NCBI GenBank assembly: GCA_964352335.1
Contig: CAYGRO010000001.1
Location: 31,830 to 95,829, forward strand
Length of the DNA: 64,000 bases
Reading direction: 5' to 3'
DNA from: an uncultured Gammaproteobacteria bacterium
Lineage (GTDB): Bacteria > Patescibacteriota > Patescibacteriia > VMEV01 > CAYQCH01
The translations under genes and the position numbers were made by a program. The stretch's first letter is position 1. The number at the start of each line of letters is the position of its first letter. The notes beneath the pieces were generated by a model. That model was not told the origin of the DNA. It did no database searches and worked only from the letters and a program-made list of their open reading frames with translations. Shown piece after piece: positions 1 through 64,000 of the stretch.

Positions 1-264
1 GCGGAACAATTAGATCGACTTGATTATACAACCTATAGCGTAAATGTTATTGAACGAAAGTATATTGATGGTGAACGCATTAAAGATTCATGGAAATCAG
101 CAATTGAAGAAGCTGTACGAAGCGCTAATGAAATTGTACAAGCACTTTCAGTAAATCTACTAGTCTTACTCTTACTCCTTGTTCAATACTCTATTTATGC
201 ATTCATCCTAGTGATTGTTGCAAAATACGGATGGAAAGCAATAAAAAAGATTTGGAATAAGTAA
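1..264 (+). CDS. 3' end of a gene truncated by the window edge; hydrophobic C-terminal segment, product unknown
   Basis: Frame 1 is open from the window edge to TAA at 262-264 (…LLVLLLLLVQYSIYAFILVIVAKYGWKAIKKIWNK*). Confidence 0.4.
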   Translation, partial: AEQLDRLDYTTYSVNVIERKYIDGERIKDSWKSAIEEAVRSANEIVQALSVNLLVLLLLLVQYSIYAFILVIVAKYGWKAIKKIWNK

Positions 265-305
265 TCAAATATCAATAAGCAATAGATCAAAAACATATAG
301 AGATG

Positions 306-366
306 CACCCTCCCTAGGAAAGGGAGGGAATGTGCAGTGCCTAAAGGGCACAAGCGAGGGTGGGTT
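306..366. repeat. GC-rich composite palindromic repeat (CCCTCCC-N7-GGGAGGG plus GTGCC-N4-GGCAC plus AAGCGAGGG), member of a dispersed family
   Basis: Near-identical module at 33281-33360. The sequence is strongly GC-rich in an AT-rich intergenic context. Confidence 0.6.
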
Positions 367-374
367 CACGAAAC

Positions 375-410
375 CAAAACAAAAACGACTCGGCAAGCCG
401 GGTCGTTTTT
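375..410. terminator. Bidirectional rho-independent terminator (AAACGACTCGG…CCGGGTCGTTTTT)
   Basis: An 11-bp stem with one G·U pair, flanked by an A-run on one side and a T-run on the other. It lies downstream of the minus-strand csp gene. Confidence 0.6.
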
Positions 411-420
411 GATAAAGAGG

Positions 421-618
421 TTATGCACGTTGCACATTTGTCGCTCGAGGCCCTTTATCAGAGTCTTCTGTTTCAAATGTAACAGCGTCACCTTCTTGTA
501 GGTCTTCGAATGTTGCACCGCTTAAAGCAGACATGTGGAAGAAAAGATCTTTTTCTTCACCTTCTACTGCGATGAAACCGAATCCCTTGTCTGTCAATCG
601 TTTGATTGTTCCAGTCAT
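421..618 (-). CDS. cspA: Cold-shock protein (CspA family, S1-like cold-shock domain)
   Basis: A 65-aa protein carrying the KGFGFI and FFH RNP motifs typical of Csp proteins. Confidence 0.9.
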   Translation of the reverse strand: MTGTIKRLTDKGFGFIAVEGEEKDLFFHMSALSGATFEDLQEGDAVTFETEDSDKGPRATNVQRA

Positions 619-770
619 AGGTACGTAGTTTAGTGATTAGCCACAAATTTCGCCTCTTGTAGGAAAATCGATGGATCTTCACTGTACTTTGAGTCGTTTT
701 GCTTTAGAGACATGATACATGACTTCTCCTTATTTGTCAACCCATATACTGGCCTTACTTTAAAGGGCTC

Positions 771-2237
771 CTAAATAAGGGCTCCTAAATCGATCCGCTC
801 ATCTATTCGTATTTGCTCAACAAATTCTGGAATATGGCTTACTAAAATCATCGCTCCCTCATATTCATCTAAGGCTTTCGCAATAATAGGTAAATGACGG
901 AAATTGATATGGTTAGTTGGCTCATCTAAAATCAGTAAACCAGGTTCTTGCATAACCAAACGAACAAAAGAAAGTAAACCTTTTTGCCCTTCGGATAAAT
1001 GCTTAATTGTTTGTTCTAAAATTTTCCCATCCAATAAAAATTTGGCAGCCATCGCACGTAAATCTTCATCCCTCGGTGTTTTCATGACCTCCCATAAACT
1101 ATCATAAGCTTTTTGTTCAAAATCAAGCGTAGAAAAATCTTGTCGGTAATATCCAACTTTAATTGAGTCTGCAATTTTGACCCCCTTTGCTTTCCCAGTT
1201 GCCAAAGCTTCTAAAAGCGTTGTTTTTCCAATTCCATTTGGACCAGAAATAAGTAGATGGGTATTTTTTCGTAAAACTAATTCTACGTTCTTTTCTACAG
1301 GTTTTCCTTTTTTCAAAATAGAAACAGAATCAATTATCACAATTTTCCCATCAAAAAACGCATCGTATTCTTGTGTAGGAATAGTAAAAGGCCTGATTGT
1401 TTTATCTTCTCGTCGGACATCAACCTTATCTTCTTCTGCTTGTTCAGCCGCATCACGCATTTTTTTAGCTACCCCACGAAGCTTCCCACCTTTGTGAGCG
1501 AAAACTCCAGCTTGAGCTTTAAGCCGTTTGATATCTTTTTCTGCACGAACATTGAGCAATTGTTCTTTTTTCACACGTGCAGAAATTTCTTCTACCACGT
1601 CATGATACGTTCCTACATATTGCTCTACTTTTTTTGTAAAACTATCTAAGTATAAAACGCCATCTGTAAATGAGTTTAAAAATTCTGCGTCATGGGAAAT
1701 AACTAATACTGTTTTTTCATACAGAATTAAAAACATTGTTAATTGATCAATCCCCTCTTGATCTAAATTATTTGTTGGTTCATCTAAAAGTAATATATCA
1801 GGATTTTGGATTAATGCATGACATAAAAGCAAACGAGCTTGTTGTCCTCCAGAAAATTGACGAACTGTTTTTTCAACATCAATTTCTAAATTTACAATAG
1901 CCAGTACATCTTTGATTTTTTTATCGATATCATAATGCTTTTCTGTAAAAGCCGATTCAAAATAGGCTTTTACAGATAGATCTAATGCCTCTTGAGGCAT
2001 TACTTGTCTTCCAGTTGCAATCGTCGCATCTTTTGGTGTTATAAATACTTGCCCAGAATTTGTCTTGAGCTCTCCATTGATCATTTTAAACAGTGTACTT
2101 TTTCCAGCACCATTCTGCCCCATCAAAGCGATACGGCTATTATCTCGCACAGAAAAACTAACTTCATCTAAAAGCAGTTTATTATCGTATCCAAATTTTA
2201 CTTCGTCAAAACGAATGACGACATTGTCTTTTGCCAT
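771..2237 (-). CDS. ABC-F family ATPase with two ABC domains and no transmembrane domain
   Basis: Two Walker A motifs (GQNGAGKST and GPNGIGKTT) and two signature motifs (LSGGQ-like: FSGGQQ and LSEGQK). Confidence 0.8.
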   Translation of the reverse strand: MAKDNVVIRFDEVKFGYDNKLLLDEVSFSVRDNSRIALMGQNGAGKSTLFKMINGELKTNSGQVFITPKDATIATGRQVMPQEALDLSVKAYFESAFTEKHYDIDKKIKDVLAIVNLEIDVEKTVRQFSGGQQARLLLCHALIQNPDILLLDEPTNNLDQEGIDQLTMFLILYEKTVLVISHDAEFLNSFTDGVLYLDSFTKKVEQYVGTYHDVVEEISARVKKEQLLNVRAEKDIKRLKAQAGVFAHKGGKLRGVAKKMRDAAEQAEEDKVDVRREDKTIRPFTIPTQEYDAFFDGKIVIIDSVSILKKGKPVEKNVELVLRKNTHLLISGPNGIGKTTLLEALATGKAKGVKIADSIKVGYYRQDFSTLDFEQKAYDSLWEVMKTPRDEDLRAMAAKFLLDGKILEQTIKHLSEGQKGLLSFVRLVMQEPGLLILDEPTNHINFRHLPIIAKALDEYEGAMILVSHIPEFVEQIRIDERIDLGALI

Positions 2238-2367
2238 AAAAAAAGATAGTAAAGAGCCCGCTATTGCGAGCTCTTCAATAATTGCTATTCAGAATACTAA
2301 AAAATGGTCTATTGGTCAATAAAGCTAGGGTTTTGCTATAATGTAGATAACTTAACTAGACCTATTT

Positions 2368-3168
2368 ATGAAAAAACTCGCACCACTTATTGCGCTTTTG
2401 GGCGTAGTTATCCTTATTTACGTTGTTACACAAAACTTTAAAAGTGGACAAGAAGCACAAGCCCCATTTATTGATAAATCAATGGAAAAATCTATGGAAG
2501 AAAGCCAGGATATTTTGATTACGCCAATTTCACATGCATCCGCACTATTAGATTGGGAAAATGTCATCATTTATATGGACCCAGTTGGAGGAGCTGAAGC
2601 ATTTGCGGGTCAACCCTCTCCAGACATTGTCCTTGTAACAGATATTCATGGTGATCATTTAAATATGGAAACACTTGAATCCGTCTTAACTAATGACACG
2701 ATTTTAATCGCACCAAAAGCTGTTTCTGAAGAATTACCTATTCAATTACAAAAACGAGTACTTGTTTTGAACAATGGAGAAATAACAACACAATTAGGTT
2801 TCGATATCGAAGCCATTCCAATGTATAACTTACCAGAATCAGATGATGCTTTTCATATAAAAGGGCGTGGAAACGGGTATGTCTTAGAAAAGAATGGTAA
2901 ACGTGTCTATATTGCAGGTGATACGGCAGATATCCCAGAGATGCGTAACCTAAAAAATATTGATATTGCTTTTGTACCAATGAACCTTCCCTATACAATG
3001 ACGGTAGAATCAGCAGCAGATGCAGTATTAGAATTTATGCCTAAACAAGTTATTCCCTATCACTTTAGAGGGCCTGACGGTTTAAGCGATATAAATTTAT
3101 TTAAACAACTTGTTGATGCCGGCGAAAAAGAGATAGAAGTTCGATTGCTTGATTGGTACACACAATAA
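2368..3168 (+). CDS. Secreted MBL-fold metallo-hydrolase
   Basis: N-terminal signal/transmembrane segment, a DIHGDH metal-binding motif (HxHxDH variant), and later His and Asp residues. Confidence 0.55.
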   Translation: MKKLAPLIALLGVVILIYVVTQNFKSGQEAQAPFIDKSMEKSMEESQDILITPISHASALLDWENVIIYMDPVGGAEAFAGQPSPDIVLVTDIHGDHLNMETLESVLTNDTILIAPKAVSEELPIQLQKRVLVLNNGEITTQLGFDIEAIPMYNLPESDDAFHIKGRGNGYVLEKNGKRVYIAGDTADIPEMRNLKNIDIAFVPMNLPYTMTVESAADAVLEFMPKQVIPYHFRGPDGLSDINLFKQLVDAGEKEIEVRLLDWYTQ

Positions 3169-3188
3169 TACATGCTATCCCTCTAAAA

Positions 3189-3216
3189 GAAAAAACCTCC
3201 CATTGGGAGGTTTTTT
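3189..3216. terminator. Bidirectional terminator AAAAAACCTCCCATTGGGAGGTTTTTTC
   Basis: A perfect hairpin flanked by A- and T-runs, sitting between convergent genes. Confidence 0.7.
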
Positions 3217-3217
3217 C

Positions 3218-3808
3218 TTAAAAAATCAATGTCTTCCAATAGCTCCAATATTTTATCAATATTGCGAAAATAATTACGCCATACATTAGCGCTAATACAA
3301 TCCATCTGTATTTTTCTAAGAATGCTCCAATCCACTTATATTTTTCTGGCAAACGCAGGTATTCCTTGCGCAGATTATAGAGGGTTAAGCTCAAAAACAT
3401 TGGAATCGTCACAGTCCAAACAGCCATACAGTATAAACAAAGAGCACCAATGACATAAACACTTTGGTAAAAAAGCCAATAAATGAAAGTGATTGCAAGT
3501 GTCATTCCTGTCTGTGCAGTTAACCAATACCACCGTTTAAACTGCGCTTGTGCCATTATCGCCATCCCCATACAAATCATAATGGCAAAACCAGCAATAC
3601 CGATAAAGGAATTGGGAAATCCAAAAACAGAAGCCTGTGGCGTTTGCATAACAGAACCACAACTTAAAAGAGGATTGATGCTACAAGGGGGGGCATATAA
3701 AGGGTCGGCAAGGATATTCATTTTCTCTGCTGTAATAATGCCAGAAAACAAAAGTCCAATGAGCCCACCAAAAACAAGCATTGATTGCAAGAATTTCTTA
3801 GAAGACAT
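3218..3808 (-). CDS. Vitamin K epoxide reductase (VKOR) family membrane protein
   Basis: Multi-transmembrane protein with a conserved Cys pair (CSINPLLSC) and the CxxC active-site motif (CLYC). Confidence 0.7.
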   Translation of the reverse strand: MSSKKFLQSMLVFGGLIGLLFSGIITAEKMNILADPLYAPPCSINPLLSCGSVMQTPQASVFGFPNSFIGIAGFAIMICMGMAIMAQAQFKRWYWLTAQTGMTLAITFIYWLFYQSVYVIGALCLYCMAVWTVTIPMFLSLTLYNLRKEYLRLPEKYKWIGAFLEKYRWIVLALMYGVIIFAILIKYWSYWKTLIF

Positions 3809-3902
3809 ACGCTTTTGGATAAAAGTAAAGTGATTCTACTGGATTATACTACTTTGAGCAGAAAACTACGTCAATTTATGCGATAAAGCGCTCTTATTGC
3901 TA

Positions 3903-4385
3903 TTATACTGACTTAATTGTGTAATAAATATTAGTCACCCACTTGCTTGGATCTGATTCCATTTTTGGATTAACCTCATATTCTTCCACCGCAAAACCTC
4001 CCATCTCTAAACGCTGTTCTTTTAAATACTCCCCCATATCCTGATGAAGCTGGAACATCTTTTCATATCCACCAGTATGTACATATTTCAAAGCTATTTG
4101 TGGTGACACATTAGATAAAGTAAATTCTGTTCCTTCTAACTCGCTTTCCTCAAATTGTTTAACAGGAAAAGTGATAGCAAAATCTGTTGTACCCTCTTCT
4201 TGATTCCATGCATAATAAAATGTTGTCATTGGGCCAATAGGTTGTATGTTTTTTTCATCAAAATAGGTAAATATCTTTTCGCCTACTTCTCTATAAGTGT
4301 CTTGATTTGTTGCAATGCTCAATGGCACAGTTTGTCGTATTCCAAAATAAGTTCCACCAGCAAAATCTGTTTTTTCTATTTTCAT
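3903..4385 (-). CDS. GyrI-like (SbmC/AraC effector-binding fold) small-molecule-binding protein
   Basis: A 160-aa protein with the sequence pattern typical of the GyrI-like domain. Confidence 0.45.
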   Translation of the reverse strand: MKIEKTDFAGGTYFGIRQTVPLSIATNQDTYREVGEKIFTYFDEKNIQPIGPMTTFYYAWNQEEGTTDFAITFPVKQFEESELEGTEFTLSNVSPQIALKYVHTGGYEKMFQLHQDMGEYLKEQRLEMGGFAVEEYEVNPKMESDPSKWVTNIYYTIKSV

Positions 4386-4403
4386 AGTTAAATTTACTAA
4401 ATT

Positions 4404-4438
4404 AAAAAAATACTGCTTTTATTAAACAGTATTTTTTT
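4404..4438. terminator. Hairpin terminator (AAAAAAATACTG…CAGTATTTTTTTC)
   Basis: Inverted repeat flanked by A- and T-runs. Confidence 0.55.
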
Positions 4439-4461
4439 CTTAAATGCAAAGTTAGGTAAAA

Positions 4462-4923
4462 TTAATCTCTCAGTAAATCCATCAAGATATCGAGCTTTCG
4501 ATTAATTTGTTCTAATTGTTTCGCAGTTGCCGCATCGCCTCCAGATCTTTTTGACCCACCATCTCTTGAAGAGCTCCCTCCTTTATCAAAACAAGGACTA
4601 CAAAAAACTTTTTTCCCATTTGTTGGTTTAAAAGGTACTTGGCATGTGTCTCCACAATCATCACAAGTAGTTTTAAACATTTCTCTGTCACCACCAAAAT
4701 CTCGTCCACCACCTGAACGACGAGGTTCTGGACCACCTTTACCTTCAAAACAGTTGCTACAGTAAATAGGTTTACTTCCATTTGGTTTAAATGGTACTTG
4801 GCAATTATTTCCACATTCTGCACAAGTCGCACTAAACATATCTGGACGACCATTACTTCTGTCTTTAAAACCACCACCTCTTCGACCACCGTCTGATCGA
4901 TCATCTCGCTTTGGGTAACCCAT
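4462..4923 (-). CDS. Tandem zinc-ribbon protein (two CxxC-x17-CxxC units) rich in RGG/Gly/Lys; putative nucleic-acid binding
   Basis: An internal duplication is visible: TCAECGNNCQVPFKPNGSKPIYCSNCF aligns with TCDDCGDTCQVPFKPTNGKKVFCSPCF, flanked by GGRRGGG/RSGGGRDFGG low-complexity segments. Confidence 0.6.
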   Translation of the reverse strand: MGYPKRDDRSDGGRRGGGFKDRSNGRPDMFSATCAECGNNCQVPFKPNGSKPIYCSNCFEGKGGPEPRRSGGGRDFGGDREMFKTTCDDCGDTCQVPFKPTNGKKVFCSPCFDKGGSSSRDGGSKRSGGDAATAKQLEQINRKLDILMDLLRD

Positions 4924-5086
4924 AGTATTGTCTTATATTCTTAAATCCTTTTAATTGTACTCTTAATAAGTAATAAAAAGAACTCGCACCATACATGGTA
5001 TTCAATAAAAAAGCAAGGTTTGGCTAATTTTTGCATCAATTCTAATCTATGCTAAAATTATCGTATTAATAACTAAGTGCATTTAT

Positions 5087-5350
5087 ATGAAAAAAGTTTC
5101 AGCTCTATTTGCAGGACTATTACTTGTCCTAACACTAACAGGGGCAGGTTGTGAAGCAACAACAAAAGTAGAAACAAATGATAATATGATGAAAGATGAT
5201 TCTATGATGGATGATGGAGAAAAAATGAAAGATAGTGACTCCATGATGGAAGGTGAAACGATGTTAAAAGGAGAAACAATGGAAGAAAAAGAAGGAATGG
5301 TTGGCGGAGACGCAATGGTAGACGGAGAATTAAAAATGGAAGTTAAATAA
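5087..5350 (+). CDS. Small secreted/lipoprotein-like Met-, Asp- and Glu-rich protein (MM/MxxM motifs); candidate metal (Cu/Ag) binder
   Basis: Signal peptide with Cys after LTGAG. Repeats KDDSMMDDGEKMKDSDSMMEGETM are present, and the similar motif DDSMM recurs in the thioredoxin at 12750-13406. Confidence 0.6.
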   Translation: MKKVSALFAGLLLVLTLTGAGCEATTKVETNDNMMKDDSMMDDGEKMKDSDSMMEGETMLKGETMEEKEGMVGGDAMVDGELKMEVK

Positions 5351-5362
5351 AGCTACTTTCTC

Positions 5363-5397
5363 AAAAAAAGAACTGGCAATTGCCAGTTCTTTTTTAT
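5363..5397 (+). terminator. Rho-independent terminator AAAAAAAGAACTGGCAATTGCCAGTTCTTTTTT
   Basis: Perfect palindrome followed by a T-run. Confidence 0.75.
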
Positions 5398-5576
5398 TTA
5401 ACTCCCTTTCGTTTTTTGATGTTATTCTTCAGTCGTTTTCCGATAGCCGTTGGTTTTTTCGCATGTTTAATGCGAGCTCTTAGAGCGCTATTCATAGGTA
5501 TATAATCAAAATTCAAATCTTGTCGGTTGACTATAACCTATTTTTGAGTATTTATCAAGTATTTGGACGATTAAAC

Positions 5577-6077
5577 CTATTTTTTGCTAAAAGAGACCGT
5601 CTTTAATAAGGCATCAAAATCTTCTAATCGCCCATCTGATAATTCATTGTAGTTTGCAACAAAGAAGTAAATTTTCCCTTCATATGGAACAACAATCGAG
5701 CGCCCTTTATATAATCCTTCCCATTGATATTGTAGTGCTTCTTGGCCACCAACCTTCACATCTTGAGTTTCTTGATCACGATAATTTGTGAAGTTTGCTT
5801 TTTCTTCCAACCACATCATTAGATCAGTATCATTTTGATTAAAAACGTAAATTGTCAGAGAAGGCGGTCCTTCTCGCCCATCAGGGCTTCGATCCAATTC
5901 TTCTTTATCTGCTTTTCTAAGTAAGAGATAGGCTTTTTCTAAATCTTTATCATCACCTGAACTATTTGGTAATTCTTCTAATACATAGTCATTTGCAATA
6001 GCGGTGTGATCAAATGAGAATGCTAAATCATTAGTTTCGGTGACATTATTGTCTTCAGCCACAGTTTTTTTATCCAT
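5577..6077 (-). CDS. Hypothetical protein; an N-terminal signal-peptide-like extension is interrupted by an in-frame TGA
   Basis: The 166-aa ORF has no recognisable family. Upstream and in frame it reads MKKNVIIIVLA-TGA-AVIFGGIYYYS-MDKK…. Confidence 0.5.
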   Translation of the reverse strand: MDKKTVAEDNNVTETNDLAFSFDHTAIANDYVLEELPNSSGDDKDLEKAYLLLRKADKEELDRSPDGREGPPSLTIYVFNQNDTDLMMWLEEKANFTNYRDQETQDVKVGGQEALQYQWEGLYKGRSIVVPYEGKIYFFVANYNELSDGRLEDFDALLKTVSFSKK

Positions 6078-6167
6078 TGAATAGTAATAAATCCCGCCAA
6101 AGATTACAGCTCAAGCGAGAACGATTATAATTACATTTTTTTTCATAATACTATTTTTAAGAATGAG

Positions 6168-6476
6168 CTATTTAGTTTGATCGTCTTTTTTAATTCCCCA
6201 CATCCATTTCGGTGATTCACCTTTTTTATAGCAAATAAGAATAAGTGAAGACGTTAATAAGATAAGAGGTAATAAAAAAGTGAAGAGCATGTCTTGAACT
6301 GTGGCATATCCATCTACAGTAAAAGTAAAAGCAATAATTAAAAGAAGATAGATAAAAACAACTGTCCACCCTTGCCACTTCGCTGGTGCCCATCCCCAAC
6401 CGTAGAGTTTTCGTTTAAACCAATAGCCTTTAGGATTATCTTTTAGATATTCAGCGTATTCTTTGAATGAAAACAT
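6168..6476 (-). CDS. Small membrane protein, hypothetical
   Basis: 102 aa with two predicted transmembrane helices. Confidence 0.5.
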   Translation of the reverse strand: MFSFKEYAEYLKDNPKGYWFKRKLYGWGWAPAKWQGWTVVFIYLLLIIAFTFTVDGYATVQDMLFTFLLPLILLTSSLILICYKKGESPKWMWGIKKDDQTK

Positions 6477-6501
6477 ATTTGTATAATTTATTTCTTTTTT
6501 A

Positions 6502-6879
6502 TTATACTTTATCTCTATGCTGATCTACCAAAATAGCATTTCCATCGGGATCCATAAGAGTAAAACTTGTTGGTCCCGTTCCCTCTTCTGCTTTTGTGGT
6601 AAATTCAATACCAGCTTCATCAAGCTGTTTTTGCAAATCACGAATATCTGTAAATGATTCTGTCTCTTTGCCATTATGATCCCAACCTGGATTAAAGGTT
6701 AAAATATTCTTTTCAAACATCCCTTGAAATAAACCAATATTCGTTGTTCCATTTTGTAAAATAACCCAGCCTTGTTTTTCATCGCCATGAATCATAGAAA
6801 AACCAAGTTTTTCGTAAAAAGCTTTTGAAGCAGCTAAATCTTTAACAGCAAGACTTGTAGAAAAATTACCCATTTGCAT
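6502..6879 (-). CDS. VOC/glyoxalase-family protein
   Basis: The glyoxalase/bleomycin-resistance fold pattern is present (KAFYEKLGF…, DPDGN). Confidence 0.7.
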
Positions 6880-6962
6880 AAATTAAGAGAGTTAACAATC
6901 ATGCTTTTATTATAGCAAAAAATAAGAAAACAAGGTTTATCACCTTGTTTTCTTGGGTTTGC

Positions 6963-7163
6963 TTATGCTGATTCAAATTTTGCATTCATCTCTTCCATCC
7001 ACTTTGCTTTTGATGCTTTTTGTTCCTCTTCCGTCATTTCTGACATTTTTTGCATCATTTCTGCATGGGCATCTTGATAATGAGGCATCATCTTCTCCAT
7101 CCATTGTTCGAATGTTTCTGCTTCTGCTGTTGTTTCGCACATATCGCATTTGAGTGTTTTCAT
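6963..7163 (-). CDS. Small Met/Glu-rich hypothetical protein
   Basis: A 66-aa ORF with a CDMC motif near the N-terminus. Confidence 0.4.
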   Translation of the reverse strand: MKTLKCDMCETTAEAETFEQWMEKMMPHYQDAHAEMMQKMSEMTEEEQKASKAKWMEEMNAKFESA

Positions 7164-7198
7164 ATTTTTTTCATGAGTAATAAAGTCGCATTTGTTTA

Positions 7199-8152
7199 CT
7201 ACCTAACATCAAGCTCAGTATTGCTATCGACTCGAATTTGTCGCAACTCCTTTCTCGTTTCCATTCGTTCTTGTCGAGCAGAACTAATATCTGCACGAAT
7301 TTCTACAAGCCGTTCTTTATTAATAACCGGCAATTGAGATTCATCCCAACACACTCTGAGATGTGAACGAACAAAACCTCGTTCAATATCATCACTCGAG
7401 CTGACATTTTTTGCACGGAGACATGCACGAACATCTCCCAATTCTGCCTTAACAGCATCTCGTGCTTCTTGTAAGTCTACACCATTTTCTTCTGCATAGG
7501 CATAAACACTAAACCTCACAGCACGTTTTAATTTTTGACGATCTGTATCTGGAATACGAGCGAGATTATCTTTTGTAATTCCAAGACTAAATCTTTTCAT
7601 GAGATTATAGGCAGCTTCTTGTGTCCCAACATAATAGGCTCGGCAATTTACAGGAAGAATCCACCAAGCTTCCCCTTGTTTTTCAACACGTAATACAATT
7701 CGTCCTTTTAATCGAGTACCTAATTCATTGGTTCTACAAACGCTTTCTTCTCCTTTTTCAACACCTTGTACAAGCAAAGCAAAATTTTCTTCATTAATTC
7801 CTAAGGCCCGACGCTCTAAAAGTGAATGAGCAGCAGCTCCATCGGCTAAATATTCTTTGGCACCCGTTACTGGGTCAACATAATAAACTTCTCCATTCCC
7901 TTCTACGTCTAAAAGCATAAGACCTTCCATTTGTTGTGCCAGCGTCGCACTATGTTCACGACGAGGTAGTTCACTTGGCTCAGCTTCTGTAAGTTCTTCA
8001 TCTGTAATTTCATTAATATCCTCATCTGTTAATGCAAGTGAAACTTCTGTTTCTTCTTGTACTTCTGCTTCTGCAGCAGAGACAGATGGAATAAACAAAC
8101 CAAATTGAAAGAGCAATGCAATAAGCGCAATAGAGGTAAATATTTTTTTCAT
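7199..8152 (-). CDS. Secreted hypothetical protein
   Basis: Signal peptide MKKIFTSIALIALLF…SVSA followed by an acidic linker. Confidence 0.55.
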   Translation of the reverse strand: MKKIFTSIALIALLFQFGLFIPSVSAAEAEVQEETEVSLALTDEDINEITDEELTEAEPSELPRREHSATLAQQMEGLMLLDVEGNGEVYYVDPVTGAKEYLADGAAAHSLLERRALGINEENFALLVQGVEKGEESVCRTNELGTRLKGRIVLRVEKQGEAWWILPVNCRAYYVGTQEAAYNLMKRFSLGITKDNLARIPDTDRQKLKRAVRFSVYAYAEENGVDLQEARDAVKAELGDVRACLRAKNVSSSDDIERGFVRSHLRVCWDESQLPVINKERLVEIRADISSARQERMETRKELRQIRVDSNTELDVR

Positions 8153-8227
8153 AAAACCGACGTAAATAGTTAGTACCTTGATTATAACACAGCTATTGCT
8201 TTTACTTTTTAGATCAATGCAAAAGCA

Positions 8228-9370
8228 TTAACCAATCACTTGTTTTAAAGAATTGATCAAATAATCTAATGAATCTAGCTGAATACCCGCAAAACTAATT
8301 CTCCCCGATGCTGGTAGATAAACTGAATACTCTTTTTTTAATTGATCAACTTGCTTTGGAGTTACAGAAAGCAAACCAAACATCCCCGAAGTTTTATCTA
8401 AGTAATCAATGCTTCCCCCTAAGCCAGAAATAAGCTTTAATTTTCTTTGGTCAATACTTTGTCGCATTTGATCTAATTGCGTAAACCACACTTCTTTTTG
8501 ATTTTTGAAAACCTCATTCATAATCATTTGACCAAATGATGGCGGATTTGAAATAGAAGTACGAACCATTCTTTGCAAATGGGATTCAAGGATCTCTTTC
8601 TCTGCTGTTTTAATCAATAATGCCCCAGTTCTATGAGAATATAATGTTGCATTTTTTGAATAAGAAAAAGCAATCGCAATTTGTGGTAATTCTGACACGA
8701 GATGACGAAGCAATTTTGCATCAGATTCGATTGAACTCCCTAAACCTAAATAAGCAAAATCGACAAAAACAAAAACCTTTTTTTCTTTAATAAGTGGTAA
8801 TAATTGTTCTAAATCTTCTTTAGCAAAATTGATCCCGGTTGGATTATGGGTTGACCCTCCATGTAAGAGTAAAATTGCTGGTTCATTGTTTAAAGACTGA
8901 AGGGCTTTAGTATAACCATCCGTATTGAACTCTTGTTGGTTGTTTAAATGCGGAAATTCGACAAGAGAAAATCCAGAAAAAATCTTTTCATGGTTTGGCC
9001 AAGTTGGGGTGGGAAAAAGAATCGTTTTTATCCCTAGTGTTTTTGTTAGGTTTGCGAATAAATCACAAGCTTGCGTCCCACCACAAGTTGCTTGCATGGC
9101 ATATTGCGATTCATTATACAGATTTTCTCCCAATACAAGTTTGCTTGTTTGCTCTAAGAAGTAAGGATCCCCTTTAATTGGTAAATAATTAAAGTTATCC
9201 ATCGACAATTCATTGGCGACTTGTTGAATAATAGGTAAGACAAATGGCCCTCCATTGTCCGCGACATAGGCACCAATACCTAGATTCACTTTATGAGGAT
9301 TTGAGTCATTTTTAAATGCAGCTAATAAATCAAATAAAGGATCTGGAGGCAATAACTCAAGTGAATTCAT
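8228..9370 (-). CDS. Aspartate/aromatic-amino-acid aminotransferase (class I, AspC/TyrB family)
   Basis: The PLP-lysine motif SYSKNATLYSHRTGAL matches AspC SYSKNFGLYNERVGA. Length of 380 aa is appropriate. Confidence 0.8.
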   Translation of the reverse strand: MNSLELLPPDPLFDLLAAFKNDSNPHKVNLGIGAYVADNGGPFVLPIIQQVANELSMDNFNYLPIKGDPYFLEQTSKLVLGENLYNESQYAMQATCGGTQACDLFANLTKTLGIKTILFPTPTWPNHEKIFSGFSLVEFPHLNNQQEFNTDGYTKALQSLNNEPAILLLHGGSTHNPTGINFAKEDLEQLLPLIKEKKVFVFVDFAYLGLGSSIESDAKLLRHLVSELPQIAIAFSYSKNATLYSHRTGALLIKTAEKEILESHLQRMVRTSISNPPSFGQMIMNEVFKNQKEVWFTQLDQMRQSIDQRKLKLISGLGGSIDYLDKTSGMFGLLSVTPKQVDQLKKEYSVYLPASGRISFAGIQLDSLDYLINSLKQVIG

Positions 9371-9385
9371 AGGTTATAAACTGAA

Positions 9386-9817
9386 TTAAGAAGCTGAAAT
9401 ATCTTTCATCCCTACAGGCATTTCATGCAATCCCATAACATTCTTTTCCGTATCCATAAAAACAGCTATCCACCCCATATCTTTCATGATTTCTGTTTTC
9501 GGCATGAGAACAGTTCCTCCATTCGCCTCAACTAGCTCCAATGTTTTTTCAATTGATTCTGAACTTACATAATTTGTAAATAATTGACCAGGATTAGCTC
9601 GCTTCATCATCCCACCATTCATAGCACCAGGAACTTTTGGTTTATTATTCTCGTCTACATCACATGTAAAGACACTGTAATATGGTGCACCACCTGTAGA
9701 GCTATCTGCTGGCATGTCCATTTTTTCTATTCGCCAATCAAAAATAGTTGTATAAAATTTTTGTGCTCTGTCGATATCATCAACAGGGATTTCAAAATGG
9801 ACCATTGGATTTTTCAT
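9386..9817 (-). CDS. VOC/glyoxalase-family protein
   Basis: VHFEIPVDD…KFY pattern. Confidence 0.6.
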   Translation of the reverse strand: MKNPMVHFEIPVDDIDRAQKFYTTIFDWRIEKMDMPADSSTGGAPYYSVFTCDVDENNKPKVPGAMNGGMMKRANPGQLFTNYVSSESIEKTLELVEANGGTVLMPKTEIMKDMGWIAVFMDTEKNVMGLHEMPVGMKDISAS

Positions 9818-9854
9818 ATTTTCTCTTAGTTATTTACTAATCAATAAACTCATT

Positions 9855-10103
9855 TTACTTACGATGCGAACACCCTGGCCAACAACAAGGACGCCGCTTC
9901 CCTTCTTCTAATTCCTCACAGGTCCTACGTATACGACGCTCTCGTGTTTTTTCTTGTTTCGCATCTTCTACCCAACAAATAAATTCATTTCGAGCTAGTG
10001 GAGTAATATCAAGCCAAGCTGCTTGCACGTTTTTATTACGTGCCAGAGCCTTTTTTAAGTCAGCTGGTAATTTATGAACAACTCCACTAGGTAAAACCGT
10101 CAT
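9855..10103 (-). CDS. YdeI/OmpD-associated family small protein
   Basis: Shows the sequence pattern conserved in this family (…WLDITPLARNEFICWV…). Confidence 0.5.
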   Translation of the reverse strand: MTVLPSGVVHKLPADLKKALARNKNVQAAWLDITPLARNEFICWVEDAKQEKTRERRIRRTCEELEEGKRRPCCWPGCSHRK

Positions 10104-10110
10104 ATAAATC

Positions 10111-10506
10111 CTAATTACTTACCAAAACTTTAAATCCTCCATAAGCCATCTTTTTACTCTCAAATGGCATGTTTTTCATAGGGTCTGGCTGATCTTTCCT
10201 CATCTCTTCCATTTCTTTTTGTACCTTTTTATTTACTTGGTTTCGATGTGTTTTTGATTCGTATTCAATATAGGAAAAAACAACAACTTCATCTTCTTTT
10301 AATTTTGTTAACTTTGGAAATGGCAAATAAGGAAACCCACCCATGTCTGGAGTGAGGTCATCTCCAACACATTCTCGATAAGACAATGCGCCATGTTTCA
10401 TCCAAGAATCATTACCTTGTTTAGCCATTTTTTTATAGGCTGCTAGGTTTTTCTTTTTGATCACCAGCACAAATGCGTCGATGTATTTCGTTTGTTTTTT
10501 GGGCAT
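10111..10506 (-). CDS. DUF1428-family protein
   Basis: The N-terminus YIDAFVLVIKKKNLAAYKKMAK matches the family pattern. Confidence 0.5.
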   Translation of the reverse strand: MPKKQTKYIDAFVLVIKKKNLAAYKKMAKQGNDSWMKHGALSYRECVGDDLTPDMGGFPYLPFPKLTKLKEDEVVVFSYIEYESKTHRNQVNKKVQKEMEEMRKDQPDPMKNMPFESKKMAYGGFKVLVSN

Positions 10507-10585
10507 ATAAGTTTAGTTATTTAAATTAGCTCTAAGTTGATTTTAGCAAAAGGTATCTACATTTTCTAGACACGAAAGAATAAAC

Positions 10586-11377
10586 CTAAAACTCCTCATC
10601 ATGTAACAAATGACTCAACTCACTTTGCTCAATATAGGTCATTATTCCATTCACAATTCCATAAACACTTTTCTCCGATTCTCTCGTGAGTAAACGCCTA
10701 TCTGCATTATTTGTTATAAACCCTGTTTCTAAAATGATACCAACTGTCATCGGATGTAAGGAATGTTCATATCTTCTCCAATTAAAAGCATAATAGCCTT
10801 TCATTCGATTAGAAATATTGGGGTCTTTTTTTAAACCAGTAGATGCTTCATAAGCTTGCTCCATTATTTCTGCAAATGTACTGGCTTTTCTTGTGAGATC
10901 ATACCAAGAACCAGAAGCTTTATAGCCAGTTTTTGTTTTATCAGTACTTCCATCTCCATGAATAGAAACAAAAAGATCTGCATAATATTCTGGAGGAATA
11001 ATTGCAGGAAGAATTTCTACCACCAATCCCTTTTCTTCTAAAAAAGGTTTTACTTGCTCAGCAAGCATCAAATTTACCTCTACTTCATCGACTCCACCAG
11101 CACTTGCTCCTGTATTTGTTGCTAAATTAGGAAATTCATCTGGAGCTTCTTCATGTTTCCAATGTCCAGCTTGTAAAGCAATGGTAATTGGGCCTTCCGG
11201 TCGTTCCCAATTCCGTAAACTGGCTAAATACTCATCCCATTCGGAAAGTGGTTCTTCTATTTTTTTTACATCCACTTCTTCTCCTTCTGTATGCAAAAAA
11301 ACGGAACCCGCATAGATAACCGTTGCAAATCCTAAAAAAGGAAAAATAAGCATTAAAAAAGCAAAAACTCGTTTCAT
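10586..11377 (-). CDS. N-acetylmuramoyl-L-alanine amidase (Amidase_3 family), secreted
   Basis: Signal peptide and family motifs (…HGDGS…, …ETGFITNNADRRLL). Confidence 0.75.
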   Translation of the reverse strand: MKRVFAFLMLIFPFLGFATVIYAGSVFLHTEGEEVDVKKIEEPLSEWDEYLASLRNWERPEGPITIALQAGHWKHEEAPDEFPNLATNTGASAGGVDEVEVNLMLAEQVKPFLEEKGLVVEILPAIIPPEYYADLFVSIHGDGSTDKTKTGYKASGSWYDLTRKASTFAEIMEQAYEASTGLKKDPNISNRMKGYYAFNWRRYEHSLHPMTVGIILETGFITNNADRRLLTRESEKSVYGIVNGIMTYIEQSELSHLLHDEEF

Positions 11378-11463
11378 AAAGACCGTTGTTTATATTTAGT
11401 TAATACAACATCTTTTAAATAGTCTTTCTACAAAACAATATCTGAAACGTATCGCCAATCTTT

Positions 11464-11778
11464 TTATTCAAATTTCACCGCTGTTCCATAGGCAAGCATT
11501 TCAGAAGCTCCAGCCATAATCATAGAAGTTGTAAAGCGCATGCTAATAATAGCATCAGCACCAAGTTCAATGGCATCATTGACCATCCGATTATATGCCT
11601 CATCACGAGCGCTGGTTGTCATATCGGTATAGGTTTTAACTTCTCCTCCAATAATGCTTTTTAATCCAGCACCAATATCTCTCCCAACATTTCTTGTTCG
11701 AACGGTATTTCCTTTTACAATACCTAAAACTTGTCTAATTTTTTTCCCAGGAATTTCTGTTGATGTTGTTATAATCAT
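11464..11778 (-). CDS. YbjQ/UPF0145-family protein
   Basis: MIITTSTEIPGKKIRQVLGIVKGN… matches YbjQ. The start was chosen at an internal Met; the longer ORF overlaps the upstream gene. Confidence 0.7.
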   Translation of the reverse strand: MIITTSTEIPGKKIRQVLGIVKGNTVRTRNVGRDIGAGLKSIIGGEVKTYTDMTTSARDEAYNRMVNDAIELGADAIISMRFTTSMIMAGASEMLAYGTAVKFE

Positions 11779-11788
11779 ACTTGTCCTA

Positions 11789-11980
11789 TTATTTTTTAAT
11801 TTGCTCAATATCGTCTTCTTTTTTATTGAAGAAAATGTATAAACCAAGAGCAATAAACAATAAAGCCCAAATGATTCCCCAAACACCACCTTCTTTAAGT
11901 GAAGAAAGTGATGCAAAAAAGATAGATACCCCAAAAAGGGTAATGACTGTTCCAGTAATAATGCGGCTAAGTGTATTCAT
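11789..11980 (-). CDS. Small two-transmembrane membrane protein
   Basis: 63 aa, hydrophobic. Confidence 0.5.
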   Translation of the reverse strand: MNTLSRIITGTVITLFGVSIFFASLSSLKEGGVWGIIWALLFIALGLYIFFNKKEDDIEQIKK

Positions 11981-12005
11981 GTATTTATACTAGCATTGTT
12001 ACCAT

Positions 12006-12746
12006 CTAGGGTCTAAATCTATCAATTAATCCTGCTTCAAAGTTAATTGTTGCACCATAACCTGAATCTAAAACAAAGGCTTCGAACTTTTTATCATACC
12101 CAGTAAAGATTGCTATTCCAACTAGCAAAATTAAAACGCCAAAGAGTTTTTTGAGTCGTTCAGCTCCAAGTGAATGGCTCATAACTTTACGGACAATCTG
12201 TTGACCAAGATAGGCAATAAGTAAGAGAGAAAAAGCTAATCCAATGGTAAATCCAGCAAGATAGATAAGACCAACACCAAAGCTTGCAGGCAGAACTGTT
12301 GCAATAATAAATAGATATGTCGGACTACAAGAAGTGAAGACTGGTCCAAGTGCCGCCCCCATTACAATATCTCCCCAAACGCTTTGCTTATCTCTCCCTT
12401 CTTTTAAGGCCTTATCACCTTTTCGACTTAAATAAGAAGCCAAAGGAATTCTCGCCCAAGCCGTGGGAAAAAGAATTGCTAATCCAACCAAGATAATCAT
12501 GGCCCCAGAAAAATAGGCCCAGAATGATTGAGGGATTGTAATAAACAAGGTAGTCGCTTTTAACAAAAGCGTAAAAACGATAACAGAAACTGAGAGTGAG
12601 AGAATCACAATAATCGCTCGCCTAGAGATCCCTTTTTCTTGTTTTCCTGGCTCGGATGAACCAATAACAATTGGAAGCAAGGGAAAAATACATGGAGCGA
12701 GAACCGTTAATACTCCCGCAAGAATAGAAATGAGAAAAAATGTCAT
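12006..12746 (-). CDS. ccdA: Cytochrome c-type biogenesis protein CcdA / DsbD-like thiol-disulfide transporter
   Basis: Multi-transmembrane protein with conserved Cys residues (LAPCIFP and FTSCSPT) typical of the DsbD_2/CcdA family. Confidence 0.75.
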   Translation of the reverse strand: MTFFLISILAGVLTVLAPCIFPLLPIVIGSSEPGKQEKGISRRAIIVILSLSVSVIVFTLLLKATTLFITIPQSFWAYFSGAMIILVGLAILFPTAWARIPLASYLSRKGDKALKEGRDKQSVWGDIVMGAALGPVFTSCSPTYLFIIATVLPASFGVGLIYLAGFTIGLAFSLLLIAYLGQQIVRKVMSHSLGAERLKKLFGVLILLVGIAIFTGYDKKFEAFVLDSGYGATINFEAGLIDRFRP

Positions 12747-12749
12747 AAT

Positions 12750-13406
12750 TTATTGGACTTCAGTAACAAAATCTTCAAGTGTTAAACTTCCGTTCCATTT
12801 TTTGATCAGATTCCCCTCACTATCAACCTGAACAAATGTATGTTGTGTTGTCACACCATATTTTTTCTTCAACTCTGTTTGTGTATCGTAATCCGTTTTT
12901 AAGATAGTCAAACCATTTGGAATTTTTGACATATTCGCTTCGATATCAGAATTTAATGCTCGACAAGAAGGACACCATGATGCATGGAAAAATAAAACAA
13001 CATCACCATTTTGCGCATTAGCCAGTTTTTGAGCTGCATATGGTTCATACGTTCCAGCTGTCATTACTTCTATCTCTGTCTTTTGAGATGTCTCTTGTTC
13101 TATAGTTATTTTTTCCATAACTTCTCCTGAATCATCCTTGATCATAGAATCATCTTTCATCATAGAGTCATCCATCGCTTTGTCAGAACCCTCTTCTACC
13201 ATAGAGTCTTCCATTGCTTTATTAGAACCCTCTTTCATCATAGAATCATCCATGACTTCACCAGATTTATCTTCCATCATTGTTGTTGATGTTCCTGTTA
13301 GAGATGTTTCTTGTTCTTTATTCTCTAAAGTATTTGATACAAAGAAAAAAGCGACAACCGCCACAAGAAGAACGATTATGATAATAAGTAGATTGTTTTT
13401 ATTCAT
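12750..13406 (-). CDS. Membrane-anchored thioredoxin-like protein (WCPSC) with an N-terminal Met/Asp-rich repeat region
   Basis: Transmembrane segment, then repeats (MEDKSGEVMDDSMMKEGSNKAMEDSMVEEGSDKAMDDSMMKDDSMIKDDSGEVM), then a thioredoxin fold with a CxxC motif. It is adjacent to ccdA. Confidence 0.75.
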   Translation of the reverse strand: MNKNNLLIIIIVLLVAVVAFFFVSNTLENKEQETSLTGTSTTMMEDKSGEVMDDSMMKEGSNKAMEDSMVEEGSDKAMDDSMMKDDSMIKDDSGEVMEKITIEQETSQKTEIEVMTAGTYEPYAAQKLANAQNGDVVLFFHASWCPSCRALNSDIEANMSKIPNGLTILKTDYDTQTELKKKYGVTTQHTFVQVDSEGNLIKKWNGSLTLEDFVTEVQ

Positions 13407-13690
13407 ACGGATTTTTTAAATGTTTTAATAATAGAAAAGATTGATTGAGCATATGGCGTCTTTAATGGAATATAACAAGTTGTATTCCCTACCTTTATCC
13501 CTTCAATCACCCCTCTTGCCGAAAGGTAACCTAACGATTGAGAGGCAGCTGGTTGAGAAATCTTTAAAGCCTCTGCAATTTGATTTACACAAAGATTTGT
13601 TTTCGCTTCCGAAAGCAAAATGAGAATCCCCATTCGATTGGGACTTGAAAGAATTTTCGCGATTTTCACATATTCATTAATGATAATCAT
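13403..13690 (-). CDS. ArsR/SmtB-family metalloregulatory HTH transcription factor
   Basis: HTH pattern …CVNQIAEALKISQPAASQSL… The gene overlaps the thioredoxin start by 4 nt, consistent with an operon. Confidence 0.7.
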   Translation of the reverse strand: MIIINEYVKIAKILSSPNRMGILILLSEAKTNLCVNQIAEALKISQPAASQSLGYLSARGVIEGIKVGNTTCYIPLKTPYAQSIFSIIKTFKKSV

Positions 13691-13819
13691 AGATAAAACA
13701 TATAAGAATATTCTAATATATTAATATAGCTATATTTTAATATACAGCCTCATAGACATTTTTATTTCAATCACTCTTAGAAGAACAGAATACAACTACC
13801 GAGTATAAAAAACACCTTT

Positions 13820-14170
13820 CTATTTCCTCAAAATCTTTTCCATGGCCTTCCCTTTTGCCAAATCATCTACGAGTTTATCTAAATAGCGAATCTCTCGCAT
13901 TGTTTTTTCTTTGATTTCTTCTATCCGCACTCCACAAATAACTCCTTTGATTAACTTCCTTTTGGGGTTCATTTTTGGAGCTTGTTTAAAAAATGTTTCA
14001 AAATCTATTTCTTTTTTAATTACAGCTTCCAGTTTTTTGGGCGTATACCCAGTAAGCCAGTGAATAATGGTATTCACCTCTTCTTTGGTGCGCCCTTTCT
14101 TTTCTGCTTTGGCAATATAATGCGGGTAGACACTAGCAAAGCTGGTTGTGTAAATGCGATGTTTGGGCAT
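13820..14170 (-). CDS. DUF2200-family protein
   Basis: N-terminus [32 protein letters not shown] matches the family. Confidence 0.5.
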
Positions 14171-14271
14171 AGAATTCTATCGGTTAGGCTTTAATCATAT
14201 CAAAAATTTGTATATCACGTAAAAGAAATAATTAATCTCTTTATTCAAGATACCTGCTATACTTTATTCAT

Positions 14272-14583
14272 ATGATCTCACTAGAAACTTTGCGACAATT
14301 CCGTGTGCTTGATTATGCAGTATTTGATTTGGCTATCAGTTTTTTAGCTGCATGGATTTTATCTCCATTGCTCTCTTTTCTTTTTAGAAAAATAAAGATT
14401 GAAATCCCAAAACGGAATTGGATTATCTGGACATTACCAATTGCATTTATCGCGCATCTTATTGCAGGAACAAATACATTAATGACACAAAGGTTATTAG
14501 ACCCAAGTGGACATTACCTTTTGAAAATAGTGATTATTTTTTTAACCTTGCTTGGGTTTAAAGGAATAAAGAGAATGAAATAA
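14272..14583 (+). CDS. Small membrane protein, hypothetical
   Basis: 103 aa with three predicted transmembrane helices. Confidence 0.45.
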   Translation: MISLETLRQFRVLDYAVFDLAISFLAAWILSPLLSFLFRKIKIEIPKRNWIIWTLPIAFIAHLIAGTNTLMTQRLLDPSGHYLLKIVIIFLTLLGFKGIKRMK

Positions 14584-15306
14584 GTCGTTCTAATACAAAC
14601 GAAAACGCACCGCCAAAGCATTTACACCTAGTAGTACGAAAAAACTGTTATTACTCTCCCCTCCAAAAGCACAAAGTAGCTTCATAATTCCTCCTTGGAA
14701 TAAAAACAATGCAAAAAAAAATGCCCCAGATACAAGAAATGTCCTGGAGCGGTTTCAATCAAGGATTTCTCCTCTGTCGCTAGGTTGGATTTTCTCGCCT
14801 AGCAAATCCCTCTGCGCGTTTCTCTACCCTCTCCTTGATTAACAGAGCAAGAGAAATGTCGGACCGATCTACAGTCATCCTCTCGTGAAGAGTTGGGATG
14901 TGAGTATCCGAAGGGTTGCTGGTTTGAGGTATGTCATCATTTGACTCAAGGGGTTCCGATTCACTGGTCATTTATTCTCCTTCGTCAAGAAAAACTCTCA
15001 ACAGGAGACTCCAGAGCCCCCTCATTGTGGTTTCGATTATAGCCAATATCATAGAGCACCGAGTGCATCTATGTGAAGTCTAAGATAGTATGTAATATGC
15101 GCTTAACCTCGTCAACTCCCTCCACAAAAAACAGCTCTCGACGCAAGTATAAAATACTTACCAAGATACTTTTTCACAATCCATCAAAATACTCATCTAA
15201 TAGCTTTGATCGTTTTTTTACCTATTCCTTGCATAATTGTTTCTTGACTTTTTCTTAGCTAGGTGGTATCAACATTAGTCCTAAACCTGCTACTGAAAGG
15301 CAAAAA

Positions 15307-15738
15307 ATGGACAGCATTATTTACAACCTCTCCAGCAACGAATGGTACAACATCGAGTTCACCACTAACAAGGTAGACGAGTCGGACACTCGGCGAAAGC
15401 ACATGTTCAGGGTAGTCCTGATCATCACAACCATCCGACAATTTCTGGATGTCGGTATCCCCATGATCCAGAAGGCTATCGTCGATATGGGCATCGACGA
15501 CGGCGACGACTGGAACGAGATCGGAAAAAACCTGGTCTCGAAATTCGGTGAAACGTGCGAGCACGTCCTCGGGTTCTTCGATTCTCGAGAAACCGAGCCC
15601 GAAGCGATCAAAGAGGCACTGGAAAGCTTCAAGCTGAACCTGAACTGTGAAGACACTCGCGCAGTGACCTTCATGTTCCAGCCACAGCTCTACGCGGCAA
15701 TGAAGGAAGCGGTCGACTTAACGACCCCACACATCTAG
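15307..15738 (+). CDS. Hypothetical protein within a higher-GC patch
   Basis: A 143-aa ORF with local GC clearly above its surroundings. It is preceded by a ~700-nt stretch with no convincing ORF. Confidence 0.4.
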   Translation: MDSIIYNLSSNEWYNIEFTTNKVDESDTRRKHMFRVVLIITTIRQFLDVGIPMIQKAIVDMGIDDGDDWNEIGKNLVSKFGETCEHVLGFFDSRETEPEAIKEALESFKLNLNCEDTRAVTFMFQPQLYAAMKEAVDLTTPHI

Positions 15739-15933
15739 AACACCCGCGAGCCCCCACCATCTCACCATCAACCCTTCATCACTGACCTCCCTCAAGGACT
15801 TCAAGATGGGGGGTTAGTTTTTTTATATTGTTTGATGGAGAAAAAACATCTTAATCTTCATTAACACGATCGACGTCCACTTTTATTGGCTCTTAAATAT
15901 CTTAGACCAAGACTTAATTTTTACTAACTAGAA

Positions 15934-16569
15934 TCATTCTGGAAACACCACAGCCTCATCACCTTCATTCCATTGGTCATATTTTTTCATGACTTGTTTA
16001 AAACGAGCTGAGTTTTTAAACTCACTTAACCATCTCTGAACACCTGTATATTCAGTTGACTCAAACCATCCTATATCTACATGAGCAAACTGGCGAATAA
16101 AAGGTAAAAGCGCTAAGTCGGTAAAAGAAATTGTCTCTCCACCTAGATATTTATTTTTCGCTAATAGCGGTTCTAGTTTTTGTAATAATTTTTCCCCCTG
16201 CTCTCTATAATACTCCCTAGTCTGTTCTGGGTGACGATCATGATATTTATACTTATCGAGATATTTTTTAAATACACCATCATTTTCTTCGATCAATGCT
16301 TCATCTCGAAAAGGAAGACAAATACTGGGGTCAACCCATTGTTTAAAATGCGACATGATATCTATGCTTTGATCAATAATATGATCACTCTCTAGTACGA
16401 GCACAGGAACAGTTCCTTTTGGAGAAGCTTTATACAAAGCCTCTGGTCTTTCTCGCAAAACCACTTCTCGCAATTCTACTTTTTGCTCACTCAATGCAAT
16501 CATAAGCCGAGCCCTCATGGCATAGGGGCATCTGCGGAATGAATAAAGAATAGGATAATTGATAACCAT
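15934..16569 (-). CDS. Glutathione S-transferase / glutaredoxin-2-like protein
   Basis: GST N-terminal thioredoxin-like pattern (YSFRRCPYAMRARL…) and a GST C-terminal domain. Confidence 0.65.
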   Translation of the reverse strand: MVINYPILYSFRRCPYAMRARLMIALSEQKVELREVVLRERPEALYKASPKGTVPVLVLESDHIIDQSIDIMSHFKQWVDPSICLPFRDEALIEENDGVFKKYLDKYKYHDRHPEQTREYYREQGEKLLQKLEPLLAKNKYLGGETISFTDLALLPFIRQFAHVDIGWFESTEYTGVQRWLSEFKNSARFKQVMKKYDQWNEGDEAVVFPE

Positions 16570-16636
16570 AAGATAAATAGTTGAATACGGATAGGCTCAT
16601 GTTATAATACATGCATACAATTATTCAATAAAATCT

Positions 16637-17086
16637 ATGGGAACAATTCTTTTAGTAAGTTTATTAGGGGCTATCATTAGTGCAATCACGGGGACTCTTT
16701 GGTATTCAAATAAAACACCAATGGGTAAATGGCATATGCAATACCTTGGGTTTGATAAACTCTCTAAAGAAGAACAAGCAAAGAAGATTGAAGAAGCTAA
16801 ACCTAAAATGGCAAAAATCTATTCAGCTCAATTACTACTTTCGTTTCTTACATCATTCTTCATTGCTTTTGTAACAAGCTACACGGTTCAAAACGGAGCA
16901 CCAGCAACCGCAGTCTATTATTACATTCCCTTTATTTGGCTTGCTTTTACTGTCCCAATGATTGGACAAAACCTCTTATGGGGAGCGGCCGAAGGGAAAT
17001 TACTTTGGAAAAAGTTTTTCTCAGATAGTGCGTATAATCTTGTCACCTATTTGATTATCGCTTTTGTGGCGACGATGTTTTTTTAA
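16637..17086 (+). CDS. DUF1761-like membrane protein
   Basis: Four predicted transmembrane helices and a WYS…P motif. Confidence 0.4.
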   Translation: MGTILLVSLLGAIISAITGTLWYSNKTPMGKWHMQYLGFDKLSKEEQAKKIEEAKPKMAKIYSAQLLLSFLTSFFIAFVTSYTVQNGAPATAVYYYIPFIWLAFTVPMIGQNLLWGAAEGKLLWKKFFSDSAYNLVTYLIIAFVATMFF

Positions 17087-17463
17087 CTCTTTGCCTCCCC
17101 TTTTGTTAAAAAATCTATCAATACAGGAATATGAGATTTTTCTATCTCTTTTACTGAAGTTACAATTGTAAATTTTTTATTTGTGGCAAGCAAATCCGCT
17201 TTAACTTGTTTTTGTTTTGCTAGTTCGATTGTATATTTTTTACAAAATTCTTCGTACCGATTCCCCTTGTCTTCGTGATACCATTTTCGTAAATCATTTG
17301 ACGGGGTAAGCTCCTTTAACCAAAGATCAATACAAGCCTCTTCTTTAGAAATACCTCTCGGCCATAACCGATCAACTAAAACTCTTAATCCATCATTTTT
17401 TGATGAAGAATCATAGACTCGTTTTATCTGAGGGACGTCTTTTCTTTTAGTTGATTTATTCAT
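17083..17463 (-). CDS. DUF488-family protein
   Basis: …RVYDSSSKNDGLRVLVDRLWPRGISKE… matches DUF488. Confidence 0.6.
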   Translation of the reverse strand: MNKSTKRKDVPQIKRVYDSSSKNDGLRVLVDRLWPRGISKEEACIDLWLKELTPSNDLRKWYHEDKGNRYEEFCKKYTIELAKQKQVKADLLATNKKFTIVTSVKEIEKSHIPVLIDFLTKGEAKS

Positions 17464-17470
17464 AGTAGTT

Positions 17471-17824
17471 TTAAAAGAGCAAACTAAAACAAATCCGATA
17501 GATTGTATAGAAAAGAATTGAAAAAAGTGTGATCAAGAAGAAGTCCTTAAATACTTTGCTATAACTATCCCCTTTTTTTCTTCTACTAATCGCCGCCAAA
17601 ATACTTCCAATAGGAAATGTAAGAAGGTAATAATACGGAAGTGTAAATAATCCTAACTTAAACCCCGATAAGAATAGATCAAATTTTGAAAGGAATGGTG
17701 TAAATTCAGTTGCTCCGTAACTCAGAAAATATACACAAGACCCAAGACCTCCGTACGAGAGTACGCTAACAAGGAGAACTAACCCTGCAGCTGAGAAATT
17801 TTGAAATGTTTCTTCGTTCATCAT
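17471..17824 (-). CDS. Membrane protein, hypothetical
   Basis: 117 aa with four predicted transmembrane helices. Confidence 0.45.
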   Translation of the reverse strand: MMNEETFQNFSAAGLVLLVSVLSYGGLGSCVYFLSYGATEFTPFLSKFDLFLSGFKLGLFTLPYYYLLTFPIGSILAAISRRKKGDSYSKVFKDFFLITLFSILFYTIYRICFSLLF

Positions 17825-17967
17825 ATGTAGATCATATCACATTTTTGCCATAAAAATTATCAACCGATAAAAACACTTTTTGTGGAAAGCAGTGTTTTTT
17901 AGTTATTAATATCAGTTGACTCTATTAAATTTTGTTGTTACCTTGATATGAAACAAAAAGGAAAAAA

Positions 17968-18675
17968 ATGAATACAACCGAACTTCGTTGGTCTACTTTC
18001 GAACAAAACGTTATCAACCAAGCTAGGGAGATGATATCTGATAACCTAGAGGATAAAACCGTCATCCCCCCTGACTCAAGAATTCACATACTCTCACCTG
18101 GAGAGTTCAACAATACAGTCATCAAGCCTGAACAACGTGGGTATGTAGATGCAATTGTAAGCAAAGAGCATCTCTACATTAAACGAACAAGAACAAAGTC
18201 TCGTTTTATCCAACTCTTCTCGCATGAACTCCTTCACTTCGTTTCATTTTTAGGCCCTGGAAAAGTAGGAATGAATCGTATCGTTGGCTCGCATCGATAC
18301 TTCGAAGGCTTCGATGAGGCCGTGACGGAGCTGTTTGCGATTAACTTTCGTCAGCTACTGGCCAGGCGTATCAGTGCTCACCACATGACACAACGAGCCT
18401 TGAGAGACACGCATGCTTATGTCCCCGCAATCCTTCTTGTAAAAGCTCTTATTGCAAGGTCAGACAAAGAAGGAACGAAGCAGATTCCACACAGGCTCTA
18501 TCGTGACTACATTGAAGGAACTCAGCATGTCCTAGCTTCCTTCAACTATCACATACCTGGATCCTGGCAAGCCCTCAAACATATGGGCAAGTCAGATGAA
18601 GAAGCTACCCGTGTCGCAACAGAGCTCGGCCTCAATGAAGTGCTTGAAGAACTTATGCTCATCAGGACAAACTGA
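17968..18675 (+). CDS. Hypothetical HExxH-motif protein (putative zinc metallopeptidase-like) in a moderately GC-enriched patch
   Basis: HELLH motif; GC of about 46%, above flanking DNA. Confidence 0.45.
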   Translation: MNTTELRWSTFEQNVINQAREMISDNLEDKTVIPPDSRIHILSPGEFNNTVIKPEQRGYVDAIVSKEHLYIKRTRTKSRFIQLFSHELLHFVSFLGPGKVGMNRIVGSHRYFEGFDEAVTELFAINFRQLLARRISAHHMTQRALRDTHAYVPAILLVKALIARSDKEGTKQIPHRLYRDYIEGTQHVLASFNYHIPGSWQALKHMGKSDEEATRVATELGLNEVLEELMLIRTN

Positions 18676-18810
18676 GTCGCCTCAACCGCCACAAGAGAAT
18701 CGCTTCGGCGACTCATTCTCTGAGGCGGTTTTCTAATACAAAAAAACACCGTTTTTACACGATGATCTTTTGGCTCGGTTTCAGCTCTTTGAACCTTCTT
18801 TTGCAGACAA

Positions 18811-18984
18811 TCAGGTATTGGTTTCGGTTTTCTTGGTAGGAATGAAATAAATAAACCAAACACCCCAAACCAACCAGGCGGCATCAAGAATGTCAGCGTC
18901 AGACTGCAGTAGTTCTCGGACTCCGATTAGGAGAAAGAATCCCAAAAACCCTAAATACCATTGTTCACGTCTTTGCTTCTTCAT
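18811..18984 (-). CDS. Small membrane protein (57 aa), PLD-nuclease-N-like
   Basis: MKKQRREQWYLGFLGFFLLIGVRELLQSDADILDAAWLVWGVWFIYFIPTKK. This ORF was found by eye and is absent from the ORF track because it is under 60 aa. Confidence 0.35.
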   Translation of the reverse strand: MKKQRREQWYLGFLGFFLLIGVRELLQSDADILDAAWLVWGVWFIYFIPTKKTETNT

Positions 18985-19120
18985 ATAAGTAGTTTGTAAT
19001 GATGAAATAATCTCTTATATCTAAGTATATTTGAAAAACATCTATAAAACAAAGCACCCGATCGAAATCGGGAGCTTTGGATATTCGTACGCTCTCTGAG
19101 CGCTCGAACTGATTTGCTTT

Positions 19121-19144
19121 TGGCTCCGAGGGTGGGACTCGAAC
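19121..19144 (-). repeat. Inverted partial copy of the tRNA-Asn 3' end (T-arm plus acceptor: GTTCGAGTCCCACCCTCGGAGCCA)
   Basis: A 22/24-nt match to positions 19961-19984, on the opposite strand, 160 bp upstream of the tRNA gene. Confidence 0.7.
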
Positions 19145-19211
19145 TTAATTTTTTTAAAAACTATACGCCAATTTTAAAGAAAAACCCAAAAAATAAGTAA
19201 GCTCCACCCTA

Positions 19212-19240
19212 TTGCATCCAAGACCACCTTATGATATAGT
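19212..19240 (+). promoter_or_regulatory. Candidate sigma70-type promoter for tRNA-Asn (TTGCAT-17-TATAGT)
   Basis: Hexamers with a 17-nt spacer lie about 60 nt upstream of the tRNA 5' end. Confidence 0.35.
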
Positions 19241-19333
19241 TTTTTTACGAAATGACCGAAAGGCGGTCATTTTCTGATAGAAAAATCTGGCTTGTGGGCT
19301 CCGAGGTAGCTCAGTGGTAGAGCAGTTGGCTGT

Positions 19334-19946
19334 GAAACACTTATATCTGTCCCCATTCTTTATAACTAAAGTCTGGTATGGCAGAGAAAAGAACCTATCG
19401 CGACCGCGCAGAATATCTCAAAAAAGCTGTTGCAAAACGTAGACGAAAGTTACGTGAACAAGCTGTTGAGTATATGGGCGGTAAATGTCAACGCTGTGGC
19501 TATAAAACTTGCATCGAAGCATTAGATTTCCACCATCTTGATCCTCGTGAAAAAGAATTTGGAATATCTGCATCAGGAATGACTCGTTCTTGGGAACGTA
19601 TCAAAACTGAGCTAAATAAATGCATCATGATTTGTGCAAATTGCCATCGCGAAGAACATGCGAAAATTAAACGCAGCTTTAACGAGTAATCGTTATCGAA
19701 AATTGGGTGAATTCGGGGAAGCCTGTTAAATGGTAATCCCGAGCCAATCCTTCGCCGGGAAGTTACTCCCGCAAGCAAGCTTAGCCAAAAATGGCAGGCC
19801 TGCCTGCCGTAGCTTTAGCGAAGGCAGGTGTAGAGACTAGTAGGTGAGTCCCAACAATAATCCTACAATAGCGCCCAATACCCCATAGCTTTATGCGACG
19901 GGGTAATGAGATAGTCCACCCCATTATGAAAATAATGGATAATGTG
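19334..19946 (+). other. Group I intron (IC3-like) in the tRNA-Asn anticodon loop, between positions 35 and 36
   Basis: The core contains GGTGTAGAGACTAG and GAGCCAA..CTTCG..CCGGGAAG, matching the Azoarcus/cyanobacterial tRNA-intron catalytic core. The 5' exon ends in U and the intron ends in G. Confidence 0.75.
19378..19689 (+). CDS. HNH homing endonuclease encoded within the group I intron
   Basis: CQRCGYKTC…DFHHLDP…N…CANCH gives CxxC / HH / N / CxxC-H HNH motifs. The ORF lies inside a peripheral intron region. Confidence 0.8.
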   Translation: MAEKRTYRDRAEYLKKAVAKRRRKLREQAVEYMGGKCQRCGYKTCIEALDFHHLDPREKEFGISASGMTRSWERIKTELNKCIMICANCHREEHAKIKRSFNE

Positions 19947-20001
19947 TAACCAATTGGTCGTGGGTTCGAGTCCCACCCTCGGAGCTTGCTAGCTAGATTC
20001 T

Positions 20002-20031
20002 AAAAACACGCGATATCCGCGTGTTTTTTTA
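20002..20031 (+). terminator. Terminator AAAAACACGCGATATCCGCGTGTTTTTTT after the tRNA-Asn 3' exon
   Basis: Perfect hairpin followed by a T-run. Confidence 0.75.
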
Positions 20032-20089
20032 TTCTTACCTATTGACAAGCGCAATATTTTATGGAGAAAACGTGTATAATAAAGTACAT

Positions 20090-21115
20090 ATGAAATATAA
20101 AATACTCACAATCTCTCTCGTTCTAAGCTTATTCCCTATTACAGGGCAAGCACAAACTCAAGCAGCCCAAGTTATTGATATTGCTTTTCCTGTACAAGGT
20201 GGAGCCGATTATATCGATGACTTTGGTGATCCACGCTATCAACACTCTCATGAGGGCAACGACTTAAAAGCTCCAAAGCATACAGCTGTAATCGCTGCTA
20301 ATGACGGTATTGTCTCTTGGGCTCCTGTACCAGAACCAAGTTATGGTTGGGGTATTTGGGTTAAAGGAGACGATGGCTATACCTATGTCTATATTCACTT
20401 AAATAACGACACCCCAGGAACAGATGATGGAAACGGTGGCGTTGAACATGCCTATGCAGATGGAGTACGCCAAGGTTCTCGAGTTACTCGTGGACAAATC
20501 ATCGGTTGGCTCGGAGATAGTGGAAATGCAGAAAATGCAGGATCACATGTCCATTTTGAAATTAGAGATACAGAAACAGATACACCTATTAATCCCTACC
20601 CTTCTTTAAAAGCTGCTGAAGGAGAAATCCCAGAACTAGAAATTAATTTTGACCCCGAAGCTGCCGCAATATCTGCACCAACGATTAACCATGAACTTGG
20701 TTTACAGTCAGCGACAACTGCTGCTAGCAATTGTGAATCAAATAGTCTCATTAAATCTCCAACTTCTTCTTCTGTCTACTATTGTGCTGCTAATGGAAAA
20801 CGATATGTCTTTTCCAATAGTGGGACTTACTTTAGTTGGTATGCAGACTTTGCTTCCGTTTTAACTATTACAGAAGAACAACTTGCTTCTATCCCACTAG
20901 GTGGAAATGTCACCTACCGCCCTGGAGTAAAAATGCTCAAAATACAAAGTGACCCCAAAGTATACGCAATCGACACAAATGGAACCCTAAGATGGGTCAC
21001 TAGCGCCGTAATAGCCGAAGAACTCTACGGAACAAACTGGAATAAATCTATCGACGATATTTCCGAAACTTTTTTCATCAACTACCAAACCGGAGAAGAT
21101 ATTCTCTACGAATAA
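20090..21115 (+). CDS. Secreted M23-family (LytM-like) metallopeptidase with a C-terminal extension
   Basis: Signal peptide MKYKILTISLVLSL. M23 motifs HEGND (HxxxD) and SHVHFE (HxH). Confidence 0.75.
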   Translation: MKYKILTISLVLSLFPITGQAQTQAAQVIDIAFPVQGGADYIDDFGDPRYQHSHEGNDLKAPKHTAVIAANDGIVSWAPVPEPSYGWGIWVKGDDGYTYVYIHLNNDTPGTDDGNGGVEHAYADGVRQGSRVTRGQIIGWLGDSGNAENAGSHVHFEIRDTETDTPINPYPSLKAAEGEIPELEINFDPEAAAISAPTINHELGLQSATTAASNCESNSLIKSPTSSSVYYCAANGKRYVFSNSGTYFSWYADFASVLTITEEQLASIPLGGNVTYRPGVKMLKIQSDPKVYAIDTNGTLRWVTSAVIAEELYGTNWNKSIDDISETFFINYQTGEDILYE

Positions 21116-21122
21116 CCACCTC

Positions 21123-21188
21123 CTCCCTCTCTTGAAAAGGGAGCCTGCCTGCCGGCAGGCAGGGGTGCCCCTTCAGGGGCGAGAGGGT
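21123..21188. repeat. GC-rich palindromic repeat module (CCCTCTC..GGGAG, CCTGCCTGCC-GGCAGGCAGG, GCCCC-ttca-GGGGC)
   Basis: Perfect 10-bp inverted repeat. The family recurs at 306, 32701, 33281, 37949, 46533 and inside the intron at 19787. Confidence 0.65.
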
Positions 21189-21223
21189 TCATGTAAGACC
21201 AAAACACGAATGTAATTTCTCTA

Positions 21224-21362
21224 AGCGCTAACGGGGTCCGGGGTAATAGTTGCTTCTTAGAAGTAATATAGTTGCATGCACATACAAGAAGCTCCTATTA
21301 CCCCGGCGACTTTTTTGCTTCGTTTTTTGGTCGTTCAAAAAATGAAGGCCTAGCGGCGAGCG
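21224..21362 (+). ncRNA. Conserved ~138-nt structured element, copy 1 (candidate novel ncRNA)
   Basis: A second copy lies at 35213-35350 with conserved blocks (AGCGCTAAYGGGGTC, GCTTCT…AAGAAGCTCC, TTTTGCTTCGTTTTT…CAAAAAATGAAGGCC, GCGGCGAGCG). A compensatory helix is preserved: CCGGGGTAATAG/CTATTACCCCGG here versus CTGGGGGAA/TTCCCCCAG in copy 2. Confidence 0.6.
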
Positions 21363-21394
21363 TCAGCAATAAGCTAATGAACAATAATCAGTAC

Positions 21395-21428
21395 AACAAA
21401 CACAAAAAAGCTCTGAACAATTCAGAGC
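21395..21428. terminator. Bidirectional terminator AAAAAAGCTCTGAACAATTCAGAGCTTTTTT
   Basis: Perfect hairpin with flanking A- and T-runs. Confidence 0.75.
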
Positions 21429-21453
21429 TTTTTTAAATGCATTGTTTAAAACC

Positions 21454-21942
21454 TTAGTTTGAAGGCAATACCAAAGGATCACTCATTGCTGGTCCTGTCC
21501 CCTCTTCCATAAGTTCATCATCCATACATCTTGGCATTTCATATTCAGGACAGAATTTTCTTGTACAAGCAGCTAATGCTTCTTCCCCTTCTACATCGGC
21601 TCTTACACAATTATTACATCCATCAGAAAAACTCTTACAAGAAGCATCAATCATCGTTTTCCAACTATTTTGATCATAAGAAGGTGTCATCATTTCTTTC
21701 ATTTCATCCTTGAGACTTAACATTTCTGATTTCATTTGCATATAAGCATCTTTATCCATCATATGCTTACCATCCATTTTAGAATTATTCATTGGTGAAT
21801 AAACACTTGCAACAATAATACCACCAAAAACGAGGACAGATAATAACGTTAAAATACCTAAAACGATATCTAAAATAATAAGTCCTTTTGTATCAGGGCG
21901 TTCTTGTATTTGTTTTTGTTTCTCTTTTGTTTTTTTAGCCAT
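21454..21942 (-). CDS. Membrane-anchored Met-rich, Cys-rich hypothetical protein
   Basis: One transmembrane segment, then KHMMDKDAYMQMKSEMLSLKDEMKEMM, then a Cys-rich tail (CKSFSDGCNNC…C…C…C). Confidence 0.5.
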   Translation of the reverse strand: MAKKTKEKQKQIQERPDTKGLIILDIVLGILTLLSVLVFGGIIVASVYSPMNNSKMDGKHMMDKDAYMQMKSEMLSLKDEMKEMMTPSYDQNSWKTMIDASCKSFSDGCNNCVRADVEGEEALAACTRKFCPEYEMPRCMDDELMEEGTGPAMSDPLVLPSN

Positions 21943-21996
21943 AGATTTTATTTAATTATGTATAAATAGTATAGCAAATAAAAATAATATTAAAAA

Positions 21997-22033
21997 CAAA
22001 AGAACCACCTTATTGCTAAGGTGGTTCTTTGTT
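21997..22033. terminator. Terminator AAAGAACCACCTTATTGCTAAGGTGGTTCTTTG
   Basis: A 10-bp stem. Confidence 0.65.
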
Positions 22034-22062
22034 AACACAAAGCGTGTTAAAAAAAGATTGGA

Positions 22063-22347
22063 CTAAAGTACTGCGTCTTTTGCAGCTTTAGCAACACGGA
22101 ACTTCACAACTGTTTTAGCTGGAATTTGGATTTGTTCCCCAGTCATTGGGTTACGCCCTGTTCGTGCAGCTCGATCTTTTTTAACGAGCTTACCTAATCC
22201 TGGAAGAGTTAATTCTCCAGAAGATACTACTTCTTTATAAGCAAGTTCAGTTAAAGCGTCCCATAGGGCCACTACATCTTTCTTACTTAATTCTGTTTTG
22301 TCAGATAAAGCCTGCATTAGTTGAGACTTTGTCATTCCTTTTGCCAT
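22063..22347 (-). CDS. hup: DNA-binding protein HU
   Basis: HU signature …LPGLGKLVKKDRAARTGRNPMTGEQIQIPAKTVVKFRVAKAAKDAV. The start was placed at an internal Met (MAKGMTKSQL). Confidence 0.85.
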   Translation of the reverse strand: MAKGMTKSQLMQALSDKTELSKKDVVALWDALTELAYKEVVSSGELTLPGLGKLVKKDRAARTGRNPMTGEQIQIPAKTVVKFRVAKAAKDAVL

Positions 22348-22784
22348 ATTTTTAAAGGAATTAATAGTTAAGACCTCTCTATTATAGGCAAAACTTAGGG
22401 AAAACCACAAGTTAATTAAAAAAGACGTGATCAAAACTCTAGGAATTTGTCAAATTTTCCTAAAATAATTAAAAATCCTACCCTATCCGCTCATCAGTCA
22501 GTGAAAGATAAACAAGGGATAGGAGGGGAACCCAAGTATACTTTCAACTGATGAGCGGACAAAATAGGAGAATTGATTTACCAACTTATCAAACTAATTA
22601 TGACGTGTCAATAATCAGTAACCATGAAAAGAATTCTTTTAATCTCTTAATAAAGGTGTGTGTAGAAAACAAATTCCCCTCTGTTATTTGCGACAAACAA
22701 AAAACTTTTTCTATTCCTCTTACTACATCTTTCTTGTATACTAAAAACACCCACACCTCGTTGCAATCGGAGCAATGAGGTTTT

Positions 22785-23873
22785 ATGTTTTCAGACCATA
22801 TTTATCTTTATGCATTACTTAGTTTACCTAAACTAGGCCCAATTAAAATCAATCAGTTATTAGAATTTTTTCATTATGATAGTAAATTATGCTGGGAATC
22901 AATAGACAATGAAAATATACAAGGCATTTCAACTGATTTTCTCTACCACTTGCAAAAAGAAAAGAAAAAAATTAACTTATTCCAACTTCAAGAACGGCTG
23001 AAAGAAACAAATACACAGACAATTGCTAAAACAGATAAAGACTACCCGCATCTTTTAAAAGAAATCCCAGACGCTCCACCACTTTTATTCTATAAAGGTA
23101 TTTTGCCAAATAACCAGCGAAAACTTATTACCATTGTCGGCACAAGAACAATGTCGAGGTATGGTGAAAGCGTTTTACAAGAACTCCTCCCTCCTCTCTG
23201 CCAAGAACAAATAGGAATTATTAGCGGACTTGCATTTGGTATTGATGCACAATCACATAGAATAGCGATAAATCAAAAAACTTATACTGCAGCTGTTCTT
23301 GGATCGAGTGTCGACAAAATTACTCCTTCTAGACATGACCTACTTGCACAAGAACTTTTAGAATCTGGTGGCGCGATTATTAGTGAATCTCCCCCTAAAA
23401 CAAATGCTTATGACGGAAGCTTTCCAAGAAGAAACAGAATATTAGCTGGATTTTCTTCACTTACGCTTATCATTGAAGCAGCAGAAAAGTCTGGAGCACT
23501 TATAACGGCAAGATACGCCCTTGATTACAATCGAGATATCGCAACAATTCCAGGGTCAATATTTTCTCAAACAAGTAAAGGATGTAATAACTTGCTAAAA
23601 AATGGAGCTATTACCATAACAACCCCACAAGATATTATTGATGCATTAAAAGTAGAAACACAGCTTATAACGGAACAATTGCCATTAGGATTAAGCGAAA
23701 TTGAAATTCTCGTCCTTCAACTACTTAAACCTGAGCCACAACCAATAGATCTCTTATTAGCTACTTATACTGGCAGAAGTGCTGAATTATTTAACTTATT
23801 AACAATGCTAGAGCTAAAAAACTTGGTCGAAAATATCCCAGGATATGGCTATGCACTAAAGAAAAAACTGTAA
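22785..23873 (+). CDS. dprA: DNA-processing protein DprA (Smf)
   Basis: Rossmann-like DprA core with GLAFGIDAQSHRIAI and GTR…SRYG motifs. Confidence 0.8.
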   Translation: MFSDHIYLYALLSLPKLGPIKINQLLEFFHYDSKLCWESIDNENIQGISTDFLYHLQKEKKKINLFQLQERLKETNTQTIAKTDKDYPHLLKEIPDAPPLLFYKGILPNNQRKLITIVGTRTMSRYGESVLQELLPPLCQEQIGIISGLAFGIDAQSHRIAINQKTYTAAVLGSSVDKITPSRHDLLAQELLESGGAIISESPPKTNAYDGSFPRRNRILAGFSSLTLIIEAAEKSGALITARYALDYNRDIATIPGSIFSQTSKGCNNLLKNGAITITTPQDIIDALKVETQLITEQLPLGLSEIEILVLQLLKPEPQPIDLLLATYTGRSAELFNLLTMLELKNLVENIPGYGYALKKKL

Positions 23874-24006
23874 ATACATGATTAAGCCTTATTTGACAGA
23901 TATTTTTGAATAAGGCATCATGGCATTTGTGTCAAAAATTTGACAGAGATTAATTCTACGTGGTGTAATCTCTTTACAGCACCTCTTATATATAAGGAGT
24001 AAATAC

Positions 24007-26358
24007 ATGAGCAAAAAGCTAGTTATCGTTGAGTCCCCAACAAAAGCTAAAACTATTTCAAAATTTTTAGGATCTGAATATATTGTCGAATCATCATTCG
24101 GCCATATTCGAGATTTGCCTAAAAGTAAGCTCGGTGTAGATGTTGACGCAAATTATGAACCAACCTATACCATCCCAACAACTGCAAAAAAACAGGTAAC
24201 AGCGCTTAAAAAAATTGCTAAAGATGCAACAGAAATCATCCTCGCTACCGATGAAGATCGCGAAGGAGAAGCTATTGCTTGGCATTTATTAGAAGCATTA
24301 AAGATCAAAGACAAACCTGTTTCTCGAATTGTATTTCATGAAATCACAAAAGAAGCGATTGAAGAAGCCTTAGCAAACTCTCGCCAAGTAGACCAAGATC
24401 TTGTAGATGCTCAACAAGCTCGACGTATTTTAGATCGCTTAGTTGGGTATAAACTCTCTCCCCTTTTGTGGTCAAAAATTCGGCGTGGACTTTCTGCTGG
24501 TCGTGTACAATCTGTTGCCATGCGATTAATCGTGGAACGAGAACGAGAACGAAAAGCATTTGATATCGACGAATACTGGACAATCGATGGCCTTTTTGAA
24601 AAAAACGAAATCGAATTTGAAGGAAAACTAACTGAACGAAAAGGCGAAAAAGTAAAAAAGCTTGATATTAAAAATGAAGAAGAAGCCCAAGCGATTACTA
24701 ATGACCTTAAAGAAGCAACTTACATTGTTAGTGGAATTTCAAAAAAACAAGCAACAAGAAAACCACCTACACCTTTTAAAACATCGGTTCTTCAACAAGA
24801 AGCAAATAATGTTTTAGGGTTTAGCGCCAAACAAACCATGACCGTTGCACAAAAGCTATACGAAACTGGGTATATTACCTATATGCGTACAGACTCATTA
24901 AATTTGGCACAAAAGTTTTTAAACGAAGCACAAACATTTATTTCGAATAACTACGGAGCAAATTATGCCAAAGGCCCAGTTGCTTATAAAACAGGTAAAA
25001 AAGATGCTCAAGAGGCCCATGAAGCCATTCGTCCAACCGATGTAAACAAACACCCAGATCTTGTTAAAGCAGAACTAGAAGCCGGACAATGGAAATTATA
25101 TAACCTTATTTGGAGACGAACCGTTGCTACACAATTACCACCAGCAAAATTAGAACGAACAGGAATCGACTTAAAAGCAAATGATTATACTTTTAGAGCC
25201 AATGGAAGCATTGTTGTTTTTGATGGGTTTATGAAAGTGTATAAAGCTTCAAAAGAAAAAATCTTACCGGAAGTAAAAGAAGGAGATGCGGTAAATGCAC
25301 AAAGCATTACTCCTGTTCAACATTTTACTGAACCACCAGCACGATATTCAGACGCAACATTAGTAAAAGTTTTAGAAGAACACGGTATTGGCCGACCTTC
25401 TACCTATGCTCCAACAATTGGGACCATTATTGCTCGTGGATATGTTGATCGTGACGACAATAAAAAACTCTTCCCTACCGATATTGCTGGTATTGTCACC
25501 GACATGCTTATTGAACATTTCCCTAAAATTGTTGATTATGAATTTACCGCGGAAATGGAAAATTCATTGGACGAAATCGCGGAAGGAAAAATTGAATGGG
25601 CACCAATGCTTGATGCTTTTTATAAACCCTTTATTGCAACCATTGAAGAAAAAGACAAAACACTCACACGAGAAGAAATCATGCCAGACCGTATTTTAGG
25701 AAATGATCCTGAAACAGGATTACCTATTCATGTAAGAACCGGTCGTTATGGGGCATATGTTCAATTAGGTGAATGGTCAGAAGAAGATCGAAAAGCGAAA
25801 AAGAATAAACCAAAAAGTGTTTCACTTTCTCGAGATTTGCAAATGGAAAGCATTACTTTTGATGAAGGACTAGCATTGCTTGAATTACCAAAAGTTGTTG
25901 GAAAAACAAAAGAAGGAGTAGATATTACCGTACAAATTGGACCTTTTGGGCCTTACTTAAAAGGAGGAGATATTAATATCACTTTACCGAAAGAATACAG
26001 CCCTATTAAACTAGATGAGATAGATATCAATACTTTTTTTGCAGAAGCCGCTGAACAAAAGAAAAAAATGATGACTCCAATTGCTGAATTAGGGGAAGAC
26101 CCAAATTCAAAAGGACAAATCCAAATTAAATTGGGGCGATACGGACATTACGTTACAGATGGAGAAACAAATGCTTCTATTAAAAAAGATATCGACCCAT
26201 TAACTGTTACAAGAGAAGATGCTATTGATATTTTAGAGAAGAAAAGAAAAGCACCAAAACGAAATTGGGGAAAGAAAAAAACAGCAACCAAACCTAAAGC
26301 AAAAACAACAAAGAAGAAAGCCACCAAGAAAAAGACTTCAAAAAGTAAAAGCTCGTAG
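24007..26358 (+). CDS. topA: DNA topoisomerase I (type IA) with a Lys-rich C-terminal tail
   Basis: TOPRIM domain (LVIVESPTKAKTI, DEDREGE), the catalytic Tyr region, and C-terminal Zn-ribbon-like/KKK-repeat domains. 783 aa. Confidence 0.9.
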   Translation: MSKKLVIVESPTKAKTISKFLGSEYIVESSFGHIRDLPKSKLGVDVDANYEPTYTIPTTAKKQVTALKKIAKDATEIILATDEDREGEAIAWHLLEALKIKDKPVSRIVFHEITKEAIEEALANSRQVDQDLVDAQQARRILDRLVGYKLSPLLWSKIRRGLSAGRVQSVAMRLIVERERERKAFDIDEYWTIDGLFEKNEIEFEGKLTERKGEKVKKLDIKNEEEAQAITNDLKEATYIVSGISKKQATRKPPTPFKTSVLQQEANNVLGFSAKQTMTVAQKLYETGYITYMRTDSLNLAQKFLNEAQTFISNNYGANYAKGPVAYKTGKKDAQEAHEAIRPTDVNKHPDLVKAELEAGQWKLYNLIWRRTVATQLPPAKLERTGIDLKANDYTFRANGSIVVFDGFMKVYKASKEKILPEVKEGDAVNAQSITPVQHFTEPPARYSDATLVKVLEEHGIGRPSTYAPTIGTIIARGYVDRDDNKKLFPTDIAGIVTDMLIEHFPKIVDYEFTAEMENSLDEIAEGKIEWAPMLDAFYKPFIATIEEKDKTLTREEIMPDRILGNDPETGLPIHVRTGRYGAYVQLGEWSEEDRKAKKNKPKSVSLSRDLQMESITFDEGLALLELPKVVGKTKEGVDITVQIGPFGPYLKGGDINITLPKEYSPIKLDEIDINTFFAEAAEQKKKMMTPIAELGEDPNSKGQIQIKLGRYGHYVTDGETNASIKKDIDPLTVTREDAIDILEKKRKAPKRNWGKKKTATKPKAKTTKKKATKKKTSKSKSS

Positions 26359-26408
26359 CTAGTAGGAAAGTAGCTAATTGCTTTCCTCCCCTCCTACTTG
26401 CTAATTTT

Positions 26409-27905
26409 ATGCAAGATTCAGTCGATCAATTATATAAGGCGTTCGTCAAAGAGGTACAATTTTACGTACCCGATGCCTATTTTGATGTACTTGAAAAAGC
26501 CTACCTATTTGCCAAAGAAAAACATGAAGGACAATTACGACAAAGTGGAGAACCCTATATTATCCACCCTATTTTGGTCGCAACAAATTTAGCGCGCCTT
26601 AGCATGGACTCACATGCCATGGCAGCCGCCCTTTTACACGACACCTTAGAAGACACAGATGCAACCTATGAAGAGCTTGAAGAACTTTTTAATAAAGATA
26701 TCGCTCAATTAGTTGAAGGAGTTTCAAAACTAAGAGCAATCCATTTTAAAGAAGATACGCAATATATAGAAAATTTGCGTAAACTTATTATTGCAACGGC
26801 ACAAGATATTCGAGTCATTATTATTCGTCTCTGTGATCGTTTGCATAATATGCAAACACTTGAATATCTTTCTACAGAAAGGCAATTACGTATTGCCCAT
26901 GAAATTCAAGAAATTTATGGACCAATCGCCCATCGTTTACAAATCGGACAATTAAGTGGAGAACTAGAAGATTGGGCTTTTAAATATACACACCCAGAAG
27001 AATATAGATGGTTATACAATGTCACAAGAAAAAATTTCGTTGAACATGAAAACACCTTCAATAAAGCACAAGAACGCATTCAAACTATTTTAAAAGATGA
27101 AGGTATTGAAGTAATAGAAACAAAACATAGAATTAAAAATCTTTATAGCCTTTATAAAAAATTACTGCGATACGATAATGACTTATCACTTATCTATGAT
27201 TTAGTTGCTTTGCGAGTAATCGTTCCAAAGGTTTCTGATTGCTATGCAACCCTTGGTTTAATTCATCGAGAATATAAACCACTTAAAGGACGAATTAAAG
27301 ATTATATCGCCCACCCAAAAGCAAATGGATATACCTCATTACATACAACAGTTTTGATTGAAAATGGCTATATAGTAGAAATCCAAATTCGCACACCAGA
27401 AATGGACAGACAATCTGAATTTGGTATTGCTGCTCATTGGCAGTATAAAGAAGGATCTATTTATCCAAAACGCGAAATTCAAGTTTCTTGGGTAAAAGAA
27501 TTAGCTAAAATTATTCAAGAAATTAAAGACCCTAAAGATTTAGAATCTGTTAAATTAGACCTATTTAAACACAGAATTTTTGTTCTCACCCCTAAAGGAG
27601 ATGTGATTGATTTACCAGAAGACTCTACCCCTATCGATTTTGCTTACCATATTCATACAGAAGTTGGTAACCAGGCTGTTAAAGCCAAAGTAAATGGAAT
27701 CATTAAATCTGTAGATACAATTTTACAAAATGGAGACGTTGTAGAAGTTGTTACAGATAAAAACAAAAAAGGCCCAGACATCAAATGGCTAGACTCTGCT
27801 AAAACAAACCAAGCTCGTTCAAAAATAAAACATTATAACCGTCGCAAACTAGCAAAATGGGAAAAAGAACTTGAGCCTCATGAGTTAAAAAAGAAGAAAG
27901 ACTAA
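26409..27905 (+). CDS. rel: RelA/SpoT-family (p)ppGpp synthetase/hydrolase, short form (HD plus synthetase plus TGS domains)
   Basis: HD motif HDTLEDT, synthetase domain (…RVIVP…), and TGS (THPEEY…). Confidence 0.8.
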   Translation: MQDSVDQLYKAFVKEVQFYVPDAYFDVLEKAYLFAKEKHEGQLRQSGEPYIIHPILVATNLARLSMDSHAMAAALLHDTLEDTDATYEELEELFNKDIAQLVEGVSKLRAIHFKEDTQYIENLRKLIIATAQDIRVIIIRLCDRLHNMQTLEYLSTERQLRIAHEIQEIYGPIAHRLQIGQLSGELEDWAFKYTHPEEYRWLYNVTRKNFVEHENTFNKAQERIQTILKDEGIEVIETKHRIKNLYSLYKKLLRYDNDLSLIYDLVALRVIVPKVSDCYATLGLIHREYKPLKGRIKDYIAHPKANGYTSLHTTVLIENGYIVEIQIRTPEMDRQSEFGIAAHWQYKEGSIYPKREIQVSWVKELAKIIQEIKDPKDLESVKLDLFKHRIFVLTPKGDVIDLPEDSTPIDFAYHIHTEVGNQAVKAKVNGIIKSVDTILQNGDVVEVVTDKNKKGPDIKWLDSAKTNQARSKIKHYNRRKLAKWEKELEPHELKKKKD

Positions 27906-28798
27906 GTAAGCTCGTTTAATAAACGTTGCAATTCTTCAATCGAATAAAAATTTATTTGAATCTGGCCTTTTTCGCCAGATTTTTTGATAGAAACTTTCGT
28001 CCCTAATCGTTCACGTAACATTTCTTCTTGTGCTTCTCGCACTGGGTCAAACCGCCCTCCATTACTTGGGCGAGAAGCTTTTCGAGAAACCTTTGTTGCT
28101 TGTTCTAAATCTCTTACTGTTAATTTATTTTCTAAAACTTGTTTTGCATAGACGGCTTGCTCAGAAGCTGAATCTAGGCTCGCTAAAACTTTAGCATGCC
28201 CCATACTAATTTTGCCTTCCGCAACTGCTTTTTGTACTTCATCAGGCAATACAAGAATACGCAAAGCATTGGCAATGCTCGAACGACTCTTCCCTACTCG
28301 TTTAGCTACTTCATCTTGAGTAATATTAAATTCATCCATTAATCGTTGATAAGCCATGGCTTCTTCAACAGGATTTAAGTCATGTCTTTGCACATTTTCT
28401 ACAATCGCCAAAGCCATTCGTTCATGTTCATCTACTTTTCGTACAATCACAGGAACTGTTTTTAACCCAGCAAGTTCAGAGGCACGCAACCTACGTTCAC
28501 CAGCAATTAAAACGTACTTTCCACCAGCACTAATAGGCATGACAACAAGAGGCTGTAAAATACCATGTTGTTTAATCGAATTAGTTAAATCTTCTAAAGC
28601 TTGATGATCAAAATGTTTCCTCGGCTGATCAGGATTTGGTAATACATTGGACAATGCTACCTCTAAAACACCTTGATTCTCACTTTGGGCAACAGGAAGA
28701 ACCTGTGGTGTTACAGGCTTTGCTTCTTGTTCTTCCGCTCCTTGTTTAGAAGCTTGTGGTATTAAGGCTCCAAGTCCTTTTCCTAATCCTTTCGACAT
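27902..28798 (-). CDS. parB: Chromosome partitioning protein ParB/Spo0J
   Basis: ParB box GERRLRASELAGL and HTH; adjacent to parA. Confidence 0.85.
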   Translation of the reverse strand: MSKGLGKGLGALIPQASKQGAEEQEAKPVTPQVLPVAQSENQGVLEVALSNVLPNPDQPRKHFDHQALEDLTNSIKQHGILQPLVVMPISAGGKYVLIAGERRLRASELAGLKTVPVIVRKVDEHERMALAIVENVQRHDLNPVEEAMAYQRLMDEFNITQDEVAKRVGKSRSSIANALRILVLPDEVQKAVAEGKISMGHAKVLASLDSASEQAVYAKQVLENKLTVRDLEQATKVSRKASRPSNGGRFDPVREAQEEMLRERLGTKVSIKKSGEKGQIQINFYSIEELQRLLNELT

Positions 28799-28921
28799 AT
28801 GTAACTTTGTTTATGATTTTTGTGATTGACCAACTTTATCATCGAATCTACGAATTATGACCAATCTACGAATCCTGAATGTATTTATTTGTAGATTGGT
28901 TTTAATTTGTAGATTCGATAT

Positions 28922-29686
28922 CTACACAATATGGTTGAGAAATTCTTTTCCAAGTCTTTCATAAGCGCGTGCTCCTTTTGATTTTGCATCGTACTCAAAA
29001 ATAGAGAGACCATGACTAGGTGATTCTGTTAAACGCACATTACGTGGAATGGCGGTCCTATAAACATGATAAGGGAAATGCTGATACAACTCTTCTAATA
29101 CTTGTTGTGATAATTTATTTCGTTTATCGAACATGGTAATAACAGCTCCTCGTACTTTTAATTCTGGTTTTAAATGTTGCTGAACAAGATTTACTGTTTG
29201 TAATAATTGCCCTAATCCTTCCAAAGCATAATACTCTGATTGTACAGGAATTAAGACCTCATCGGAAGCAACTAATGCATTGATTGTGAGTAAACCAAGT
29301 GACGGTGGACAATCAATTAAAATATAATCGTAATCATTTCGAATTTGTAAAATTTGTTTTGTTAATTGAAATTCTCTTTCTTCCATATCAACAAGCTCAA
29401 CAGGAGCACCAGCTAAAGAAACATTCGCAGGAGCACATCTATACCCATCTACACTGGTTGTGCAAATAATATCTCGAAAGTTTTTTTCTCCAATCAAAAC
29501 ATCATACATTCCATGCTCCAAACTTCTATAATCTATCCCTAAACCAGATGAAGCATTCGCTTGTGGGTCAAGATCAATAAGCAAAACAAACTTCCCTTGA
29601 GCTGCCAAAGCAGCACCAAGGTTGATAGCGGTAGTTGTTTTTCCTACCCCACCTTTTTGATTTACGATTGAAATTACTTTAGCCAT
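28922..29686 (-). CDS. parA: Chromosome partitioning ATPase ParA/Soj
   Basis: Deviant Walker A motif KGGVGKTTT; start placed at MAKVISIVNQKGG. Confidence 0.85.
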   Translation of the reverse strand: MAKVISIVNQKGGVGKTTTAINLGAALAAQGKFVLLIDLDPQANASSGLGIDYRSLEHGMYDVLIGEKNFRDIICTTSVDGYRCAPANVSLAGAPVELVDMEEREFQLTKQILQIRNDYDYILIDCPPSLGLLTINALVASDEVLIPVQSEYYALEGLGQLLQTVNLVQQHLKPELKVRGAVITMFDKRNKLSQQVLEELYQHFPYHVYRTAIPRNVRLTESPSHGLSIFEYDAKSKGARAYERLGKEFLNHIV

Positions 29687-29800
29687 AGATAGGGGTATTA
29701 TAGCAGAAAACAAAGATCTGAACACTAATCAAAAAAGGGCATGAGTACGCTTTTTTATGGTACTCCGTTGTGGAGGATGTTAGAACAATTACTTCAATGA

Positions 29801-30622
29801 CTACTCTTGAGTATTTGAACTTACCATTTCTCTAAGTCTTGCTAATCGTTCTATAAATACAGTTATTCTCTCGTCCTTACTATCTCCAAATTCCTCATTT
29901 ACAACCTTCTCAATATCATCCACATCTTTATTGCTCAGAGCACCTGTCTTAACCAGCTCGTCTAGATCGTTCTGATGATATGGAGCTCTAAAGGTTGAAT
30001 ATAACTTGTAATAAGCAACTCTAGCAGGATGAGACATATTAAGTTGAACACCGTTAAACCCTACCTCTACTGGTTTCAGCCATCGTTCAGGTAATTTCCC
30101 ATCATAAATCCCTAATGGGATGCCAGATGAATCTCGCTTAACAATATGAACTTCAATATTTGGTAATGGGACATCAGAAAGTATTGTCCCCCTTTCATCA
30201 ATTGCTGCAATTATTCTTTTTTTCTTTGGAACGTCTTCTTTATAATCATCTGCCGTTACATGCTGCATCACCTTGTCTCCATCTTGACGGTATGACCAAA
30301 AGAAAGCATATCCCCTTTTCATGAGCTCTTTTTCAAGTGTCTCTAGTTCGTCTCTCTCAAACGAAATATCTATATCTTTATGCAACCCAATAAACTCATC
30401 TTGTCGTAATGAAACATTGGGAGCGCCATCAATAATCCAAACAACTGGAATATCCTGAAATAACTCGCCAAGCTTTTGAAAGTCGTTTCTCATTCTCTCT
30501 TTTTCCTCTTCGGTTGCATCTGGTCTTACTTGCAATTCTTCATTATCCTCAAACCTACCACGAGAGCGAGCAAACCAATCATACTTTTGGATTTTATTGT
30601 TTGGAAATTGTGGTTCTTTCAT
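29801..30622 (-). CDS. Hypothetical protein, possible nucleotidyltransferase fold
   Basis: 273 aa; WIIDGAPNVSLRQDEFIGLHKDIDISF resembles the Pol-beta-like G[GS/A]…DhDh motif. The match is weak. Confidence 0.3.
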   Translation of the reverse strand: MKEPQFPNNKIQKYDWFARSRGRFEDNEELQVRPDATEEEKERMRNDFQKLGELFQDIPVVWIIDGAPNVSLRQDEFIGLHKDIDISFERDELETLEKELMKRGYAFFWSYRQDGDKVMQHVTADDYKEDVPKKKRIIAAIDERGTILSDVPLPNIEVHIVKRDSSGIPLGIYDGKLPERWLKPVEVGFNGVQLNMSHPARVAYYKLYSTFRAPYHQNDLDELVKTGALSNKDVDDIEKVVNEEFGDSKDERITVFIERLARLREMVSSNTQE

Positions 30623-30798
30623 AGGCTTCTATATTACCACAATCCCCCCCCTGATACCTCTATAAATCCCTCCCCGTTAACAAGGCTTGGCTGTGTCACG
30701 TGAATCGCACGGTTAAATAGGGTGGCAACGTATAAGCCTCGTCACCTAGGCCACGTTGCCCACGTAAAAATCGCACTATTACTAGTGCGATTTTTACG

Positions 30799-30883
30799 TG
30801 GTACCCGAGGAGGGACTCGAACCCTCAAGCCCGAAGGCATACGATTTTGAGTCGTACGCGTCTACCAGTTCCGCCACTCGGGC
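30799..30883 (-). tRNA. tRNA-Leu(CAA)
   Basis: Reverse complement GCCCGAGTGGCGGAACTGGTAGACGCGTACGACTCAAAATCGTATGCCTTCGGGCTTGAGGGTTCGAGTCCCTCCTCGGGTACCA, with a long variable arm and anticodon CAA. Confidence 0.85.
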
Positions 30884-30925
30884 ACAAATTGTGCATGTGC
30901 CTTAGCAAATACCAATACCCAATAA

Positions 30926-30965
30926 TCTGAGTAAGATCATATTAGAAGACGAACCTTTTACTGTC
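30926..30965. terminator. Hairpin ACGAACCTTT…AAAGGTTCGT between tRNA-Leu and tRNA-fMet
   Basis: Perfect 10-bp stem. Confidence 0.6.
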
Positions 30966-31007
30966 AAAGGTTCGTAATCAAAAACCCACCACAAAGTGAT
31001 GGATTTT

Positions 31008-31083
31008 TGGTTGCGGGGTCCGGACTCGAACCGGAAATCTCCAGGTTATGGGCCTGGCGAGATGCCAATTTCTCTACCCCGCG
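31008..31083 (-). tRNA. Initiator tRNA-fMet(CAU)
   Basis: Reverse complement CGCGGGGTAGAGAAATTGGCATCTCGCCAGGCCCATAACCTGGAGATTTCCGGTTCGAGTCCGGACCCCGCAACCA. Shows the initiator hallmark C1·A72 mismatch and anticodon CAU, and position 33 appears to be C. Confidence 0.85.
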
Positions 31084-31228
31084 CCACGTAAAATTCGATA
31101 GATCGAATCACGTGGCTCGCCGTAGAGATAATTTTAATAAACAAAAATGCTCCTGTCGGAGTGGTATTACAATAATACGAATACTCAATTTTGTCAATAT
31201 ATCCCTTGTTTCACTGTAAATACATGTT

Positions 31229-31654
31229 ATGATTACCCTATCATTAATATTATCTCCTATGTCTGAAAACACAACCCCAATGGATCAAACAGAGCCACAA
31301 GAAGAAGTTCCAGCAAACTTAACTTGTGAACAATTTTGGACTTTAGAAAGTAAGGGCGAACGTCCAACAGTTTTAGATGTACGCGAAGAACATGAATGGG
31401 ATGAAGGTCATATCGACTGGGCAACCCATCTTCCATTAGGAAAAATCGAAACAGATGCAGAATCAATTTTGCCGAATAAAAGCGATACGATTATTACTTG
31501 CTGCGCCCTCGGTGGACGCGGTGAGCAGGCAGCTGCAAAACTAAAAGAGATGGGATATTCCAATGTTAAAAATCTTTCTGGGGGTTATACCGGTTATTGT
31601 GCAAAAGATGAAGTTGTTGACGAAGAATCTGAAGAAGCATTTTTTGCAAATTAG
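31229..31654 (+). CDS. Rhodanese-domain sulfurtransferase
   Basis: Rhodanese fold with active-site Cys in CCALGGRG and …LDVREEHEW…. Confidence 0.75.
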   Translation: MITLSLILSPMSENTTPMDQTEPQEEVPANLTCEQFWTLESKGERPTVLDVREEHEWDEGHIDWATHLPLGKIETDAESILPNKSDTIITCCALGGRGEQAAAKLKEMGYSNVKNLSGGYTGYCAKDEVVDEESEEAFFAN

Positions 31655-31755
31655 GTTTGTACAACTCACAACAGACCACTGACAACTGACTTTGTTTGTG
31701 TCTGGTTCGTCTGGATTAATCTGGCACGTCTAAACATGTCTCGCGCAAGCGCATT

Positions 31756-32691
31756 ATGAACATTTTTTTTGACATTCTTATTTTTGGGTTTTTAGTTTTT
31801 GATATCCTCATTGCTATTTGGTTTATCAAAAAAAAGAAGCCACAACTCAACCGATCAAAATCCTTCTCATTTATAACATTGGCATTCATTGCTTGGGGGG
31901 TTATTTTTTATGGGAGTTTTATTGCACCAAAACGAGTTAGTGTTGACCATCAAACAATAAACTTGTCAGATTCACCAAAGGAAACTATTACTGTGGCCAT
32001 CATTTCAGATCTACATGTTGGGCCATACAAAAAAGAAGATTACTTGCAAAAGGTCATTAATAAAATTATTGATCAAAAACCAAACCTTGTTTTTATTGCA
32101 GGTGATTTTGTTTCAGACTCAATTGAGGAAGTAGGCTACCTAGCCCCATTAAAAACACTCACTCAAACTATTCCAACATATGCCGTCTTAGGAAATCACG
32201 ATTATGATTTATCAGGAGCAGATGATGAAATTGATGACGAATTGGCTCAAAAAATAAGGACCGAACTCAATTCTTTGGGAGTAATACTTATGGAAGATGA
32301 AAGCCGTCCATTAGCTAGTGGCAAACTTTGGATAACAGGATCTCAAGAAATTTGGACAAATAGGAATGATCTATCATCAGCATTAAAAACACGCTCCAAC
32401 CCAGAACTCCCCTCTATTTTGCTCACCCATAATCCAGATATTATCGAACAACTCCAACCAGAAGACGAGGTACAGTTAGTGATCGCTGGCCATACACATG
32501 GTGGACAAATCCGCCTCCCCTTTCTTGGTCCAATCGGGATTATCCCAAATGTGCTAGGCCAAAAATATGACCAAGGTTTTTTTGATTACAATGGAGTAAA
32601 ATTATTCATCACCAGCGGATTAGGAGAATCTGGTCCACGCGCGAGATTATTTAATCCGCCAGAAATAGTGATGATGGAGATTGGGTTTTAA
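31756..32691 (+). CDS. Membrane-anchored metallophosphoesterase (calcineurin-like)
   Basis: Motifs DLHVGP, GDFV, GNHDY and GHTHGG. Confidence 0.75.
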   Translation: MNIFFDILIFGFLVFDILIAIWFIKKKKPQLNRSKSFSFITLAFIAWGVIFYGSFIAPKRVSVDHQTINLSDSPKETITVAIISDLHVGPYKKEDYLQKVINKIIDQKPNLVFIAGDFVSDSIEEVGYLAPLKTLTQTIPTYAVLGNHDYDLSGADDEIDDELAQKIRTELNSLGVILMEDESRPLASGKLWITGSQEIWTNRNDLSSALKTRSNPELPSILLTHNPDIIEQLQPEDEVQLVIAGHTHGGQIRLPFLGPIGIIPNVLGQKYDQGFFDYNGVKLFITSGLGESGPRARLFNPPEIVMMEIGF

Positions 32692-32700
32692 TTCGTGACC

Positions 32701-32776
32701 CCCTGCCTGCCAGCAAGCCCCTCGTCCAATCCACTTTGTGGATTAGACGTTTCCCTCCCTTTTCAAGAGAGGGATT
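32701..32776. repeat. GC-rich repeat module containing an inverted-orientation copy of the CCCTCTC/GGGAGGG hairpin
   Basis: tccctcccttttcaagagaggga is the reverse complement of the motif at 33285; a degenerate CCTGCCTGCC is also present. Confidence 0.55.
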
Positions 32777-32845
32777 TTCATTAGTCGAAGTTTCTGATAT
32801 AATGATCTAAGAACTCCCCACAATATCTTGCTGGGGTGTTTTTTT

Positions 32846-33265
32846 ATGTCTCTAAAGTTTTCAGAATTTAAGTTATCAGATCTTTATTATAAACAGTTAA
32901 GTGAAAAAGGTTATTTAGAACCAGTGAGTAAGTCATTTATCGAATCTGTACGCGTTTTACGAAAAAACATGACTCCTGCAGAAAAGATTGTTTGGAGTTT
33001 TTTACGAAGAAAGCAACTTAAAGGTATAAAATTTCTTCGTCAACACCCAATCAATGGGTATGTTGTTGACTTTTATAGTAGAGAAAAATCACTTGCAATC
33101 GAAGTAGATGGATCTATTTATCAAGATTATTTTGTAAGAATAAAAGATATAGCAAGACAAAGACTTTTAGAACAATATGGTGTGCAGTTTTTACGATTCA
33201 AAAATGAAGAAGTCTATGAAAATATCGAACAGGTCATTCAAACAATAGAAGAAACCATAAGCTAA
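32846..33265 (+). CDS. DUF559 / Vsr-like endonuclease-domain protein
   Basis: …PAEKIVWSFLRRKQLKGIKFLRQHPINGYVVDFY…LAIEVDG… matches the DUF559 restriction-endonuclease-like fold. Confidence 0.6.
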   Translation: MSLKFSEFKLSDLYYKQLSEKGYLEPVSKSFIESVRVLRKNMTPAEKIVWSFLRRKQLKGIKFLRQHPINGYVVDFYSREKSLAIEVDGSIYQDYFVRIKDIARQRLLEQYGVQFLRFKNEEVYENIEQVIQTIEETIS

Positions 33266-33280
33266 AGTCTCTTTACTGCT

Positions 33281-33360
33281 CCCCTCTCTTGAAAAGGGAG
33301 GGAAATGTGCCGTGCCCACAGAGCACAAGCGAGGGAGCTTGCCTGCCGGCAGGCAGGGGT
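33281..33360. repeat. GC-rich composite repeat with all three modules (CCCTCTC-GGGAGGG, GTGC..GCAC, CTTGCCTGCC-GGCAGGCAGG)
   Basis: Closest copy is 306-366 plus 21139-21160. Confidence 0.65.
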
Positions 33361-33420
33361 TCATATTTGACAAACCTCATCCAAAAGCACAAGATAAAAA
33401 TGGAAGAAGGAGGTTTCCAA

Positions 33421-34089
33421 ATGACTCGGATTTTACTTATAGCAATCGTCGTTTTCTCAGGGATTTGTGCAAGTGGGTGTGGCCCGCTCATGAAGTCTCT
33501 GTCAAAAAAGCCTGGTCCCTCAAAGCCATTCATCGTGGCTCGAGCGACCAACGGCAATACCGCAGGAGTGACAACTCAGTCGACTTCACCCCTGCGCTTG
33601 TTCGAAGGTGGCATTGGCACCGTTACCACCATGTCACTCACGTTCAACAAGCTCATCTACACGCTCCAGTCGGAGATGAGCCCTAACGAACTAAGAGAGC
33701 GTAACCCTCGCGTGACGATGCGGTTTGGAAACACCACCCGAACGGTAGACGTCCAAATCTCTGAAACGGGAATTCATGAGGTCCAATTCCTCAACCTCAA
33801 TGTCCGACTGCTCGGGAATATCAACCAAGAGCAACCGCAGATCAATACGATCGAAGACATCGAGTCCCTCCCCGACTACGCACAAGTTCTCGCCCTCGGC
33901 CTCTTCATCAACGGCGTACCACATGAGGACGACGGGACGAACTTTCTCCTAACCCTGGTCAAAGCTGAGACAGAGGTCCAGCAAATCCCAGGACAATTCC
34001 TCACCGAAGAGGAAAAGGAGCCAAATGAGTGGCCTCTCAATAGCCCCGGGTACAACGTGACCTGGGTCAACGAAGAACTCGCCAAGTAA
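33421..34089 (+). CDS. Lipoprotein, hypothetical, high-GC (about 50%)
   Basis: AGGAGG-N9-ATG; signal peptide plus lipobox (ICASGC). GC far above the flanks. Confidence 0.55.
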   Translation: MTRILLIAIVVFSGICASGCGPLMKSLSKKPGPSKPFIVARATNGNTAGVTTQSTSPLRLFEGGIGTVTTMSLTFNKLIYTLQSEMSPNELRERNPRVTMRFGNTTRTVDVQISETGIHEVQFLNLNVRLLGNINQEQPQINTIEDIESLPDYAQVLALGLFINGVPHEDDGTNFLLTLVKAETEVQQIPGQFLTEEEKEPNEWPLNSPGYNVTWVNEELAK

Positions 34090-34125
34090 CACCAACCCAG
34101 GAGGACGCTTGCTCCGGCATGCATC

Positions 34126-34160
34126 GCAGGTCGTACTTCAATGTGCGACCTGCTTTCTTA
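34126..34160 (+). terminator. Terminator GCAGGTCG…CGACCTGCTTTCTT
   Basis: An 8-bp stem followed by a T-rich tract. Confidence 0.5.
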
Positions 34161-34239
34161 TTGACAAAATCTTCAAAAATAGGCAATATACTCATACAAG
34201 AAAACGTTGCCTCGCAGCGTTTTTACATATCTCAAATAT

Positions 34240-34315
34240 GGCGATGTAGCTCAGGGGTTAGAGCGATGCCTTCATAAGGCAGAGGTCGGTGGTTCAATTC
34301 CACCCATCGCTACCA
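34240..34315 (+). tRNA. tRNA-Met(CAU), elongator; possibly tRNA-Ile2
   Basis: GGCGATGTAGCTCAGGGGTTAGAGCGATGCCTTCATAAGGCAGAGGTCGGTGGTTCAATTCCACCCATCGCTACCA. The 1-72 pair is a G·U wobble rather than a mismatch. Confidence 0.8.
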
Positions 34316-34386
34316 AACTAGACTCAGGACTTTCCTGGGTCTTTTTGTTTGCTATAATAAATTTAGACTTAAAGCTTTATCTCCCT

Positions 34387-34842
34387 ATGAAAAAACTTCT
34401 CATCTCACTCGCCCTTCCTCTTCTCACCGGCTTTGCTGGGTCATTTTTTACTATGAACTCTATCCCAACCTGGTATGCAACGCTAAACCGACCAGAACTT
34501 GCCCCCCCAAATTGGATATTTGGCCCAGTCTGGACTACGCTTTATTTGCTCATGGGGTATGCATGTTATCTTATTTGGAAAAGTAACCATAAACAGAAAA
34601 AACAAGCACTTACACTTTATGGTATTCAATTAGGCCTTAATGCAATTTGGTCACCAATCTTTTTCGGAGCACAAAATTTTGCTTACTCACTAGGAGTGAT
34701 TGCTCTATTAGACCTAACCGTTATTGCTACTATGATTAGTTTTTCCAAAATAAACAAAAAAGCATCCATGCTCCTCCTCCCTTATTTAGCATGGATCCTT
34801 TTTGCAAGTTATTTAAACTATCAATTTTTTATTCTCAACTAA
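34387..34842 (+). CDS. tspO: TspO/MBR tryptophan-rich sensory protein
   Basis: …PPNWIFGPVWTTLYLLMGYA… and a five-transmembrane architecture. The track ORF begins earlier because it reads through the tRNA. Confidence 0.8.
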   Translation: MKKLLISLALPLLTGFAGSFFTMNSIPTWYATLNRPELAPPNWIFGPVWTTLYLLMGYACYLIWKSNHKQKKQALTLYGIQLGLNAIWSPIFFGAQNFAYSLGVIALLDLTVIATMISFSKINKKASMLLLPYLAWILFASYLNYQFFILN

Positions 34843-35141
34843 TCTGCTTTTTTCCCTGTTACACGTTGAGAAATTTTATTCGAATACTTTCCTAAAATAA
34901 TGGTAATAATCACCACAATAATTGTAATAACAAAAGCATAAATAAACTGCGCCCAAACACTTTCTTCTGGCTTAGGAAAAAACAAAGTAAATGCCGCTTT
35001 AATCGCATCATTCCAAGCCAAAGCAGCCACCAAACCAAACCCAGCTGCAGCCAATGTATTAATTTTAGAAATAACACTCTCTGCTAATTTAGCAGCCTTA
35101 TTCGCCTCCTCTTTCGTTTGTTCTTTTTTCTTTTTCGCCAT
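34839..35141 (-). CDS. Small membrane protein, hypothetical
   Basis: 100 aa with a Lys-rich N-terminus and two transmembrane segments. Confidence 0.5.
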   Translation of the reverse strand: MAKKKKEQTKEEANKAAKLAESVISKINTLAAAGFGLVAALAWNDAIKAAFTLFFPKPEESVWAQFIYAFVITIIVVIITIILGKYSNKISQRVTGKKAD

Positions 35142-35212
35142 AAAAATAGATTAACTTGTATTACCATCATACAAAATTTGTCTTCAATCAACAAGCATAC
35201 GTACAATCAAAA

Positions 35213-35350
35213 AAGCGCTAATGGGGTCTGGGGGAATTGCGCTTCTGAGAACTAAATAGATGTGCAAATCAAGCAAGAAGCTCCCAAGTTCCCCCAGCGG
35301 GTTTTTGCTTCGTTTTTGCCCGCCCAAAAATGAAGGCCCGCGCGGCGAGC
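35213..35350 (+). ncRNA. Conserved ~138-nt structured element, copy 2
   Basis: See 21224-21362; conserved blocks and a compensatory helix. Confidence 0.6.
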
Positions 35351-35439
35351 GCATTGACCAACATTCTTTAATAAGAAAACATACACAAATAGAAACACCA
35401 CCGCCTTACTCTTCTCTTGCGAGTTTTCAGGGGTGGTGT

Positions 35440-36912
35440 TTACCGGCCGTTAAGCCAGTTGCGAAAGGAAGTAAAGAAGCTGGTGGGCTTCAATTTGATT
35501 TCGCTAGAGAGGCAAGCTTCGAGGGCTTGCTTCATCTCTTCGGGGGTCTTGTACCTTTTTTCTGGGCTTTTCTCCATCGCTTTCTTGAGGACCTTACAGA
35601 ACCTCTTCGTCAGCTTTGGTGACCCCTCGGGCAAAAGGTCATTTGGATGCGGAGGCTTCCTATAGAGCACCGCCTTGAAGAGTTCACCCAGATTCTTGCC
35701 ATGGAATGGCTTTTGCCCTGTTGCAAGGTAGAACAATGTCCCCCCCACAGAGCAAAGATCTGACATGATCGTCACCCGCTGACCGTCCACCTGCTCAGGG
35801 GACATGTAGTCGGGTGTGCCGATGATCAACCCGGCGATGGAAAGGGTTTCCGTCTCCGTATTAATCGTGACAAGCTCTTCAATGACGTCCAAAGAAACTC
35901 CTCCACCGTCTCGCTTGTCCTCGGCATTACTTCGAGAGCAGCCATAGTCAAGCAATTTGATGGTACCGTCACTCTGGATCACGATGTTTTCAGGCTTGAT
36001 GTCACGATGCACAATTTTCAGCACATCGTGAGCAACCTGTAGCACCGAGCATAACTGAAGCCCAATATGAATAGCCTCCACTTCAGAAAAGGCTCCCTTG
36101 CTCTGGACAGCTTGTTTTAGGTTTTGGCCCTCAACAAACTCTTCAACAGAAACAAGTCCAAAGTCCTCTACCAAAAGCGCGATTGGACGCACCGAGTAGG
36201 GAGAGAGAATCTTTCCCTGCAACTCGAAGGCCCGACTCACGCGCTTACACAACTCGAGCACGGACTCAGAGTCGCCAACGGTATTGAAGTGAATTTTGAT
36301 AGCCACGTCTTGCTGTGTCGCCAGGTCAAGACCACGAACAACTCGGCCGTTGCTTCCAAGACCGATTTGCTCAATGAGCTTGAAGCGATCGTGCAAGACA
36401 GCCTTTTTCGCGATGGCGATATTGATACGACCAGTGACCAACTTTGCAGCAAGGTCACATGACTCCACTTGGACAGAGTCATTCACCGTATCAGCCCCAT
36501 CACAGTCAGCGAGATGTGCAGCAACCTCATCGACAACAGGCGTCCCAATGGACACCACCTCGGACGGGTTGTTCACAACAACTTCAACGGAGCTAGGAAT
36601 TTGACTCCGCGAAACCAATCGCACAGTCCCACCTGTATCGCTCAGCCTTGCCAGCTCTCGCCGACTAAAGCGATCTGAAGCAGTGCGAGCAATCTCCTTA
36701 GCAACATTGGGCTCTTCTGGCTTCTTCAAATGACCCTGGTTGGTGATCGAAAGAAGAAGCTTGCACTTCGCACACTTGAATTCGAGAATCCCCTCCTCGA
36801 TCATGGGGTTAATGTCACGAACCCAAGAATAGCGCTTAGCCGTTTTGGCCGGGCTACACCGTGGACACGGTTGATACAATGGCACCTGAGGGCGCCGCTT
36901 TTTGTCAGTCAA
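35440..36912 (-). CDS. Hanks-type Ser/Thr protein kinase with an N-terminal zinc ribbon; high GC (about 52%); TTG start with a strong SD
   Basis: HRDIKPENI, DYG and GTPDYMSPE motifs. N-terminal CPRC…CAKC. AGGAGG lies 7 nt upstream of TTG. Confidence 0.75.
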   Translation of the reverse strand: MTDKKRRPQVPLYQPCPRCSPAKTAKRYSWVRDINPMIEEGILEFKCAKCKLLLSITNQGHLKKPEEPNVAKEIARTASDRFSRRELARLSDTGGTVRLVSRSQIPSSVEVVVNNPSEVVSIGTPVVDEVAAHLADCDGADTVNDSVQVESCDLAAKLVTGRINIAIAKKAVLHDRFKLIEQIGLGSNGRVVRGLDLATQQDVAIKIHFNTVGDSESVLELCKRVSRAFELQGKILSPYSVRPIALLVEDFGLVSVEEFVEGQNLKQAVQSKGAFSEVEAIHIGLQLCSVLQVAHDVLKIVHRDIKPENIVIQSDGTIKLLDYGCSRSNAEDKRDGGGVSLDVIEELVTINTETETLSIAGLIIGTPDYMSPEQVDGQRVTIMSDLCSVGGTLFYLATGQKPFHGKNLGELFKAVLYRKPPHPNDLLPEGSPKLTKRFCKVLKKAMEKSPEKRYKTPEEMKQALEACLSSEIKLKPTSFFTSFRNWLNGR

Positions 36913-37041
36913 AGCACCCTCCTAAGGTACGTGGTTGAAAAGAACAATCCGACGATTGAGAATACAATTCTTACGCCGATCCGTCAATACTATAACCAAA
37001 ACTAGGGGTTTTACGCAACTTTTGCTAAAATAGTTCTACTT

Positions 37042-37947
37042 ATGAAAAAAATAACCATACAAACGCTTTTAATCCTCGTTTTAGGGCTATCCCCCTTGCA
37101 AACTTTTGCCTACGAGAAAAAAACGCCCTATGAAGATTTCACTTCTTGGTATTTAAGAGAATCAGGAAGAGAAATCAAACCGTATACAGCATCTGCTCTT
37201 ATAGACGCAGAAACATTAGAACCGCTTCATTATCATGCAGAAGAACAGCCAATCCCAACTGCTAGTTTGGTAAAATTATTTACTGCAAAAACGATATTAC
37301 TCTACCCACAAAACTGGTCAGAACTATTATCATTTACAAATGCAGATAATGAAACAAGTTTACGCCCTCATGTAAACCCAAAAGATTTTATCCCAATTAT
37401 TCGCATGCAATCTGGTGACACCCTTACCCGACTCGATGCTTTTGCAGGAATGCTTATAGCGAGCGCAAATAATGCACCTTATGCTTTAGCAAGAACAGTT
37501 GCTTTTTCACTAGATGAATTTGTTTCGGTTATGAATGCAACAGCAAAGGAATTAGGTATGACAAATACCCACCTGGTAGAACCGAGTGGTTTGTCGTTAG
37601 AGAATATGAGCACAGCCAAAGATCTCGTTCATGGTGGATGCCAAGTATATAAAGAAGAAATGGTAAAAAAATACGCCGGTTATAGTTATTATAAATTCCA
37701 AACCACACTAGCTGAAGAAAAAATATTTACTCATACCCTGTATTCCCTTCGTTATGACTTAGATTATTCAGTTTATACTGCAGCTAAAACTGGTTACATA
37801 GATGAAACAGGCTATCATGTCATCGCAGAGATGAAAACACCAAAAGGTAAAACTGTTTGCGCCGCAATACTTGGTGCCGACTCTCGAGCAAGATTAGACG
37901 AAATGCTTCTCGCCATGAGACTATGGCTAGATGAAATGTATTTGTGA
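37042..37947 (+). CDS. D-alanyl-D-alanine carboxypeptidase (peptidase S11 / PBP5 family)
   Basis: Signal peptide, SxxK (SLVK) and KTG motifs. Confidence 0.7.
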   Translation: MKKITIQTLLILVLGLSPLQTFAYEKKTPYEDFTSWYLRESGREIKPYTASALIDAETLEPLHYHAEEQPIPTASLVKLFTAKTILLYPQNWSELLSFTNADNETSLRPHVNPKDFIPIIRMQSGDTLTRLDAFAGMLIASANNAPYALARTVAFSLDEFVSVMNATAKELGMTNTHLVEPSGLSLENMSTAKDLVHGGCQVYKEEMVKKYAGYSYYKFQTTLAEEKIFTHTLYSLRYDLDYSVYTAAKTGYIDETGYHVIAEMKTPKGKTVCAAILGADSRARLDEMLLAMRLWLDEMYL

Positions 37948-37948
37948 A

Positions 37949-37975
37949 TCCCTGCCTGTCGAAAGGCAGTCTCCC
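37949..37975. repeat. GC-rich hairpin repeat CCTGCCT-gtcgaa-AGGCAG
   Basis: Member of the CCTGCC palindrome family. Confidence 0.45.
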
Positions 37976-38037
37976 TCATTTGCACCATACGGACACGCCC
38001 CCCCCCCTTTTTTCCAAACACAGTGACAGTGGGGGCA

Positions 38038-38066
38038 TAAAAAAACGCCTATGAAGGCGTTTTTTC
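38038..38066. terminator. Terminator AAAAAACGCCTATGAAGGCGTTTTTTC
   Basis: Perfect hairpin with flanking A- and T-runs. Confidence 0.7.
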
Positions 38067-38204
38067 TATTTGATTTATTTGCACTGGAGTAAATTGTACT
38101 GGCTCTATTGTAGAACGTATATACCAATAGGTAACTCCTATTCCAATAATGATGGCTGCAATAATAAACTTAAAAAAAGTAGACATAATGAATATTTCTC
38201 AATG

Positions 38205-41200
38205 TTATCTAATTGTAATAATCTCATTTTCACCAATATACTTGATAGAAGGATCATCAAGTTTTATCAAACTCAACCCCTCAACAAGATACTCCCCAGC
38301 AGTTGCCACAGTACGTGCCCTATATCGAATAAGAATACGTGGACATTCTTTATTTAGAACAAGAAAAGCTTTTGCTTTATGCGCAGATGTATCATAAGCC
38401 GACTGTTCACATCGAGAATATTCCGTCCCCCAATTCATTCCACGAGTAATCGCTTGTAAACCACTCGGTAATAGATCCGTTAAGGCATAATTTCCATAGG
38501 CAGTAGAAGCATTAGTGCGCACCTCAATTTCTATATCAATTTCTTTATTCGGATTAATGACAGTTGTAGGTCCAGCACCTTGTTCATAAATACGGCTCAC
38601 CGTTACTCCCTCAATACTTTGTGGAGTTTGTCCTGCTACATCATATTGATAAAGAGCTTGTACATTTCCTCTAACAGATTCTAAAGAAAGTGTTTGCAAT
38701 TGTTCTTTTGTGAGATTAAGACCAAAGCTTTCAAAACCTTTTAATGTAACAAATTGTTCTTCTACGCCTGCAATCACTACAAAAGACATTTCAGAAATCG
38801 GCTGTCGCTCTAAACGCAATTCCCAGAATCGGGTATATGAAATAGGGTCAACAATACTTTCTTGCGCATTAAGATATGCATCAAACTCTTTCCAAGAAGA
38901 ATCTCCAACGGTAAATGCAATCAATCGAGTTAACTCTGTATACCACTGGATTTGAGTTGTACTATCAATTCCTTCCGCTTGAAAATAACGTTGTCCATTT
39001 TCTACTGCAGTATTCACCAAGATATCATCAAGAATTAATCGTGCTTGATTATAATCTCCATAGAGAATAAAGGCATCCGCCAATAAAACTCTGTCTTCTA
39101 ATTGAATATTTTCATTAGCTATAAATGCTTTTAATTCTGCATAATATGGCTTTTGCATACCAGCCAAACCACGCAATGCAAGCGAAATTTCATTTGGAGT
39201 TGAATCATCAGACAAGAGAGATTCAAAATAAGCTTGTAAGTCTTGTGTCTGAGCTTTATCACCTAATAATGTCGCAATAGAAGAACTTAATGTACTATCA
39301 CCACTTCCAAATGGAAATCGAGCATAACCACCATCTGGGTGTTTGTACTCAGAACCAATAATATCCTCTCCACCAAAAGCTGGAAGATCAAAATATTGTT
39401 GCTTCAATTCAGTAATTTTTTGTTGAGCGACGATATAATCTAATTTACTTGCACAAGAACATAATCGAGATAAAGCTGTATAGGCATTTGCACCTAAAGG
39501 CGATGCAAATCTTACCGAAACACGCCCCTCAGCTTCTTCTGGAACAATAGCTTGCCAATTTTCTTCTATAGTAACAACCTCTTGCTTTTGAGTTAAACTT
39601 CTTCCTGGCAATACAGAAAATGTTTTGATAATGATGTCTTCATATTCCCCACTTAGTGCACGTATTGCATAAACATATTTCCCTACACCAGTTGTTTCGA
39701 TCGGAAAATCAACAATAGCAATAGACTCTGCTTTTTCTTGCTTCGTAGAAATCGGAAAATCACCCAAACTATAGTGTTTCCCCTCTTCTGCCAATAATGG
39801 ACCATAAAGAGAATAAGTAACTTCTGACTTGGCAGAAAGCTGGTCAGAATAATTTCGTGCTGACACAATGATATCGTCTCCGAGAATATAAGAATCACTT
39901 TGAATGGCTTGCACAACAAATGATTGTGCAACCGTAATTTCCTTTTTCCCTAACCCACCTTGATACTGATTTGTACCAGTCGTCGCAACAATCACCCAAG
40001 TAGTAATATTATCAGGCAACTCAAACTCAACGACTCCTTTTCCATTTTTATCTGTTTGTACAAATTGATAGGTCGCTTGTTCCAAGAAATTTACTCGTTC
40101 ATCTCCTCCTCCGCCCCCCATGCCATCTGGACCCAATGTAGAATTATGTGTTGCGGTATTAACAAGAATTCTTTCGTATTGCCGACTGAATAAATCATTC
40201 AATGGATTTTGACTCCCCGCAAAAACATCTAAATCTAAGTAAGCTTTATCTAAAACATTTACATTCACCAAAGTTTCTACAGGATTCCCGTTCGTATCAG
40301 TAATAGTAATTTCTGACTTCACTTTGTCTCGAATAGCATAATCATTTTTATCTGTATCTACAGAAATAGTTAATTCATAGGGATCAGAACTAAGGTTAAG
40401 CTCTAGTAATCGATAATGTGTAAAATAGATTTTCCCTTCATAAACTGTCGCAGCGCCAATATGAACATTTGGTAAGTACTCTTCAGTAAGTTCAATGTCT
40501 TGACGGCTTGTCATTGAAACAAAATAGTTACTAAGATTTGGTGAAAGCGTAAAAAATAGTGTCGCAGCATCATTTGGTAACGTACTCATATTTGCTTCCC
40601 CTAAAATAGCCTTCACACCAATTGAATCACCAACTTGATAAGCTTGAACATCCTCATTTTCTAAATCCACCCAAAATTCTTGTTCAAAAAATGAGCTCGT
40701 TCCATTTTGACGAATAAATGGTTCGTCTGTTTCATTTTCTACATAGACTTTTCCAAATGGCAATGAATAATCAGTAAGATAGGTATAATCTAAATCATAC
40801 CGACCTAAAGAATCCAAAGCTTTCACAATAATTTTATAATTTGTATTTTCTTGTTTGGTAAATGAGAAATTCACTTCCCCTAATTCATTCGTTAAACCAG
40901 TTTGGTTTTCAACTGTCGTTTCATTGGTAGAAAAATCATAATAAAAATCTGTTTCATTTGTGAGTGGATTAAGCTCAGAAAATAAAGGAGACTTAGATGA
41001 TGTAATAGCAATAACGCTCGCTTCAAATGGAACACCTTGAGCGATATGCATTTTTTTATCTCCATCGCTTGGATATTGTTCATCATTTGTTAAATATTCA
41101 ACCCCCTTAACTTTAGCTGAGACCTCTACCTGTTGATTCTTCTCATTCGTTTCTATTTTAATATCAGTATAATCTTGAGTTACTGTCCAATAAGCATTTC

Positions 41201-43469
41201 CAACAACTTCCGTTTCATAACTACCAATTGGAATAACTCTAAGCAATGCTAAATTACTAGAATTACAACCATACTCTCCGCATGAATCAATACGAGAAGG
41301 AACCGTTACTTGTGCCTCTCCTAATTCATTTGTAGAAACAACCCCAGTATAATCACCAGAAATTTGTAAATCAATAAATCGGGCTGGTGTTCCATCAAAT
41401 CGAGCTGTTGAAATAGTTACGAGATTACTTTCCCCTGCTTCTATTCTTTGATATTGAGGATTTACAATAAGAGAAAGTTCAGGTGTAGCAAATACTGTTA
41501 CCTCAAATGATTGTTCTTTAAAGTAATGCTCACCATCATAAATGGTAAAAGAATAATAGCCATCACGTAAATCCTGTAATTGCATCGAACCTGTAAAAAA
41601 CCCTTGATCATTAACTGAGACAATTTCTTCTTGTACTTTCACATTACTATATGATCCATATTGGGCATTCCATAAGGTAACTTCAGCTCGAACCTCGTTT
41701 AATGATCCACCTTCACGATCGATAAGCCCCCAATATCGAATGGTGTCATCTGGGTGAACTAAATATTGATCAAGGTGAAAAAAACCAGTGTATTCGGGTT
41801 GTTGATCTTTTGGATCATTCCAAATTCTCACAGGATGTATTGTTGTCTGCTCACCTTGCACAAGCTTAAATGCTTCTTGTTGATTTAATTGAGCAATTTG
41901 AATCGCAGAAACAGTCACAATTCCTTCTTGATTACTAGTTCCAAGTAATTGACCACGAGAATAAACACTTACTCCTTCAAGTGGTTGATTTGATTCAGTA
42001 TCAACAGTCCAAACTAAACCTGATGTTTCTGATAAAAGAATATAAGCTCCAACAGAAGAAACAGACCAATACAATAAATCCACTTGCCCCGCAATAGAAG
42101 CCTCTACTAAATAAACTCCTTCAGTTTGTAAAGCATTTAATGCAAATAAATTTCTTGAATATTCTTCTTCTCCATTTATAGAATATTCTGCAATTGGATT
42201 CGTTAATCCAAATTCTTGTAGCAATTGCTTTGAGGCTTGTGTTTTGATTTGTGTTGGAATCCAATTATCTAATCGAGAGGTTTTTGCAATAACTTGATCT
42301 ACAACCGTCGCATCTAAACGATGCACTTTTACATTAAGCGGTGCATCTTGTGGCAATCTATAACCATAACCAGAAACTTGGACAGATTCCCCTGGCTTAC
42401 TTTGTAAAACTTCAGATGTATAACTGAAACTAGAACCCACTAATGACGCTGACTCACCAGTTGTAAACGAAAATTGATAATCTGAATTTAATTGCCATTC
42501 AGATTGATTTGCAGATGCAGGAATAAATGAAGGCTGAACCCCAAATCCATTTTTAAGTGTGATTGTATATAAAACGTCTTTTTCCCATGGAGTTTCTGGT
42601 ATAAGTTTAATCGTTCTAAAATCTTGTTCGATTCTTACTGAATGATTTGGTTGGATCTCTAAATAAGAAGAAATATCTTGCGTCTTGGTATGACTTACTA
42701 TAATTTCTACTGCATTATTTACAGGAACCCCTACACTTCTATCTGCTGGTGCTGTAGATTGAATCTTAAAATGATCCGCAACTTCAAATACCCAATGATA
42801 GGTAAAAGGTTCTAACCCCTCTTCTCCATCGATAACGGTTGCCGCAGAAACTTGTACAATTTCTCCTTGTCTTAAAGTCTCTACAGGATCGATAGTATAT
42901 TCATAACCACGCTTTATTGTTTTTATTGTAAAAGCAGAATCATTTGAAAAACGTAGATACTTTTCTAAGTCGTTTTTAGAAATTTTTGACTGACTTGTAA
43001 GAAGAAAATCTGTCTCTTCAGATATAACTCCAAAATTATCTACTACTTCTGGGGTAATTGTAAAATTATCATGAGCATAAACAGCTGGTATTAAAATCCC
43101 ACCACTTTCTCCAGGTTTAATGATATTAATAAGCCCACTTTGTTGAAAAAGAGAAAAAGCAACCACTGCAGCAACGGCAACAAGAGCAACTCCAGAACCT
43201 GCTAATGTTTTAATATGTAAAGCTCGCCAAATTGTTTTTTTCGTTTTTTGTCGCTTTGTTTCTTTTTGATGAAGCAAAGCTAAAACTTTCTTTTCTAAAT
43301 TTTCTTTAAATTCCATGCGATAAGGTTTATTTTCGTGACGAGCAGAAATCAATAATTTAGCTGTATCAACAATTGCTTGTTCATCACTATCTAATTCAGC
43401 ACGATCTTCCGCGGAAATATTTCCACGTTTTAAGAGGGTGTCGACAATTTGTTGAAATCTTTTTTTCAT
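38205..43469 (-). CDS. Giant (1754 aa) single-pass membrane-anchored extracellular protein: short cytoplasmic N-terminus, one transmembrane segment, very large beta-rich ectodomain
   Basis: A TGA-free ORF of 5.3 kb. N-terminal ~75 aa charged segment, then a transmembrane helix (LAGSGVALVAVAAVVAFSLF). It lies 14 nt downstream of an ECF sigma factor gene. Confidence 0.7.
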   Translation of the reverse strand: MKKRFQQIVDTLLKRGNISAEDRAELDSDEQAIVDTAKLLISARHENKPYRMEFKENLEKKVLALLHQKETKRQKTKKTIWRALHIKTLAGSGVALVAVAAVVAFSLFQQSGLINIIKPGESGGILIPAVYAHDNFTITPEVVDNFGVISEETDFLLTSQSKISKNDLEKYLRFSNDSAFTIKTIKRGYEYTIDPVETLRQGEIVQVSAATVIDGEEGLEPFTYHWVFEVADHFKIQSTAPADRSVGVPVNNAVEIIVSHTKTQDISSYLEIQPNHSVRIEQDFRTIKLIPETPWEKDVLYTITLKNGFGVQPSFIPASANQSEWQLNSDYQFSFTTGESASLVGSSFSYTSEVLQSKPGESVQVSGYGYRLPQDAPLNVKVHRLDATVVDQVIAKTSRLDNWIPTQIKTQASKQLLQEFGLTNPIAEYSINGEEEYSRNLFALNALQTEGVYLVEASIAGQVDLLYWSVSSVGAYILLSETSGLVWTVDTESNQPLEGVSVYSRGQLLGTSNQEGIVTVSAIQIAQLNQQEAFKLVQGEQTTIHPVRIWNDPKDQQPEYTGFFHLDQYLVHPDDTIRYWGLIDREGGSLNEVRAEVTLWNAQYGSYSNVKVQEEIVSVNDQGFFTGSMQLQDLRDGYYSFTIYDGEHYFKEQSFEVTVFATPELSLIVNPQYQRIEAGESNLVTISTARFDGTPARFIDLQISGDYTGVVSTNELGEAQVTVPSRIDSCGEYGCNSSNLALLRVIPIGSYETEVVGNAYWTVTQDYTDIKIETNEKNQQVEVSAKVKGVEYLTNDEQYPSDGDKKMHIAQGVPFEASVIAITSSKSPLFSELNPLTNETDFYYDFSTNETTVENQTGLTNELGEVNFSFTKQENTNYKIIVKALDSLGRYDLDYTYLTDYSLPFGKVYVENETDEPFIRQNGTSSFFEQEFWVDLENEDVQAYQVGDSIGVKAILGEANMSTLPNDAATLFFTLSPNLSNYFVSMTSRQDIELTEEYLPNVHIGAATVYEGKIYFTHYRLLELNLSSDPYELTISVDTDKNDYAIRDKVKSEITITDTNGNPVETLVNVNVLDKAYLDLDVFAGSQNPLNDLFSRQYERILVNTATHNSTLGPDGMGGGGGDERVNFLEQATYQFVQTDKNGKGVVEFELPDNITTWVIVATTGTNQYQGGLGKKEITVAQSFVVQAIQSDSYILGDDIIVSARNYSDQLSAKSEVTYSLYGPLLAEEGKHYSLGDFPISTKQEKAESIAIVDFPIETTGVGKYVYAIRALSGEYEDIIIKTFSVLPGRSLTQKQEVVTIEENWQAIVPEEAEGRVSVRFASPLGANAYTALSRLCSCASKLDYIVAQQKITELKQQYFDLPAFGGEDIIGSEYKHPDGGYARFPFGSGDSTLSSSIATLLGDKAQTQDLQAYFESLLSDDSTPNEISLALRGLAGMQKPYYAELKAFIANENIQLEDRVLLADAFILYGDYNQARLILDDILVNTAVENGQRYFQAEGIDSTTQIQWYTELTRLIAFTVGDSSWKEFDAYLNAQESIVDPISYTRFWELRLERQPISEMSFVVIAGVEEQFVTLKGFESFGLNLTKEQLQTLSLESVRGNVQALYQYDVAGQTPQSIEGVTVSRIYEQGAGPTTVINPNKEIDIEIEVRTNASTAYGNYALTDLLPSGLQAITRGMNWGTEYSRCEQSAYDTSAHKAKAFLVLNKECPRILIRYRARTVATAGEYLVEGLSLIKLDDPSIKYIGENEIITIR

Positions 43470-43483
43470 AGAATTCCTGTGTC

Positions 43484-44068
43484 TTATTGATTCATTGTTT
43501 CTGTAAGCTTTTGTAATTTTTTCACGGCTCTATAAATTCGGACAGAGACAACATTTGGACTAAGCTCTACAACGGCAGCAATTTCTTTTACCCCTAATTC
43601 TGCCAAAAACCGAAGCTCTACCATTTGTTGATCTTTTTTAGATAATTTCCCTACGAGCGTTAATACCTGTTCTTTGGTTTCTTTTGTCATCACTTCTTCT
43701 AAAGCTGATTTAGATTCATCCATTTTTTCTGGTAATGATTCTGAGGCAAACTCCTTATTTCTACTGGCTTTACGGTAGTAATCTGTAAGTGTATTGGCTG
43801 CAATTCGGAAAAGCCAAGCACCAAAAGGCGCTGAGGTAATAACAAATTTTGGTAATTTATTAAATGCTTTTAGAAATACTTGAGAAGTTAAATCCTCTGT
43901 CGTTTGTTCATGCCCCGTTCGACGCATGAGATAAGAATAGATTTTTGGAAAATAGTGATTGTATAATTGAGTAAAAGCTTGAGAGTCACCATTTTTGGCG
44001 GCCTTTACTAATTCCTTTTCATTCTCCAATGCAAAATCTTCCTCTTTTTGTAAGCTGAAGAAGATCAT
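43484..44068 (-). CDS. ECF-type RNA polymerase sigma-70 factor
   Basis: Region 2 (…FTQLYNHYFPKIYSYLMRRTG…) and region 4 HTH (…EIAAVVELSPNVVSVRIYRAVKKLQ). Confidence 0.75.
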   Translation of the reverse strand: MIFFSLQKEEDFALENEKELVKAAKNGDSQAFTQLYNHYFPKIYSYLMRRTGHEQTTEDLTSQVFLKAFNKLPKFVITSAPFGAWLFRIAANTLTDYYRKASRNKEFASESLPEKMDESKSALEEVMTKETKEQVLTLVGKLSKKDQQMVELRFLAELGVKEIAAVVELSPNVVSVRIYRAVKKLQKLTETMNQ

Positions 44069-44287
44069 TCCTTTCTCTAATAAATGCTGTGATAAAGAGA
44101 GAATGGCTGAGTGAACGAATGAGGCAAGAATAAAGGTCATTTCCATTTTTTAATCTTTTCTGACTATGACAACGTATGTATTTTTCTTTTATTACAATTA
44201 TGTATAGAATAGCGTTTTTTTCCTTATTTGGATACTCAACTAAGCAGAATATGATACTATAGTACAATAATACTTGAATAGAATTTT

Positions 44288-44539
44288 ATGCGCTTTCTTA
44301 TTGGATTTTTGGCCATGGCAGTTGGCTTTATTATCACATGGAAATCTGAATGGCTTTTTAGAAATTTTGGAACAATTCCCTTTTTTGATAAATATTTAAA
44401 AACATCTGGAGGAGGACGACTTGGCTATAAGCTTGTTGGGATTTTATTTATTTTTGTAGGAATCTTGGCGATTACAAATTTACATATTCGCTTGCTCACA
44501 CAAATTGCAAGCTTTTTTACCTTTGGACAAGCAGGATAA
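44288..44539 (+). CDS. Small membrane protein, hypothetical
   Basis: 83 aa with two to three predicted transmembrane helices. Confidence 0.45.
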   Translation: MRFLIGFLAMAVGFIITWKSEWLFRNFGTIPFFDKYLKTSGGGRLGYKLVGILFIFVGILAITNLHIRLLTQIASFFTFGQAG

Positions 44540-44558
44540 CTTCTCCTAAAAAAGAACC

Positions 44559-44598
44559 AAGGCCGAGTCGCAGAAGAGCAACTCGGCCTTTTTGTTTG
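44559..44598 (+). terminator. Terminator AAGGCCGAGT…ACTCGGCCTTTTTGTTTG
   Basis: A 10-bp stem followed by a T-run. Confidence 0.7.
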
Positions 44599-44618
44599 AA
44601 GCTGTTGGAGGCAATCGC

Positions 44619-44981
44619 CTAGCCAGCCTTTTCCAGAACCTCCATGGTCGTTTGGAACCGTTCTTGGAGAGGACGCTCTTCCATGTCGTTGCTGACCAAG
44701 ATCACGGCGATCTTGATCAACTCACTGATGTCGCCCAACTCGTGTTGGTGCTCAGGATTGACCCACTCGAACGTGATTCCAAGATCCTGCGCGAGATAGA
44801 ACTGCTCGCGTATGTCCAATTTGAGCGGGTTCTTGATATACCCTACGTGCACCATGCAAGCAAGTCGGCCAAATGCCTTTCGCTCAATGTCTTTTTCGAA
44901 GACACGCTTGTATCTACCAGTCTCTGCCATTTTCAATCCCTTTCTGGGGTAATAGGAAACGGAGATGTCAACGAGTGACAC
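44619..44981 (-). CDS. Hypothetical protein, high-GC patch
   Basis: A 120-aa ORF with GC well above flanking DNA. Confidence 0.4.
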   Translation of the reverse strand: MSLVDISVSYYPRKGLKMAETGRYKRVFEKDIERKAFGRLACMVHVGYIKNPLKLDIREQFYLAQDLGITFEWVNPEHQHELGDISELIKIAVILVSNDMEERPLQERFQTTMEVLEKAG

Positions 44982-45113
44982 CTCCGCATAATTTGGTACT
45001 CTGACCGATTTCAGCGCTTTGCGCAGTCGATACAGAGTTTCCCTTGCCAGGACAAGCTTGGGGATGTGAGGAGTATAGCTGAAGAGAGAGAAAAGTCAAT
45101 TTAAAAAAAACAA

Positions 45114-45217
45114 AAATAAAACCCCACAAAATGCGGGGACTTATTTTCCTAAATACTTGGTGGACCTGAGGCCTCGAGGCCCCACCTCCTCGCCCCTCGA
45201 GGGGGAGGCGCTCTACC
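45114..45217 (-). repeat. Pseudo-tRNA-Ala 3' fragment plus terminator hairpin, repeat unit 1 (degenerate)
   Basis: tggtggacc…cctcctcg-CCCCTCGAGGGG-aggcgctctac plus the hairpin AAAACCCCACAAAATGCGGGGAC. Confidence 0.65.
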
Positions 45218-45219
45218 TG

Positions 45220-45489
45220 TCAATAATAGATATGATCTGTATCATTTTCTTTAATCCATTCTATTTTCGTTTTAAATCCTTTGGATGATTTTATAAATTT
45301 TTCATAATTCATTGCTTCTGTTTTTGAATCAAACATTTTATAACTAATCAACTTCAATGGCCTTCTGCCTTTAGTAGATTTCGTTAAACCTTCATTATGA
45401 GCATATACTCTGTTTTTAATATCCGTCGTATAACCAATATAGTACCTATTGTCCTTAAGTGATTTTAAAATGTATACGTAATGAATCAT
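45220..45489 (-). CDS. Small GIY-YIG nuclease-domain protein
   Basis: YVYILKS…YIGYTTD…R…HN matches the GIY-YIG core. 89 aa. Confidence 0.7.
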   Translation of the reverse strand: MIHYVYILKSLKDNRYYIGYTTDIKNRVYAHNEGLTKSTKGRRPLKLISYKMFDSKTEAMNYEKFIKSSKGFKTKIEWIKENDTDHIYY

Positions 45490-45504
45490 AGATTATGTCA
45501 AAAA

Positions 45505-45605
45505 TAAAACCCCACAAAATGTGGGGACTTATTCCTAAATACTTGGTGGACCCGACAAGACTCGAACTTGCCACCTCCTCGCCCCTCGAGGGGGAGGCGC
45601 TCTAC
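45505..45605 (-). repeat. Pseudo-tRNA-Ala 3' fragment plus terminator hairpin, repeat unit 2
   Basis: Retains the T-arm and acceptor identical to tRNA-Ala, but the anticodon loop is replaced by the palindrome CCCCTCGAGGGG. Confidence 0.7.
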
Positions 45606-45677
45606 ATATTAATTGATTTTCATTAGAAATTCTTAGAAAACAAAAACCCCATGGCTGGGGCAATGATTATCCACACT

Positions 45678-45753
45678 TGGTGGACCCGACAAGACTCGAA
45701 CTTGCCACCTCCTCGGTGCAAACGAGGCGCTCTACCAGATGAGCTACGGGCCC
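45678..45753 (-). tRNA. tRNA-Ala(UGC)
   Basis: Reverse complement GGGCCCGTAGCTCATCTGGTAGAGCGCCTCGTTTGCACCGAGGAGGTGGCAAGTTCGAGTCTTGTCGGGTCCACCA, with the G3·U70 Ala identity pair. Confidence 0.9.
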
Positions 45754-45884
45754 ACTAAACGTGGATTGGACTATTTTTAAAGTGAACAAAAAACCGCTCT
45801 TGCGATTTGATGAAATACTAGCATAAAGTGTCTTGATTTTGCAAGATTTGCCAGATCCCCTGTTTTTGCTAGACTGCTTATACT

Positions 45885-46463
45885 ATGAAATTACAATCAA
45901 AAATCATTATAGGCTTTGTTATTGTTATTGGGGCACTTGTTATTATCCCCTTGCTATTAACAAACTTCCTTTTAAATAAGCAAAATTTACCACAAGATAC
46001 ACTTGTTGATCCACCTGAGTTTGTCGATATTAATCTTGAAACAAATACGTTTACTCTTGATGAAGGATTTGAAATTGAACAAGTTTTAACTTGGGATTTA
46101 ACAAATCATGAAGCTGATAGATCTGTAGATCGATATCGTTTTGAACGTGCTGGGAACCAAAAAGGTACTTTTACCATTAGTTTTTATGAGGATGGTCAAT
46201 ATAGTTCTTTTGATGAAGTTGTAGCAACTCGATACGGAGATGGATTTATTGAATCAACAGAAGACTTTAAATTAAATAATCTCCCAGCTCGTAGAATTGT
46301 CTCTGCCTTTTTAGACGCAGGAAATAGTTCCGATATCATCGTACAAACGGCAGAGAATACCTTTGTCTCTCTTTACGCTATTCATACCCCAGAAGGTGAA
46401 AGCTCAGCTAAAATTTTGCAAGAAATTAATACTATGCAAATGAGTTTTCAGCCAGTAGATTAA
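45885..46463 (+). CDS. Secreted/membrane-anchored hypothetical protein
   Basis: 192 aa with an N-terminal transmembrane segment. Confidence 0.5.
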   Translation: MKLQSKIIIGFVIVIGALVIIPLLLTNFLLNKQNLPQDTLVDPPEFVDINLETNTFTLDEGFEIEQVLTWDLTNHEADRSVDRYRFERAGNQKGTFTISFYEDGQYSSFDEVVATRYGDGFIESTEDFKLNNLPARRIVSAFLDAGNSSDIIVQTAENTFVSLYAIHTPEGESSAKILQEINTMQMSFQPVD

Positions 46464-46532
46464 GAAAACAAACTCACCTATATATCTCTAAAAATCCTGC
46501 ACTAGTAGCAGGATTTTTTGTTACAAATGAAA

Positions 46533-46600
46533 GAGCCCTCCTGCCTGCGATAAAGCAAAGCGGGAGGGCTCTTATGCGTGAGTCTCGTCGGGAGACGAGT
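46533..46600. repeat. GC-rich hairpin cluster (GAGCCCTCC…GGAGGGCTC; CTCGTC-GGGA-GACGAG)
   Basis: Includes the CCTGCCTGC motif. It lies at the 3' end of the high-GC gene. Confidence 0.5.
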
Positions 46601-46632
46601 TAGATTAGGCTGCTCACGAGCCTAGTGGATGG

Positions 46633-47616
46633 CTAGCCGGCGTAGTTGCCGTTGTTGCCGTCACCGAAGCTCTGACCGTAGATGGTCTTGGGCTCGGTCT
46701 GGAGCATGCCCTTGAGGAAGCGGTCCGTGTCGCCGACGGCCTCGTCGAGGTTGGCGATGATCGAGTCGATCAGGCGGGTCGACTGGTCGGTGTCGACGAG
46801 CTGCTGACGGATCATCATGAGGGCGAAGTACTTGCCACCGATCCGAGAGAAGATCGCGCGGTTGTAGCCGAAGGGCTCGAGCTTGAGCGAACCCTCGACC
46901 AGGCTCTCGCTGATCGCCTGGAACTGGCGGGTCCCGTAGGTCACGGGGGTCCAGGTCAGGTCGCAGCTGGAGAGGTTGTAGTTGGCCGTCACGAAGACCG
47001 GGATGGCCACCTTGGCACCCTGCACGACCAGGAACGTCACGACGTCCTGCTCGATGAAGGTGTTGGGGTCGAAGTCGATCACGCGGGTCGTGCTGCCGAT
47101 GTTGACCTTGTCGTTGTCGACGACCGTGACGTGCTGGAAGCGCACGTTCTTGATCGCCTTGGTGATCGAGCCGCCGTTCAGCAGGTTCAGGAAGGAGATC
47201 AGCGAGTTGTCGAACTGCTCGGTCAAGCCCATCTGGGCAATGACCCAGGCAGGGATGGTGTTGAACACCATCTTGGTCTTGGAAGCGGCGCCGATGGAGC
47301 GCTTGATCTTGAGGACGTTGGCCGGAGTGATCAGGCCGTACTCCTGCAGCTGCTCGAGGAAGACGCGCGGCGTCATGTTGGTGTCGCTGTCGACCTCGAA
47401 GACGTCGTGCAGGATCTCCGCGTTCTGGGTGGAGATCGTGATCTGCGTGGTCACGTTGCCGTTGTTCGGCTTGGAGGTCTTGAGAGGGGTCTCGGTGACC
47501 GCGGTGATCGTGGTGTTCGTGCGATCGCTGACGCGCTTCGCCATGGAGGTGAAGGTGTCGACGATGGCCGCAGTGAAGAGAACGAGAACCGGGTGCGAGA
47601 GGGTGTGAGCGATCAT
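46633..47616 (-). CDS. Hypothetical 327-aa protein with extreme GC (about 60%) and GC3-biased codon usage
   Basis: GGAG-N6-ATG. The high GC coincides exactly with the CDS. A second 327-aa ORF in another frame (46661-47644) is an artefact of GC richness. Confidence 0.55.
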   Translation of the reverse strand: MIAHTLSHPVLVLFTAAIVDTFTSMAKRVSDRTNTTITAVTETPLKTSKPNNGNVTTQITISTQNAEILHDVFEVDSDTNMTPRVFLEQLQEYGLITPANVLKIKRSIGAASKTKMVFNTIPAWVIAQMGLTEQFDNSLISFLNLLNGGSITKAIKNVRFQHVTVVDNDKVNIGSTTRVIDFDPNTFIEQDVVTFLVVQGAKVAIPVFVTANYNLSSCDLTWTPVTYGTRQFQAISESLVEGSLKLEPFGYNRAIFSRIGGKYFALMMIRQQLVDTDQSTRLIDSIIANLDEAVGDTDRFLKGMLQTEPKTIYGQSFGDGNNGNYAG

Positions 47617-48250
47617 TGAAATCTCCGTTATCTGACCAGTCCATATTTCAGGACATCTTGGTCAACAGTTGCGTATGTCGAGAGAGCCCAATGCTCCCCC
47701 AACCCCTGGTGAAGCTAATTAACTCCGAAGTGGAGATTACTAACCCCGACCTCTTCAGCTAACGAGAATAAAGCTGAAGGGATCGGAGTTATCAGCTTGT
47801 CCGAAGACGAGCGGAAAACTCCTTACCCCAAAGTGTAATTGGAAAGAGCGCAGACTTTATAAATATAGAGTCTGTAATAGAAGTTTACGAGAAAGAAAAC
47901 TTGTATTACCCACCCTCAAAGCAAATTTTTTGGAAAAAAAAAAGAAGCTCACTGGTTGTCGACTGAAGAAAACCAGGGCCCTCCTCACATTCTTTGCTGA
48001 TCAGCAAAGTTATTCATTGCTCATAAAAGGCAGTCGACACCCTTCAATATGCAAATAGATAACTTCGCTTACCAGTCAATAATGTGAATGAACTTTCCAA
48101 AATTTGCTACGTGTTAAGTTAAATACTACCAGCACAAAAACTTGTTGTCAATATATGACAACAGTAATTAATTCTCCTAAATTTCTAGCTATCAACTCCC
48201 CGCAGATCGAAGCTTCAGCGAAGACGTGTGGATAACTTTTAGAAAATCGA

Positions 48251-48277
48251 AAAACTCCACATTTAAGGAGTTTTTTC
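48251..48277 (-). terminator. Terminator downstream of tRNA-Cys (AAAAACTCC…GGAGTTTTT)
   Basis: Hairpin followed by a T-run on the minus strand. Confidence 0.6.
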
Positions 48278-48287
48278 TTTATGATAT

Positions 48288-48362
48288 TGGAGGCTCGGGC
48301 GAGGATCGAACTCGCGAATAAAGGTTTTGCAAACCTCTGCCTTACCACTTGGCTACCGAGCC
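48288..48362 (-). tRNA. tRNA-Cys(GCA)
   Basis: Reverse complement GGCTCGGTAGCCAAGTGGTAAGGCAGAGGTTTGCAAAACCTTTATTCGCGAGTTCGATCCTCGCCCGAGCCTCCA, with U73. Confidence 0.85.
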
Positions 48363-48431
48363 TCTCATATCACAAAACAAGAGGAACATTGTAAAAGCTA
48401 CTATATCAAGCTCTGTGGTATTGATCAATGT

Positions 48432-49040
48432 TTATATCTTTAGCTCATCTAAAAGGTCTTGAATTGTCTCAAATACTTGAATTGGTTGATTTTGATAAGA
48501 TCTATCTACTAATTCTAAGGTGTCTAAATCTTTTGTTGTTTTTCTTTGATCGATTAAATCACCATTTAGATAAATTTGCTCTTCTAAAACACTTACATTG
48601 CCATAAAAGGTATTAAGCTTACTTGAAAGAACCCCTAGTTTCCCTTCTTCCGTATAATAATATTCTGTTTCTCGAATCCAGTCACTGGCTGGAGAAGTTT
48701 CAAATAAAGTAACATACCGAATACTCCCATTAAAATAATGTAGGCGTATTTCTGATACGATAAGATCTTGATCAACCGTTTCTTTCAACTCCCAATCAAA
48801 AAGGATGCTTCCAAAGAACTCTTGTGCATAAATAGCAACACGCTCTGGCTCAAGCACTCTATAATCTTGATATCCTTGGTAAACTAAATCTTTTTCCGAT
48901 GCATTTTCTTCTACTTGTTGCAAAACAATAATAGCATCATCTTGCATTTGCCCTTTTTCAATAACAGATAGTATGAGCGCTAATCCAGCAATTGCAATCA
49001 AACCAAAAATAGTTAAGATGAGTTCAAACTTCTTTTGCAT
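48432..49040 (-). CDS. Membrane-anchored hypothetical protein
   Basis: Signal anchor MQKKFELILTIFGLIAIAGLALILSV. Confidence 0.5.
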   Translation of the reverse strand: MQKKFELILTIFGLIAIAGLALILSVIEKGQMQDDAIIVLQQVEENASEKDLVYQGYQDYRVLEPERVAIYAQEFFGSILFDWELKETVDQDLIVSEIRLHYFNGSIRYVTLFETSPASDWIRETEYYYTEEGKLGVLSSKLNTFYGNVSVLEEQIYLNGDLIDQRKTTKDLDTLELVDRSYQNQPIQVFETIQDLLDELKI

Positions 49041-49108
49041 AAAACAAATTCGTGAATTTCTCTTAATATTGTAGCATAACAAAAAACGCCCCGCAGGGCG
49101 TTGATTGT

Positions 49109-49690
49109 TTATAATGTATCTACTCCTCGACCTAAACCATATCGGACAACTTCTACTTTAATATGACGTCGTCCCCATTGTTTAGCATCTGAAACTTCTT
49201 CCATCCAAATATCCAATGTTTTGGTATATCGTGGATTCATACGATCTTCTACACGGAAGACTTGATCACCGAAATGATCTGGAATACGTAATTTTGTTCC
49301 GATAGGAAAATAGTTTGAAGCAATCACACCTTCTCGAGTTTGTGTAAGACTGGCTGTTCGAAAAGGAGATCCATCTGTTTGACCAGGAACACTATTATAC
49401 GCTGAAGCCATCATATAGACAGTAGCAGCAGGTTCTTGGTTTAATCGTTCTTCTTCTAATTGCTTTTGCTTCTCTTCTTTTTCAGAAGCAGCAAGCATGA
49501 CAATTGATTGCTCTGGTGGACGAATATATTCTTTTCCAATAACAGGTGCATTTGTTAAGTCACCTACTGGTAACCATTTAGCCGCACTTGTTGTTTGAAT
49601 AAGAGAGAGTGTCCCCATTGTAATCCCTAAGATTACGAGAATAGCTTGTGTTTTTGTATAACCAGAAGTGTTTACTTCTAGTTTTTTCAT
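49109..49690 (-). CDS. 3D-domain (MltA/YuiC-like) cell-wall-binding/lytic protein
   Basis: C-terminal 3D domain pattern …ASAYNSVPGQTDGSPF…IASN…PIGTKLRIPD…. Confidence 0.6.
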   Translation of the reverse strand: MKKLEVNTSGYTKTQAILVILGITMGTLSLIQTTSAAKWLPVGDLTNAPVIGKEYIRPPEQSIVMLAASEKEEKQKQLEEERLNQEPAATVYMMASAYNSVPGQTDGSPFRTASLTQTREGVIASNYFPIGTKLRIPDHFGDQVFRVEDRMNPRYTKTLDIWMEEVSDAKQWGRRHIKVEVVRYGLGRGVDTL

Positions 49691-50022
49691 ACAATAACTT
49701 TCCTTGCCACCTCAGTATTGATTTCATCTAGAATCAGAATATACATTGAAATCTCCAAAGAGATGAGCTTAATGAATGCTTATCCTCTAGCACCTTATAT
49801 CGATTAAAGCATTGCTAATCAATGGCGGGTGATAGACGATTCGCTGAATAAAGACCTTAAACTAAAATGTAACCAAATTCAAGGTTACAAAAATAATGAT
49901 ACCATATTTTGATGTTTTTGTCAATACCTTCTGCTTACCAGCCTTTATTTATGGCTAATATTAGATAAAACAAAAAGAGAGAGGATAAACCTCTCTCTTA
50001 AAATATGTAGCTGAATATTCGT

Positions 50023-50730
50023 TTAAGCTTCGTGCGTCATCGTTGATACTCCTTTAATTGATTGAAGTGATTTATAAATCAAATAGCTATAAGCCACAGC
50101 AATTGGAGTCACAATGATATTGATAATTGCAGATGCAATAGCATTTAGAACCTCTGATTGCATAACCCCAATAATTCCTGCAAAAATTGCAGCGAGTAGA
50201 GCGATAACGAGGCCAAATAGAAACATTCTTCCAAAAATAGCCCACCAATACCCTTTTACTAATTCTTTACTTCTTTGAGCTGAATCCCATCCTCTTTTAT
50301 TTTCTAAGATTAAGGCGTAATTATAGAAACCTAATGCGATAGAAAGGAAGATTCCAGGAAGAATAAATAGGACAAATCCTACCATGATAACGATTACAAC
50401 CAAGATTGATGTTAATAAATAAGGCAAAAATAGCGCCTTGCTTTCAGTAAGTACTTTTTTCCAGTCTGTAATACCTTCATCTGCAACAGATTTGACCATT
50501 GAAATCGTCACCAATAAAGTAACAATAATGCTGGCAATCATTAATAAAATTGACAATGGAGCTAGTGCGGGCATTACAGCTAATAATACCACCCCAATAA
50601 GTTGAATAATTGCAGGCAGTGCTGCTAAAAGAAAGAATAGTTCCTTTCTTTTCATGACCATGTCTTTTGCACTTGTAAGAAGCTCTGAAAAACTCGGAAG
50701 TTTTTTCATTGTTTGTGATGTTTGTTCCAT
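50023..50730 (-). CDS. Polytopic membrane protein, hypothetical
   Basis: Six predicted transmembrane helices. Confidence 0.45.
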   Translation of the reverse strand: MEQTSQTMKKLPSFSELLTSAKDMVMKRKELFFLLAALPAIIQLIGVVLLAVMPALAPLSILLMIASIIVTLLVTISMVKSVADEGITDWKKVLTESKALFLPYLLTSILVVIVIMVGFVLFILPGIFLSIALGFYNYALILENKRGWDSAQRSKELVKGYWWAIFGRMFLFGLVIALLAAIFAGIIGVMQSEVLNAIASAIINIIVTPIAVAYSYLIYKSLQSIKGVSTMTHEA

Positions 50731-50772
50731 ACCCTCAAAATAATTAGTAATAAATAATAGATGTAGTTTACC

Positions 50773-51519
50773 TTATTTTTTTGCTTGTTTCCAGAGTGAC
50801 TCAAATGACTCTATATAGGACTTTGCAATTGTACGATTTTTAATTTGAATAATGATTGGTTCTTTGCCGTAGACTTCGATACTTACCATTTCTTGTGTAA
50901 TTCTATTAAACGTAGGTGTCGACAACCCTGCTTGCCAAGTTCTTACTTCATTCCCTGGCTCTGAATGGAAATGGTTACTAAACCGAGAAGTATACCCTTC
51001 TGGGGCAATCAGTTTTTTCTTCACTCCTTGGTCTAATGCCATTTTTTGATATTTTGGATACCATCCTCCAACTAGATCATAAAACTCTTTATCAGAAGCA
51101 CCTCCAATAATACGAATCACTTTATCTGTTCTGGCCGCAGACTGCACAGCTGTCTCTAATGTTGTAATGAGACCATTTTTTCCGTAGAGAATTTCAACAT
51201 GCACATCGTCTAAATTTTTTGCTCGCAATAATTCTAATTCCTCTATGGCCTGTTTAGCGATGCGTTGTTGTTTTTCTAATTGCTCTAAAATAATAGATGG
51301 ATCTGTTGCATGCCAATTTTGGCGACCGTTTTTCATGACCATGGCAGCCATGCGCATTGATTTTAGTTTTTCTAAAGATTGGTACACCAATTGCCGATGC
51401 AATTTTGTCTGAGTCACAATTGGACCAACTGTGGTCATCCCTTTTTTGAGCAAAGCGATATAAATCATAGCTTCTCGTTCCGGGATATTTAGCTGTTCTA
51501 ATAATTTTTGAATGGGCAT
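50773..51519 (-). CDS. TrmB-family HTH transcriptional regulator
   Basis: N-terminal wHTH …LNIPEREAMIYIALLKKGMTTVGPIV…. Confidence 0.55.
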   Translation of the reverse strand: MPIQKLLEQLNIPEREAMIYIALLKKGMTTVGPIVTQTKLHRQLVYQSLEKLKSMRMAAMVMKNGRQNWHATDPSIILEQLEKQQRIAKQAIEELELLRAKNLDDVHVEILYGKNGLITTLETAVQSAARTDKVIRIIGGASDKEFYDLVGGWYPKYQKMALDQGVKKKLIAPEGYTSRFSNHFHSEPGNEVRTWQAGLSTPTFNRITQEMVSIEVYGKEPIIIQIKNRTIAKSYIESFESLWKQAKK

Positions 51520-51615
51520 AAGAATACAATTGACGACTGACAATTAACCTTTAACAACAAGTCGTTGTCACTATTTGATGATTATAATTTATCACTTTGT
51601 AAATGAAAAAGCTAC

Positions 51616-52287
51616 TTAATCGATAATCGTAGAAACAAATACATTGTCGCAAGCTGGTTCATTGACCATACGTTCTTCTCCCGCTTCTTTAACAAATATT
51701 GGACCAGATTGATACTGCTTATCAATAGAATTAAATTGAAAATATTCAAATTTTACGCGATCATCAAAATTAAGGAAATTTCCTTGTTCAGGACTATAAT
51801 AGCCACAAGACTCTTGAACCCAGATACGATCGTTTTTATACACGAAAACTTTAAAAATACCTTCACCATTTTTATCCCCCAGTTGATCAACAACCCCCAT
51901 ACGAATAGTTCCCTTTTCTTCCCAAACTGCGATTGGATTATTTTTAGGTAGATCTTCTCCCGTTTCTACAATATCTTCAATTTGAGCAACTTTAATCCAA
52001 GCATCATCTCCACTTTCTTTTAGTAATCCTAAGAATTGTAATTTAAAGTCGTCAGACACACTTAGTGGAATTGTATCACTTGGTTGTTGAACCAATGCAT
52101 AGGTTTCCCCATTTACAGTAAATCTCTCTGTAACTTGAGCAGGGTCAATATCATCAAATGAGTCAATATTCAATGCAGTTTGATTTGAACTAGGTGTTAC
52201 CACCTCATTTGTTTTGGGTGATTTACTAAGACAGCCTGTTAATAACAATGGGGCAAAAAAAAGGAAGAAGTAAAATCGATTATTCAT
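51616..52287 (-). CDS. Lipoprotein, hypothetical
   Basis: Signal peptide plus LTGC lipobox. Confidence 0.5.
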   Translation of the reverse strand: MNNRFYFFLFFAPLLLTGCLSKSPKTNEVVTPSSNQTALNIDSFDDIDPAQVTERFTVNGETYALVQQPSDTIPLSVSDDFKLQFLGLLKESGDDAWIKVAQIEDIVETGEDLPKNNPIAVWEEKGTIRMGVVDQLGDKNGEGIFKVFVYKNDRIWVQESCGYYSPEQGNFLNFDDRVKFEYFQFNSIDKQYQSGPIFVKEAGEERMVNEPACDNVFVSTIID

Positions 52288-52435
52288 AAAAATGAGATAA
52301 TTTAGTTCTTATACAATAAGGGAAAAGGGGGCTATTCGTCCACTAGACAAAGTTTTTTTCGTATGATAATCTCTTACCAAGACGCAGAAATTGTGTTTTT
52401 TTCTTTCGAAAATTATCTCTCGAACAGAAAAGTAC

Positions 52436-52511
52436 GCGGGTATAATATAATGGTTCATTATGTCAGCCTTCCAAGCTGAACATGCGGGTTCGATTCCCGC
52501 TACCCGCTCCA
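52436..52511 (+). tRNA. tRNA-Gly(UCC)
   Basis: GCGGGTATAATATAATGGTTCATTATGTCAGCCTTCCAAGCTGAACATGCGGGTTCGATTCCCGCTACCCGCTCCA. Confidence 0.8.
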
Positions 52512-52560
52512 AGAAAATCACCCTTTGTGGTGATTTTTTTGTTGAAGGCTTTTTTCCTAG

Positions 52561-53280
52561 TTAGTAAAAGCTCTCGCTTTCTGCAACCCCAGGAAACTCC
52601 ATATAAGTTTTTTTCTTCTTTTTTGGATCAACATAGACAATAACTTGCATTCCGGGTTGAACGCCAAATGCACGAGGATCTACTTGTATGCGATCGCTTT
52701 TAAAAACCTGCTCTCGTTGACCAAGTAGATCTTTTGCATACACACGAAAAACGGTTTTGCGAACAGTCACCCCTGAATTACTCGCACTGATCATTTCTTC
52801 TTCAATACGTTCAATAATGGCATCAACTTTTGTTCCATCTTTTTTTATTTTGGTAATAAATTTCTTCCGCTTGAAAATATTGTAGATAAGAACAACATAC
52901 GTAAGCCAGACAAGTAGAGCTAATCCACCAACGACAATTGTTCCCGCCCAGAGCTCCCAAGTTGAATTAACTTTTGCATTTTTAGGATTACGAGGATTAA
53001 CAAGAATAGAGATAATTTTTCCTTGGATATACTTATGTCTATTTCCCGTGCCAGCATTCGATTCAAATTCTAACAATTGCCCTTCATATTCATACCCTAC
53101 CGTGGGTAAATATGTTGTTCCATTTTCTGATGAAGAAGATCGCACGGATAAAATTTCTCCTGAAGTCTCAATACCGGAGGAAACAAACAAAGCGCTCTTC
53201 ACAAAAAGATAGACCGAAGGAATTGTCAAAATAATGGCTAACACTAAGAAGCCATTTTTTATTTTACTTAAACTATTCAT
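52561..53280 (-). CDS. Membrane-anchored hypothetical protein (DUF3592-like)
   Basis: Two transmembrane helices flank a beta-rich domain. Confidence 0.4.
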   Translation of the reverse strand: MNSLSKIKNGFLVLAIILTIPSVYLFVKSALFVSSGIETSGEILSVRSSSSENGTTYLPTVGYEYEGQLLEFESNAGTGNRHKYIQGKIISILVNPRNPKNAKVNSTWELWAGTIVVGGLALLVWLTYVVLIYNIFKRKKFITKIKKDGTKVDAIIERIEEEMISASNSGVTVRKTVFRVYAKDLLGQREQVFKSDRIQVDPRAFGVQPGMQVIVYVDPKKKKKTYMEFPGVAESESFY

Positions 53281-53357
53281 AGGACCATTATGTGTTCATT
53301 GATCTTTGACCAAATGGAAAGATCATCCTAGAATCAGCATATCATTTATATAACATT

Positions 53358-53876
53358 ATGCCAGAACAAATCATTCTTGTAGATGAACAAGATAATCAAA
53401 TTGGAACAATTGAAAAACTGGAAGGCCATAAACAAGGTCTTTTACATAGAGCTTTCTCTATTTATATTTTTAATGACAAAAATGAGCTCATGCTCCAACA
53501 ACGATCAAAAACGAAATACCATTGTGGTGGAATTTGGACAAATACAACCTGTAGCCATCAAAGAGAAAACGAAGACCATGATTCTGCCCCTCACAGAAGA
53601 CTACAAGAAGAAATGGGTTTTGATACAGAACTTAAAAAAGTGACCGAACTTATTTACAAAGTAGATTTTGACAATGGATTAACTGAACATGAATATTTAC
53701 ATGTCTATATTGGAAGACACAATAACGCTCCAGTACTAAACCCAGAGGAAGCCGATGACTGGAAATGGATTTCTTTAGAAGATCTAGAAAAATCGATTGA
53801 TGCTGACCCAACCGCTTATAGTTATTGGATGAAAAAAACCTTGCCACATATTCATGAAGCACTAAAAACTCTATGA
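53358..53876 (+). CDS. idi: Isopentenyl-diphosphate delta-isomerase, type 1 (Nudix)
   Basis: …LLHRAFSIYIFNDKNELMLQQRS…K…GGIWTNTTCSH… and a Nudix box RRLQEEMGF. Confidence 0.8.
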   Translation: MPEQIILVDEQDNQIGTIEKLEGHKQGLLHRAFSIYIFNDKNELMLQQRSKTKYHCGGIWTNTTCSHQRENEDHDSAPHRRLQEEMGFDTELKKVTELIYKVDFDNGLTEHEYLHVYIGRHNNAPVLNPEEADDWKWISLEDLEKSIDADPTAYSYWMKKTLPHIHEALKTL

Positions 53877-54856
53877 AGTATGAATTGATATTGACATGGG
53901 CAAAAGAAATTGCAAGCGAACAACAATTCATTATAAAAAAAGAATTGTATCATGGTATTTACTATAAAAAAGACCATATTAGAAATATCATTTTGCTCGG
54001 AGAATATGATTCCAAACCCGCTGTTTTAAAAGTGTACAATGACCCTAGATTTACTGATGAGCCATCATCATTGCAGGCATTTTTACATAACAATACAAGC
54101 AAAAAATTACTCGCACCCCAATTATATGCATCGAAAGAATTAGACGAGCATCGTGGTTGGCTTATTATGGAACACCTAGACAATGGTTCTTTTTTAACAA
54201 CCCCACTCTTACATAATCAAAGACACGTATTTATTGATCTTTATTTGGAGTACAAAAAGCACTTCCCAAAAACACCCCATCGACCATTAACACAAATGGA
54301 AGAAAAAGATTCGTTAAACTACACAAAAGAAAAATTTGATTTATGGTTTACTGATTTTTTAAAAGCAGAAGCCCTTCGAAAGGAACAAGGACTCCCTTTA
54401 TTTAATACGATTGAATTCCAATCGATCTATAAAGACTGTCTCGGCTTTTTTGAACAATTCTATAAAGACATTCCATTAGAATGGGTGCATGGTCATTTTA
54501 AACCGCAAGAACTCTTTATTGCCAATACTGGTGAGGCTTATCTAACAGATTTTGCTCATACCAAAATGGTACCACGCGGATATGAACTAGCATTTATTAT
54601 CTGGGCAGATCAAATCATGTCACTTCCTGTTTCTACTCCTTATGAACAATGGAAAAGCGGGATTGATGATTGGGTTAAATTAGTTGCTCCACATCTAAAA
54701 ACAATCTTTTTAGACCAGAACCAACTTCAAGCCGCAATCTGTGAACGAATTTTAGGGACACTTTTACGTGATTTTGGGTCAAGTGACAAAAACAGCAATG
54801 AGATTGAACAAATGTTCCAATTGGGGATGCGCTACCTACAAGAAGTGGTAAACTAA
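53873..54856 (+). CDS. Phosphotransferase-family (APH-like kinase fold) protein
   Basis: …VHGHFKPQELF… and …LTDFAHT… are catalytic-loop and DFG-like motifs. Confidence 0.55.
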   Translation: MKYELILTWAKEIASEQQFIIKKELYHGIYYKKDHIRNIILLGEYDSKPAVLKVYNDPRFTDEPSSLQAFLHNNTSKKLLAPQLYASKELDEHRGWLIMEHLDNGSFLTTPLLHNQRHVFIDLYLEYKKHFPKTPHRPLTQMEEKDSLNYTKEKFDLWFTDFLKAEALRKEQGLPLFNTIEFQSIYKDCLGFFEQFYKDIPLEWVHGHFKPQELFIANTGEAYLTDFAHTKMVPRGYELAFIIWADQIMSLPVSTPYEQWKSGIDDWVKLVAPHLKTIFLDQNQLQAAICERILGTLLRDFGSSDKNSNEIEQMFQLGMRYLQEVVN

Positions 54857-54888
54857 TAGCATATCAAATTTATTATTCAGACAGCCCT

Positions 54889-55575
54889 ATGAAAAAGAAA
54901 AAGCCGAACCAGTTAGTTAATGTTCTTGTGAACATTCTTATTCCAACAGTCATTTTGGTTCGATTTAGCTCAGAGGCCTATTTAGGGCCAGCCTGGGGAA
55001 TTGTGGTCGCTCTTGCTTTTCCGATTGCTTACGGAATCTGGGATTATAAAAAAAATAGTGAATCGAATCTTTTTTCGATTATTGGAATCATTAGTATTTT
55101 TTTAACGGGTGGAATTGGATTGTTACAAATCCCAACAGAATGGCTGGCGATTAAAGAAGCTGGTGTGCCATTAATTTTAGGTACATTAATTCTAGTATTT
55201 AGAACAAAGTATCCATTTATTGAAAAATTATTGCATGAAGCAATTGACTATGAACGCGTTCATACAATCTTAGAAGAAAAACAAAAAATACCTGCATTCA
55301 ATGCACGTATTCGAAAAGGAACTTATGGTATCGCTGGATCCTTTTTACTCTCTTCTGTTTTAAACTATTTTCTAGCAATTACTATTGTCACAGCTGAACC
55401 AGGAAGTGAGCTTTACACCAGCCAATTAGGCAAACTCACGGGATTAAGTTATCCAATTATTGCCTTCCCCTCCATGATTATTATGGGTATCGCGCTTTTT
55501 TATGTGCTTAGAGGAATTACACTTTATACAGACCTTACCTTAGAAGAATTACTTACCCCTCCCAGTTCTCAATAA
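54889..55575 (+). CDS. Polytopic membrane protein, hypothetical
   Basis: Six predicted transmembrane helices. Confidence 0.45.
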   Translation: MKKKKPNQLVNVLVNILIPTVILVRFSSEAYLGPAWGIVVALAFPIAYGIWDYKKNSESNLFSIIGIISIFLTGGIGLLQIPTEWLAIKEAGVPLILGTLILVFRTKYPFIEKLLHEAIDYERVHTILEEKQKIPAFNARIRKGTYGIAGSFLLSSVLNYFLAITIVTAEPGSELYTSQLGKLTGLSYPIIAFPSMIIMGIALFYVLRGITLYTDLTLEELLTPPSSQ

Positions 55576-56175
55576 TCGTTTTTCTAATTTTTCCATTAAA
55601 CGACGATCTTTTTTTAAATAGATATATCCAAGTATTGCAACAACACCTCCACCAAGAGTATCAACAATCAAATCCCACATAGTATCAACCAGCCCTGATT
55701 TTTGCATATTGAATCCCAAAAACGAATCCACAGCAAATTCTACAATTTCCCAAGCAACACCAAGGGAAACAGAAAAAGCAAAAGCAAAAAGCCCTACAAA
55801 CCCAGGGCTTAATTTTATACGTACTTGATGAACATTTAATGCATGAACTAATGCAAAACCGACAAGCCCTAAAATGAATCCAGAAAGCACATGTAAAAAT
55901 AAATCCCACCAAGGAAAGAGAACATAAAAATTATGTAATTCACCTAAATAAAGTGAGAGCACTAAAAAGACTAAAACAACGAGTTCAAATTCTGAAGGGA
56001 AATTAATTCGATACCTCCGCTCTATGAAACTTGGAAGTATTGTTAAAAACAAAGTAATAAAAGCAATGGCAATATTAATCCAGTTTTGTGTAAAAATAGC
56101 TAAAGCCCCCGCACTAAGAAGCAGTAATTGAAAAATAAGCTGAAACCAAAATCGGATTCTATCTGCTCTTGTCAT
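55549..56175 (-). CDS. DUF2238/YjdF-like membrane protein (paralog of 61993-62604)
   Basis: Alignable with the protein encoded at 61993-62604 (…EIVEF…DT…DLI…G). Confidence 0.45.
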   Translation of the reverse strand: MTRADRIRFWFQLIFQLLLLSAGALAIFTQNWINIAIAFITLFLTILPSFIERRYRINFPSEFELVVLVFLVLSLYLGELHNFYVLFPWWDLFLHVLSGFILGLVGFALVHALNVHQVRIKLSPGFVGLFAFAFSVSLGVAWEIVEFAVDSFLGFNMQKSGLVDTMWDLIVDTLGGGVVAILGYIYLKKDRRLMEKLEKRLLRTGRGK

Positions 56176-56216
56176 GCTTTTCCATTTATACTATCAATGA
56201 TGACTTGATCATACCG

Positions 56217-56918
56217 CTAACTAAAATCGGCTGGTGAAAATAAGACAGAAAATGCTCTGCACCAAATTACAATACCAGCATATTCATCTATATTTACATC
56301 TGATGGAATACTATAATTTTGATTTCCAAGATTCCCTTTTAACGCACCAAGATCTAGAAAATCTGAACCAGGATTGTTAATATCTTTAACAAGATAGACA
56401 AATAAATCTGGTCCATTTGTTACACGAAAATCTTCAAGCCGAGCAATTTTTTCACCATCTGGTAATAAAACCACATGCGCTTCCCCACTTCCTTTATGAA
56501 AGCTATCTGCATTTACAAATGTACCGCTTTTTAACAGAACAGGATCTACTGCTGGTGTTTCATTCATTTTTTCTTTTGCTTCTTCACTCATTGCATCTTC
56601 CATTTCTTCATCTACTTCTACAGGTTCAAATCCAGACATTTTGTCTACGATAGATCGTTCAATTGATTCTTTTGCTTCATCTGAAAGTGCTTCAAATGTT
56701 TCTGCATCTGGTAATTCAACCATTTTCTTTAAATCATCCATTGTAACTTCTTTTGCCTTATTCATAACCCGATCTTTCATTTCATCAATACGAAGTGAAG
56801 ATAAATCTAAATCAGGAAATTCATCATTTACTTCTTTATCAAGAAATAATGGTGAAATGAGGTAATATGCCCCTCCAGCAATGATAATAAGGAGAATTAG
56901 GCCTATAAGTTTTTTCAT
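56217..56918 (-). CDS. DM13-domain protein, secreted
   Basis: C-terminal …FRVTNGPDLFVYL…DLGALKGNLGNQNYSIP…IVIWC matches DM13. Confidence 0.65.
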   Translation of the reverse strand: MKKLIGLILLIIIAGGAYYLISPLFLDKEVNDEFPDLDLSSLRIDEMKDRVMNKAKEVTMDDLKKMVELPDAETFEALSDEAKESIERSIVDKMSGFEPVEVDEEMEDAMSEEAKEKMNETPAVDPVLLKSGTFVNADSFHKGSGEAHVVLLPDGEKIARLEDFRVTNGPDLFVYLVKDINNPGSDFLDLGALKGNLGNQNYSIPSDVNIDEYAGIVIWCRAFSVLFSPADFS

Positions 56919-57001
56919 ATAAACGAAAATTAAATACTATTAATTGTTTAACTATACTATACCATTGTTCAGTTTAAAATACCTTTGTTACAATCAATCA
57001 T

Positions 57002-57412
57002 ATGAAAACAATTTATTTGAAAGCATTTATCATAGGATCATCCTTCCCTGTCATTTTTTGGCCACTATGTTATTTAGGGGTATTTAAGTATATTTACCCG
57101 GAATCAAGTTTTATCTATTCACTCGTACCGATTACCCTTCCCTTTATTTTTGGAGGAATGAATGTATTGCAATTAGCTATTGCCGGTCGCTTTAAAAAGA
57201 TAAAAACAACAACTCGTTATTGGATTGTCGGAACTCTCTATGGACTGGGACTATCGCTCTATGGAAATTTTGCTAAAAACATCCCAGTGGAGCTCTTTCA
57301 GTTTCCAGATACAGCAATTCAGTATACAATCATTCCTCTTGCGATGATTCTGTATGGATTGGTTTGGAGATACATTGTAAAAAATTTAAATCACTTATTC
57401 GAAATTGAATAA
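57002..57412 (+). CDS. Membrane protein, hypothetical
   Basis: Four predicted transmembrane helices. Confidence 0.45.
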   Translation: MKTIYLKAFIIGSSFPVIFWPLCYLGVFKYIYPESSFIYSLVPITLPFIFGGMNVLQLAIAGRFKKIKTTTRYWIVGTLYGLGLSLYGNFAKNIPVELFQFPDTAIQYTIIPLAMILYGLVWRYIVKNLNHLFEIE

Positions 57413-57417
57413 ACTCT

Positions 57418-59019
57418 ATGAAAAAAGTCATTTTACTCGTCGGTGTGCTTATTGTATTGATTGGGGGCTTTGTCTTTGTAAAACCATTTATACAACCAGA
57501 AGAACAAGTTGCAGAACTCTCAATGGAAGCACTCAGCAATGTCACAACTGAAACAAATTTTATCCCAACTTTTACCGAAGCCTCAATTGATGCCCCACAT
57601 ACATACAATGATACAACCTATGCTTTTAGAGGTTCGTCATTAATTGATATCAATAATGACGGAACTGAAGAACTCTGGTTAGCTGGTGGGAAAAACGAAC
57701 CAGATTCTTTATTTGAATATACGGCATCAGGATTTCGTAATATTGCTGAAACAACAGGACTTGCAACAAATACCTCTACTGCAGGTGGGGCCATTTCGAT
57801 AGATATAGACAAAGATAATGATACTGATTTAATTATTGCAAGAGAAGATGGAATTTATTTAGCTATCAACTCAAATGGAAAATTTACCTATCAAAAAACG
57901 GATCTAGCTTTTGAGCAAGATGCAGTACCAATGTCGATTACAGCTGGTGATATTAATAAAGATGGATTTGTAGACTTGTATATTAGTACCTTTAAGTCGG
58001 CAAAGAAATTAAAACTGGCTACATTTAACAATCCGTCAAACCGAACCGCCAATGTTTTTGCATTAAATAATGGAGACAATACATTCACAGATGCAACGGA
58101 TGCATATGGCCTCACATTTAGCCAAAATACATTCCAAGCAAGTTTTGTAGACCTAAATAATGATACTTGGCAAGACCTTGTCCTTTCTACCAATACCGAT
58201 AAAGTTATCATCTATAAAAATAATACAGATGGGACGTTTACAGCATTAGAACCAGTAACCGATCTTGGTTTTTGGATGGGAATGGCGATCGCTGATTATG
58301 ATAATGACGGCGATCAAGATCTCTTTTTCTCAAATGTCGGAAATACAATCCCAGCAAAAAGTGCTCGTGGTGACTTACGATCAGATCAAGTACTTGATCT
58401 TGAATGGAGATTATTAGAAAACAAAGGAGATTTTGTTTTCTCTCTCGCACCAGCAGAAACAGGTCTCAATGGATTTGAATTTGCATGGGGAGCAACATTT
58501 ACTGATTTAAATTTAGACGGATTGCAAGACCTACTTGTTTCAGAAAGTTATGTTAAATGGCCTGCACATAAAATTAAACGACTTGATAGCAGATTATTAA
58601 TGCAAACTGATGAAAACGCCTTTATTGCTGCAACGGAAGCGGCCAATGCTGAAAACCCTTATTATGGAACAACTCCATTAACCTCTGACTTTAATCATGA
58701 TGGATACCCCGATATTATTTGGGCAAATTTAAATGAACCTACACGAGTTTTACTCAATGATGGTGGTAAAAACACTGCCCTTGTGGTGCAATTACCTGAC
58801 ACTGTCGAATACCTTGGTTCTAGAATTGATATTACCTATACAAATGGGAATAAATCATCACATCAAAAAATTGTAGGACAAGGTCTTATGAGCGATACAA
58901 GTTCTGAACTTTTGATCGGATTAGGACAAAATGTAATCGAACAAATCACTCTTACAAAAAGTGATGAAACAACAAGCGACCTTAAAGACCTGATCAAAGA
59001 TAATCGTATTTCTTTATGA
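57418..59019 (+). CDS. FG-GAP/VCBS-repeat protein with a C-terminal ASPIC/UnbV domain (CRTAC1-like), secreted
   Basis: Repeated DxDxDG-type motifs (INNDGTEE, DIDKDNDTD, DINKDGFVD, DYDNDGDQD, DFNHDGYPD) and a C-terminal …LGSRIDITYTNGNK…. Confidence 0.65.
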   Translation: MKKVILLVGVLIVLIGGFVFVKPFIQPEEQVAELSMEALSNVTTETNFIPTFTEASIDAPHTYNDTTYAFRGSSLIDINNDGTEELWLAGGKNEPDSLFEYTASGFRNIAETTGLATNTSTAGGAISIDIDKDNDTDLIIAREDGIYLAINSNGKFTYQKTDLAFEQDAVPMSITAGDINKDGFVDLYISTFKSAKKLKLATFNNPSNRTANVFALNNGDNTFTDATDAYGLTFSQNTFQASFVDLNNDTWQDLVLSTNTDKVIIYKNNTDGTFTALEPVTDLGFWMGMAIADYDNDGDQDLFFSNVGNTIPAKSARGDLRSDQVLDLEWRLLENKGDFVFSLAPAETGLNGFEFAWGATFTDLNLDGLQDLLVSESYVKWPAHKIKRLDSRLLMQTDENAFIAATEAANAENPYYGTTPLTSDFNHDGYPDIIWANLNEPTRVLLNDGGKNTALVVQLPDTVEYLGSRIDITYTNGNKSSHQKIVGQGLMSDTSSELLIGLGQNVIEQITLTKSDETTSDLKDLIKDNRISL

Positions 59020-59573
59020 GAAAATACTTACTAGCCACTTACTTATTACTGAGCTTGCTGATTTTTCCTCTTCAAACCCAAGCGCAAGAAGTAAATAGCG
59101 CCGTACAAGCAGAACTAGCGCAAATTCTTAGAGTAATCGTGCAGGCCATTAATAATGGATCAACTCAAACCATTCTTGACGGGATCTCCTCTGACGCAAG
59201 ACCTGAGTTAAAAAAAGAAATTGACCAAGCATTGAATAACCAACCAATTGCATATACATTGGACACCAAAACCATTACAGAAAATGACAATAAAACCTAT
59301 ACAATAAAAGGGACATTTGATGCCAAAAGCACTTCAGATGATGGAGTCAATTGGGAATTATCTGGTCTTCCTACAAGCTTTACTTTCGAAAGCAAAGATG
59401 GTGGCTGGTGGCTATTAGATACAAATTTTCATGAGCGGCTAGGAAGTGAATTCACCTTTAAAATTGTTGGACTCGTATTCAGTTTAACATCCAGCATAAT
59501 CCTATTCGGCGCCCTCTTTGTTTACTGGAAGAAGAGAATGCAAAAGAACGATAATCTGAATCAATCCATTTAA
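59016..59573 (+). CDS. Secreted protein with a C-terminal transmembrane anchor, hypothetical
   Basis: Signal peptide and a C-terminal transmembrane helix. Confidence 0.45.
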   Translation: MRKYLLATYLLLSLLIFPLQTQAQEVNSAVQAELAQILRVIVQAINNGSTQTILDGISSDARPELKKEIDQALNNQPIAYTLDTKTITENDNKTYTIKGTFDAKSTSDDGVNWELSGLPTSFTFESKDGGWWLLDTNFHERLGSEFTFKIVGLVFSLTSSIILFGALFVYWKKRMQKNDNLNQSI

Positions 59574-59584
59574 TGTAAGCTTGT

Positions 59585-60313
59585 ATGAAACTAAAACTAT
59601 TTTTTCTACTTATTGGTATTATTGGATGCATTATTCTTTTTCAAATTGCATGGCTTTTCTATTATATCCAAATTGGAAAACAAGTCGTTAAGCGATCTGA
59701 AAAATTTGAGAAAAAAATAGAAAACCCTGAAATGCGTATTCTTATTATTGGAGATAGTACTGCCTATGGAATAGGAGCCTCATCACCAATAAACAGTTTA
59801 GCTGGTTTGTATAGCCAACGATTCCCAGAAGCAGAAATTGTGAATATGGGACTAAATGGAAAAAAAACAATCGATCTACTAAACGATTTACAATCAATCC
59901 AGGATCAAAGATTTGATTTGATGCAAATTGATATTGGTGGAAATGACATTATTCGGTTTAGGCCCTATGAAGAAACGGAAAAAAACATTAGCCAAGCACT
60001 CACAATCGCTTCTACAATGGCAGATGACATCATTTTCGTAAGCACAGGCAATTTAGGGACAGTCAAGCTATTTCCTCCCGGAACTCGTTATTTACTAGAA
60101 ACAAGAACTCGAAAATTACGAGAAATATTTATTGCCGAAAGCAATAAATTCTCGAATATCAACTATGTCGATCTCTTTCGAGAGGCAGGAGAAGATCCTT
60201 TCTCAAAAGACCCAGAAAAATATTATGCAGAAGATTTTTTACATCCAAGTGATGCTGGATATGCAGATTGGTTTGAACTTATCACTATTGAGCTAGAAAA
60301 AATTGGAAGATAA
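59585..60313 (+). CDS. SGNH/GDSL-family hydrolase
   Basis: GDS motif (LIIGDSTAYG) and a C-terminal DxxH-like motif (HPSDAGY). Confidence 0.65.
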   Translation: MKLKLFFLLIGIIGCIILFQIAWLFYYIQIGKQVVKRSEKFEKKIENPEMRILIIGDSTAYGIGASSPINSLAGLYSQRFPEAEIVNMGLNGKKTIDLLNDLQSIQDQRFDLMQIDIGGNDIIRFRPYEETEKNISQALTIASTMADDIIFVSTGNLGTVKLFPPGTRYLLETRTRKLREIFIAESNKFSNINYVDLFREAGEDPFSKDPEKYYAEDFLHPSDAGYADWFELITIELEKIGR

Positions 60314-60314
60314 C

Positions 60315-60345
60315 AAAAAAGTCTCGCATATGCGAGACTTTTTCT
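60315..60345 (+). terminator. Terminator AAAAAGTCTCGCATATGCGAGACTTTTTC
   Basis: Perfect hairpin followed by a T-run. Confidence 0.75.
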
Positions 60346-60357
60346 ATTGAACTTTTA

Positions 60358-60810
60358 TTAAATCTTCCATCCCCAGCATGGTTTTGATTCTGTCCATGGT
60401 AGCCAGCCATAATGCTCAAAGAGATAAATCCCCATATCAATATTTACAAAAGGGTCTGTTTTGGACTTCCCTTGTAAATAATAGGGTGTCCCCTGTTCTG
60501 TTCTATCAAGGATTTGAAAATAACCATAGGCTGACGACTTTGGATTTTTTACCATTTTCCAATGACTTTCACAAGAAACAATTCTATTCAGTAATTCTGC
60601 ATCTAACCCCTTTTTATGAGCTTGTTCATACAAATGCTGTCTTGGAGTAATCACTTGTGCTGCTTGTGAAATAAAATGGCGCTCCAAATCGTAGTAATAC
60701 AATAGGCCCAAAGCAATGCCTATTAATGAACCTGTTACAATCACAGATAGATGGAAAATAAAATGATGATGTCTTTTCATAGATTTATCATAGCATGATC
60801 TTTTATCCAC
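60358..60810 (-). CDS. Lysozyme-like (transglycosylase/Rpf superfamily) membrane-anchored protein
   Basis: …SCESHW… catalytic Glu and …AYGYFQI… motif. Confidence 0.45.
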   Translation of the reverse strand: MDKRSCYDKSMKRHHHFIFHLSVIVTGSLIGIALGLLYYYDLERHFISQAAQVITPRQHLYEQAHKKGLDAELLNRIVSCESHWKMVKNPKSSAYGYFQILDRTEQGTPYYLQGKSKTDPFVNIDMGIYLFEHYGWLPWTESKPCWGWKI

Positions 60811-60880
60811 CTCTATCAGACTTGCTGTTTTTTTTCATTTCATTTATTATTTTGATTACATTAATTATTATCACGATACT

Positions 60881-61585
60881 ATGACAACATCAAAGGTATT
60901 ATTGGGGTCAACAGCAATTGTAGCCCTCGCATTATTAGGTAGCTCTTGTAAAACAACTCAAGAAACAACTGTTTCATCAACAGACTCTAACCAAGTCGCG
61001 GATACAATGATGGAAAAAAATTCAGACTCAATGGAAACAAATGATTCTACTTCAATGGTAGAAGGAGCAACAACATATACAGTAAGCTCCGAAGAAAGTA
61101 ATCTTCATTGGTTAGCTAAAAAAGTAACAGGGCAACATCAAGGTGATATTACAATTTCAAACGGTACAGCCCAAGTTAAAGAAGGAGAAATTATTGGTGG
61201 TGAATTCACAATCGATATGAATTCAATGACACTAACAAATGAAGAACCAAATGAAGGATTAATGAACCACCTTCGAAGCGATGACTTTTTCTCTGTAGAA
61301 AATCACCCAACATCTACATTTGTGATTACATCTGTAAAAAACCTTGATGGGAATAATTACGAAATCAGTGGAAATTTAACTATCAAAGGAATCACAAACC
61401 CATTAACTTTTCCAGCAGAAATCGACTTAACTGATAACCAAGTAACAGCAAAAGGAGTTATTACAGTTGATAGAACTCTTTATGATATGAGATTTCTTTC
61501 TGTCAAATTCTTCGATAATATTGCAGAAAAAGCTGTAGACGACACATTTACACTCGACCTAGACTTAGTTGCAAATGCAAGCTAA
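60881..61585 (+). CDS. YceI-family lipoprotein
   Basis: LLGSSC lipobox and a YceI-like beta-barrel pattern. Confidence 0.7.
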   Translation: MTTSKVLLGSTAIVALALLGSSCKTTQETTVSSTDSNQVADTMMEKNSDSMETNDSTSMVEGATTYTVSSEESNLHWLAKKVTGQHQGDITISNGTAQVKEGEIIGGEFTIDMNSMTLTNEEPNEGLMNHLRSDDFFSVENHPTSTFVITSVKNLDGNNYEISGNLTIKGITNPLTFPAEIDLTDNQVTAKGVITVDRTLYDMRFLSVKFFDNIAEKAVDDTFTLDLDLVANAS

Positions 61586-61595
61586 ACTTTTTAAA

Positions 61596-61630
61596 CAAAA
61601 AGACCTTCGCATAATGAAGGTCTTTTGTTT
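61596..61630 (+). terminator. Terminator AAAGACCTTCGCATAATGAAGGTCTTTTGTTTT
   Basis: A 10-bp stem followed by a T-run. Confidence 0.7.
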
Positions 61631-61643
61631 TAGAAACTATTTT

Positions 61644-62018
61644 ATGCTTCCTCTACAATCAAATAAATCCGATTTAGAAAAAATCGCCCAACAAAAAGGA
61701 TATCATCTACATAAGCGTCATATTTTTTTATGCACGGCTCAAGGACCATGTACAAATGGTGAAGATGCGAGTGAGCTTTGGGATTACCTCAAATTCAAAC
61801 TAAGAGAAATAGAACCAGATCCATCACTTGCTACTATTGCCCGAACGAAATCTGGTTGTTTACGTATTTGTGATCAAGGGCCAATTGCCCTTGTCTACCC
61901 AGAAGGAACGCTTTATGCAAATTTGGATAAAGAAAAACTCGATAAAATTATTACCGAGCATCTTGTAAATGGAAAAGTCGTTTCTGAGTACGCTATTCTT
62001 TCGCAACCTTTAACATAG
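61644..62018 (+). CDS. Thioredoxin-like [2Fe-2S] ferredoxin family protein
   Basis: Cys ligand spacing C…C (CTAQGPC) and C…C (CLRIC), typical of NuoE-like ferredoxins. The start was placed after the upstream terminator. Confidence 0.55.
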   Translation: MLPLQSNKSDLEKIAQQKGYHLHKRHIFLCTAQGPCTNGEDASELWDYLKFKLREIEPDPSLATIARTKSGCLRICDQGPIALVYPEGTLYANLDKEKLDKIITEHLVNGKVVSEYAILSQPLT

Positions 62019-62604
62019 CGTTCTTTTCTTTACGCAAAATGAAGACACCAACAATGGTTGCTCCAATCAAATTGAAAACAAGATCTAAACCAGTATTTAC
62101 ATATCCCCCAACCCCTGTTTCTGGCATGATTACAGTAGCAAAAAACTCGATTACTTCATTTAATGCCCCTAAACCAGTTCCCGCCATTACGATAACAATA
62201 CCTAGTCGAACCCATTTCCCATGGGTTTCTTTTAATAGTGGTTTCAGCAATTCATAGACAACCAATGTTGATAAACCAAAACCATAGGCATGAATAAGTT
62301 GATCATACTTTAGTATTTGATAACTCTCAGAAATGGGTAAAAGTATTTGTGCATAGAGAACATGATCACCAATCATCATTCCACCACCAGACATATGTAA
62401 AATACCCCAAATGGTTAACCCCCAAAGAACAGAAAGTGAAAACCCAATCTTTTTATTGGTAAATAAGATAAGGAATAAGAAAAAAACAATGACAGCAATA
62501 TAGAGAATAAATTCATAATTTTCTCTAGCAAAAAAGAGTGTCGAAAACCCGAGTAAAGCGAGAATATTAACCGCTAAAATTGGATACAGCTTTTTAGAAA
62601 GCAT
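61993..62604 (-). CDS. DUF2238/YjdF-like membrane protein (paralog of 55549-56175)
   Basis: Shares conserved C-terminal blocks with the protein encoded at 55549-56175. Confidence 0.45.
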   Translation of the reverse strand: MLSKKLYPILAVNILALLGFSTLFFARENYEFILYIAVIVFFLFLILFTNKKIGFSLSVLWGLTIWGILHMSGGGMMIGDHVLYAQILLPISESYQILKYDQLIHAYGFGLSTLVVYELLKPLLKETHGKWVRLGIVIVMAGTGLGALNEVIEFFATVIMPETGVGGYVNTGLDLVFNLIGATIVGVFILRKEKNAMLKVAKE

Positions 62605-62607
62605 AAA

Positions 62608-63411
62608 TTATGCTGATAATTTTTTTAAACCAGTTGCAAGAAAAAAGATCCCAGCTAATAAAAGAACTATGCTCGCCCCTGCTGGTAAGTTAAATTGATA
62701 GGAAAGAAGAAGCCCTAAGACAGTAAAAATGATTGCAAGGAAGGCAGAAACCACCATAATTGGTTTCATTTGCGATAAAAATTGTTTAGCAATTACGGCT
62801 GGAATGGTTAATAAAGCGATTACCAAAATAACCCCGACAACACGAATGAGAACAATCACACTTAAAGCGACCAGACAATATAAGAGTAATTCAAGCCACT
62901 TAACTGGTACTCCTTGTAACTCAGCAAACTCTGGGTCAAAGGAAATTGCTTGAAACTCTTTAAAGAACAGTAAAGAAAGAACAAGAATAAAAATATCAAG
63001 CCCAAACATAAACCAAAGATCAGAAGCAGGAACAGTAAGGATAGACCCGAATAAATAACTAAATAAGTCTGGAGCAGTGCCAGGCGCTAAGGCGATAAAA
63101 AAGACTCCTAAAGCCATCCCAACGGTCCAGAGCATCCCAATGGCAGAATCTTCGCTAATGTCTTGCTTTCTGCTTAAAAGGCTAATCATAATAGCCGAGA
63201 GCAAAGCAAAAGGAACGGCCGTCCAAATTGGATTAATCCCTAATAAAAAACCAAGCCCAATACCACCAAATGCCGCATGAGTAATTCCACCACTGATAAA
63301 GACGATGCGCTTTAGAACAACGAATGTCCCCACAATACCACAAGCCAAACCGACAAAAACGGCGGCCATAAGGGCATTTCGCATAAATTCAAATTGCAAT
63401 AATTCAAACAT
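62608..63411 (-). CDS. Metal (Zn/Mn) ABC transporter permease (ABC-3 family)
   Basis: ZnuB/MntB-like polytopic membrane protein. Confidence 0.75.
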   Translation of the reverse strand: MFELLQFEFMRNALMAAVFVGLACGIVGTFVVLKRIVFISGGITHAAFGGIGLGFLLGINPIWTAVPFALLSAIMISLLSRKQDISEDSAIGMLWTVGMALGVFFIALAPGTAPDLFSYLFGSILTVPASDLWFMFGLDIFILVLSLLFFKEFQAISFDPEFAELQGVPVKWLELLLYCLVALSVIVLIRVVGVILVIALLTIPAVIAKQFLSQMKPIMVVSAFLAIIFTVLGLLLSYQFNLPAGASIVLLLAGIFFLATGLKKLSA

Positions 63412-63412
63412 A

Positions 63413-64000
63413 TTAGTGGCAAATATTTTTTAAGGTAAATGTATCAGGGAAACCATAAGCTTTTCCAATATGCTTTACCGCTTCCGGCACGGATTGATGT
63501 AAGTGCACATCTCGATTAACAAAGAGCACTTTACTAATATGATCACAAATAATTTCGATATGATGACTAATAATAAGAATAGTCATCTTTTTATTTAATT
63601 CACGCAATAATAAATGTAATTCTTCTTGCCATTTTGCATCAATCCCAGAAGCAGGTTCATCTAAAATAAGAAGCTTAGGATCTGTTACTAATGCTCTCGC
63701 AATCAATACTCGTTGACGTTGCCCGCCAGAAAGCTCACTAATTTGACGGTTAATCAATTCGTCCATCCCTACTTTTTTGAGCGACTCAAGACAAAGTTGT
63801 TTATCTTTTTCAGTATAGCGCTTAAACAGACCTCGATGCCCTAGTCTTCCCATTAGTACAACATCTAAGACACGCATAGGAAAATCAAAATCAAAGTGAA
63901 AATGTTGAGGCACATACCCTATTTTCTCTTCAGCTTTATCTGGCGCCTCTCCAAAAACAGAAATTGACCCTTCATCTGGCTCAAGGAGACCAAGCATTAA
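63413..64000 (-). CDS. Metal ABC transporter ATP-binding protein (ZnuC/MntC-like), N-terminus beyond the window
   Basis: LSGGQRQR signature, Walker B (LLILDEP) and H-loop. Truncated at the window edge. Confidence 0.75.
   Translation of the reverse strand, partial: LMLGLLEPDEGSISVFGEAPDKAEEKIGYVPQHFHFDFDFPMRVLDVVLMGRLGHRGLFKRYTEKDKQLCLESLKKVGMDELINRQISELSGGQRQRVLIARALVTDPKLLILDEPASGIDAKWQEELHLLLRELNKKMTILIISHHIEIICDHISKVLFVNRDVHLHQSVPEAVKHIGKAYGFPDTFTLKNICH

Follow-up and report, generated by a model that had tools for sequence, protein, structure and literature searches.

The 64-kb stretch of Patescibacteria (CPR) chromosome analyzed here (the window) very probably contains a tRNA-Asn(GUU) gene split between U35 and U36 by a mobile IA-type group I intron carrying an HNH gene. 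The host was recognized as a member of the Patescibacteria from its topoisomerase I, the best named matches of which are from Candidatus Uhrbacteria. The initial annotation had regarded the host tRNA, the insertion site and the ORF as unusual, a view that is now outdated. The known tRNA group I intron classes were raised from 4 to 21 by Williams (2020, bioRxiv 10.1101/2020.01.27.920355), where the tRNA-Asn 35/36 class was first listed. In addition, the study of Nakagawa et al. (mSystems 2026; PMC13011429; bioRxiv 10.1101/2025.07.03.662931) reports tRNA-Asn 35/36 introns in Patescibacteria, describes four Patescibacteria tRNA-Asn introns with HNH (PF01844) genes, and documents in vitro self-splicing of homologous tRNA-Asn and tRNA-Asp 35/36 introns with sequencing of the ligated tRNA. 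The locus is a further example of this published arrangement, not a discovery, and comes from a draft genome outside the Nakagawa set of 95 complete genomes.

Joining of the two exons (Table 1) yields a 72-nt cloverleaf that ARAGORN, given the spliced sequence, identifies as tRNA-Asn(GUU), with U1-A72, G73 and the anticodon loop CUGUUAA. U1-A72 and G73 are in keeping with the established tRNA identity rules for Asn in bacteria. This agrees with the initial annotation, which had assembled the same halves into a canonical tRNA-Asn with these features; its reading of a 613-nt insert at 35/36, the 5' exon ending in U19333 and the insert in G19946, is likewise what the sequence contains. The CTGT/intron junction is also found in 63 related loci, and the omega-G, here G19946, is invariant in 64 aligned introns. 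A junction shifted by +1 would give tRNA-His(GUG); this candidate was dropped because it would place G at the end of the exon and U at the end of the intron. ARAGORN found no second tRNA-Asn within the 64-kb window. The six neighboring tRNA genes all encode CCA, whereas in the tRNA-Asn gene G73 is followed by CTT.

Table 1. Features of the split tRNA-Asn locus, in window coordinates
Feature	Position	Strand	Basis or remark
Terminator-like hairpin after orphan fragment	19057-19072	-	same strand as fragment
Trailer of orphan fragment, ~30 nt	19091-19120	-	resembles L087 trailer; fragment plus trailer, 19091..19144
Orphan tRNA-Asn 3' fragment, positions 53-76 including CCA	19121-19144	-	exact 22-nt repeat
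tRNA-Asn(GUU) 5' exon, positions 1-35, last base U35	19300..19333	+	34 nt; ARAGORN, spliced sequence
Group I intron, 613 nt, between anticodon positions 35/36, omega-G 19946 at end	19334..19946	+	RF00028, covariation
Predicted hairpin around HNH start region	19346..19385	+	stem 19346-19351 with 19380-19385
HNH endonuclease ORF, 103 aa, in P1 loop	19378..19689	+	PF01844, phrog_2255
Internal guide sequence GCAGCU, P1 3' strand	19673..19678	+	sequence reading; Rfam places P1 3' strand here
P2 hairpin, GUAA tetraloop	19680..19695	+	compensatory changes in 6/6 pairs; 98.4% of cells paired
P3 5' strand	19702-19709	+	covariation
P4	19713-19718 with 19737-19742	+	covariation
P5	19721-19723 with 19732-19734	+	covariation
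P6 5' strand	19743-19744	+	covariation
P6a	19749-19755 with 19818-19824	+	covariation
Lineage-specific P6 extension, ~60 nt	19756-19817	+	missing in close relative L087
P6 3' strand	19828-19829	+	covariation
P7 5' strand GACUA, guanosine-binding helix	19835..19839	+	pairs with 19912-19916; invariant, 64 sequences
P7.1 hairpin GUAGG...CCUAC, conserved loop UGAGUCCCAACAAUAAU	19840..19866	+	27 nt
P3 3' strand	19872-19879	+	
P8, then J8/7	19880-19884 with 19900-19904	+	
P7 3' strand	19912-19916	+	
P9 with GAAA loop	19921-19927 with 19932-19938	+	
tRNA-Asn 3' exon, positions 36-73, without encoded CCA, then CTT	19947..19984	+	38 nt
Intrinsic-terminator-like hairpin, 3' of tRNA-Asn	20002..20028	+	

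Upstream of the gene lies an inverted orphan copy of the tRNA-Asn 3' end. The exact inverted repeat is 22 nt long, with its minus-strand copy at 19123-19144 and its plus-strand copy at 19964-19985; 100 shuffles gave an expectation of 0 such matches. Thus the inverted copy described in the initial annotation exists, but not at the length of 24 nt given there, as the extra CA completes the CCA without a counterpart in the intact gene. The orphan trailer matches the tRNA-Asn trailer of L087, a 930-bp contig that is the sole informative close relative for comparison of the locus, at 20 of 30 positions, including the first 11 of 11, compared with 5 of 30 for the intact gene's own trailer. This resemblance to the L087 trailer marks the fragment as the ancestral 3' end, now displaced. 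The sequences indicate that it was moved by inversion or inverted duplication of the ancestral tRNA-Asn 3' end, and the past rearrangement already suspected at this tRNA is supported both by the 22-nt inverted repeat and by the native trailer on the orphan fragment. Weaker Rfam matches nearby (Leu/Trp leaders, tmRNA and Atu_C9) fall below their gathering scores and are due to the T-arm of the tRNA and to the terminator.

We consider it unlikely, though worth weighing, that the fragment is instead the attachment-site scar of a tyrosine-recombinase element in the tRNA T-loop/3' end. The fragment covers tRNA positions 53-76, which Williams reportedly described in 2002 as a classic integrase crossover segment, and the distribution of the trailers, with a non-native one on the intact gene and the native CCA and trailer on the fragment, is as after integration. 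However, after integration an island is flanked by direct repeats, whereas here the repeat is inverted and located 155 nt upstream of the gene. Moreover, no integrase or island was found among 16 ORFs run through Pfam, 10 of them larger ORFs at 8.2-13.4 and 24.0-32.7 kb and the other six around the tRNA at 15.9-23.9 kb; all are housekeeping, and they include M23 peptidase, DprA, TopA, RelA and ParAB. The same inverted fragment was present in 0 of 62 other loci, L013 and L017 containing same-strand partial matches only. Plain inversion or inverted duplication is therefore the reading that we retain for the fragment.

The insert itself has the fold of a group I intron. A covariance-model search with Rfam RF00028, as the initial annotation had proposed, matched 19623-19938 over the full model (1-253) with 75.8 bits, above the gathering score of 50, and an E value of 1.9e-17. 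When the structure was tested across 64 introns, 88.8% of the cells were paired compared with 66.5% after shuffling, and the covariation score was 0.585 compared with 0.183 for shuffled sequences and at most 0.12 with the partners slid. Compensatory changes were observed in 39 of the 54 pairs in these introns, in P2, P3, P4, P5, P6, P8 and P9, P7 being invariant; relative to L087 alone, the closest relative, they occur in P2, P7.1, P8 and P9. The P3-P9 core, including the P3/P7 pseudoknot, is backed by covariation.

The hairpin between the P7 5' strand and P3' bears on the subgroup of the intron. In the 17 sequences compared, P7.1 is 100% paired, with compensatory change in 5 of 5 pairs. In the Michel-Westhof scheme, an extra P7.1/P7.2 pairing between P7 and P3' is the mark of IA, and IC3 introns are without such helices. 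According to PMC13011429, subgroup covariance models assigned 25 of 28 introns at 35/36 to IA, and 0 Patescibacteria tRNA introns to IC. On the basis of the P7.1 hairpin and the published IA class of its homologues, the intron is placed in subgroup IA, so that its earlier description as IC3-like has to be revised. Two motifs had been quoted in that description, GGTGTAGAGACTAG from 19827 and GAGCCAATCCTTCGCCGGGAAG from 19741. Both are present, but they are not located at J8/7: they fall on the J6/7-P7 5' strand and on the P4'/P6 junction. As both also occur in the general Rfam consensus, they name no subgroup.

The 103-aa ORF in the intron is an HNH endonuclease gene, as had been noted: it matches Pfam PF01844 (HNH) with 26.1 bits, above the gathering threshold of 21.4, and the phage HNH family phrog_2255 at 5.5e-30. 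Its location, previously described as peripheral, is in fact the P1 loop, from which the ORF continues through the internal guide to P2; its 3' end shares bases with the guide sequence and the P2 5' strand, and the stop codon TAA (19687-19689) falls within the P2 GUAA tetraloop. The catalytic and zinc-binding residues C37, C40, H52, H53, C86, N88, C89 and H90 show no variation among 22 homologues, and dN/dS relative to L087 is 0.09, denoting purifying selection. The protein consists of a conserved basic N-terminal helix and a zinc-bound HNH core only. NCBIfam contained no model for it, and its best PDB sequence match (E 2e-4) was only to a group II intron maturase, in the endonuclease domain. 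From its sequence, the protein is most likely a putative homing endonuclease that cuts intron-less tRNA-Asn alleles. In some homologous loci the ORF has decayed, to 71 aa in L060 and 70 aa in L075, with a broken frame in L019, and the HNH protein is thus dispensable for splicing. These truncated and broken ORFs, together with the rearranged locus and the CCA that is missing here but encoded in all six neighboring tRNA genes, could suggest that the window copy is itself a decaying relic, with a pseudogene tRNA or an inactive homing endonuclease. Such decay is very improbable, as the core helices are all intact and differ from those of the nearest relative by compensatory changes, the ORF has kept its full length and every invariant residue and shows the low dN/dS, and the 64-kb window holds no other tRNA-Asn.

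In P1, exon GGCUGU (19328-19333) pairs with the internal guide sequence, with a wobble between U19333 and G19673 at the splice site. The helix is short, 6 bp here, and its universal part is only the 4 bp CUGU/GCAG; the GCAGC of the guide is invariant in 64 aligned introns. The perfect 6-bp exon/guide pairing is absent in loci with other anticodon stems (GACTGT and CGCTGT exons), and because P1 in those loci is the universal 4 bp only, exon position -5 gives no covariation. This arrangement leaves almost no credence for a tRNA-Thr(UGU) gene with the intron shifted 5' by two bases, to 33/34, the reading returned by ARAGORN with introns allowed, as tRNA-Thr(tgt) i(33,613): there, too, the exon ends in U (19331) and the intron in G (19944), but U19331 pairs Watson-Crick with A19675, U1-A72 and G73 suit tRNA-Asn, and ARAGORN names the 35/36 product Asn. 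The same two-base mis-call of tRNA-Asn by ARAGORN is documented in PMC13011429, with the 35/36 junction confirmed there from sequenced spliced products of homologues. The main value of the locus is correct annotation, since default ARAGORN does not report the split tRNA-Asn and the intron mode calls it tRNA-Thr. With such mis-annotation, a reduced genome seems to be without an essential tRNA, and completeness estimates are distorted.

By analogy with the self-splicing homologues at 35/36, we infer that the window copy splices. The precursor would be transcribed from the tRNA promoter, and the exon and guide would pair to form P1 with the U-G wobble at the splice site. With the P3-P9 core folded, exogenous guanosine would attack 3' of U19333; omega-G19946 would then occupy the guanosine site in P7, and exon ligation would create the GUU anticodon. 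As the gene, unlike its six neighbors, encodes no CCA, this would have to be added to the spliced tRNA-Asn post-transcriptionally. The HNH protein, if active on the presumed target, would cut an intron-less tRNA-Asn allele, the repair of which would copy the intron in. Ribosomes moving along the ORF would open P1 and P2, so that a given transcript should be either translated or spliced, but not both. A predicted hairpin near the 5' splice site may bear on this balance. In the window, it engages the AUG through its G alone, whereas most homologues have the whole AUG paired; in RNAfold predictions the AUG was fully paired in 39 of 59 loci, compared with 26% with shuffled upstream sequence, and compensatory variants are visible. 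Some homologues also have TGnTATAAT 6-9 nt 5' of the ATG, from which a leaderless internal transcript might start. In these models the conserved hairpin appears to gate HNH translation, and in most homologues it would keep translation low. Translation of I-TevI, the endonuclease of the T4 td intron, is restricted by RNA structure, which spares ribozyme folding from interference by ribosomes. Endonuclease translation may be limited by RNA structure here in the same way.

The window intron shares with the tRNA-Asn introns of Nakagawa et al. the host tRNA, the insertion site, the phylum, the U(-1)/omega-G junction and the ARAGORN Thr(UGU) mis-call; some of those introns contain the same HNH (PF01844) family, and the P7.1 here fits their IA class. 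In contrast to those introns, the window copy is without an encoded CCA and has the orphan inverted 3' fragment upstream. It also differs from its homologues in the P6 extension and in having a single P7.1, most containing two hairpins, P7.1 and P7.2. The IC3 introns of Azoarcus tRNA-Ile(CAU) and cyanobacterial/plastid tRNA-Leu(UAA) are likewise inserted in the anticodon loop and have a compact core of ~200-270 nt, and their short P2/P9 hairpins with GNRA loops, P4'/P6 junction and J6/7-P7 sequence resemble those of the window intron; GGUGUAGAGACUAG is presumably also contained in the Azoarcus intron. However, IC3 introns reside in other tRNAs, at 34/35 or 36/37 sites, have no P7.1 and usually no ORF. 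The Synechocystis PCC 6803 tRNA-fMet intron is likewise a bacterial tRNA group I intron with its own homing endonuclease gene, but I-Ssp6803I is a PD-(D/E)XK nuclease (PF11645), and its intron occupies 33/34 in a cyanobacterial host. HNH nucleases are also found inside the group I introns of phage, as in I-HmuI (SPO1) and I-TevIII (RB3). These differ in that the host genes are protein coding and the enzymes are larger, with separate DNA-binding domains, compared with 103 aa here.

The HNH family is widespread, with more than 926 homologues of the 103-aa ORF and members in more than 556 species-level genomes, reaching beyond Patescibacteria to drafts labelled Omnitrophota, Pyrinomonadaceae (Acidobacteriota) and Elusimicrobia. 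Among the best 80 related loci, the ORF is inside the tRNA-Asn intron in 68 and adjacent to tRNA-Asn in 11. At 10 loci the HNH gene is located immediately outside a tRNA-Asn whose intron is short and ORF-less, and at L030 it stands beside an intron-less tRNA-Asn. L030 is an intron-less allele of the kind that the initial annotation had suggested seeking in relatives, and L034/L030 constitute a natural intron-plus/intron-minus pair, in which natural substrates for the putative endonuclease are available. These free-standing genes may be likened to the "collaborative homing" that Bonocora and Shub reportedly described in 2009, in which free-standing F-CphI acts with an ORF-less intron in cyanophage psbA; the window ORF differs in being inside the intron. 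In addition, the HNH gene is associated with at least three structurally different ribozyme cores. Tentatively, then, and with the odds not quite in its favor, the HNH gene may be an autonomous tRNA-Asn-targeting mobile gene that shuttles between sites adjacent to tRNA-Asn and the P1 loop of the intron, in many genomes and phyla and with at least three cores, its translation checked by the covarying hairpin. If so, tRNA-Asn introns would be actively mobile and cross phyla, which would contradict the conclusion, drawn from complete genomes only in PMC13011429, that tRNA introns seldom bear an endonuclease and that there is only limited horizontal transfer. The survey could extend the published work in that the HNH-bearing form is far commoner than the four reported cases, the gene is found both inside and beside the intron, the L034/L030 pair is available and a conserved hairpin apparently gates endonuclease translation. 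The orphan inverted 3' end, a small rearrangement that can be dated and that affects an essential tRNA gene, could likewise do so. In the two nearest genomes by topoisomerase I (88% and 71%), in which tRNA-Asn does not lie within 10 kb of the topoisomerase I block, the HU-DprA-TopA-RelA-ParBA block is conserved.

The two exons flanking the insert join into 72 nt that ARAGORN folds as tRNA-Asn(GUU), with a 7-bp acceptor stem (U1-A72), G73 and the anticodon loop CUGUUAA, in agreement with the initial annotation, which had assembled the two halves in the same way around an insert between bases 35 and 36. Standard two-step group I splicing would restore the GUU anticodon. ARAGORN does not report this gene in the window by default, and with introns allowed it calls a tRNA-Thr(UGU) whose intron would sit two bases further upstream, a call that we rejected; many tRNA-Asn(GUU) genes with 35/36 introns are mis-called as Thr(UGU) at 33/34 by ARAGORN and tFind (Nakagawa et al., PMC13011429). 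The gene has CTT after G73 and thus CCA must be supplied post-transcriptionally, unlike in the orthologous tRNA-Asn of the closest relative, a 930-bp contig (L087), and in an orphan inverted tRNA fragment near the window gene, both of which encode CCA. A 3' CCA is also encoded in six of six other tRNA genes in the window.

Coordinates of the features at the tRNA-Asn locus, elsewhere in the window and in related loci (L handles)
Feature	Position	Detail
5' exon	19300-19333	
3' exon	19947-19984	
Group I intron	19334-19946	613 nt, after U35; last base G
RF00028 match	19623-19938	
P1, exon strand	19328-19333	GGCUGU
P1, intron strand	19673-19678	GCAGCU
HNH ORF	19378-19689	103 aa; above Pfam HNH threshold; phrog_2255, 5.5e-30
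Start-codon stem	19346-19351 x 19380-19385	within 19346-19385
P2 GUAA tetraloop with UAA stop	19686-19689	
P6 extension	19756-19817	~60 nt; includes palindrome GGCAGGCCTGCC
P7.1	19840-19866	27-nt hairpin
Exact inverted repeat	19123-19144 (-), 19964-19985 (+)	22 nt
Orphan fragment	minus strand	tRNA positions 53-76 with CCA, then trailer, then terminator-like hairpin (19057-19072)
Other tRNA genes	30799-30883, 31008-31083, 34240-34315, 45678-45753, 48288-48362, 52436-52511	CCA encoded
Free-standing HNH loci	L008:2501-3090, L020:2501-3297, L037:2501-3207, L076:2501-3143	also L015, L029, L039, L040, L072, L034
Syntenic pair	L030:2501-2969, L034:2501-3147	
Loci labelled Omnitrophota; Acidobacteriota/Pyrinomonadaceae; Elusimicrobia		L020, L041, L067, L071, L075, L081; L032, L038, L042, L055, L059, L070; L061 (record titles)

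A search with the group I covariance model had been proposed as a check on the intron, and RF00028 matches over its whole length with 75.8 bits (E 1.9e-17; Rfam gathering score 50). [quoted passage not shown] P2, P3, P4, P5, P6/P6a, P7, P7.1, P8 and P9 were mapped to window coordinates and tested on this 64-sequence alignment, in which 88.8% of cells were paired (66.5% in shuffles), the covariation score was 0.585 (0.183 when shuffled and at most 0.12 with partners slid by 1-3 columns) and 39 of 54 pairs showed changes on both sides. P7 does not vary, which fits the guanosine-binding helix. L087, which has identical exons and an HNH protein 87% identical to that of the window, differs from it by compensatory changes in P2, P7.1, P8 and P9. 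The P6 extension is found in the window and L079, and partially in L022, L068 and L073; because L087 lacks it, it is a lineage-specific insertion that entered a peripheral loop recently.

The P7.1 hairpin lies between the P7 5' strand and P3'. All five of its pairs are kept in 17 of 17 introns of the single-hairpin form, and each of the five shows compensatory change. In the Michel-Westhof scheme, extra P7.1/P7.2 helices at this place are the mark of subgroup IA, and IC3 does not have them. Among published introns at 35/36, 25 of 28 were classed as IA, and none of the Patescibacteria tRNA introns fell in IC (Nakagawa et al., PMC13011429). Thus, on structural grounds, the window intron is IA-type, not IC3-like as initially proposed. 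The core motifs quoted for that assignment, which resemble the Azoarcus sequence, had been read as P7/J8-7. They are not J8/7: one, at 19741, is the P4'/P6 junction, and the other, at 19827, is the J6/7-P7 5' strand. As both differ little from the general Rfam consensus, they give no indication of IC3. Across the alignment, the region between P7 and P3' takes at least three forms, all with one HNH family at one tRNA site: the majority carry two hairpins (P7.1 and P7.2), the window's type has one hairpin, whose loop UGAGUCCCAACAAUAAU is conserved, and a third form, in the Omnitrophota-labelled L041, L067, L071, L075 and L081 plus L020 and L037, has none.

The initial annotation considered an Asn(GUU) host at 35/36 with an HNH ORF unusual, from a host list that is out of date. 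[quoted passage not shown] The same study demonstrated accurate self-splicing of 35/36 introns in vitro, with the product sequenced and an omega-G mutant as control, and found HNH (PF01844) genes in four tRNA-Asn introns. The window intron is therefore a further example of a published, experimentally supported type and is not unusual for Patescibacteria.

The Pfam and phrog_2255 (a phage HNH family) matches bear out the HNH ORF in the insert, but its location is not peripheral: as P1 is made of the exon end and GCAGCU, the ORF sits in the P1 loop, starting 44 nt past the 5' splice site and running through the guide sequence into P2, where it stops. Its homologues number more than 926 (60-87% identity); in 22 of them, the two CxxC pairs, HH, a CANCH motif and a basic N-terminal helix show no variation. 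NCBIfam holds no model for the protein, and among solved structures the closest sequence match is no more than the endonuclease domain of a group II intron maturase (E 2e-4). Comparison with L087 (dS 0.77, dN 0.069) gives a dN/dS of 0.09, so purifying selection acts on the protein. Its family, location, spread and selection make cleavage of intron-less tRNA-Asn alleles its most likely activity, which would drive homing. In L019, L060 and L075 the ORF is shortened or frame-broken (70-71 aa or a shifted start) in an otherwise intact intron, consistent with the cycle of gain, decay and loss that is usual for homing endonuclease genes.

P1 and P2 share sequence with the ORF, so a ribosome translating it would block ribozyme folding. 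In minimum-energy folds of 39 of 59 homologues, the whole AUG is buried in a hairpin with the first intron bases, compared with 26% when the upstream sequence is shuffled, and the stem varies in a compensatory manner (GGUAU/AUGCC, GCUAU/AUGGC, GAUAU/AUGUC and UUCAU/AUGAA); in the window's stem only the G of AUG is paired. As an alternative to the start-codon hairpin, an internal promoter may yield a leaderless HNH mRNA, given that in many loci the same upstream stretch reads TGnTATAAT, extended -10-like, 6-9 nt before the ATG.

With one genome scanned per species, relatives of the HNH gene turned up at more than 556 loci. Among the best 80, the ORF lies inside a tRNA-Asn 35/36 intron in 68, one locus is truncated, and in 10 a free-standing HNH gene adjoins a tRNA-Asn with a short, ORF-less intron (175-344 nt); in two of these, L020 and L037, a TTGACA-17-TATAAT promoter sequence separates the two genes. 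This looks like a 'collaborative homing' arrangement, or an intermediate to or from the ORF-bearing intron. In the remaining locus, L030, the free-standing HNH lies 110 nt upstream of an intron-less tRNA-Asn. L030 is syntenic with L034, with a common downstream flank; in L034, too, the free-standing HNH is upstream of tRNA-Asn, but that gene has a 175-nt intron at 35/36. Between the two, the 5' exon (D arm and anticodon stem) is far more divergent than the 3' exon, as expected if the flanking exon were co-converted with the intron.

Endonuclease-bearing IA introns at 35/36 have been reported from Patescibacteria only (Nakagawa et al. 2026, PMC13011429). HNH-bearing tRNA-Asn introns also occur in drafts labelled Omnitrophota, Acidobacteriota/Pyrinomonadaceae (six bins, several studies) and Elusimicrobia. 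Labels such as 'TPA_asm uncultured Gammaproteobacteria' or 'Bdellovibrionales' look unreliable, since the introns under them are nearly identical to Moranbacteria ones. Among named hits, proteins of Candidatus Uhrbacteria and other Patescibacteria come nearest to the window topoisomerase I (62-66% identity), and the genes around the locus are chromosomal housekeeping genes (DprA, TopA, RelA/SpoT and ParAB).

The initially annotated inverted copy of the tRNA 3' end is confirmed, no such repeat being expected in 100 shuffles, although the exact repeat is 2 nt shorter than the 24 nt initially annotated, the extra CA completing CCA. The first 30 bases of the fragment's trailer match the L087 tRNA-Asn trailer at 20 positions, including the first 11, versus 5 of 30 for the window gene's own trailer. 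The fragment is therefore the 3' end and trailer that the tRNA-Asn gene had ancestrally, whereas the present gene continues into a second copy of positions 53-74, which has a foreign trailer. The L087 arrangement would be restored by inverting 19145-19963, and the simplest explanation is an inversion or inverted duplication. An integrase scar is less likely, as the repeats are inverted, the ORFs tested near the locus include no integrase, and none of 62 other loci has such a fragment. Elsewhere in the window, a 120-nt non-coding stretch (21230-21348) is 81% identical to L082:1487-1605, from an 88% relative, in another genomic context.

Follow-up and report, generated by a model that had tools for sequence, protein, structure and literature searches.

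The window analysed here, a stretch of 64,000 nucleotides, has a GC content of about 36%, and the best matches of its topoisomerase I (TopA) are to Candidatus Uhrbacteria and Patescibacteria; the host genome is that of a member of Candidatus Uhrbacteria (Patescibacteria) with about 36% GC. An M23 peptidase gene (positions 20021-21115, + strand) and a convergent 162-amino-acid open reading frame (21454-21942, - strand) flank an intergenic region in which GC-rich palindromic modules of a separate repeat family (21138-21190, and again at 33332-33360) are directly followed by the first copy of the element described here (c1, 21224-21363, + strand). The second copy (c2, 35214-35352, + strand) lies between a DUF5654 gene (34839-35141, - strand) upstream and a Ser/Thr kinase gene (35440-36912, - strand) downstream, and has no co-directional gene upstream of it. 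The GC content of the element is 45-53%.

A sequence-only reading of this DNA had reported two copies of about 138 nt, and we found both, with ends that agreed to within 1-2 nt. All of the blocks that it had described as shared are present in c1 and c2, namely AGCGCTAAYGGGGTC; GCTTCT followed by AAGAAGCTCC; TTTTGCTTCGTTTTT followed by CAAAAATGAAGGCC; and GCGGCGAGCG. A T-run with GCTTCG...TGAAGGCC is also common to the two copies, which are 84% identical, and an exact 15-mer occurs at two sites in the window, c1 and c2 only. Similarity between the copies has sharp edges, the whole repeated unit of c1 extending from AGCGC to GAGCGT and the similarity ending at GAGCGY. Both copies start with AGCGC and finish with AGCG(T/C), a short direct repeat, and since AGCG(Y) is the same at both ends in both copies, we regard it as part of the unit.

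A covariance model built from c1 alone detected c2 at 78 bits (E = 6e-22; 64 kb, filters off). The other matches of the model in the window were reverse-strand echoes of the c1 hairpins (E = 1e-7 and 0.013) and unrelated segments at E >= 0.025; weak matches at 30664-30818, 11884-11921 and elsewhere, one of which lies in a coding region, were rejected as noise. The scores of c1 were 190 bits against model R1 (by construction) and 161 bits against model R2.

The element is not coding: single-nucleotide indels in the U and A runs shift the frames between copies, no reading frame is common to the copies, and all open frames of the element, when concatenated and compared with 5.8 billion proteins, returned nothing at E <= 10. 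A search of Rfam 15, suggested as a check by the sequence-only reading, was run on the window and on both copies. Only a group I intron and tRNAs were reported in the window at gathering thresholds, and the copies gave only terminator-like or chance matches far below threshold at E <= 10, in line with the earlier failure to match the element by eye to tmRNA, RNase P, SRP, 6S or common riboswitch consensus sequences. Identification as tmRNA, SRP RNA, RNase P, 6S RNA, a riboswitch, a self-cleaving ribozyme or HEARO/omega RNA was rejected through Rfam or by reading of the sequence. A retron msr-msd was rejected since a reverse transcriptase is absent, and the template and variable repeats of a diversity-generating retroelement were rejected since the copies lie outside coding regions and do not differ at adenines.

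Copies in related genomes

Copies in relatives were reached through neighbouring proteins and not through pattern scans. Species B (TopA 88% identical) carries c3 between MauE and an ABC transporter gene (1479-1623 of locus L056, the same as 14487-14631 of L066; E = 8e-27). In species C (M23 85%), c4 begins 33 nt past the stop codon of M23 (L069, 1279-1403; E = 1e-27), and in species D (M23 67%) a partial copy, c5, occupies the last 60 nt of a contig (L071; E = 0.012), where P2, the long hairpin described below, is still recognisable (GGGGGATTT/AAATCCCC, CTTCT/AGAAG and a 31-nt loop). In 22 kb of species E (L065, TopA 67%), a related mosaic repeat occurs at least three times. This repeat keeps a hairpin like P3, the second hairpin of the element, and two of its copies keep the overall layout with a short P2. 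At a fourth site, 'D' (9862-9935), a P3-like hairpin is followed by CGGGGTC and a short hairpin, so that the order of the modules is reversed. Five further relatives, of which 22, 22, 14, 3.5 and 21 kb were searched, gave no copy. There are thus two copies in the 64-kb window and one in 35 kb of species B, and as far as these sequences extend, the family is found in a narrow clade of Candidatus Uhrbacteria only.

When genome contigs were scanned with the 20-mer AGCGCTAAYGGGGTCYGGGG, the only matches belonged to a MITE-like family, with 65% GC, from two alphaproteobacterial metagenome-assembled genomes (MAGs). Local alignment confined the similarity between this repeat and the element to the searched 20-mer; it may reflect chance or a shared short module, and we do not treat it as homology. 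Metagenome contigs were scanned with CGCTAAYGGGGTC-N99-129-GCGGCGAGC, a pattern that is too narrow, since c3 lacks both end blocks, and the 21 loci that it returned are all chance matches inside GC-rich coding DNA. Scans of viral sequences gave chance matches or nothing, and there were no phage or plasmid matches.

Predicted fold and covariation

The predicted fold of the + strand is built around two hairpins, P2 and P3. In c1, a junction of sequence AACGGGGU (21230-21237), which together with the following C forms the motif GGGGUC, leads into P2 (21238-21306). The outer helix of P2 (21238-21249/21295-21306) consists of 12 perfect pairs, CCGGGGTAATAG/CTATTACCCCGG, and its inner helix, GCUUCU/AGAAGC (21252-21257/21287-21292), closes a loop of 29 nt (21258-21286). 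The junction CGAC, U6 and G (21307-21317) then leads to P3 (21318-21347; CUUCGUUUUUUGG/UCAAAAAAUGAAG, loop UCGU), and the 3' block GCCUAGCGGCGAGCGU (21348-21363) completes the unit. The corresponding parts of c2 are the outer P2 helix at 35228-35239/35285-35297, the inner helix at 35241-35246/35276-35281, the U-run at 35302-35306 and P3 at 35308-35318/35325-35335. GGGGTC is invariant in c1-c4 and in site 'D' of L065, and CGRC followed by 5-7 U is kept in c1-c4; GCGGCGAGCG, the portion of the 3' block that is identical in c2, is missing from c3. A pseudoknot between GGGGUC and a loop was rejected, as no loop holds a conserved partner.

The long covarying helix proposed by the sequence-only reading is borne out and extends to other species. 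In c2 the outer P2 helix, CTGGGGGAATTG/CAAGTTCCCCCAG, has 12 pairs and one bulged A; relative to c1, three outer pairs are changed on both sides and one to U.G. The loop was present as described, with a length of 29 nt in both copies and not the 27-29 nt first given. Among c1-c3 the outer helix shows three such double changes with all cells paired, and c5 adds more. The helices of that reading are correct, and in P3 11-14 pairs survive in each of eight hairpins, drawn from four species, despite changes of UA to CG, GU to AU to CG, and CG to GC. The A-run of P3 has six A in c1 and five in c2, opposite six and five U, so that one U-A pair has been lost on both sides, and one G.U pair of P3 is invariant in the window-type copies.

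Aligned with their structure taken into account, c1-c3 have 98% of cells paired and seven pairs with changes on both sides; none of 500 shuffles, and no slid register, came near this result. Covariation was assessed on three to five window-type sequences and becomes visible with a structure-aware alignment or with folds of single sequences; when a plain MAFFT alignment was given to RNAalifold, P3 and the inner P2 helix were recovered, the register of the outer P2 helix was wrong and no covariation appeared. We conclude from these alignments and folds that P2 and P3 are maintained by changes on both sides of their pairs. The stems are almost invariant in sequence, and the loops vary.

The minimum-free-energy fold also contains a putative outer pairing, P1, between GCGCU (21225-21229) and AGCGU (21359-21363) in c1, with the same sequence in c2 (35215-35219/35348-35352). 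Four of the seven double-changed pairs sit in P1 and come from c3 alone, where P1 is replaced by AAGAA/UUCUU, unrelated to AGCGC/GAGCG. We do not count P1 as an established helix, since c1 and c2 have the same sequence there, forming a direct repeat of a palindrome, and the unrelated ends of c3 are short and A/U-rich, so that their pairing could be due to chance. P1 is thus weakly supported.

Strand preference was evident both in the pairs and in the folding energies. There are eight G.U cells against one A.C cell when the + strand is read, and the + strand of c1-c4 folds 2.7-7 kcal/mol better than the - strand. Folding energies were -54.1 kcal/mol for c1 (z = -4.4 against dinucleotide shuffles) and -52.0 kcal/mol for c2 (z = -1.7). 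This asymmetry is no proof of an RNA, because G.T pairs are tolerated in single-stranded DNA too.

Selection and turnover of loci

Although c2 and c4 lie at different loci in different species, they are 94% identical (115/122). For comparison, the M23 genes of the two genomes share 82% of their DNA sequence and, at third codon positions, 61%. The changes that separate c2 from c4 are confined to the P2 loop and the 5' edge. By this measure the sequence of the element is conserved well above the neutral level and is kept by selection.

The loci themselves turn over. c4 sits at the locus of c1 and is nevertheless c2-like, with 94% identity to c2 against 81% to c1. Other facts favour a stable, gene-like locus: species A and B have a copy in the M23-HU interval, oriented as M23 is, species C has one immediately past M23, and in species D a copy follows M23 at a distance of 1.9 kb. 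Species B, L070 and L071, on the other hand, have an empty site after M23. The spacer between TspO and the kinase gene is 85 nt in species B against about 600 nt in the window, the additional DNA being the DUF5654 gene and c2. The right edge of this indel of about 510 nt is exactly the last base of c2. Thus empty sites are seen, but the indels exceed the size of the element. As to whether copies keep the same flanking genes, the M23 neighbourhood recurs in several species, whereas relatives have empty sites and c2 lies elsewhere. Of the short Logan contigs, four extend into a copy, and every one of them stops within it, which has a probability of about 5e-4 under random breakage (a rough estimate). 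This points to additional copies with shared 31-mers, to strain variants, or to coverage lost at the hairpins.

This behaviour may indicate that the element is a non-autonomous mobile DNA of the MITE, REP/REPIN or IS200/IS605-PATE type, whose hairpins are read as DNA by a transposase encoded elsewhere, with any RNA being incidental. Consistent with such a reading are the unrelated gene contexts of the copies and their differing presence among close relatives, the sharp edges of the unit and the coincidence of the c2 3' end with an indel boundary, the c2-type sequence of c4 at the c1 locus, the conserved stems and variable loops, and the contigs ending inside copies, which suggest that there are more. 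The mosaic and permuted modules and the multicopy relative in a sister species, the other GC-rich palindromic repeats of the host genome, and the occurrence of a 20-nt match with a hairpin in the MITE-like, 230-nt inverted-repeat family of an alphaproteobacterial MAG point in the same direction.

The hallmarks of such elements are, however, missing. There is no terminal inverted repeat (TIR) of at least 10 nt as in Correia/NEMIS MITEs; the 5' end, AGCGCTAAC, and the reverse complement of the 3' end, (A/G)CGCTCGCC, have only a palindromic CGCT core in common, so that inverted repeats stop at the 5-nt palindrome AGCGC. No target-site duplication is seen (flanks CTCTA and CAGCA for c1, AAAAA and ATTGA for c2), and the left flanks CTCTA, AAAAA and TTAGG share no target. 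The motif next to the hairpin is GGGGTC and not the GTAG of REP/REPIN, in a unit of 140 nt against a palindrome of 20-40 nt, and, in contrast to PATEs, there is no fixed left target, and P2 is unlike P3 except for the motif GCTTC/GAAGC.

Neither a transposase, nor a Y1/HUH protein, nor an integrase was found among the window open reading frames of at least 230 amino acids that were scanned with Pfam or identified as housekeeping genes, a check that omits the unscanned 1754-amino-acid frame at 38205-43469 and an alternative frame at 46661-47644. The 28 window frames scanned and the Pfam tables of the relatives' loci gave no Y1_Tnp match, and no transposase adjoins a copy in the gene tables of those loci. 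Further, there are only two copies per 64 kb and one per 35 kb in species B, copies within the genome are 84% and not nearly 100% identical, the M23-HU neighbourhood retains a copy in several species, and the similarity of the MAG repeat ends with the searched 20-mer. We hold a mobile DNA to be somewhat unlikely, yet a serious rival, given the invariant stems with variable loops, the mosaic relatives and the turnover of loci. The inverted-repeat end of an IS or MITE, which the sequence-only reading had considered, finds no support, as the inverted repeats stop at 5 nt and neither a target duplication nor, among the frames scanned or identified, a transposase was found.

Possible signals for transcription

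A promoter-like sequence, TTGTCT-18-TACAAT (35178-35207, + strand), ends 6 nt before c2 and matches 9 of 12 consensus positions; it is a consensus match only, and 0.8 sites of this grade are expected by chance in the region. Before c1, a weaker sequence read by eye, TTCATG-17-TGTAAT (21188-21216, + strand), ends 7 nt upstream of the copy; the scan did not call it, the second position of its second hexamer being G, and it is suggestive only. Upstream of c4 there is only the -10-like hexamer AAAAAT, and no promoter-like site is present at c3. The -10-like hexamers of c1, c2 and c4 all end 6-7 nt before the first conserved base.

A strong terminator had been placed after c1 at 21395-21428. A terminator is indeed present, but it spans 21404-21434, 40 nt after c1, and is bidirectional, terminating the convergent gene at 21454-21942 as well; it is possibly the 3' end of a putative c1 transcript. 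Among the copies, only c1 is followed by a good terminator. A terminator is not part of the repeated unit, since c1 and c2 cease to be similar after GAGCGY. Overall, the promoter and terminator evidence is weak and inconsistent between copies.

Four of the five copies lie downstream of, and are co-directional with, a gene (M23 for c1 and c4, MauE for c3 and an amine oxidase gene for c5). The element could then be a cis-acting 3'-end structure of the upstream gene, either an unusual terminator formed by P2 and the U-run or a barrier to 3' exonucleases, in keeping with the GC-rich base of P2 followed by U5-7 and with the absence of any other + strand terminator from the M23-c1 and MauE-c3 intervals. 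We consider this improbable. The U-run starts only after four unpaired nucleotides (CGRC) past the P2 stem, and the terminator scan called neither P2 nor P3; P3 and the 3' block are conserved beyond the U-run; a canonical terminator already precedes c5; c2 has no co-directional gene upstream; and the proportion of four in five is not significant.

Discussion

The observations are best accounted for by a family of dispersed structured elements, specific to this clade, whose members fold, and probably function, as RNA of the + strand. We give this reading a probability of about one half; on sequence evidence, action as RNA is the most likely function. It is favoured by the strand asymmetry, the conservation above neutral, the -10-like boxes of c1, c2 and c4, the co-orientation with upstream genes, and the absence of any hallmark of a transposon.

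The unit of about 140 nt would fold on the + strand into the long bipartite hairpin P2 and the A/U-rich, GC-clamped hairpin P3, joined by the single-stranded junctions UAAYGGGGUC and CGRC-U5-7, and the short outer pairing P1 may close the whole fold. In c1, c2 and c4, a weak promoter belonging to the unit could drive transcription from the first conserved base onwards, and c3 could be transcribed by read-through from the upstream gene. We infer that the units are transcribed and act as stable RNA modules that bind a protein or protect a transcript. They would form a set of dispersed paralogues that gain copies by duplication, lose others and become homogenised between loci. The sequence-only reading had left the choice between a novel ncRNA and the terminus of a mobile element. 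The conserved, strand-specific structure that it emphasised holds and the IS/MITE terminus does not, while a simple single-gene ncRNA is disfavoured because presence varies among relatives, two subtypes occupy one locus, modules are permuted, and promoter and terminator signals are weak.

Two further readings are much less probable. The element could be a recombination site or cassette boundary, similar to an integron attC or an att site, the folded strand being the substrate of a recombinase and the unit entering and leaving through a circular form. The direct repeat formed by the AGCGC...AGCG(T/C) ends of c1 and c2, the circularly permuted modules at site 'D' of L065 and in the MAG repeat, the linker of that repeat (..GCCGCGC-AGCGCTAA..), which resembles the 3' end of c1 and c2 joined to the 5' end, the single indel that comprises c2 and the DUF5654 gene, and the strand-specific fold would all be in keeping with this. 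Nevertheless, CGCTAAC does not match the R'' consensus RYYYAAC of attC (it fails at R and at the first Y), GTTRRRY is missing at the 3' end, c3 lacks the AGCGC ends, and there is neither an integrase nearby nor a cassette array; the sole recombinase seen, a serine recombinase of species B, is part of another island, located beyond M23 and about 4.8 kb upstream of c3. Equally doubtful is a mobile element of a novel type, small and structured, that moves as a discrete cassette of 140 nt with a circular (or tandem) intermediate and no known transposase, which would explain the AGCG(Y) end repeats, the permuted site at 9862-9935 of L065, the MAG linker and the subtype replacement at M23.

Candidate Phyla Radiation genomes are streamlined and small; the usual RNA chaperones are missing from most of them, and to our knowledge very few ncRNAs or repeat families have been described for the group. 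The constraint indicated by 94% against 61% conservation is real, and the family of structured RNAs proposed here is therefore a good candidate when clade-specific RNAs that have a protein partner are sought. Should it prove to be a dispersed repeat, it marks points of rearrangement in Uhrbacteria and is a likely cause of assembly breaks. Either way it provides a defined and testable entry for RNA catalogues, and it does not change the picture of how Uhrbacteria work.

Comparison with known systems

From its sequence, the element fails defining tests of MITEs (TIR and target duplication), REP sequences (GTAG and RAYT), PATEs (fixed target), attC sites (core sites) and every Rfam family. Correia/NEMIS MITEs and the IS200/IS605-derived PATEs resemble it in being small, structured and dispersed, with filled and empty sites and, for PATEs, strand-specific hairpins. 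Unlike them, it has no TIR (26 bp in Correia), no duplication of TA or of another target, and no matching transposase that we could find, and next to its left end there is no conserved target of the kind used by PATEs, whose insertions lie 3' of a fixed tetra- or pentanucleotide. The 230-nt family of the Rhodospirillales MAG JAATGE01 (L022-L034) shares with it the exact 20-mer AGCGCTAAYGGGGTCYGGGG, a hairpin closed by CCCCRG and followed by CG, and a GGCTTCG..GAAGCC hairpin nearby, but belongs to a host of 65% GC in another phylum and has a short hairpin within a terminal inverted repeat of 55 nt.

Multicopy paralogous families of small RNAs (sRNAs), such as Qrr1-5, LhrC1-5 and PrrF1/2, offer a closer parallel. 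As in those families, a genome holds at least two diverged paralogues of 100-200 nt that are structured and GC-richer than their surroundings, with a -10-like box just before the first conserved base and one copy whose neighbourhood is kept across species. Trans-acting sRNAs with conserved seeds usually show variable stems and keep their single-stranded regions, and the multicopy families keep single-stranded seeds and a terminator of their own, in contrast to the invariant stems, variable loops and missing terminator seen here; such a pattern would fit hairpins that are recognised as such.

The dispersed, transcribed and structured intergenic repeats of Streptococcus and enterobacteria, BOX, ERIC and REP/BIME, are similar in other respects. 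They too are intergenic, non-coding sequences of 100-150 nt in which hairpin modules occur in varied combinations, with several diverged copies, compensatory changes in the helices, no need for a TIR or target duplication, and a frequent location in 3' untranslated regions. The element has no sequence similarity to them and lacks the GTAG motif and RAYT gene of REP; its copy number is low (two in 64 kb), it belongs to Patescibacteria, and its cross-species identity of 94% is above what is typical for these repeats. Taken together, these comparisons suggest that the element is undescribed and in no RNA catalogue, that it is closest in behaviour to the BOX/ERIC/REP repeats and to the multicopy sRNA families, and that it stands between the two, as an intermediate of a multicopy sRNA gene family and a transcribed REP/BOX/ERIC repeat.

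Indel and possible leader sequences associated with copies of the element

Comparison of the interval between TspO and the kinase gene in the window with that in species B (window 34843-35352 versus L056 20899-20984) revealed a single indel of ~510 nt, which comprises the DUF5654 gene together with c2, the second window copy of the structured intergenic element. The terminator hairpin of the kinase gene is orthologous in the two genomes. The flank ATTGACCAAC (window 35353-35362) matches ATTGAGCAAAC, which in the empty site immediately follows the stop codon of TspO, and the same 10-mer is also present at a different locus, 22 nt upstream of the species C copy of the element (L069).

In species B, the interval between its copy of the element and the ABC transporter gene contains a near-consensus promoter, TTGACA-17-TATAGT (within L056 1721-1960). 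A GC-rich hairpin followed by a U-tract (AGCGCCTCGGGAAACCGGGGCGCTTTTCG) lies ~200 nt beyond this promoter-like site and ~40 nt before the start codon of the transporter gene. The hairpin and U-tract of L056 1721-1960 may represent an attenuator or a riboswitch-like leader.

Other repeats and insertions in the window

A second family of intergenic repeats, GC-rich and palindromic, was found in the window (319-360, 21138-21190, 32692-32743 and 33294-33373), with the sequences AGGGAGCCTGCCTGCCGGCAGGCAGGGGT and also AAAGGGAGGGAATGTGC...GGGCACAAGCGAGGG. One copy is present immediately upstream of c1, the first window copy of the element, and spurious ORFs reading PAGRQ arise from these repeats.

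A gene for tRNA-Thr(UGU) (window 19296-19993) is interrupted in the anticodon loop, between U33 and U34, by a group I intron of ~613 nt (19332-19944; Rfam RF00028, 75.8 bits) that harbors an ORF for an HNH endonuclease (19378-19689; Pfam HNH, E=9e-6). The split gene was not called by ARAGORN on the genomic sequence, and the spliced sequence, from which the intron had been removed, was called as tRNA-Thr(tgt). The place occupied by this intron-bearing gene in the window corresponds in species B to an island directly upstream of the M23 peptidase gene (L066 2541-9706), which contains genes for a large serine recombinase, an Eco57I-like methyltransferase/endonuclease and HTH_17 proteins.

A tandem duplication of ~390 nt adjoins tRNA-Ala (window 45100-45760). 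An exact second copy of the 3' half of this tRNA gene (45675-45715) lies at 45541-45581, flanked by two more pairs of repeats, and the arrangement looks like a scar of integration or of duplication. Adjoining the duplication is a segment of ~1 kb (46560-47620) with a GC content of 54-65%, against 36% for the genome. This segment is probably foreign DNA and contains an ORF of 327 amino acids (46633-47616, - strand), for which searches of Pfam and PHROG gave no match.

Repeats in other genomes

In a sister Uhrbacteria species (L065), we observed a mosaic repeat of ~200 nt, composed of a 75-nt hairpin module, a short hairpin similar to helix P2 of the element and a hairpin similar to helix P3, in three copies (15400-15576, 18225-18393, and 2438-2620 on the reverse strand). 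Two copies ~3 kb apart are ~95% alike, as judged by eye, and the third carries the 75-nt module on the opposite side. At a fourth site (9862-9935) the order of the P3 and GGGGTC-hairpin modules is reversed.

A repeat of ~230 nt, absent from Rfam, is found in the Rhodospirillales (Alphaproteobacteria) MAGs JAATGE01 and JAATGL01 (L022-L034), one of which carries 12 or more copies. Its terminal inverted repeats, 55 nt in length, are built from two GC-rich hairpins. An exact 20-mer is common to this repeat and the window element, and this identity may be due to chance.

Follow-up and report, generated by a model that had tools for sequence, protein, structure and literature searches.

PknG of Mycobacterium and Corynebacterium is a soluble kinase that carries a metal module of the rubredoxin-like kind (PMC8546545, PMC5448819), and the GC-rich genes of AT-rich genomes are customarily read as products of recent horizontal transfer. 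Both serve here as points of comparison for a predicted kinase gene (positions 35440–36912, reverse strand) within a 64,000-nucleotide stretch of bacterial DNA (contig CAYGRO010000001.1, hereafter the window). Further parallels concern translation. In E. coli, mRNA structure across the whole ORF sets translation efficiency (PMC5318159). In Bacteroidia that are blind to the Shine-Dalgarno (SD) sequence, specialised ribosomes read a rare SD-bearing gene (PMC9976891, PMC7797042); in Flavobacteriia, rpsU is such a rare SD-bearing, specially translated gene (PMC9976891, PMC7797042, PMC13000453). The genes described below resemble the E. coli case in that their structure extends over the whole ORF, is bounded by it and exceeds what composition predicts, but here it is tied to a two-fold shift in third-position GC content (GC3) and to an SD, is confined to one small set of genes and has been kept through deep divergence. 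They resemble the Flavobacteriia system in that ordinary genes lack an SD and a few carry a strong one, although the SD-bearing genes here are accessory genes and not rpsU, and promoters of the TTGACA/TATAAT type suggest that the host is probably not a member of the Bacteroidia.

For the two genes that can be traced between lineages, the kinase and a predicted lipoprotein, the GC-rich signature appears to be old, inherited, actively maintained and tied to the SD and to ORF-wide mRNA structure. Were the same to hold genome-wide, these genes would offer a natural instance in which synonymous sites are under strong selection, or a fixation bias, specific to particular genes. They would also form, after that in Bacteroidia, the second example of a rare set of SD-dependent genes within a translation system poor in SD sequences. 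A further consequence would be that composition-based calls of horizontal gene transfer can mislead in small AT-rich genomes.

Architecture of the kinase and its described relatives

The kinase gene (490-residue product, TTG start, TAA stop; GC 0.513, GC1 0.57, GC2 0.39, GC3 0.58) encodes a C-terminal catalytic domain (residues ∼145–470; positions 35503–36480, reverse strand) whose initial annotation as a Hanks-type kinase is borne out by a match to Pfam Pkinase (PF00069) over residues 178–461 (E-value 5.9e-35; score 121.4 bits, the curated cut-off being 31.7). The AF2 model of this region has a pLDDT mostly above 90 (residues 150–470) and contains a lead-in helix (residues 145–168) and an activation-segment insert of ∼25 residues after the DxG motif. 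The best Foldseek match is PknB (5u94; TM-score to target 0.91, rmsd 2.1 Å), and the best phmmer matches in the PDB are Stk1 and PknB (4eqm and 9ymt at 4e-28, PknB at 2e-26). In common with kinases of the PknB/Stk1/StkP type, the domain has the Gly-rich loop GxGxxG (G184, G186, G189), the VAIK Lys (K206; Lys in 40 of 40 aligned kinases), a complete catalytic loop HRDxKxxN (H302, R303, D304, K306, N309), the DxG Asp (D322, in DYG), the (A/S)PE Glu (E373, in SPE), the αF Asp (D385) and the αH/I Arg (R453). It departs from PknB and Stk1 in the insert, in the replacement of DFG by DYG or DWG, and in the loss of the αC Glu. At the position of this Glu the three aligned orthologues have Ala, Ala and Ser, as opposed to Glu in all 37 of the other kinases; Ser was also read by eye there in P0133, and a conserved E230 lies two residues past it. 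Because the αC Glu is missing, phosphotransfer activity is uncertain.

Unlike PknB, PrkC and StkP, the protein carries its kinase domain at the C-terminal end, ∼20 residues short of the C-terminus, and has no transmembrane segment, no PASTA or other sensor domain and no further Pfam domain. Near the N-terminus lies a four-Cys, zinc-ribbon-like module (residues ∼13–56; positions 36745–36876, reverse strand) with the motif YQPCPRC...C(A/K/V/S)(K/G)C, which is without a Pfam match and to which, AF2 confidence being low there, we assign a putative ribbon fold on the motif only. The four Cys and nearby residues are kept in all four orthologues, as is the TTG start codon; both the CPxC...CxxC ribbon (here CPRC...CAKC) and the TTG start of the initial annotation therefore stand. 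The Ser/Arg-rich linker that follows (residues ∼57–144; positions 36481–36744, reverse strand) was previously put at ∼150 residues and measures ∼95–120. It is poorly conserved apart from the motifs RTASxxFSRRELA and TVRLV..QIPSSVEV, has an AF2 pLDDT below 50, and shows a flat GC content of ∼0.5 at each of the three codon positions; its counterpart in the orthologue L009 is rich in Arg, Pro and Ser, with many RxxS motifs. A HMMER match of the kinase N-terminus to the 5176-residue protein P0132 (13 stretches, 4e-31) was put down to composition and discarded, since P0132 consists of acidic, Ser-rich repeats.

As modeled, the protein is a soluble Ser/Thr kinase of the Hanks type and PknB fold, with an N-terminal four-Cys ribbon and a disordered Ser/Arg-rich linker. 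Judged by sequence, zinc ribbon, phosphorylatable linker and a Hanks domain lacking the αC Glu together make up a new architecture, known from four lineages. The kinase presumably autophosphorylates its RxxS-rich linker and phosphorylates cellular targets. Its likeness to PknG is architectural, both being soluble Hanks kinases with a Cys4 metal-binding module and a disordered, phosphorylatable N-terminal segment. Of the 413 sequence matches to the kinase in the PDB, the best 60 do not include PknG, and the differences are several: the order here is ribbon-linker-kinase, CPRC and CAKC lie in sequence ∼95–120 residues upstream of the kinase domain and not directly beside its N-lobe, CPRC and CxxC take the place of two CxxCG, and the TPR domain is absent. 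The best HMM score from any library was obtained with the PADLOC profile PD-T4-6 (1.2e-53), but the match spans the generic kinase domain only and is thus not specific. Single-gene defence kinases (PADLOC PD-T4-6 and mad6; Stk2-type) resemble this one in being encoded by a stand-alone gene with, as predicted here, tightly repressed translation, as one would expect of a potentially toxic kinase, whereas the neighbors in the present case are housekeeping genes (S11, DUF5654, TspO) and not defence genes.

Composition, mRNA structure and SD usage of a GC-rich gene class

The kinase is one of six stand-alone ORFs in the window that, as first described, are GC-rich among low-GC flanks. The window as a whole has a GC content of 37.6%, and 30 of its native ORFs have a GC3 of 0.247±0.041 (at most 0.33), whereas GC3 is graded over the six ORFs (0.95, 0.74, 0.65, 0.63, 0.58 and 0.44). 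The five others encode the predicted lipoprotein (222 residues; 33421–34089, forward strand; GC3 0.63, SD AGGAGG), an acidic protein of 143 residues (15307–15738, forward strand; GC3 0.74), an HExxH protein of 235 residues that is the weakest member of the class (17968–18675, forward strand; GC3 0.44), a protein of 120 residues with a GTG start (44619–44981, reverse strand; GC3 0.65), whose SD and start codon lie within a 12-bp hairpin, and an ORFan of 327 residues that is the extreme member (46633–47616, reverse strand; GC 0.61, GC3 0.95). The third positions of this ORFan comprise 206 C, 105 G, 17 T and no A, such that no codon ends in A, and its amino-acid usage is native-like. It has zero homologues among 5.8e9 proteins, phages and plasmids, and AF2 run without an alignment gave an unusable model (pLDDT 32). 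Apart from a weak match of the 15307–15738 product to PHROG 27230 (4.5e-5), the five ORFs have no usable match in Pfam, PHROG or PADLOC. A scan for further small members of the class returned spurious overlapping ORFs only.

The GC excess of all six ORFs resides in silent or unconstrained sites: GC1 (0.50–0.57) and GC2 (0.30–0.39) are native-like, FYMINK/GARP usage is the same as in native genes, and CTC is at least as frequent as CTG in five of the six, as it is in native genes. Two mutational or coding explanations were rejected, namely adenine-specific (DGR-like) mutagenesis, because A3 is below T3 in the kinase only and not in the other ORFs, and codon optimisation for a mammalian host, because NCG codons are freely used. 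The earlier view that the elevated GC is confined to the ORF applies to the leader of the kinase, where the adjoining 130-nt region has 37% GC; it does not extend to the GC-rich terminator hairpins found 3′ of the GC-rich ORFs or to 46633–47616, whose GC-rich patch reaches ∼230 nt into its own leader. Homing-endonuclease-like genes (DUF559, GIY-YIG, HNH) and tRNA fragments occur near three of the patches, and the window also encodes the competence protein DprA.

RNA genes often form the GC-rich islands of AT-rich genomes, and the 46633–47616 ORF has no call in the NCBI record; the patches might accordingly be suspected to be chimeric joins, or spurious ORFs in GC-rich DNA that is non-coding or holds RNA genes. 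Such an artefact is next to impossible. Both the S11/kinase junction and the junction of the 46633–47616 ORF with its native neighbor (contig L005) recur in a Logan assembly made independently from run ERR3534985, so the patches are not assembly chimeras. Orthologue sequences come from four other samples, three-base periodicity is strong and protein sequence is conserved. An Rfam scan of the whole window found no RNA family within the GC-rich patches, which are therefore not RNA genes.

Coding regions of the class are also folded more stably than their composition predicts, as measured by a z-score of the coding-region fold against synonymous shuffles that preserve codons and dinucleotides. 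The kinase scores −6.1, −4.8, −3.0 and −6.05 in its four lineages, the lipoprotein −4.2 in the window and −2.6 and −4.6 in its relatives, the ORFan −2.8, and g2, a gene of the same class found in relatives of the window lineage, −3.8 and −5.1; the small ORFs are weaker (−1.5 for 15307–15738, −1.5 for 44619–44981 and −1.3 for 17968–18675). Native genes average −0.59 (sd 1.0, n = 27), and the difference between the two groups is significant (Mann-Whitney p = 3.6e-6). The excess persists when shuffling is confined to local 50-codon blocks; the antisense strand shows it far less strongly. Embedded REP-like palindromes were considered as its source, and none were found. The position of the structure is mostly unconserved (mean SCI 0.41, mean alignment z ∼−0.9, few significant windows).

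The same genes stand out in translation initiation signals. No SD (duplex ΔG > −6) is present at 64 of 67 low-GC3 ORFs, and a strong SD occurs at any candidate start in only 2 of 53 native ORFs, whereas the SD duplex reaches −10.7 kcal/mol for the kinase and −12.4 kcal/mol for the lipoprotein (Mann-Whitney p = 1.4e-4 for SD energy, GC-rich versus low-GC3 ORFs). The sequence AGGAGG is found at these two genes only, the other four ORFs having a weaker GGAG, AAGGA or AAAGG, and no upstream motif other than T-runs is common to the GC-rich genes. The earlier description of the SD as host-like is wrong, because the host is essentially SD-less. A literature search on GC3-rich gene classes or SD usage in CPR/Patescibacteria returned nothing relevant.

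Inheritance of the kinase and lipoprotein genes

In searches of 5.8e9 and 1.84e9 proteins, the close relatives of the kinase were three orthologues only, L002 and L003 at 62–64% identity and L009 at 40%. They adjoin S11 and/or DUF5654 in two lineages and TspO in the third. Kinase GC3 across the lineages is 0.58, 0.51, 0.58 and 0.70 compared to 0.22–0.35 in the flanks, with the highest value in the most distant lineage, L009. Orthologues of the lipoprotein (L007 and L008) share 65–66% identity and have GC3 values of 0.48 and 0.64, and upstream of the gene L008 carries the same DUF559 gene and hairpin repeats as the window. The gene g2 adjoins the lipoprotein in two relatives and is absent from the window. 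A search of GTDB genomes for relatives through the S11 neighbor yielded an unrelated Christensenella match only.

On this comparative basis of three or four lineages represented by short contigs, silent sites have diverged deeply. Four-fold sites in the kinase interior are identical at 29–31% of positions (26–27% expected) and those of native genes at 39–42% (30–32% expected), and native four-fold divergence between lineages amounts to ∼1–2 substitutions per site. Because silent sites are near saturation, the GC-rich composition represents a steady state.

The initial annotation had proposed repeated capture of compositionally foreign single genes, and the scattered, single-gene character of these units, unlike their neighbors in composition, is indeed confirmed. 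Under this explanation, single-gene cassettes would have been taken up recently or repeatedly from GC-rich, SD-using donors, with GC and SD as donor features not yet erased. GC3 and SD both depart from the host, every unit possesses a promoter and a terminator of its own in the manner of a phage moron, units such as g2 are individually gained or lost, homing-endonuclease-like genes and tRNA fragments lie nearby, and the ORFan has a GC3 of 0.95. A donor with a GC3 of 0.6–0.95 should, however, also raise GC1, GC2 and GARP usage, according to the known relations between genomic GC and codon position, and these are native-like. The sole close relatives of the kinase (three orthologues) and of the lipoprotein (two) adjoin the same native neighbors in sister lineages with nearly saturated silent sites, conservation extends to leaders and promoters, and no donor-side homologue was found among the 5.8e9 and 1.84e9 proteins. 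The short direct repeats predicted to flank the patches are at chance level (longest 7–9 nt; null mean 8.5, 95th percentile 11), no integrase or transposase was recognized among ∼45 ORFs scanned against Pfam or NCBIfam, and no sign of an integron cassette was seen, in that no repeat family is common to the patch flanks and the downstream hairpins are gene-specific and terminator-like. We regard capture as quite unlikely overall; for the kinase and lipoprotein, comparative sequence evidence from synteny and steady state refutes it, the outcome that the initial annotation had itself named as refuting. The ORFan, with no A-ending codon and no homologue, may well be a recent import, and the three small ORFs could have been either captured or inherited. 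Phage morons and horizontally acquired islets remain a useful comparison as autonomous promoter-ORF-terminator units with a composition unlike that of their neighbors, but here there is no prophage, the two genes tested have long resided beside the same neighbors, only silent sites deviate, and integration scars are absent.

A much older acquisition, by the ancestor of the clade from a donor of very high GC3 with slow, unopposed drift toward host composition, would fit the graded GC3 of the class (0.95 to 0.44), which resembles a time series, and the Namib lineage, which shows a net loss of GC (30:13 and 11:6) and a lower GC3, indicating that maintenance is not uniform. At ∼0.3 substitutions per site per lineage, we estimate that an ancestral GC3 of ∼0.85 could have left 0.58. 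Native four-fold sites instead indicate ∼1–2 substitutions per site between lineages, at which a two-state estimate leaves ∼15–37% of the ancestral excess and requires an ancestral GC3 above 1. Changes inferred in the window lineage and its sister are balanced, 59 AT>GC against 45 GC>AT where decay to a GC3 of 0.25 predicts ∼1:4, but the lower GC3 of lineage N biases these parsimony counts toward AT>GC and, because silent sites are near saturation, they are not independent evidence. Furthermore, the most distant lineage has the highest GC3, under amelioration GC1 and GC2 would be expected to trail GC3, where the opposite is observed, and the excess structure on the sense strand would go unexplained. 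Together these points make an ancient, unmaintained acquisition improbable.

The proteins of the GC-rich genes evolve faster (62–66% identity) than most of their native neighbors (83–94% for S11 and DUF5654, 72% for TspO). Such fast-evolving accessory genes might be recombination hot spots subject to GC-biased gene conversion or to a local mutational bias, with G/C-biased repair raising GC at all unconstrained sites. The raised GC at all three codon positions of the unconstrained linker is consistent with such a process, as is the mismatch between kinase identities (68% for N-J and 63% for W-J) and the flank tree, which places W and J closest. The strongly conserved gene ends and flanks could anchor recombination, and the fixation bias implied is only moderate (B ∼1.8, an estimate). 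However, gene conversion predicts neither the SD, nor strand-specific RNA structure, nor the sharp limits at the CDS, the 37% GC of the region beside the kinase included, and the absence of A-ending codons in the ORFan would demand a very strong bias. We consider it unlikely as the principal cause. The same conserved ends and flanks around a saturated interior, and the same conflict with the flank tree, could also reflect recurrent allelic replacement from an external GC-rich pool (phage, plasmid or partner organism), with the ends and flanks as homology arms and DprA encoded in the window. Searches turned up no member of such a pool: both families, that of the kinase and that of the lipoprotein, are confined to these lineages, and PHROG gives a generic kinase match only. 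Amino-acid usage is native-like and the lipoprotein lacks the conserved-ends pattern, all of which renders allelic replacement very improbable.

Expression elements and proposed selection on the mRNA

A putative σ70-like promoter (TTGACG-17-TATTCT; positions 36959–36987, reverse strand) was identified by consensus scan upstream of the kinase. Sites of this type are not more numerous in the scan than expected from shuffled sequence, whereas the architecture is kept in L002 and L003 and, as TTGACG-17-TAGTCT, in L009, consistent with a promoter function. The short leader takes part in a hairpin predicted to sequester the SD (positions 36882–36930, reverse strand; −22.9 kcal/mol), in which the SD GGAGGG is paired, the TTG start lies in the loop and the 3′ arm corresponds to codons 6–12. 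Each of its 23 pairs is retained in three genomes, none showing covariation, and 80% of the synonymous sites in codons 1–20 are frozen compared to ∼15% in the interior; the hairpin is not conserved in L009.

The explanation that we favor, tentatively and at somewhat less than an even chance, is that these are long-resident genes under selection at the RNA level. The kinase would have been inherited vertically, and not recently captured, in a small clade of AT-rich bacteria comprising at least four lineages. It would act as an autonomous unit, composed of the σ70-like promoter, a short leader with a hairpin-locked AGGAGG and a weak TTG start, and a structured terminator, and would belong to a class of stand-alone genes, six of whose members lie in the window and one or more others in relatives. 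The class would be marked by G/C at silent or unconstrained sites, by an SD in an SD-less genome and by coding regions folded beyond their composition, mainly on the sense strand. Selection on the mRNA may keep these coding regions structured, such that silent sites stay GC-rich against AT pressure. A message so structured would probably be unable to use the default, SD-independent initiation of the host, which would operate on open, AU-rich leaders, and would therefore depend on the SD. For the kinase, translation would further require the SD hairpin to open, making its expression low or conditional. The causality could also be reversed, with foreign GC-rich sequence acquiring structure secondarily.

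A bolder form of this RNA-level selection, possible but doubtful, is that an SD-independent bacterium maintains a small regulon of GC-rich, structured mRNAs that are initiated via the SD only, their GC3 being held by selection on mRNA architecture and not by ancestry. Translation of these mRNAs would await access to the anti-SD or an unlocking of the message, with specialised ribosomes, stress, temperature and salt as conceivable triggers, and the kinase, with its hairpin-locked SD, would be the most tightly gated member.

Directly past the stop codon of the kinase lies a terminator-like 3′ element (positions 35395–35439, reverse strand) consisting of an 11–12 bp stem, an apical part and a U tract. 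Metagenome scans with the kinase alignment and with the pattern of this element returned no matches. The apical part, GAAAA-CUC-NNNN-GAG-AAGAGUA, is conserved, and predicted folding energies of the element in the four lineages span −19.5 to −25.7 kcal/mol, with z between −3.9 and −6.7. Its stem sequence in L009 differs from that in the other three lineages, with the pairing retained.

GC-rich coding sequences and their silent sites

The window is a bacterial chromosome segment of 37.6% GC whose genes include TopA, DprA, RelA/SpoT, ParA/ParB, an S11 DD-carboxypeptidase, an ECF sigma factor, and six tRNAs. The 16S rRNA lies outside it; a CPR-like host would fit the gene content and the presence of DUF5654. 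Native GC3 is 0.247±0.041 (30 native ORFs, maximum 0.33), whereas six stand-alone ORFs exceed this range: the kinase (35440–36912, minus strand; GC3 0.58, GC 0.513), the lipoprotein (33421–34089, plus; 0.63), an ORF at 15307–15738 (plus; 0.74), an HExxH ORF at 17968–18675 (plus; 0.44), an ORF at 44619–44981 (minus; 0.65), and an ORFan at 46633–47616 (minus; 0.95, third positions C 206, G 105, T 17, A 0). The initial annotation's description of GC-rich ORFs amid AT-rich flanks is thus borne out. The patches are real, since their junctions with native neighbors recur in independent Logan contigs (run ERR3534985) and Rfam detected no RNA family within them, and we give an artefact next to no weight.

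The ORFan encodes 327 aa without a single A-ending codon and has an amino-acid composition typical of the AT-rich host. No homologue was found anywhere, and the NCBI record contains no call for it. Its 230-nt leader (47617–47850) is also GC-rich and hairpin-rich.

In all six ORFs the GC excess is confined to silent sites: GC1 (0.50–0.57), GC2 (0.30–0.39), and FYMINK/GARP usage lie within the native range. Given the established dependence of codon-position GC on genomic GC, genes from a genome with GC3 of 0.6–0.95 are expected to show higher GC1, GC2, and Gly/Ala/Arg/Pro content. The native-like values therefore argue against recent capture, which we regard as improbable. CTC is used at least as often as CTG in five of the six ORFs, and native genes are alike. 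The poorly conserved kinase linker has ∼0.5 GC at each codon position and is now Arg/Pro/Ser-rich in the most distant orthologue; hence the push toward G/C affects all unconstrained coding sites and is not limited to codon choice. Biased gene conversion or a local mutation bias is an unlikely explanation, if slightly less so than capture.

Long residence and steady-state composition

A search of 5.8 × 10⁹ proteins gave just two close relatives of the kinase (61–63% identity), with the next matches at 29%; an exhaustive HMMER search with its N-terminus added one orthologue, P0133, 40% identical across the whole protein. In comparisons resting on three or four lineages and short contigs (the Namib kinase and lipoprotein contigs, L002 and L007, both come from one Namib salt-pan study), the kinase keeps its neighbors, S11 and/or DUF5654 on L002 and on L003 of a third lineage, and TspO on L009, the contig of P0133. 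Kinase GC3 there is 0.51, 0.58, and 0.70, against 0.22–0.35 for neighbors. The lipoprotein has two orthologues (65–66% identity; GC3 0.48 and 0.64), and upstream of that on L008, from the third lineage, the DUF559 gene and the hairpin repeats recur. Kinase and lipoprotein are old residents. Foreign genes, perhaps repeatedly captured as single-gene cassettes, had been proposed initially; for these two genes, shared neighbors and steady GC3 across lineages contradict that proposal, and no flanking repeats, integrases, or attC-like repeats were found, a further point against recent capture. Capture may still account for the four ORFs that lack known orthologues, above all the ORFan. Recurrent replacement from an outside pool appears very improbable.

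Both lipoprotein orthologues are followed by a GC3-rich gene, g2 (0.62 and 0.74), which the window lacks. This membrane-protein gene, with a GTG start and an AAGGAGG Shine-Dalgarno (SD) sequence, lies between lipoprotein and tRNA-Met (L007:861–1800, L008:867–1677; window 34089–34240). The window junction falls inside TTGACAAAA, common to both promoters; the sequences suggest that g2 was lost through short homology. Public annotations appear to mis-start both resident genes: the kinase entry (P0001) has 454 aa and begins at an internal Met, which cuts off the zinc ribbon, and the lipoprotein entry (P0129; 33289–34089) has 260 aa, reading through upstream palindromic repeats.

Within the kinase interior, 29–31% of four-fold sites are identical between lineages, against 26–27% expected from composition (39–42% against 30–32% for S11, TspO, and A2M), corresponding to ∼1–2 substitutions per site, a rough value from near-saturated sites. 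Such near-saturation implies stationarity. Passive amelioration, in which the excess decays from a richer ancestor, is accordingly doubtful, more so than capture: by our two-state estimate (native equilibrium 0.25) only ∼15–37% of an ancestral excess would survive, so that the present GC3 of 0.58 demands an impossible ancestor. Three-taxon parsimony, whose counts depend on composition near saturation, gives 59 AT>GC against 45 GC>AT changes on the window and third-lineage branches, where decay predicts ∼1:4; the Namib lineage, lowest in GC3, shows net GC loss (30:13 and 11:6). Kinase GC3 is a steady state, not a leftover, and the implied change in fixation bias compared with native genes is moderate (B ∼1.8, our estimate).

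Translation initiation and mRNA folding

The SD sequences had been called host-like; the opposite holds, since 64 of 67 low-GC3 ORFs have none, and only 2 of 53 carry a strong SD when every candidate start within 40 codons is considered. Strong SDs precede the kinase (−10.7 kcal/mol), the lipoprotein (−12.4 kcal/mol), and g2 (AAGGAGG or GGAGG), and the remaining four GC-rich ORFs are intermediate (Mann-Whitney p = 1.4 × 10⁻⁴ for GC-rich against low-GC3 ORFs). TopA (24007) is one of two SD-bearing native exceptions. A native ATG typically follows T-rich or CT sequence, and native promoters are TTGACA/TATAAT-like.

Predicted folding was compared with shuffles preserving protein, codon counts, and all dinucleotides. 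In the window, Namib, and third lineages, z-scores were −6.1, −4.8, and −3.0 for the kinase (−6.05 on L009) and −4.2, −2.6, and −4.6 for the lipoprotein; g2 gave −3.8 (Namib) and −5.1 (third), the ORFan −2.8, and the three small ORFs −1.3 to −1.5, against a native mean of −0.59 (sd 1.0, 27 genes; Mann-Whitney p = 3.6 × 10⁻⁶). The excess persists when shuffling is restricted to 50-codon blocks, and the antisense strand shows far less of it; this points to RNA pairing, including G-U, rather than DNA palindromes. The GC-rich coding sequences contain no long inverted repeats. Positional conservation of structure is mostly absent (mean SCI 0.41), significant only in kinase nt 181–360 and two lipoprotein segments.

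We tentatively favor a long-resident, autonomous gene class whose mRNAs are selected for structure, although this reading falls somewhat short of even odds. We infer the cause of GC3 maintenance as follows: selection for structured mRNA would keep silent sites GC-rich and make initiation SD-dependent, while the host default would be initiation on open, AU-rich leaders without an SD; expression of the class may be low or conditional. Precedents exist for both elements, as translation efficiency in E. coli is set by structure across the whole ORF (PMC5318159), and in SD-blind Flavobacteriia specialized ribosomes read rare SD genes (PMC9976891, PMC7797042, PMC13000453).

The kinase unit and nearby repeats

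A conserved promoter-like site (TTGACG-17-TATTCT) precedes a ∼40-nt kinase leader with a conserved U-rich motif, and AGGAGGG lies 5 nt ahead of a TTG start kept in all four lineages. In the window, Namib, and third lineages the SD is predicted to pair with codons 6–12 (15 bp, −22.9 kcal/mol); none of these pairs varies, and 80% of the synonymous sites there are frozen, against ∼15% in the interior. This SD-sequestering hairpin and the TTG start could add further restraint on expression. The 130-nt spacer between the divergently oriented S11 and kinase genes (window 36913–37041, L002:1515–1642, L003:318–446) is ∼90% identical across these three genomes despite their near-saturated silent sites, implying dense regulatory constraint. 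Directly 3′ of the stop, a predicted hairpin retains pairing on L009 with a stem sequence different from the other three; its conserved apex (GAAAA-CUC-NNNN-GAG-AAGAGUA) is followed by a U tract. Beyond it, the window (35260–35360, minus) carries additional GC-rich hairpins, such as GCTCGCCGCGCGGGC with a T tract after it; L002 lacks them and L003 has different ones. The spacer between kinase and DUF5654 is indel-prone.

The protein combines a Cys4 ribbon (C16, C19, C47, C50), shared by all four orthologues, with a disordered linker bearing RxxS-type motifs and a PknB-fold catalytic domain; it has no membrane or sensor domain. Core catalytic residues are complete except for the αC Glu: this clade has Ala or Ser at a position where all 37 other aligned kinases have Glu. 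The best-matching defense model (PADLOC PD-T4-6, 1e-53) matches only the generic kinase domain.

Elsewhere, a tRNA-His(GUG) including the extra G-1 (19290–19988, plus) appears split by a ∼600-nt group I intron (Rfam RF00028, 75.8 bits, 19623–19938) holding an HNH-type endonuclease ORF (19378–19689); ARAGORN detects the tRNA only after in silico joining of the exons. The T-arm and acceptor end of this tRNA (19964–19985, plus) recur as a perfect inverted copy of 22 nt (19123–19144, minus) ∼150 nt upstream of the 5′ exon; the copy resembles a tRNA 3′ fragment that a rearrangement or an integration left behind. The 3′ 41 nt of tRNA-Ala(TGC) (45678–45753, minus) are perfectly duplicated at 45541–45581, and repeats at 45111–45224 and 45499–45613 (spacing 389 bp) flank a small GIY-YIG ORF (45220–45489); the region 45111–45753, adjoining the GC-rich ORF at 44619–44981, may be a scar left by an element that integrated at tRNA-Ala. 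A GC-rich palindromic intergenic repeat family (CCCTCCC..GGGAGGG and GCCTGCCGGCAGGC) occurs at 308–360, 21124–21166, 32696–32775, and 33282–33363, and upstream of the lipoprotein in L007 and L008. Copies in inverted orientation lie on either side of the gene for DUF559, a Vsr-like endonuclease (32828–33265), an arrangement conserved in relatives.
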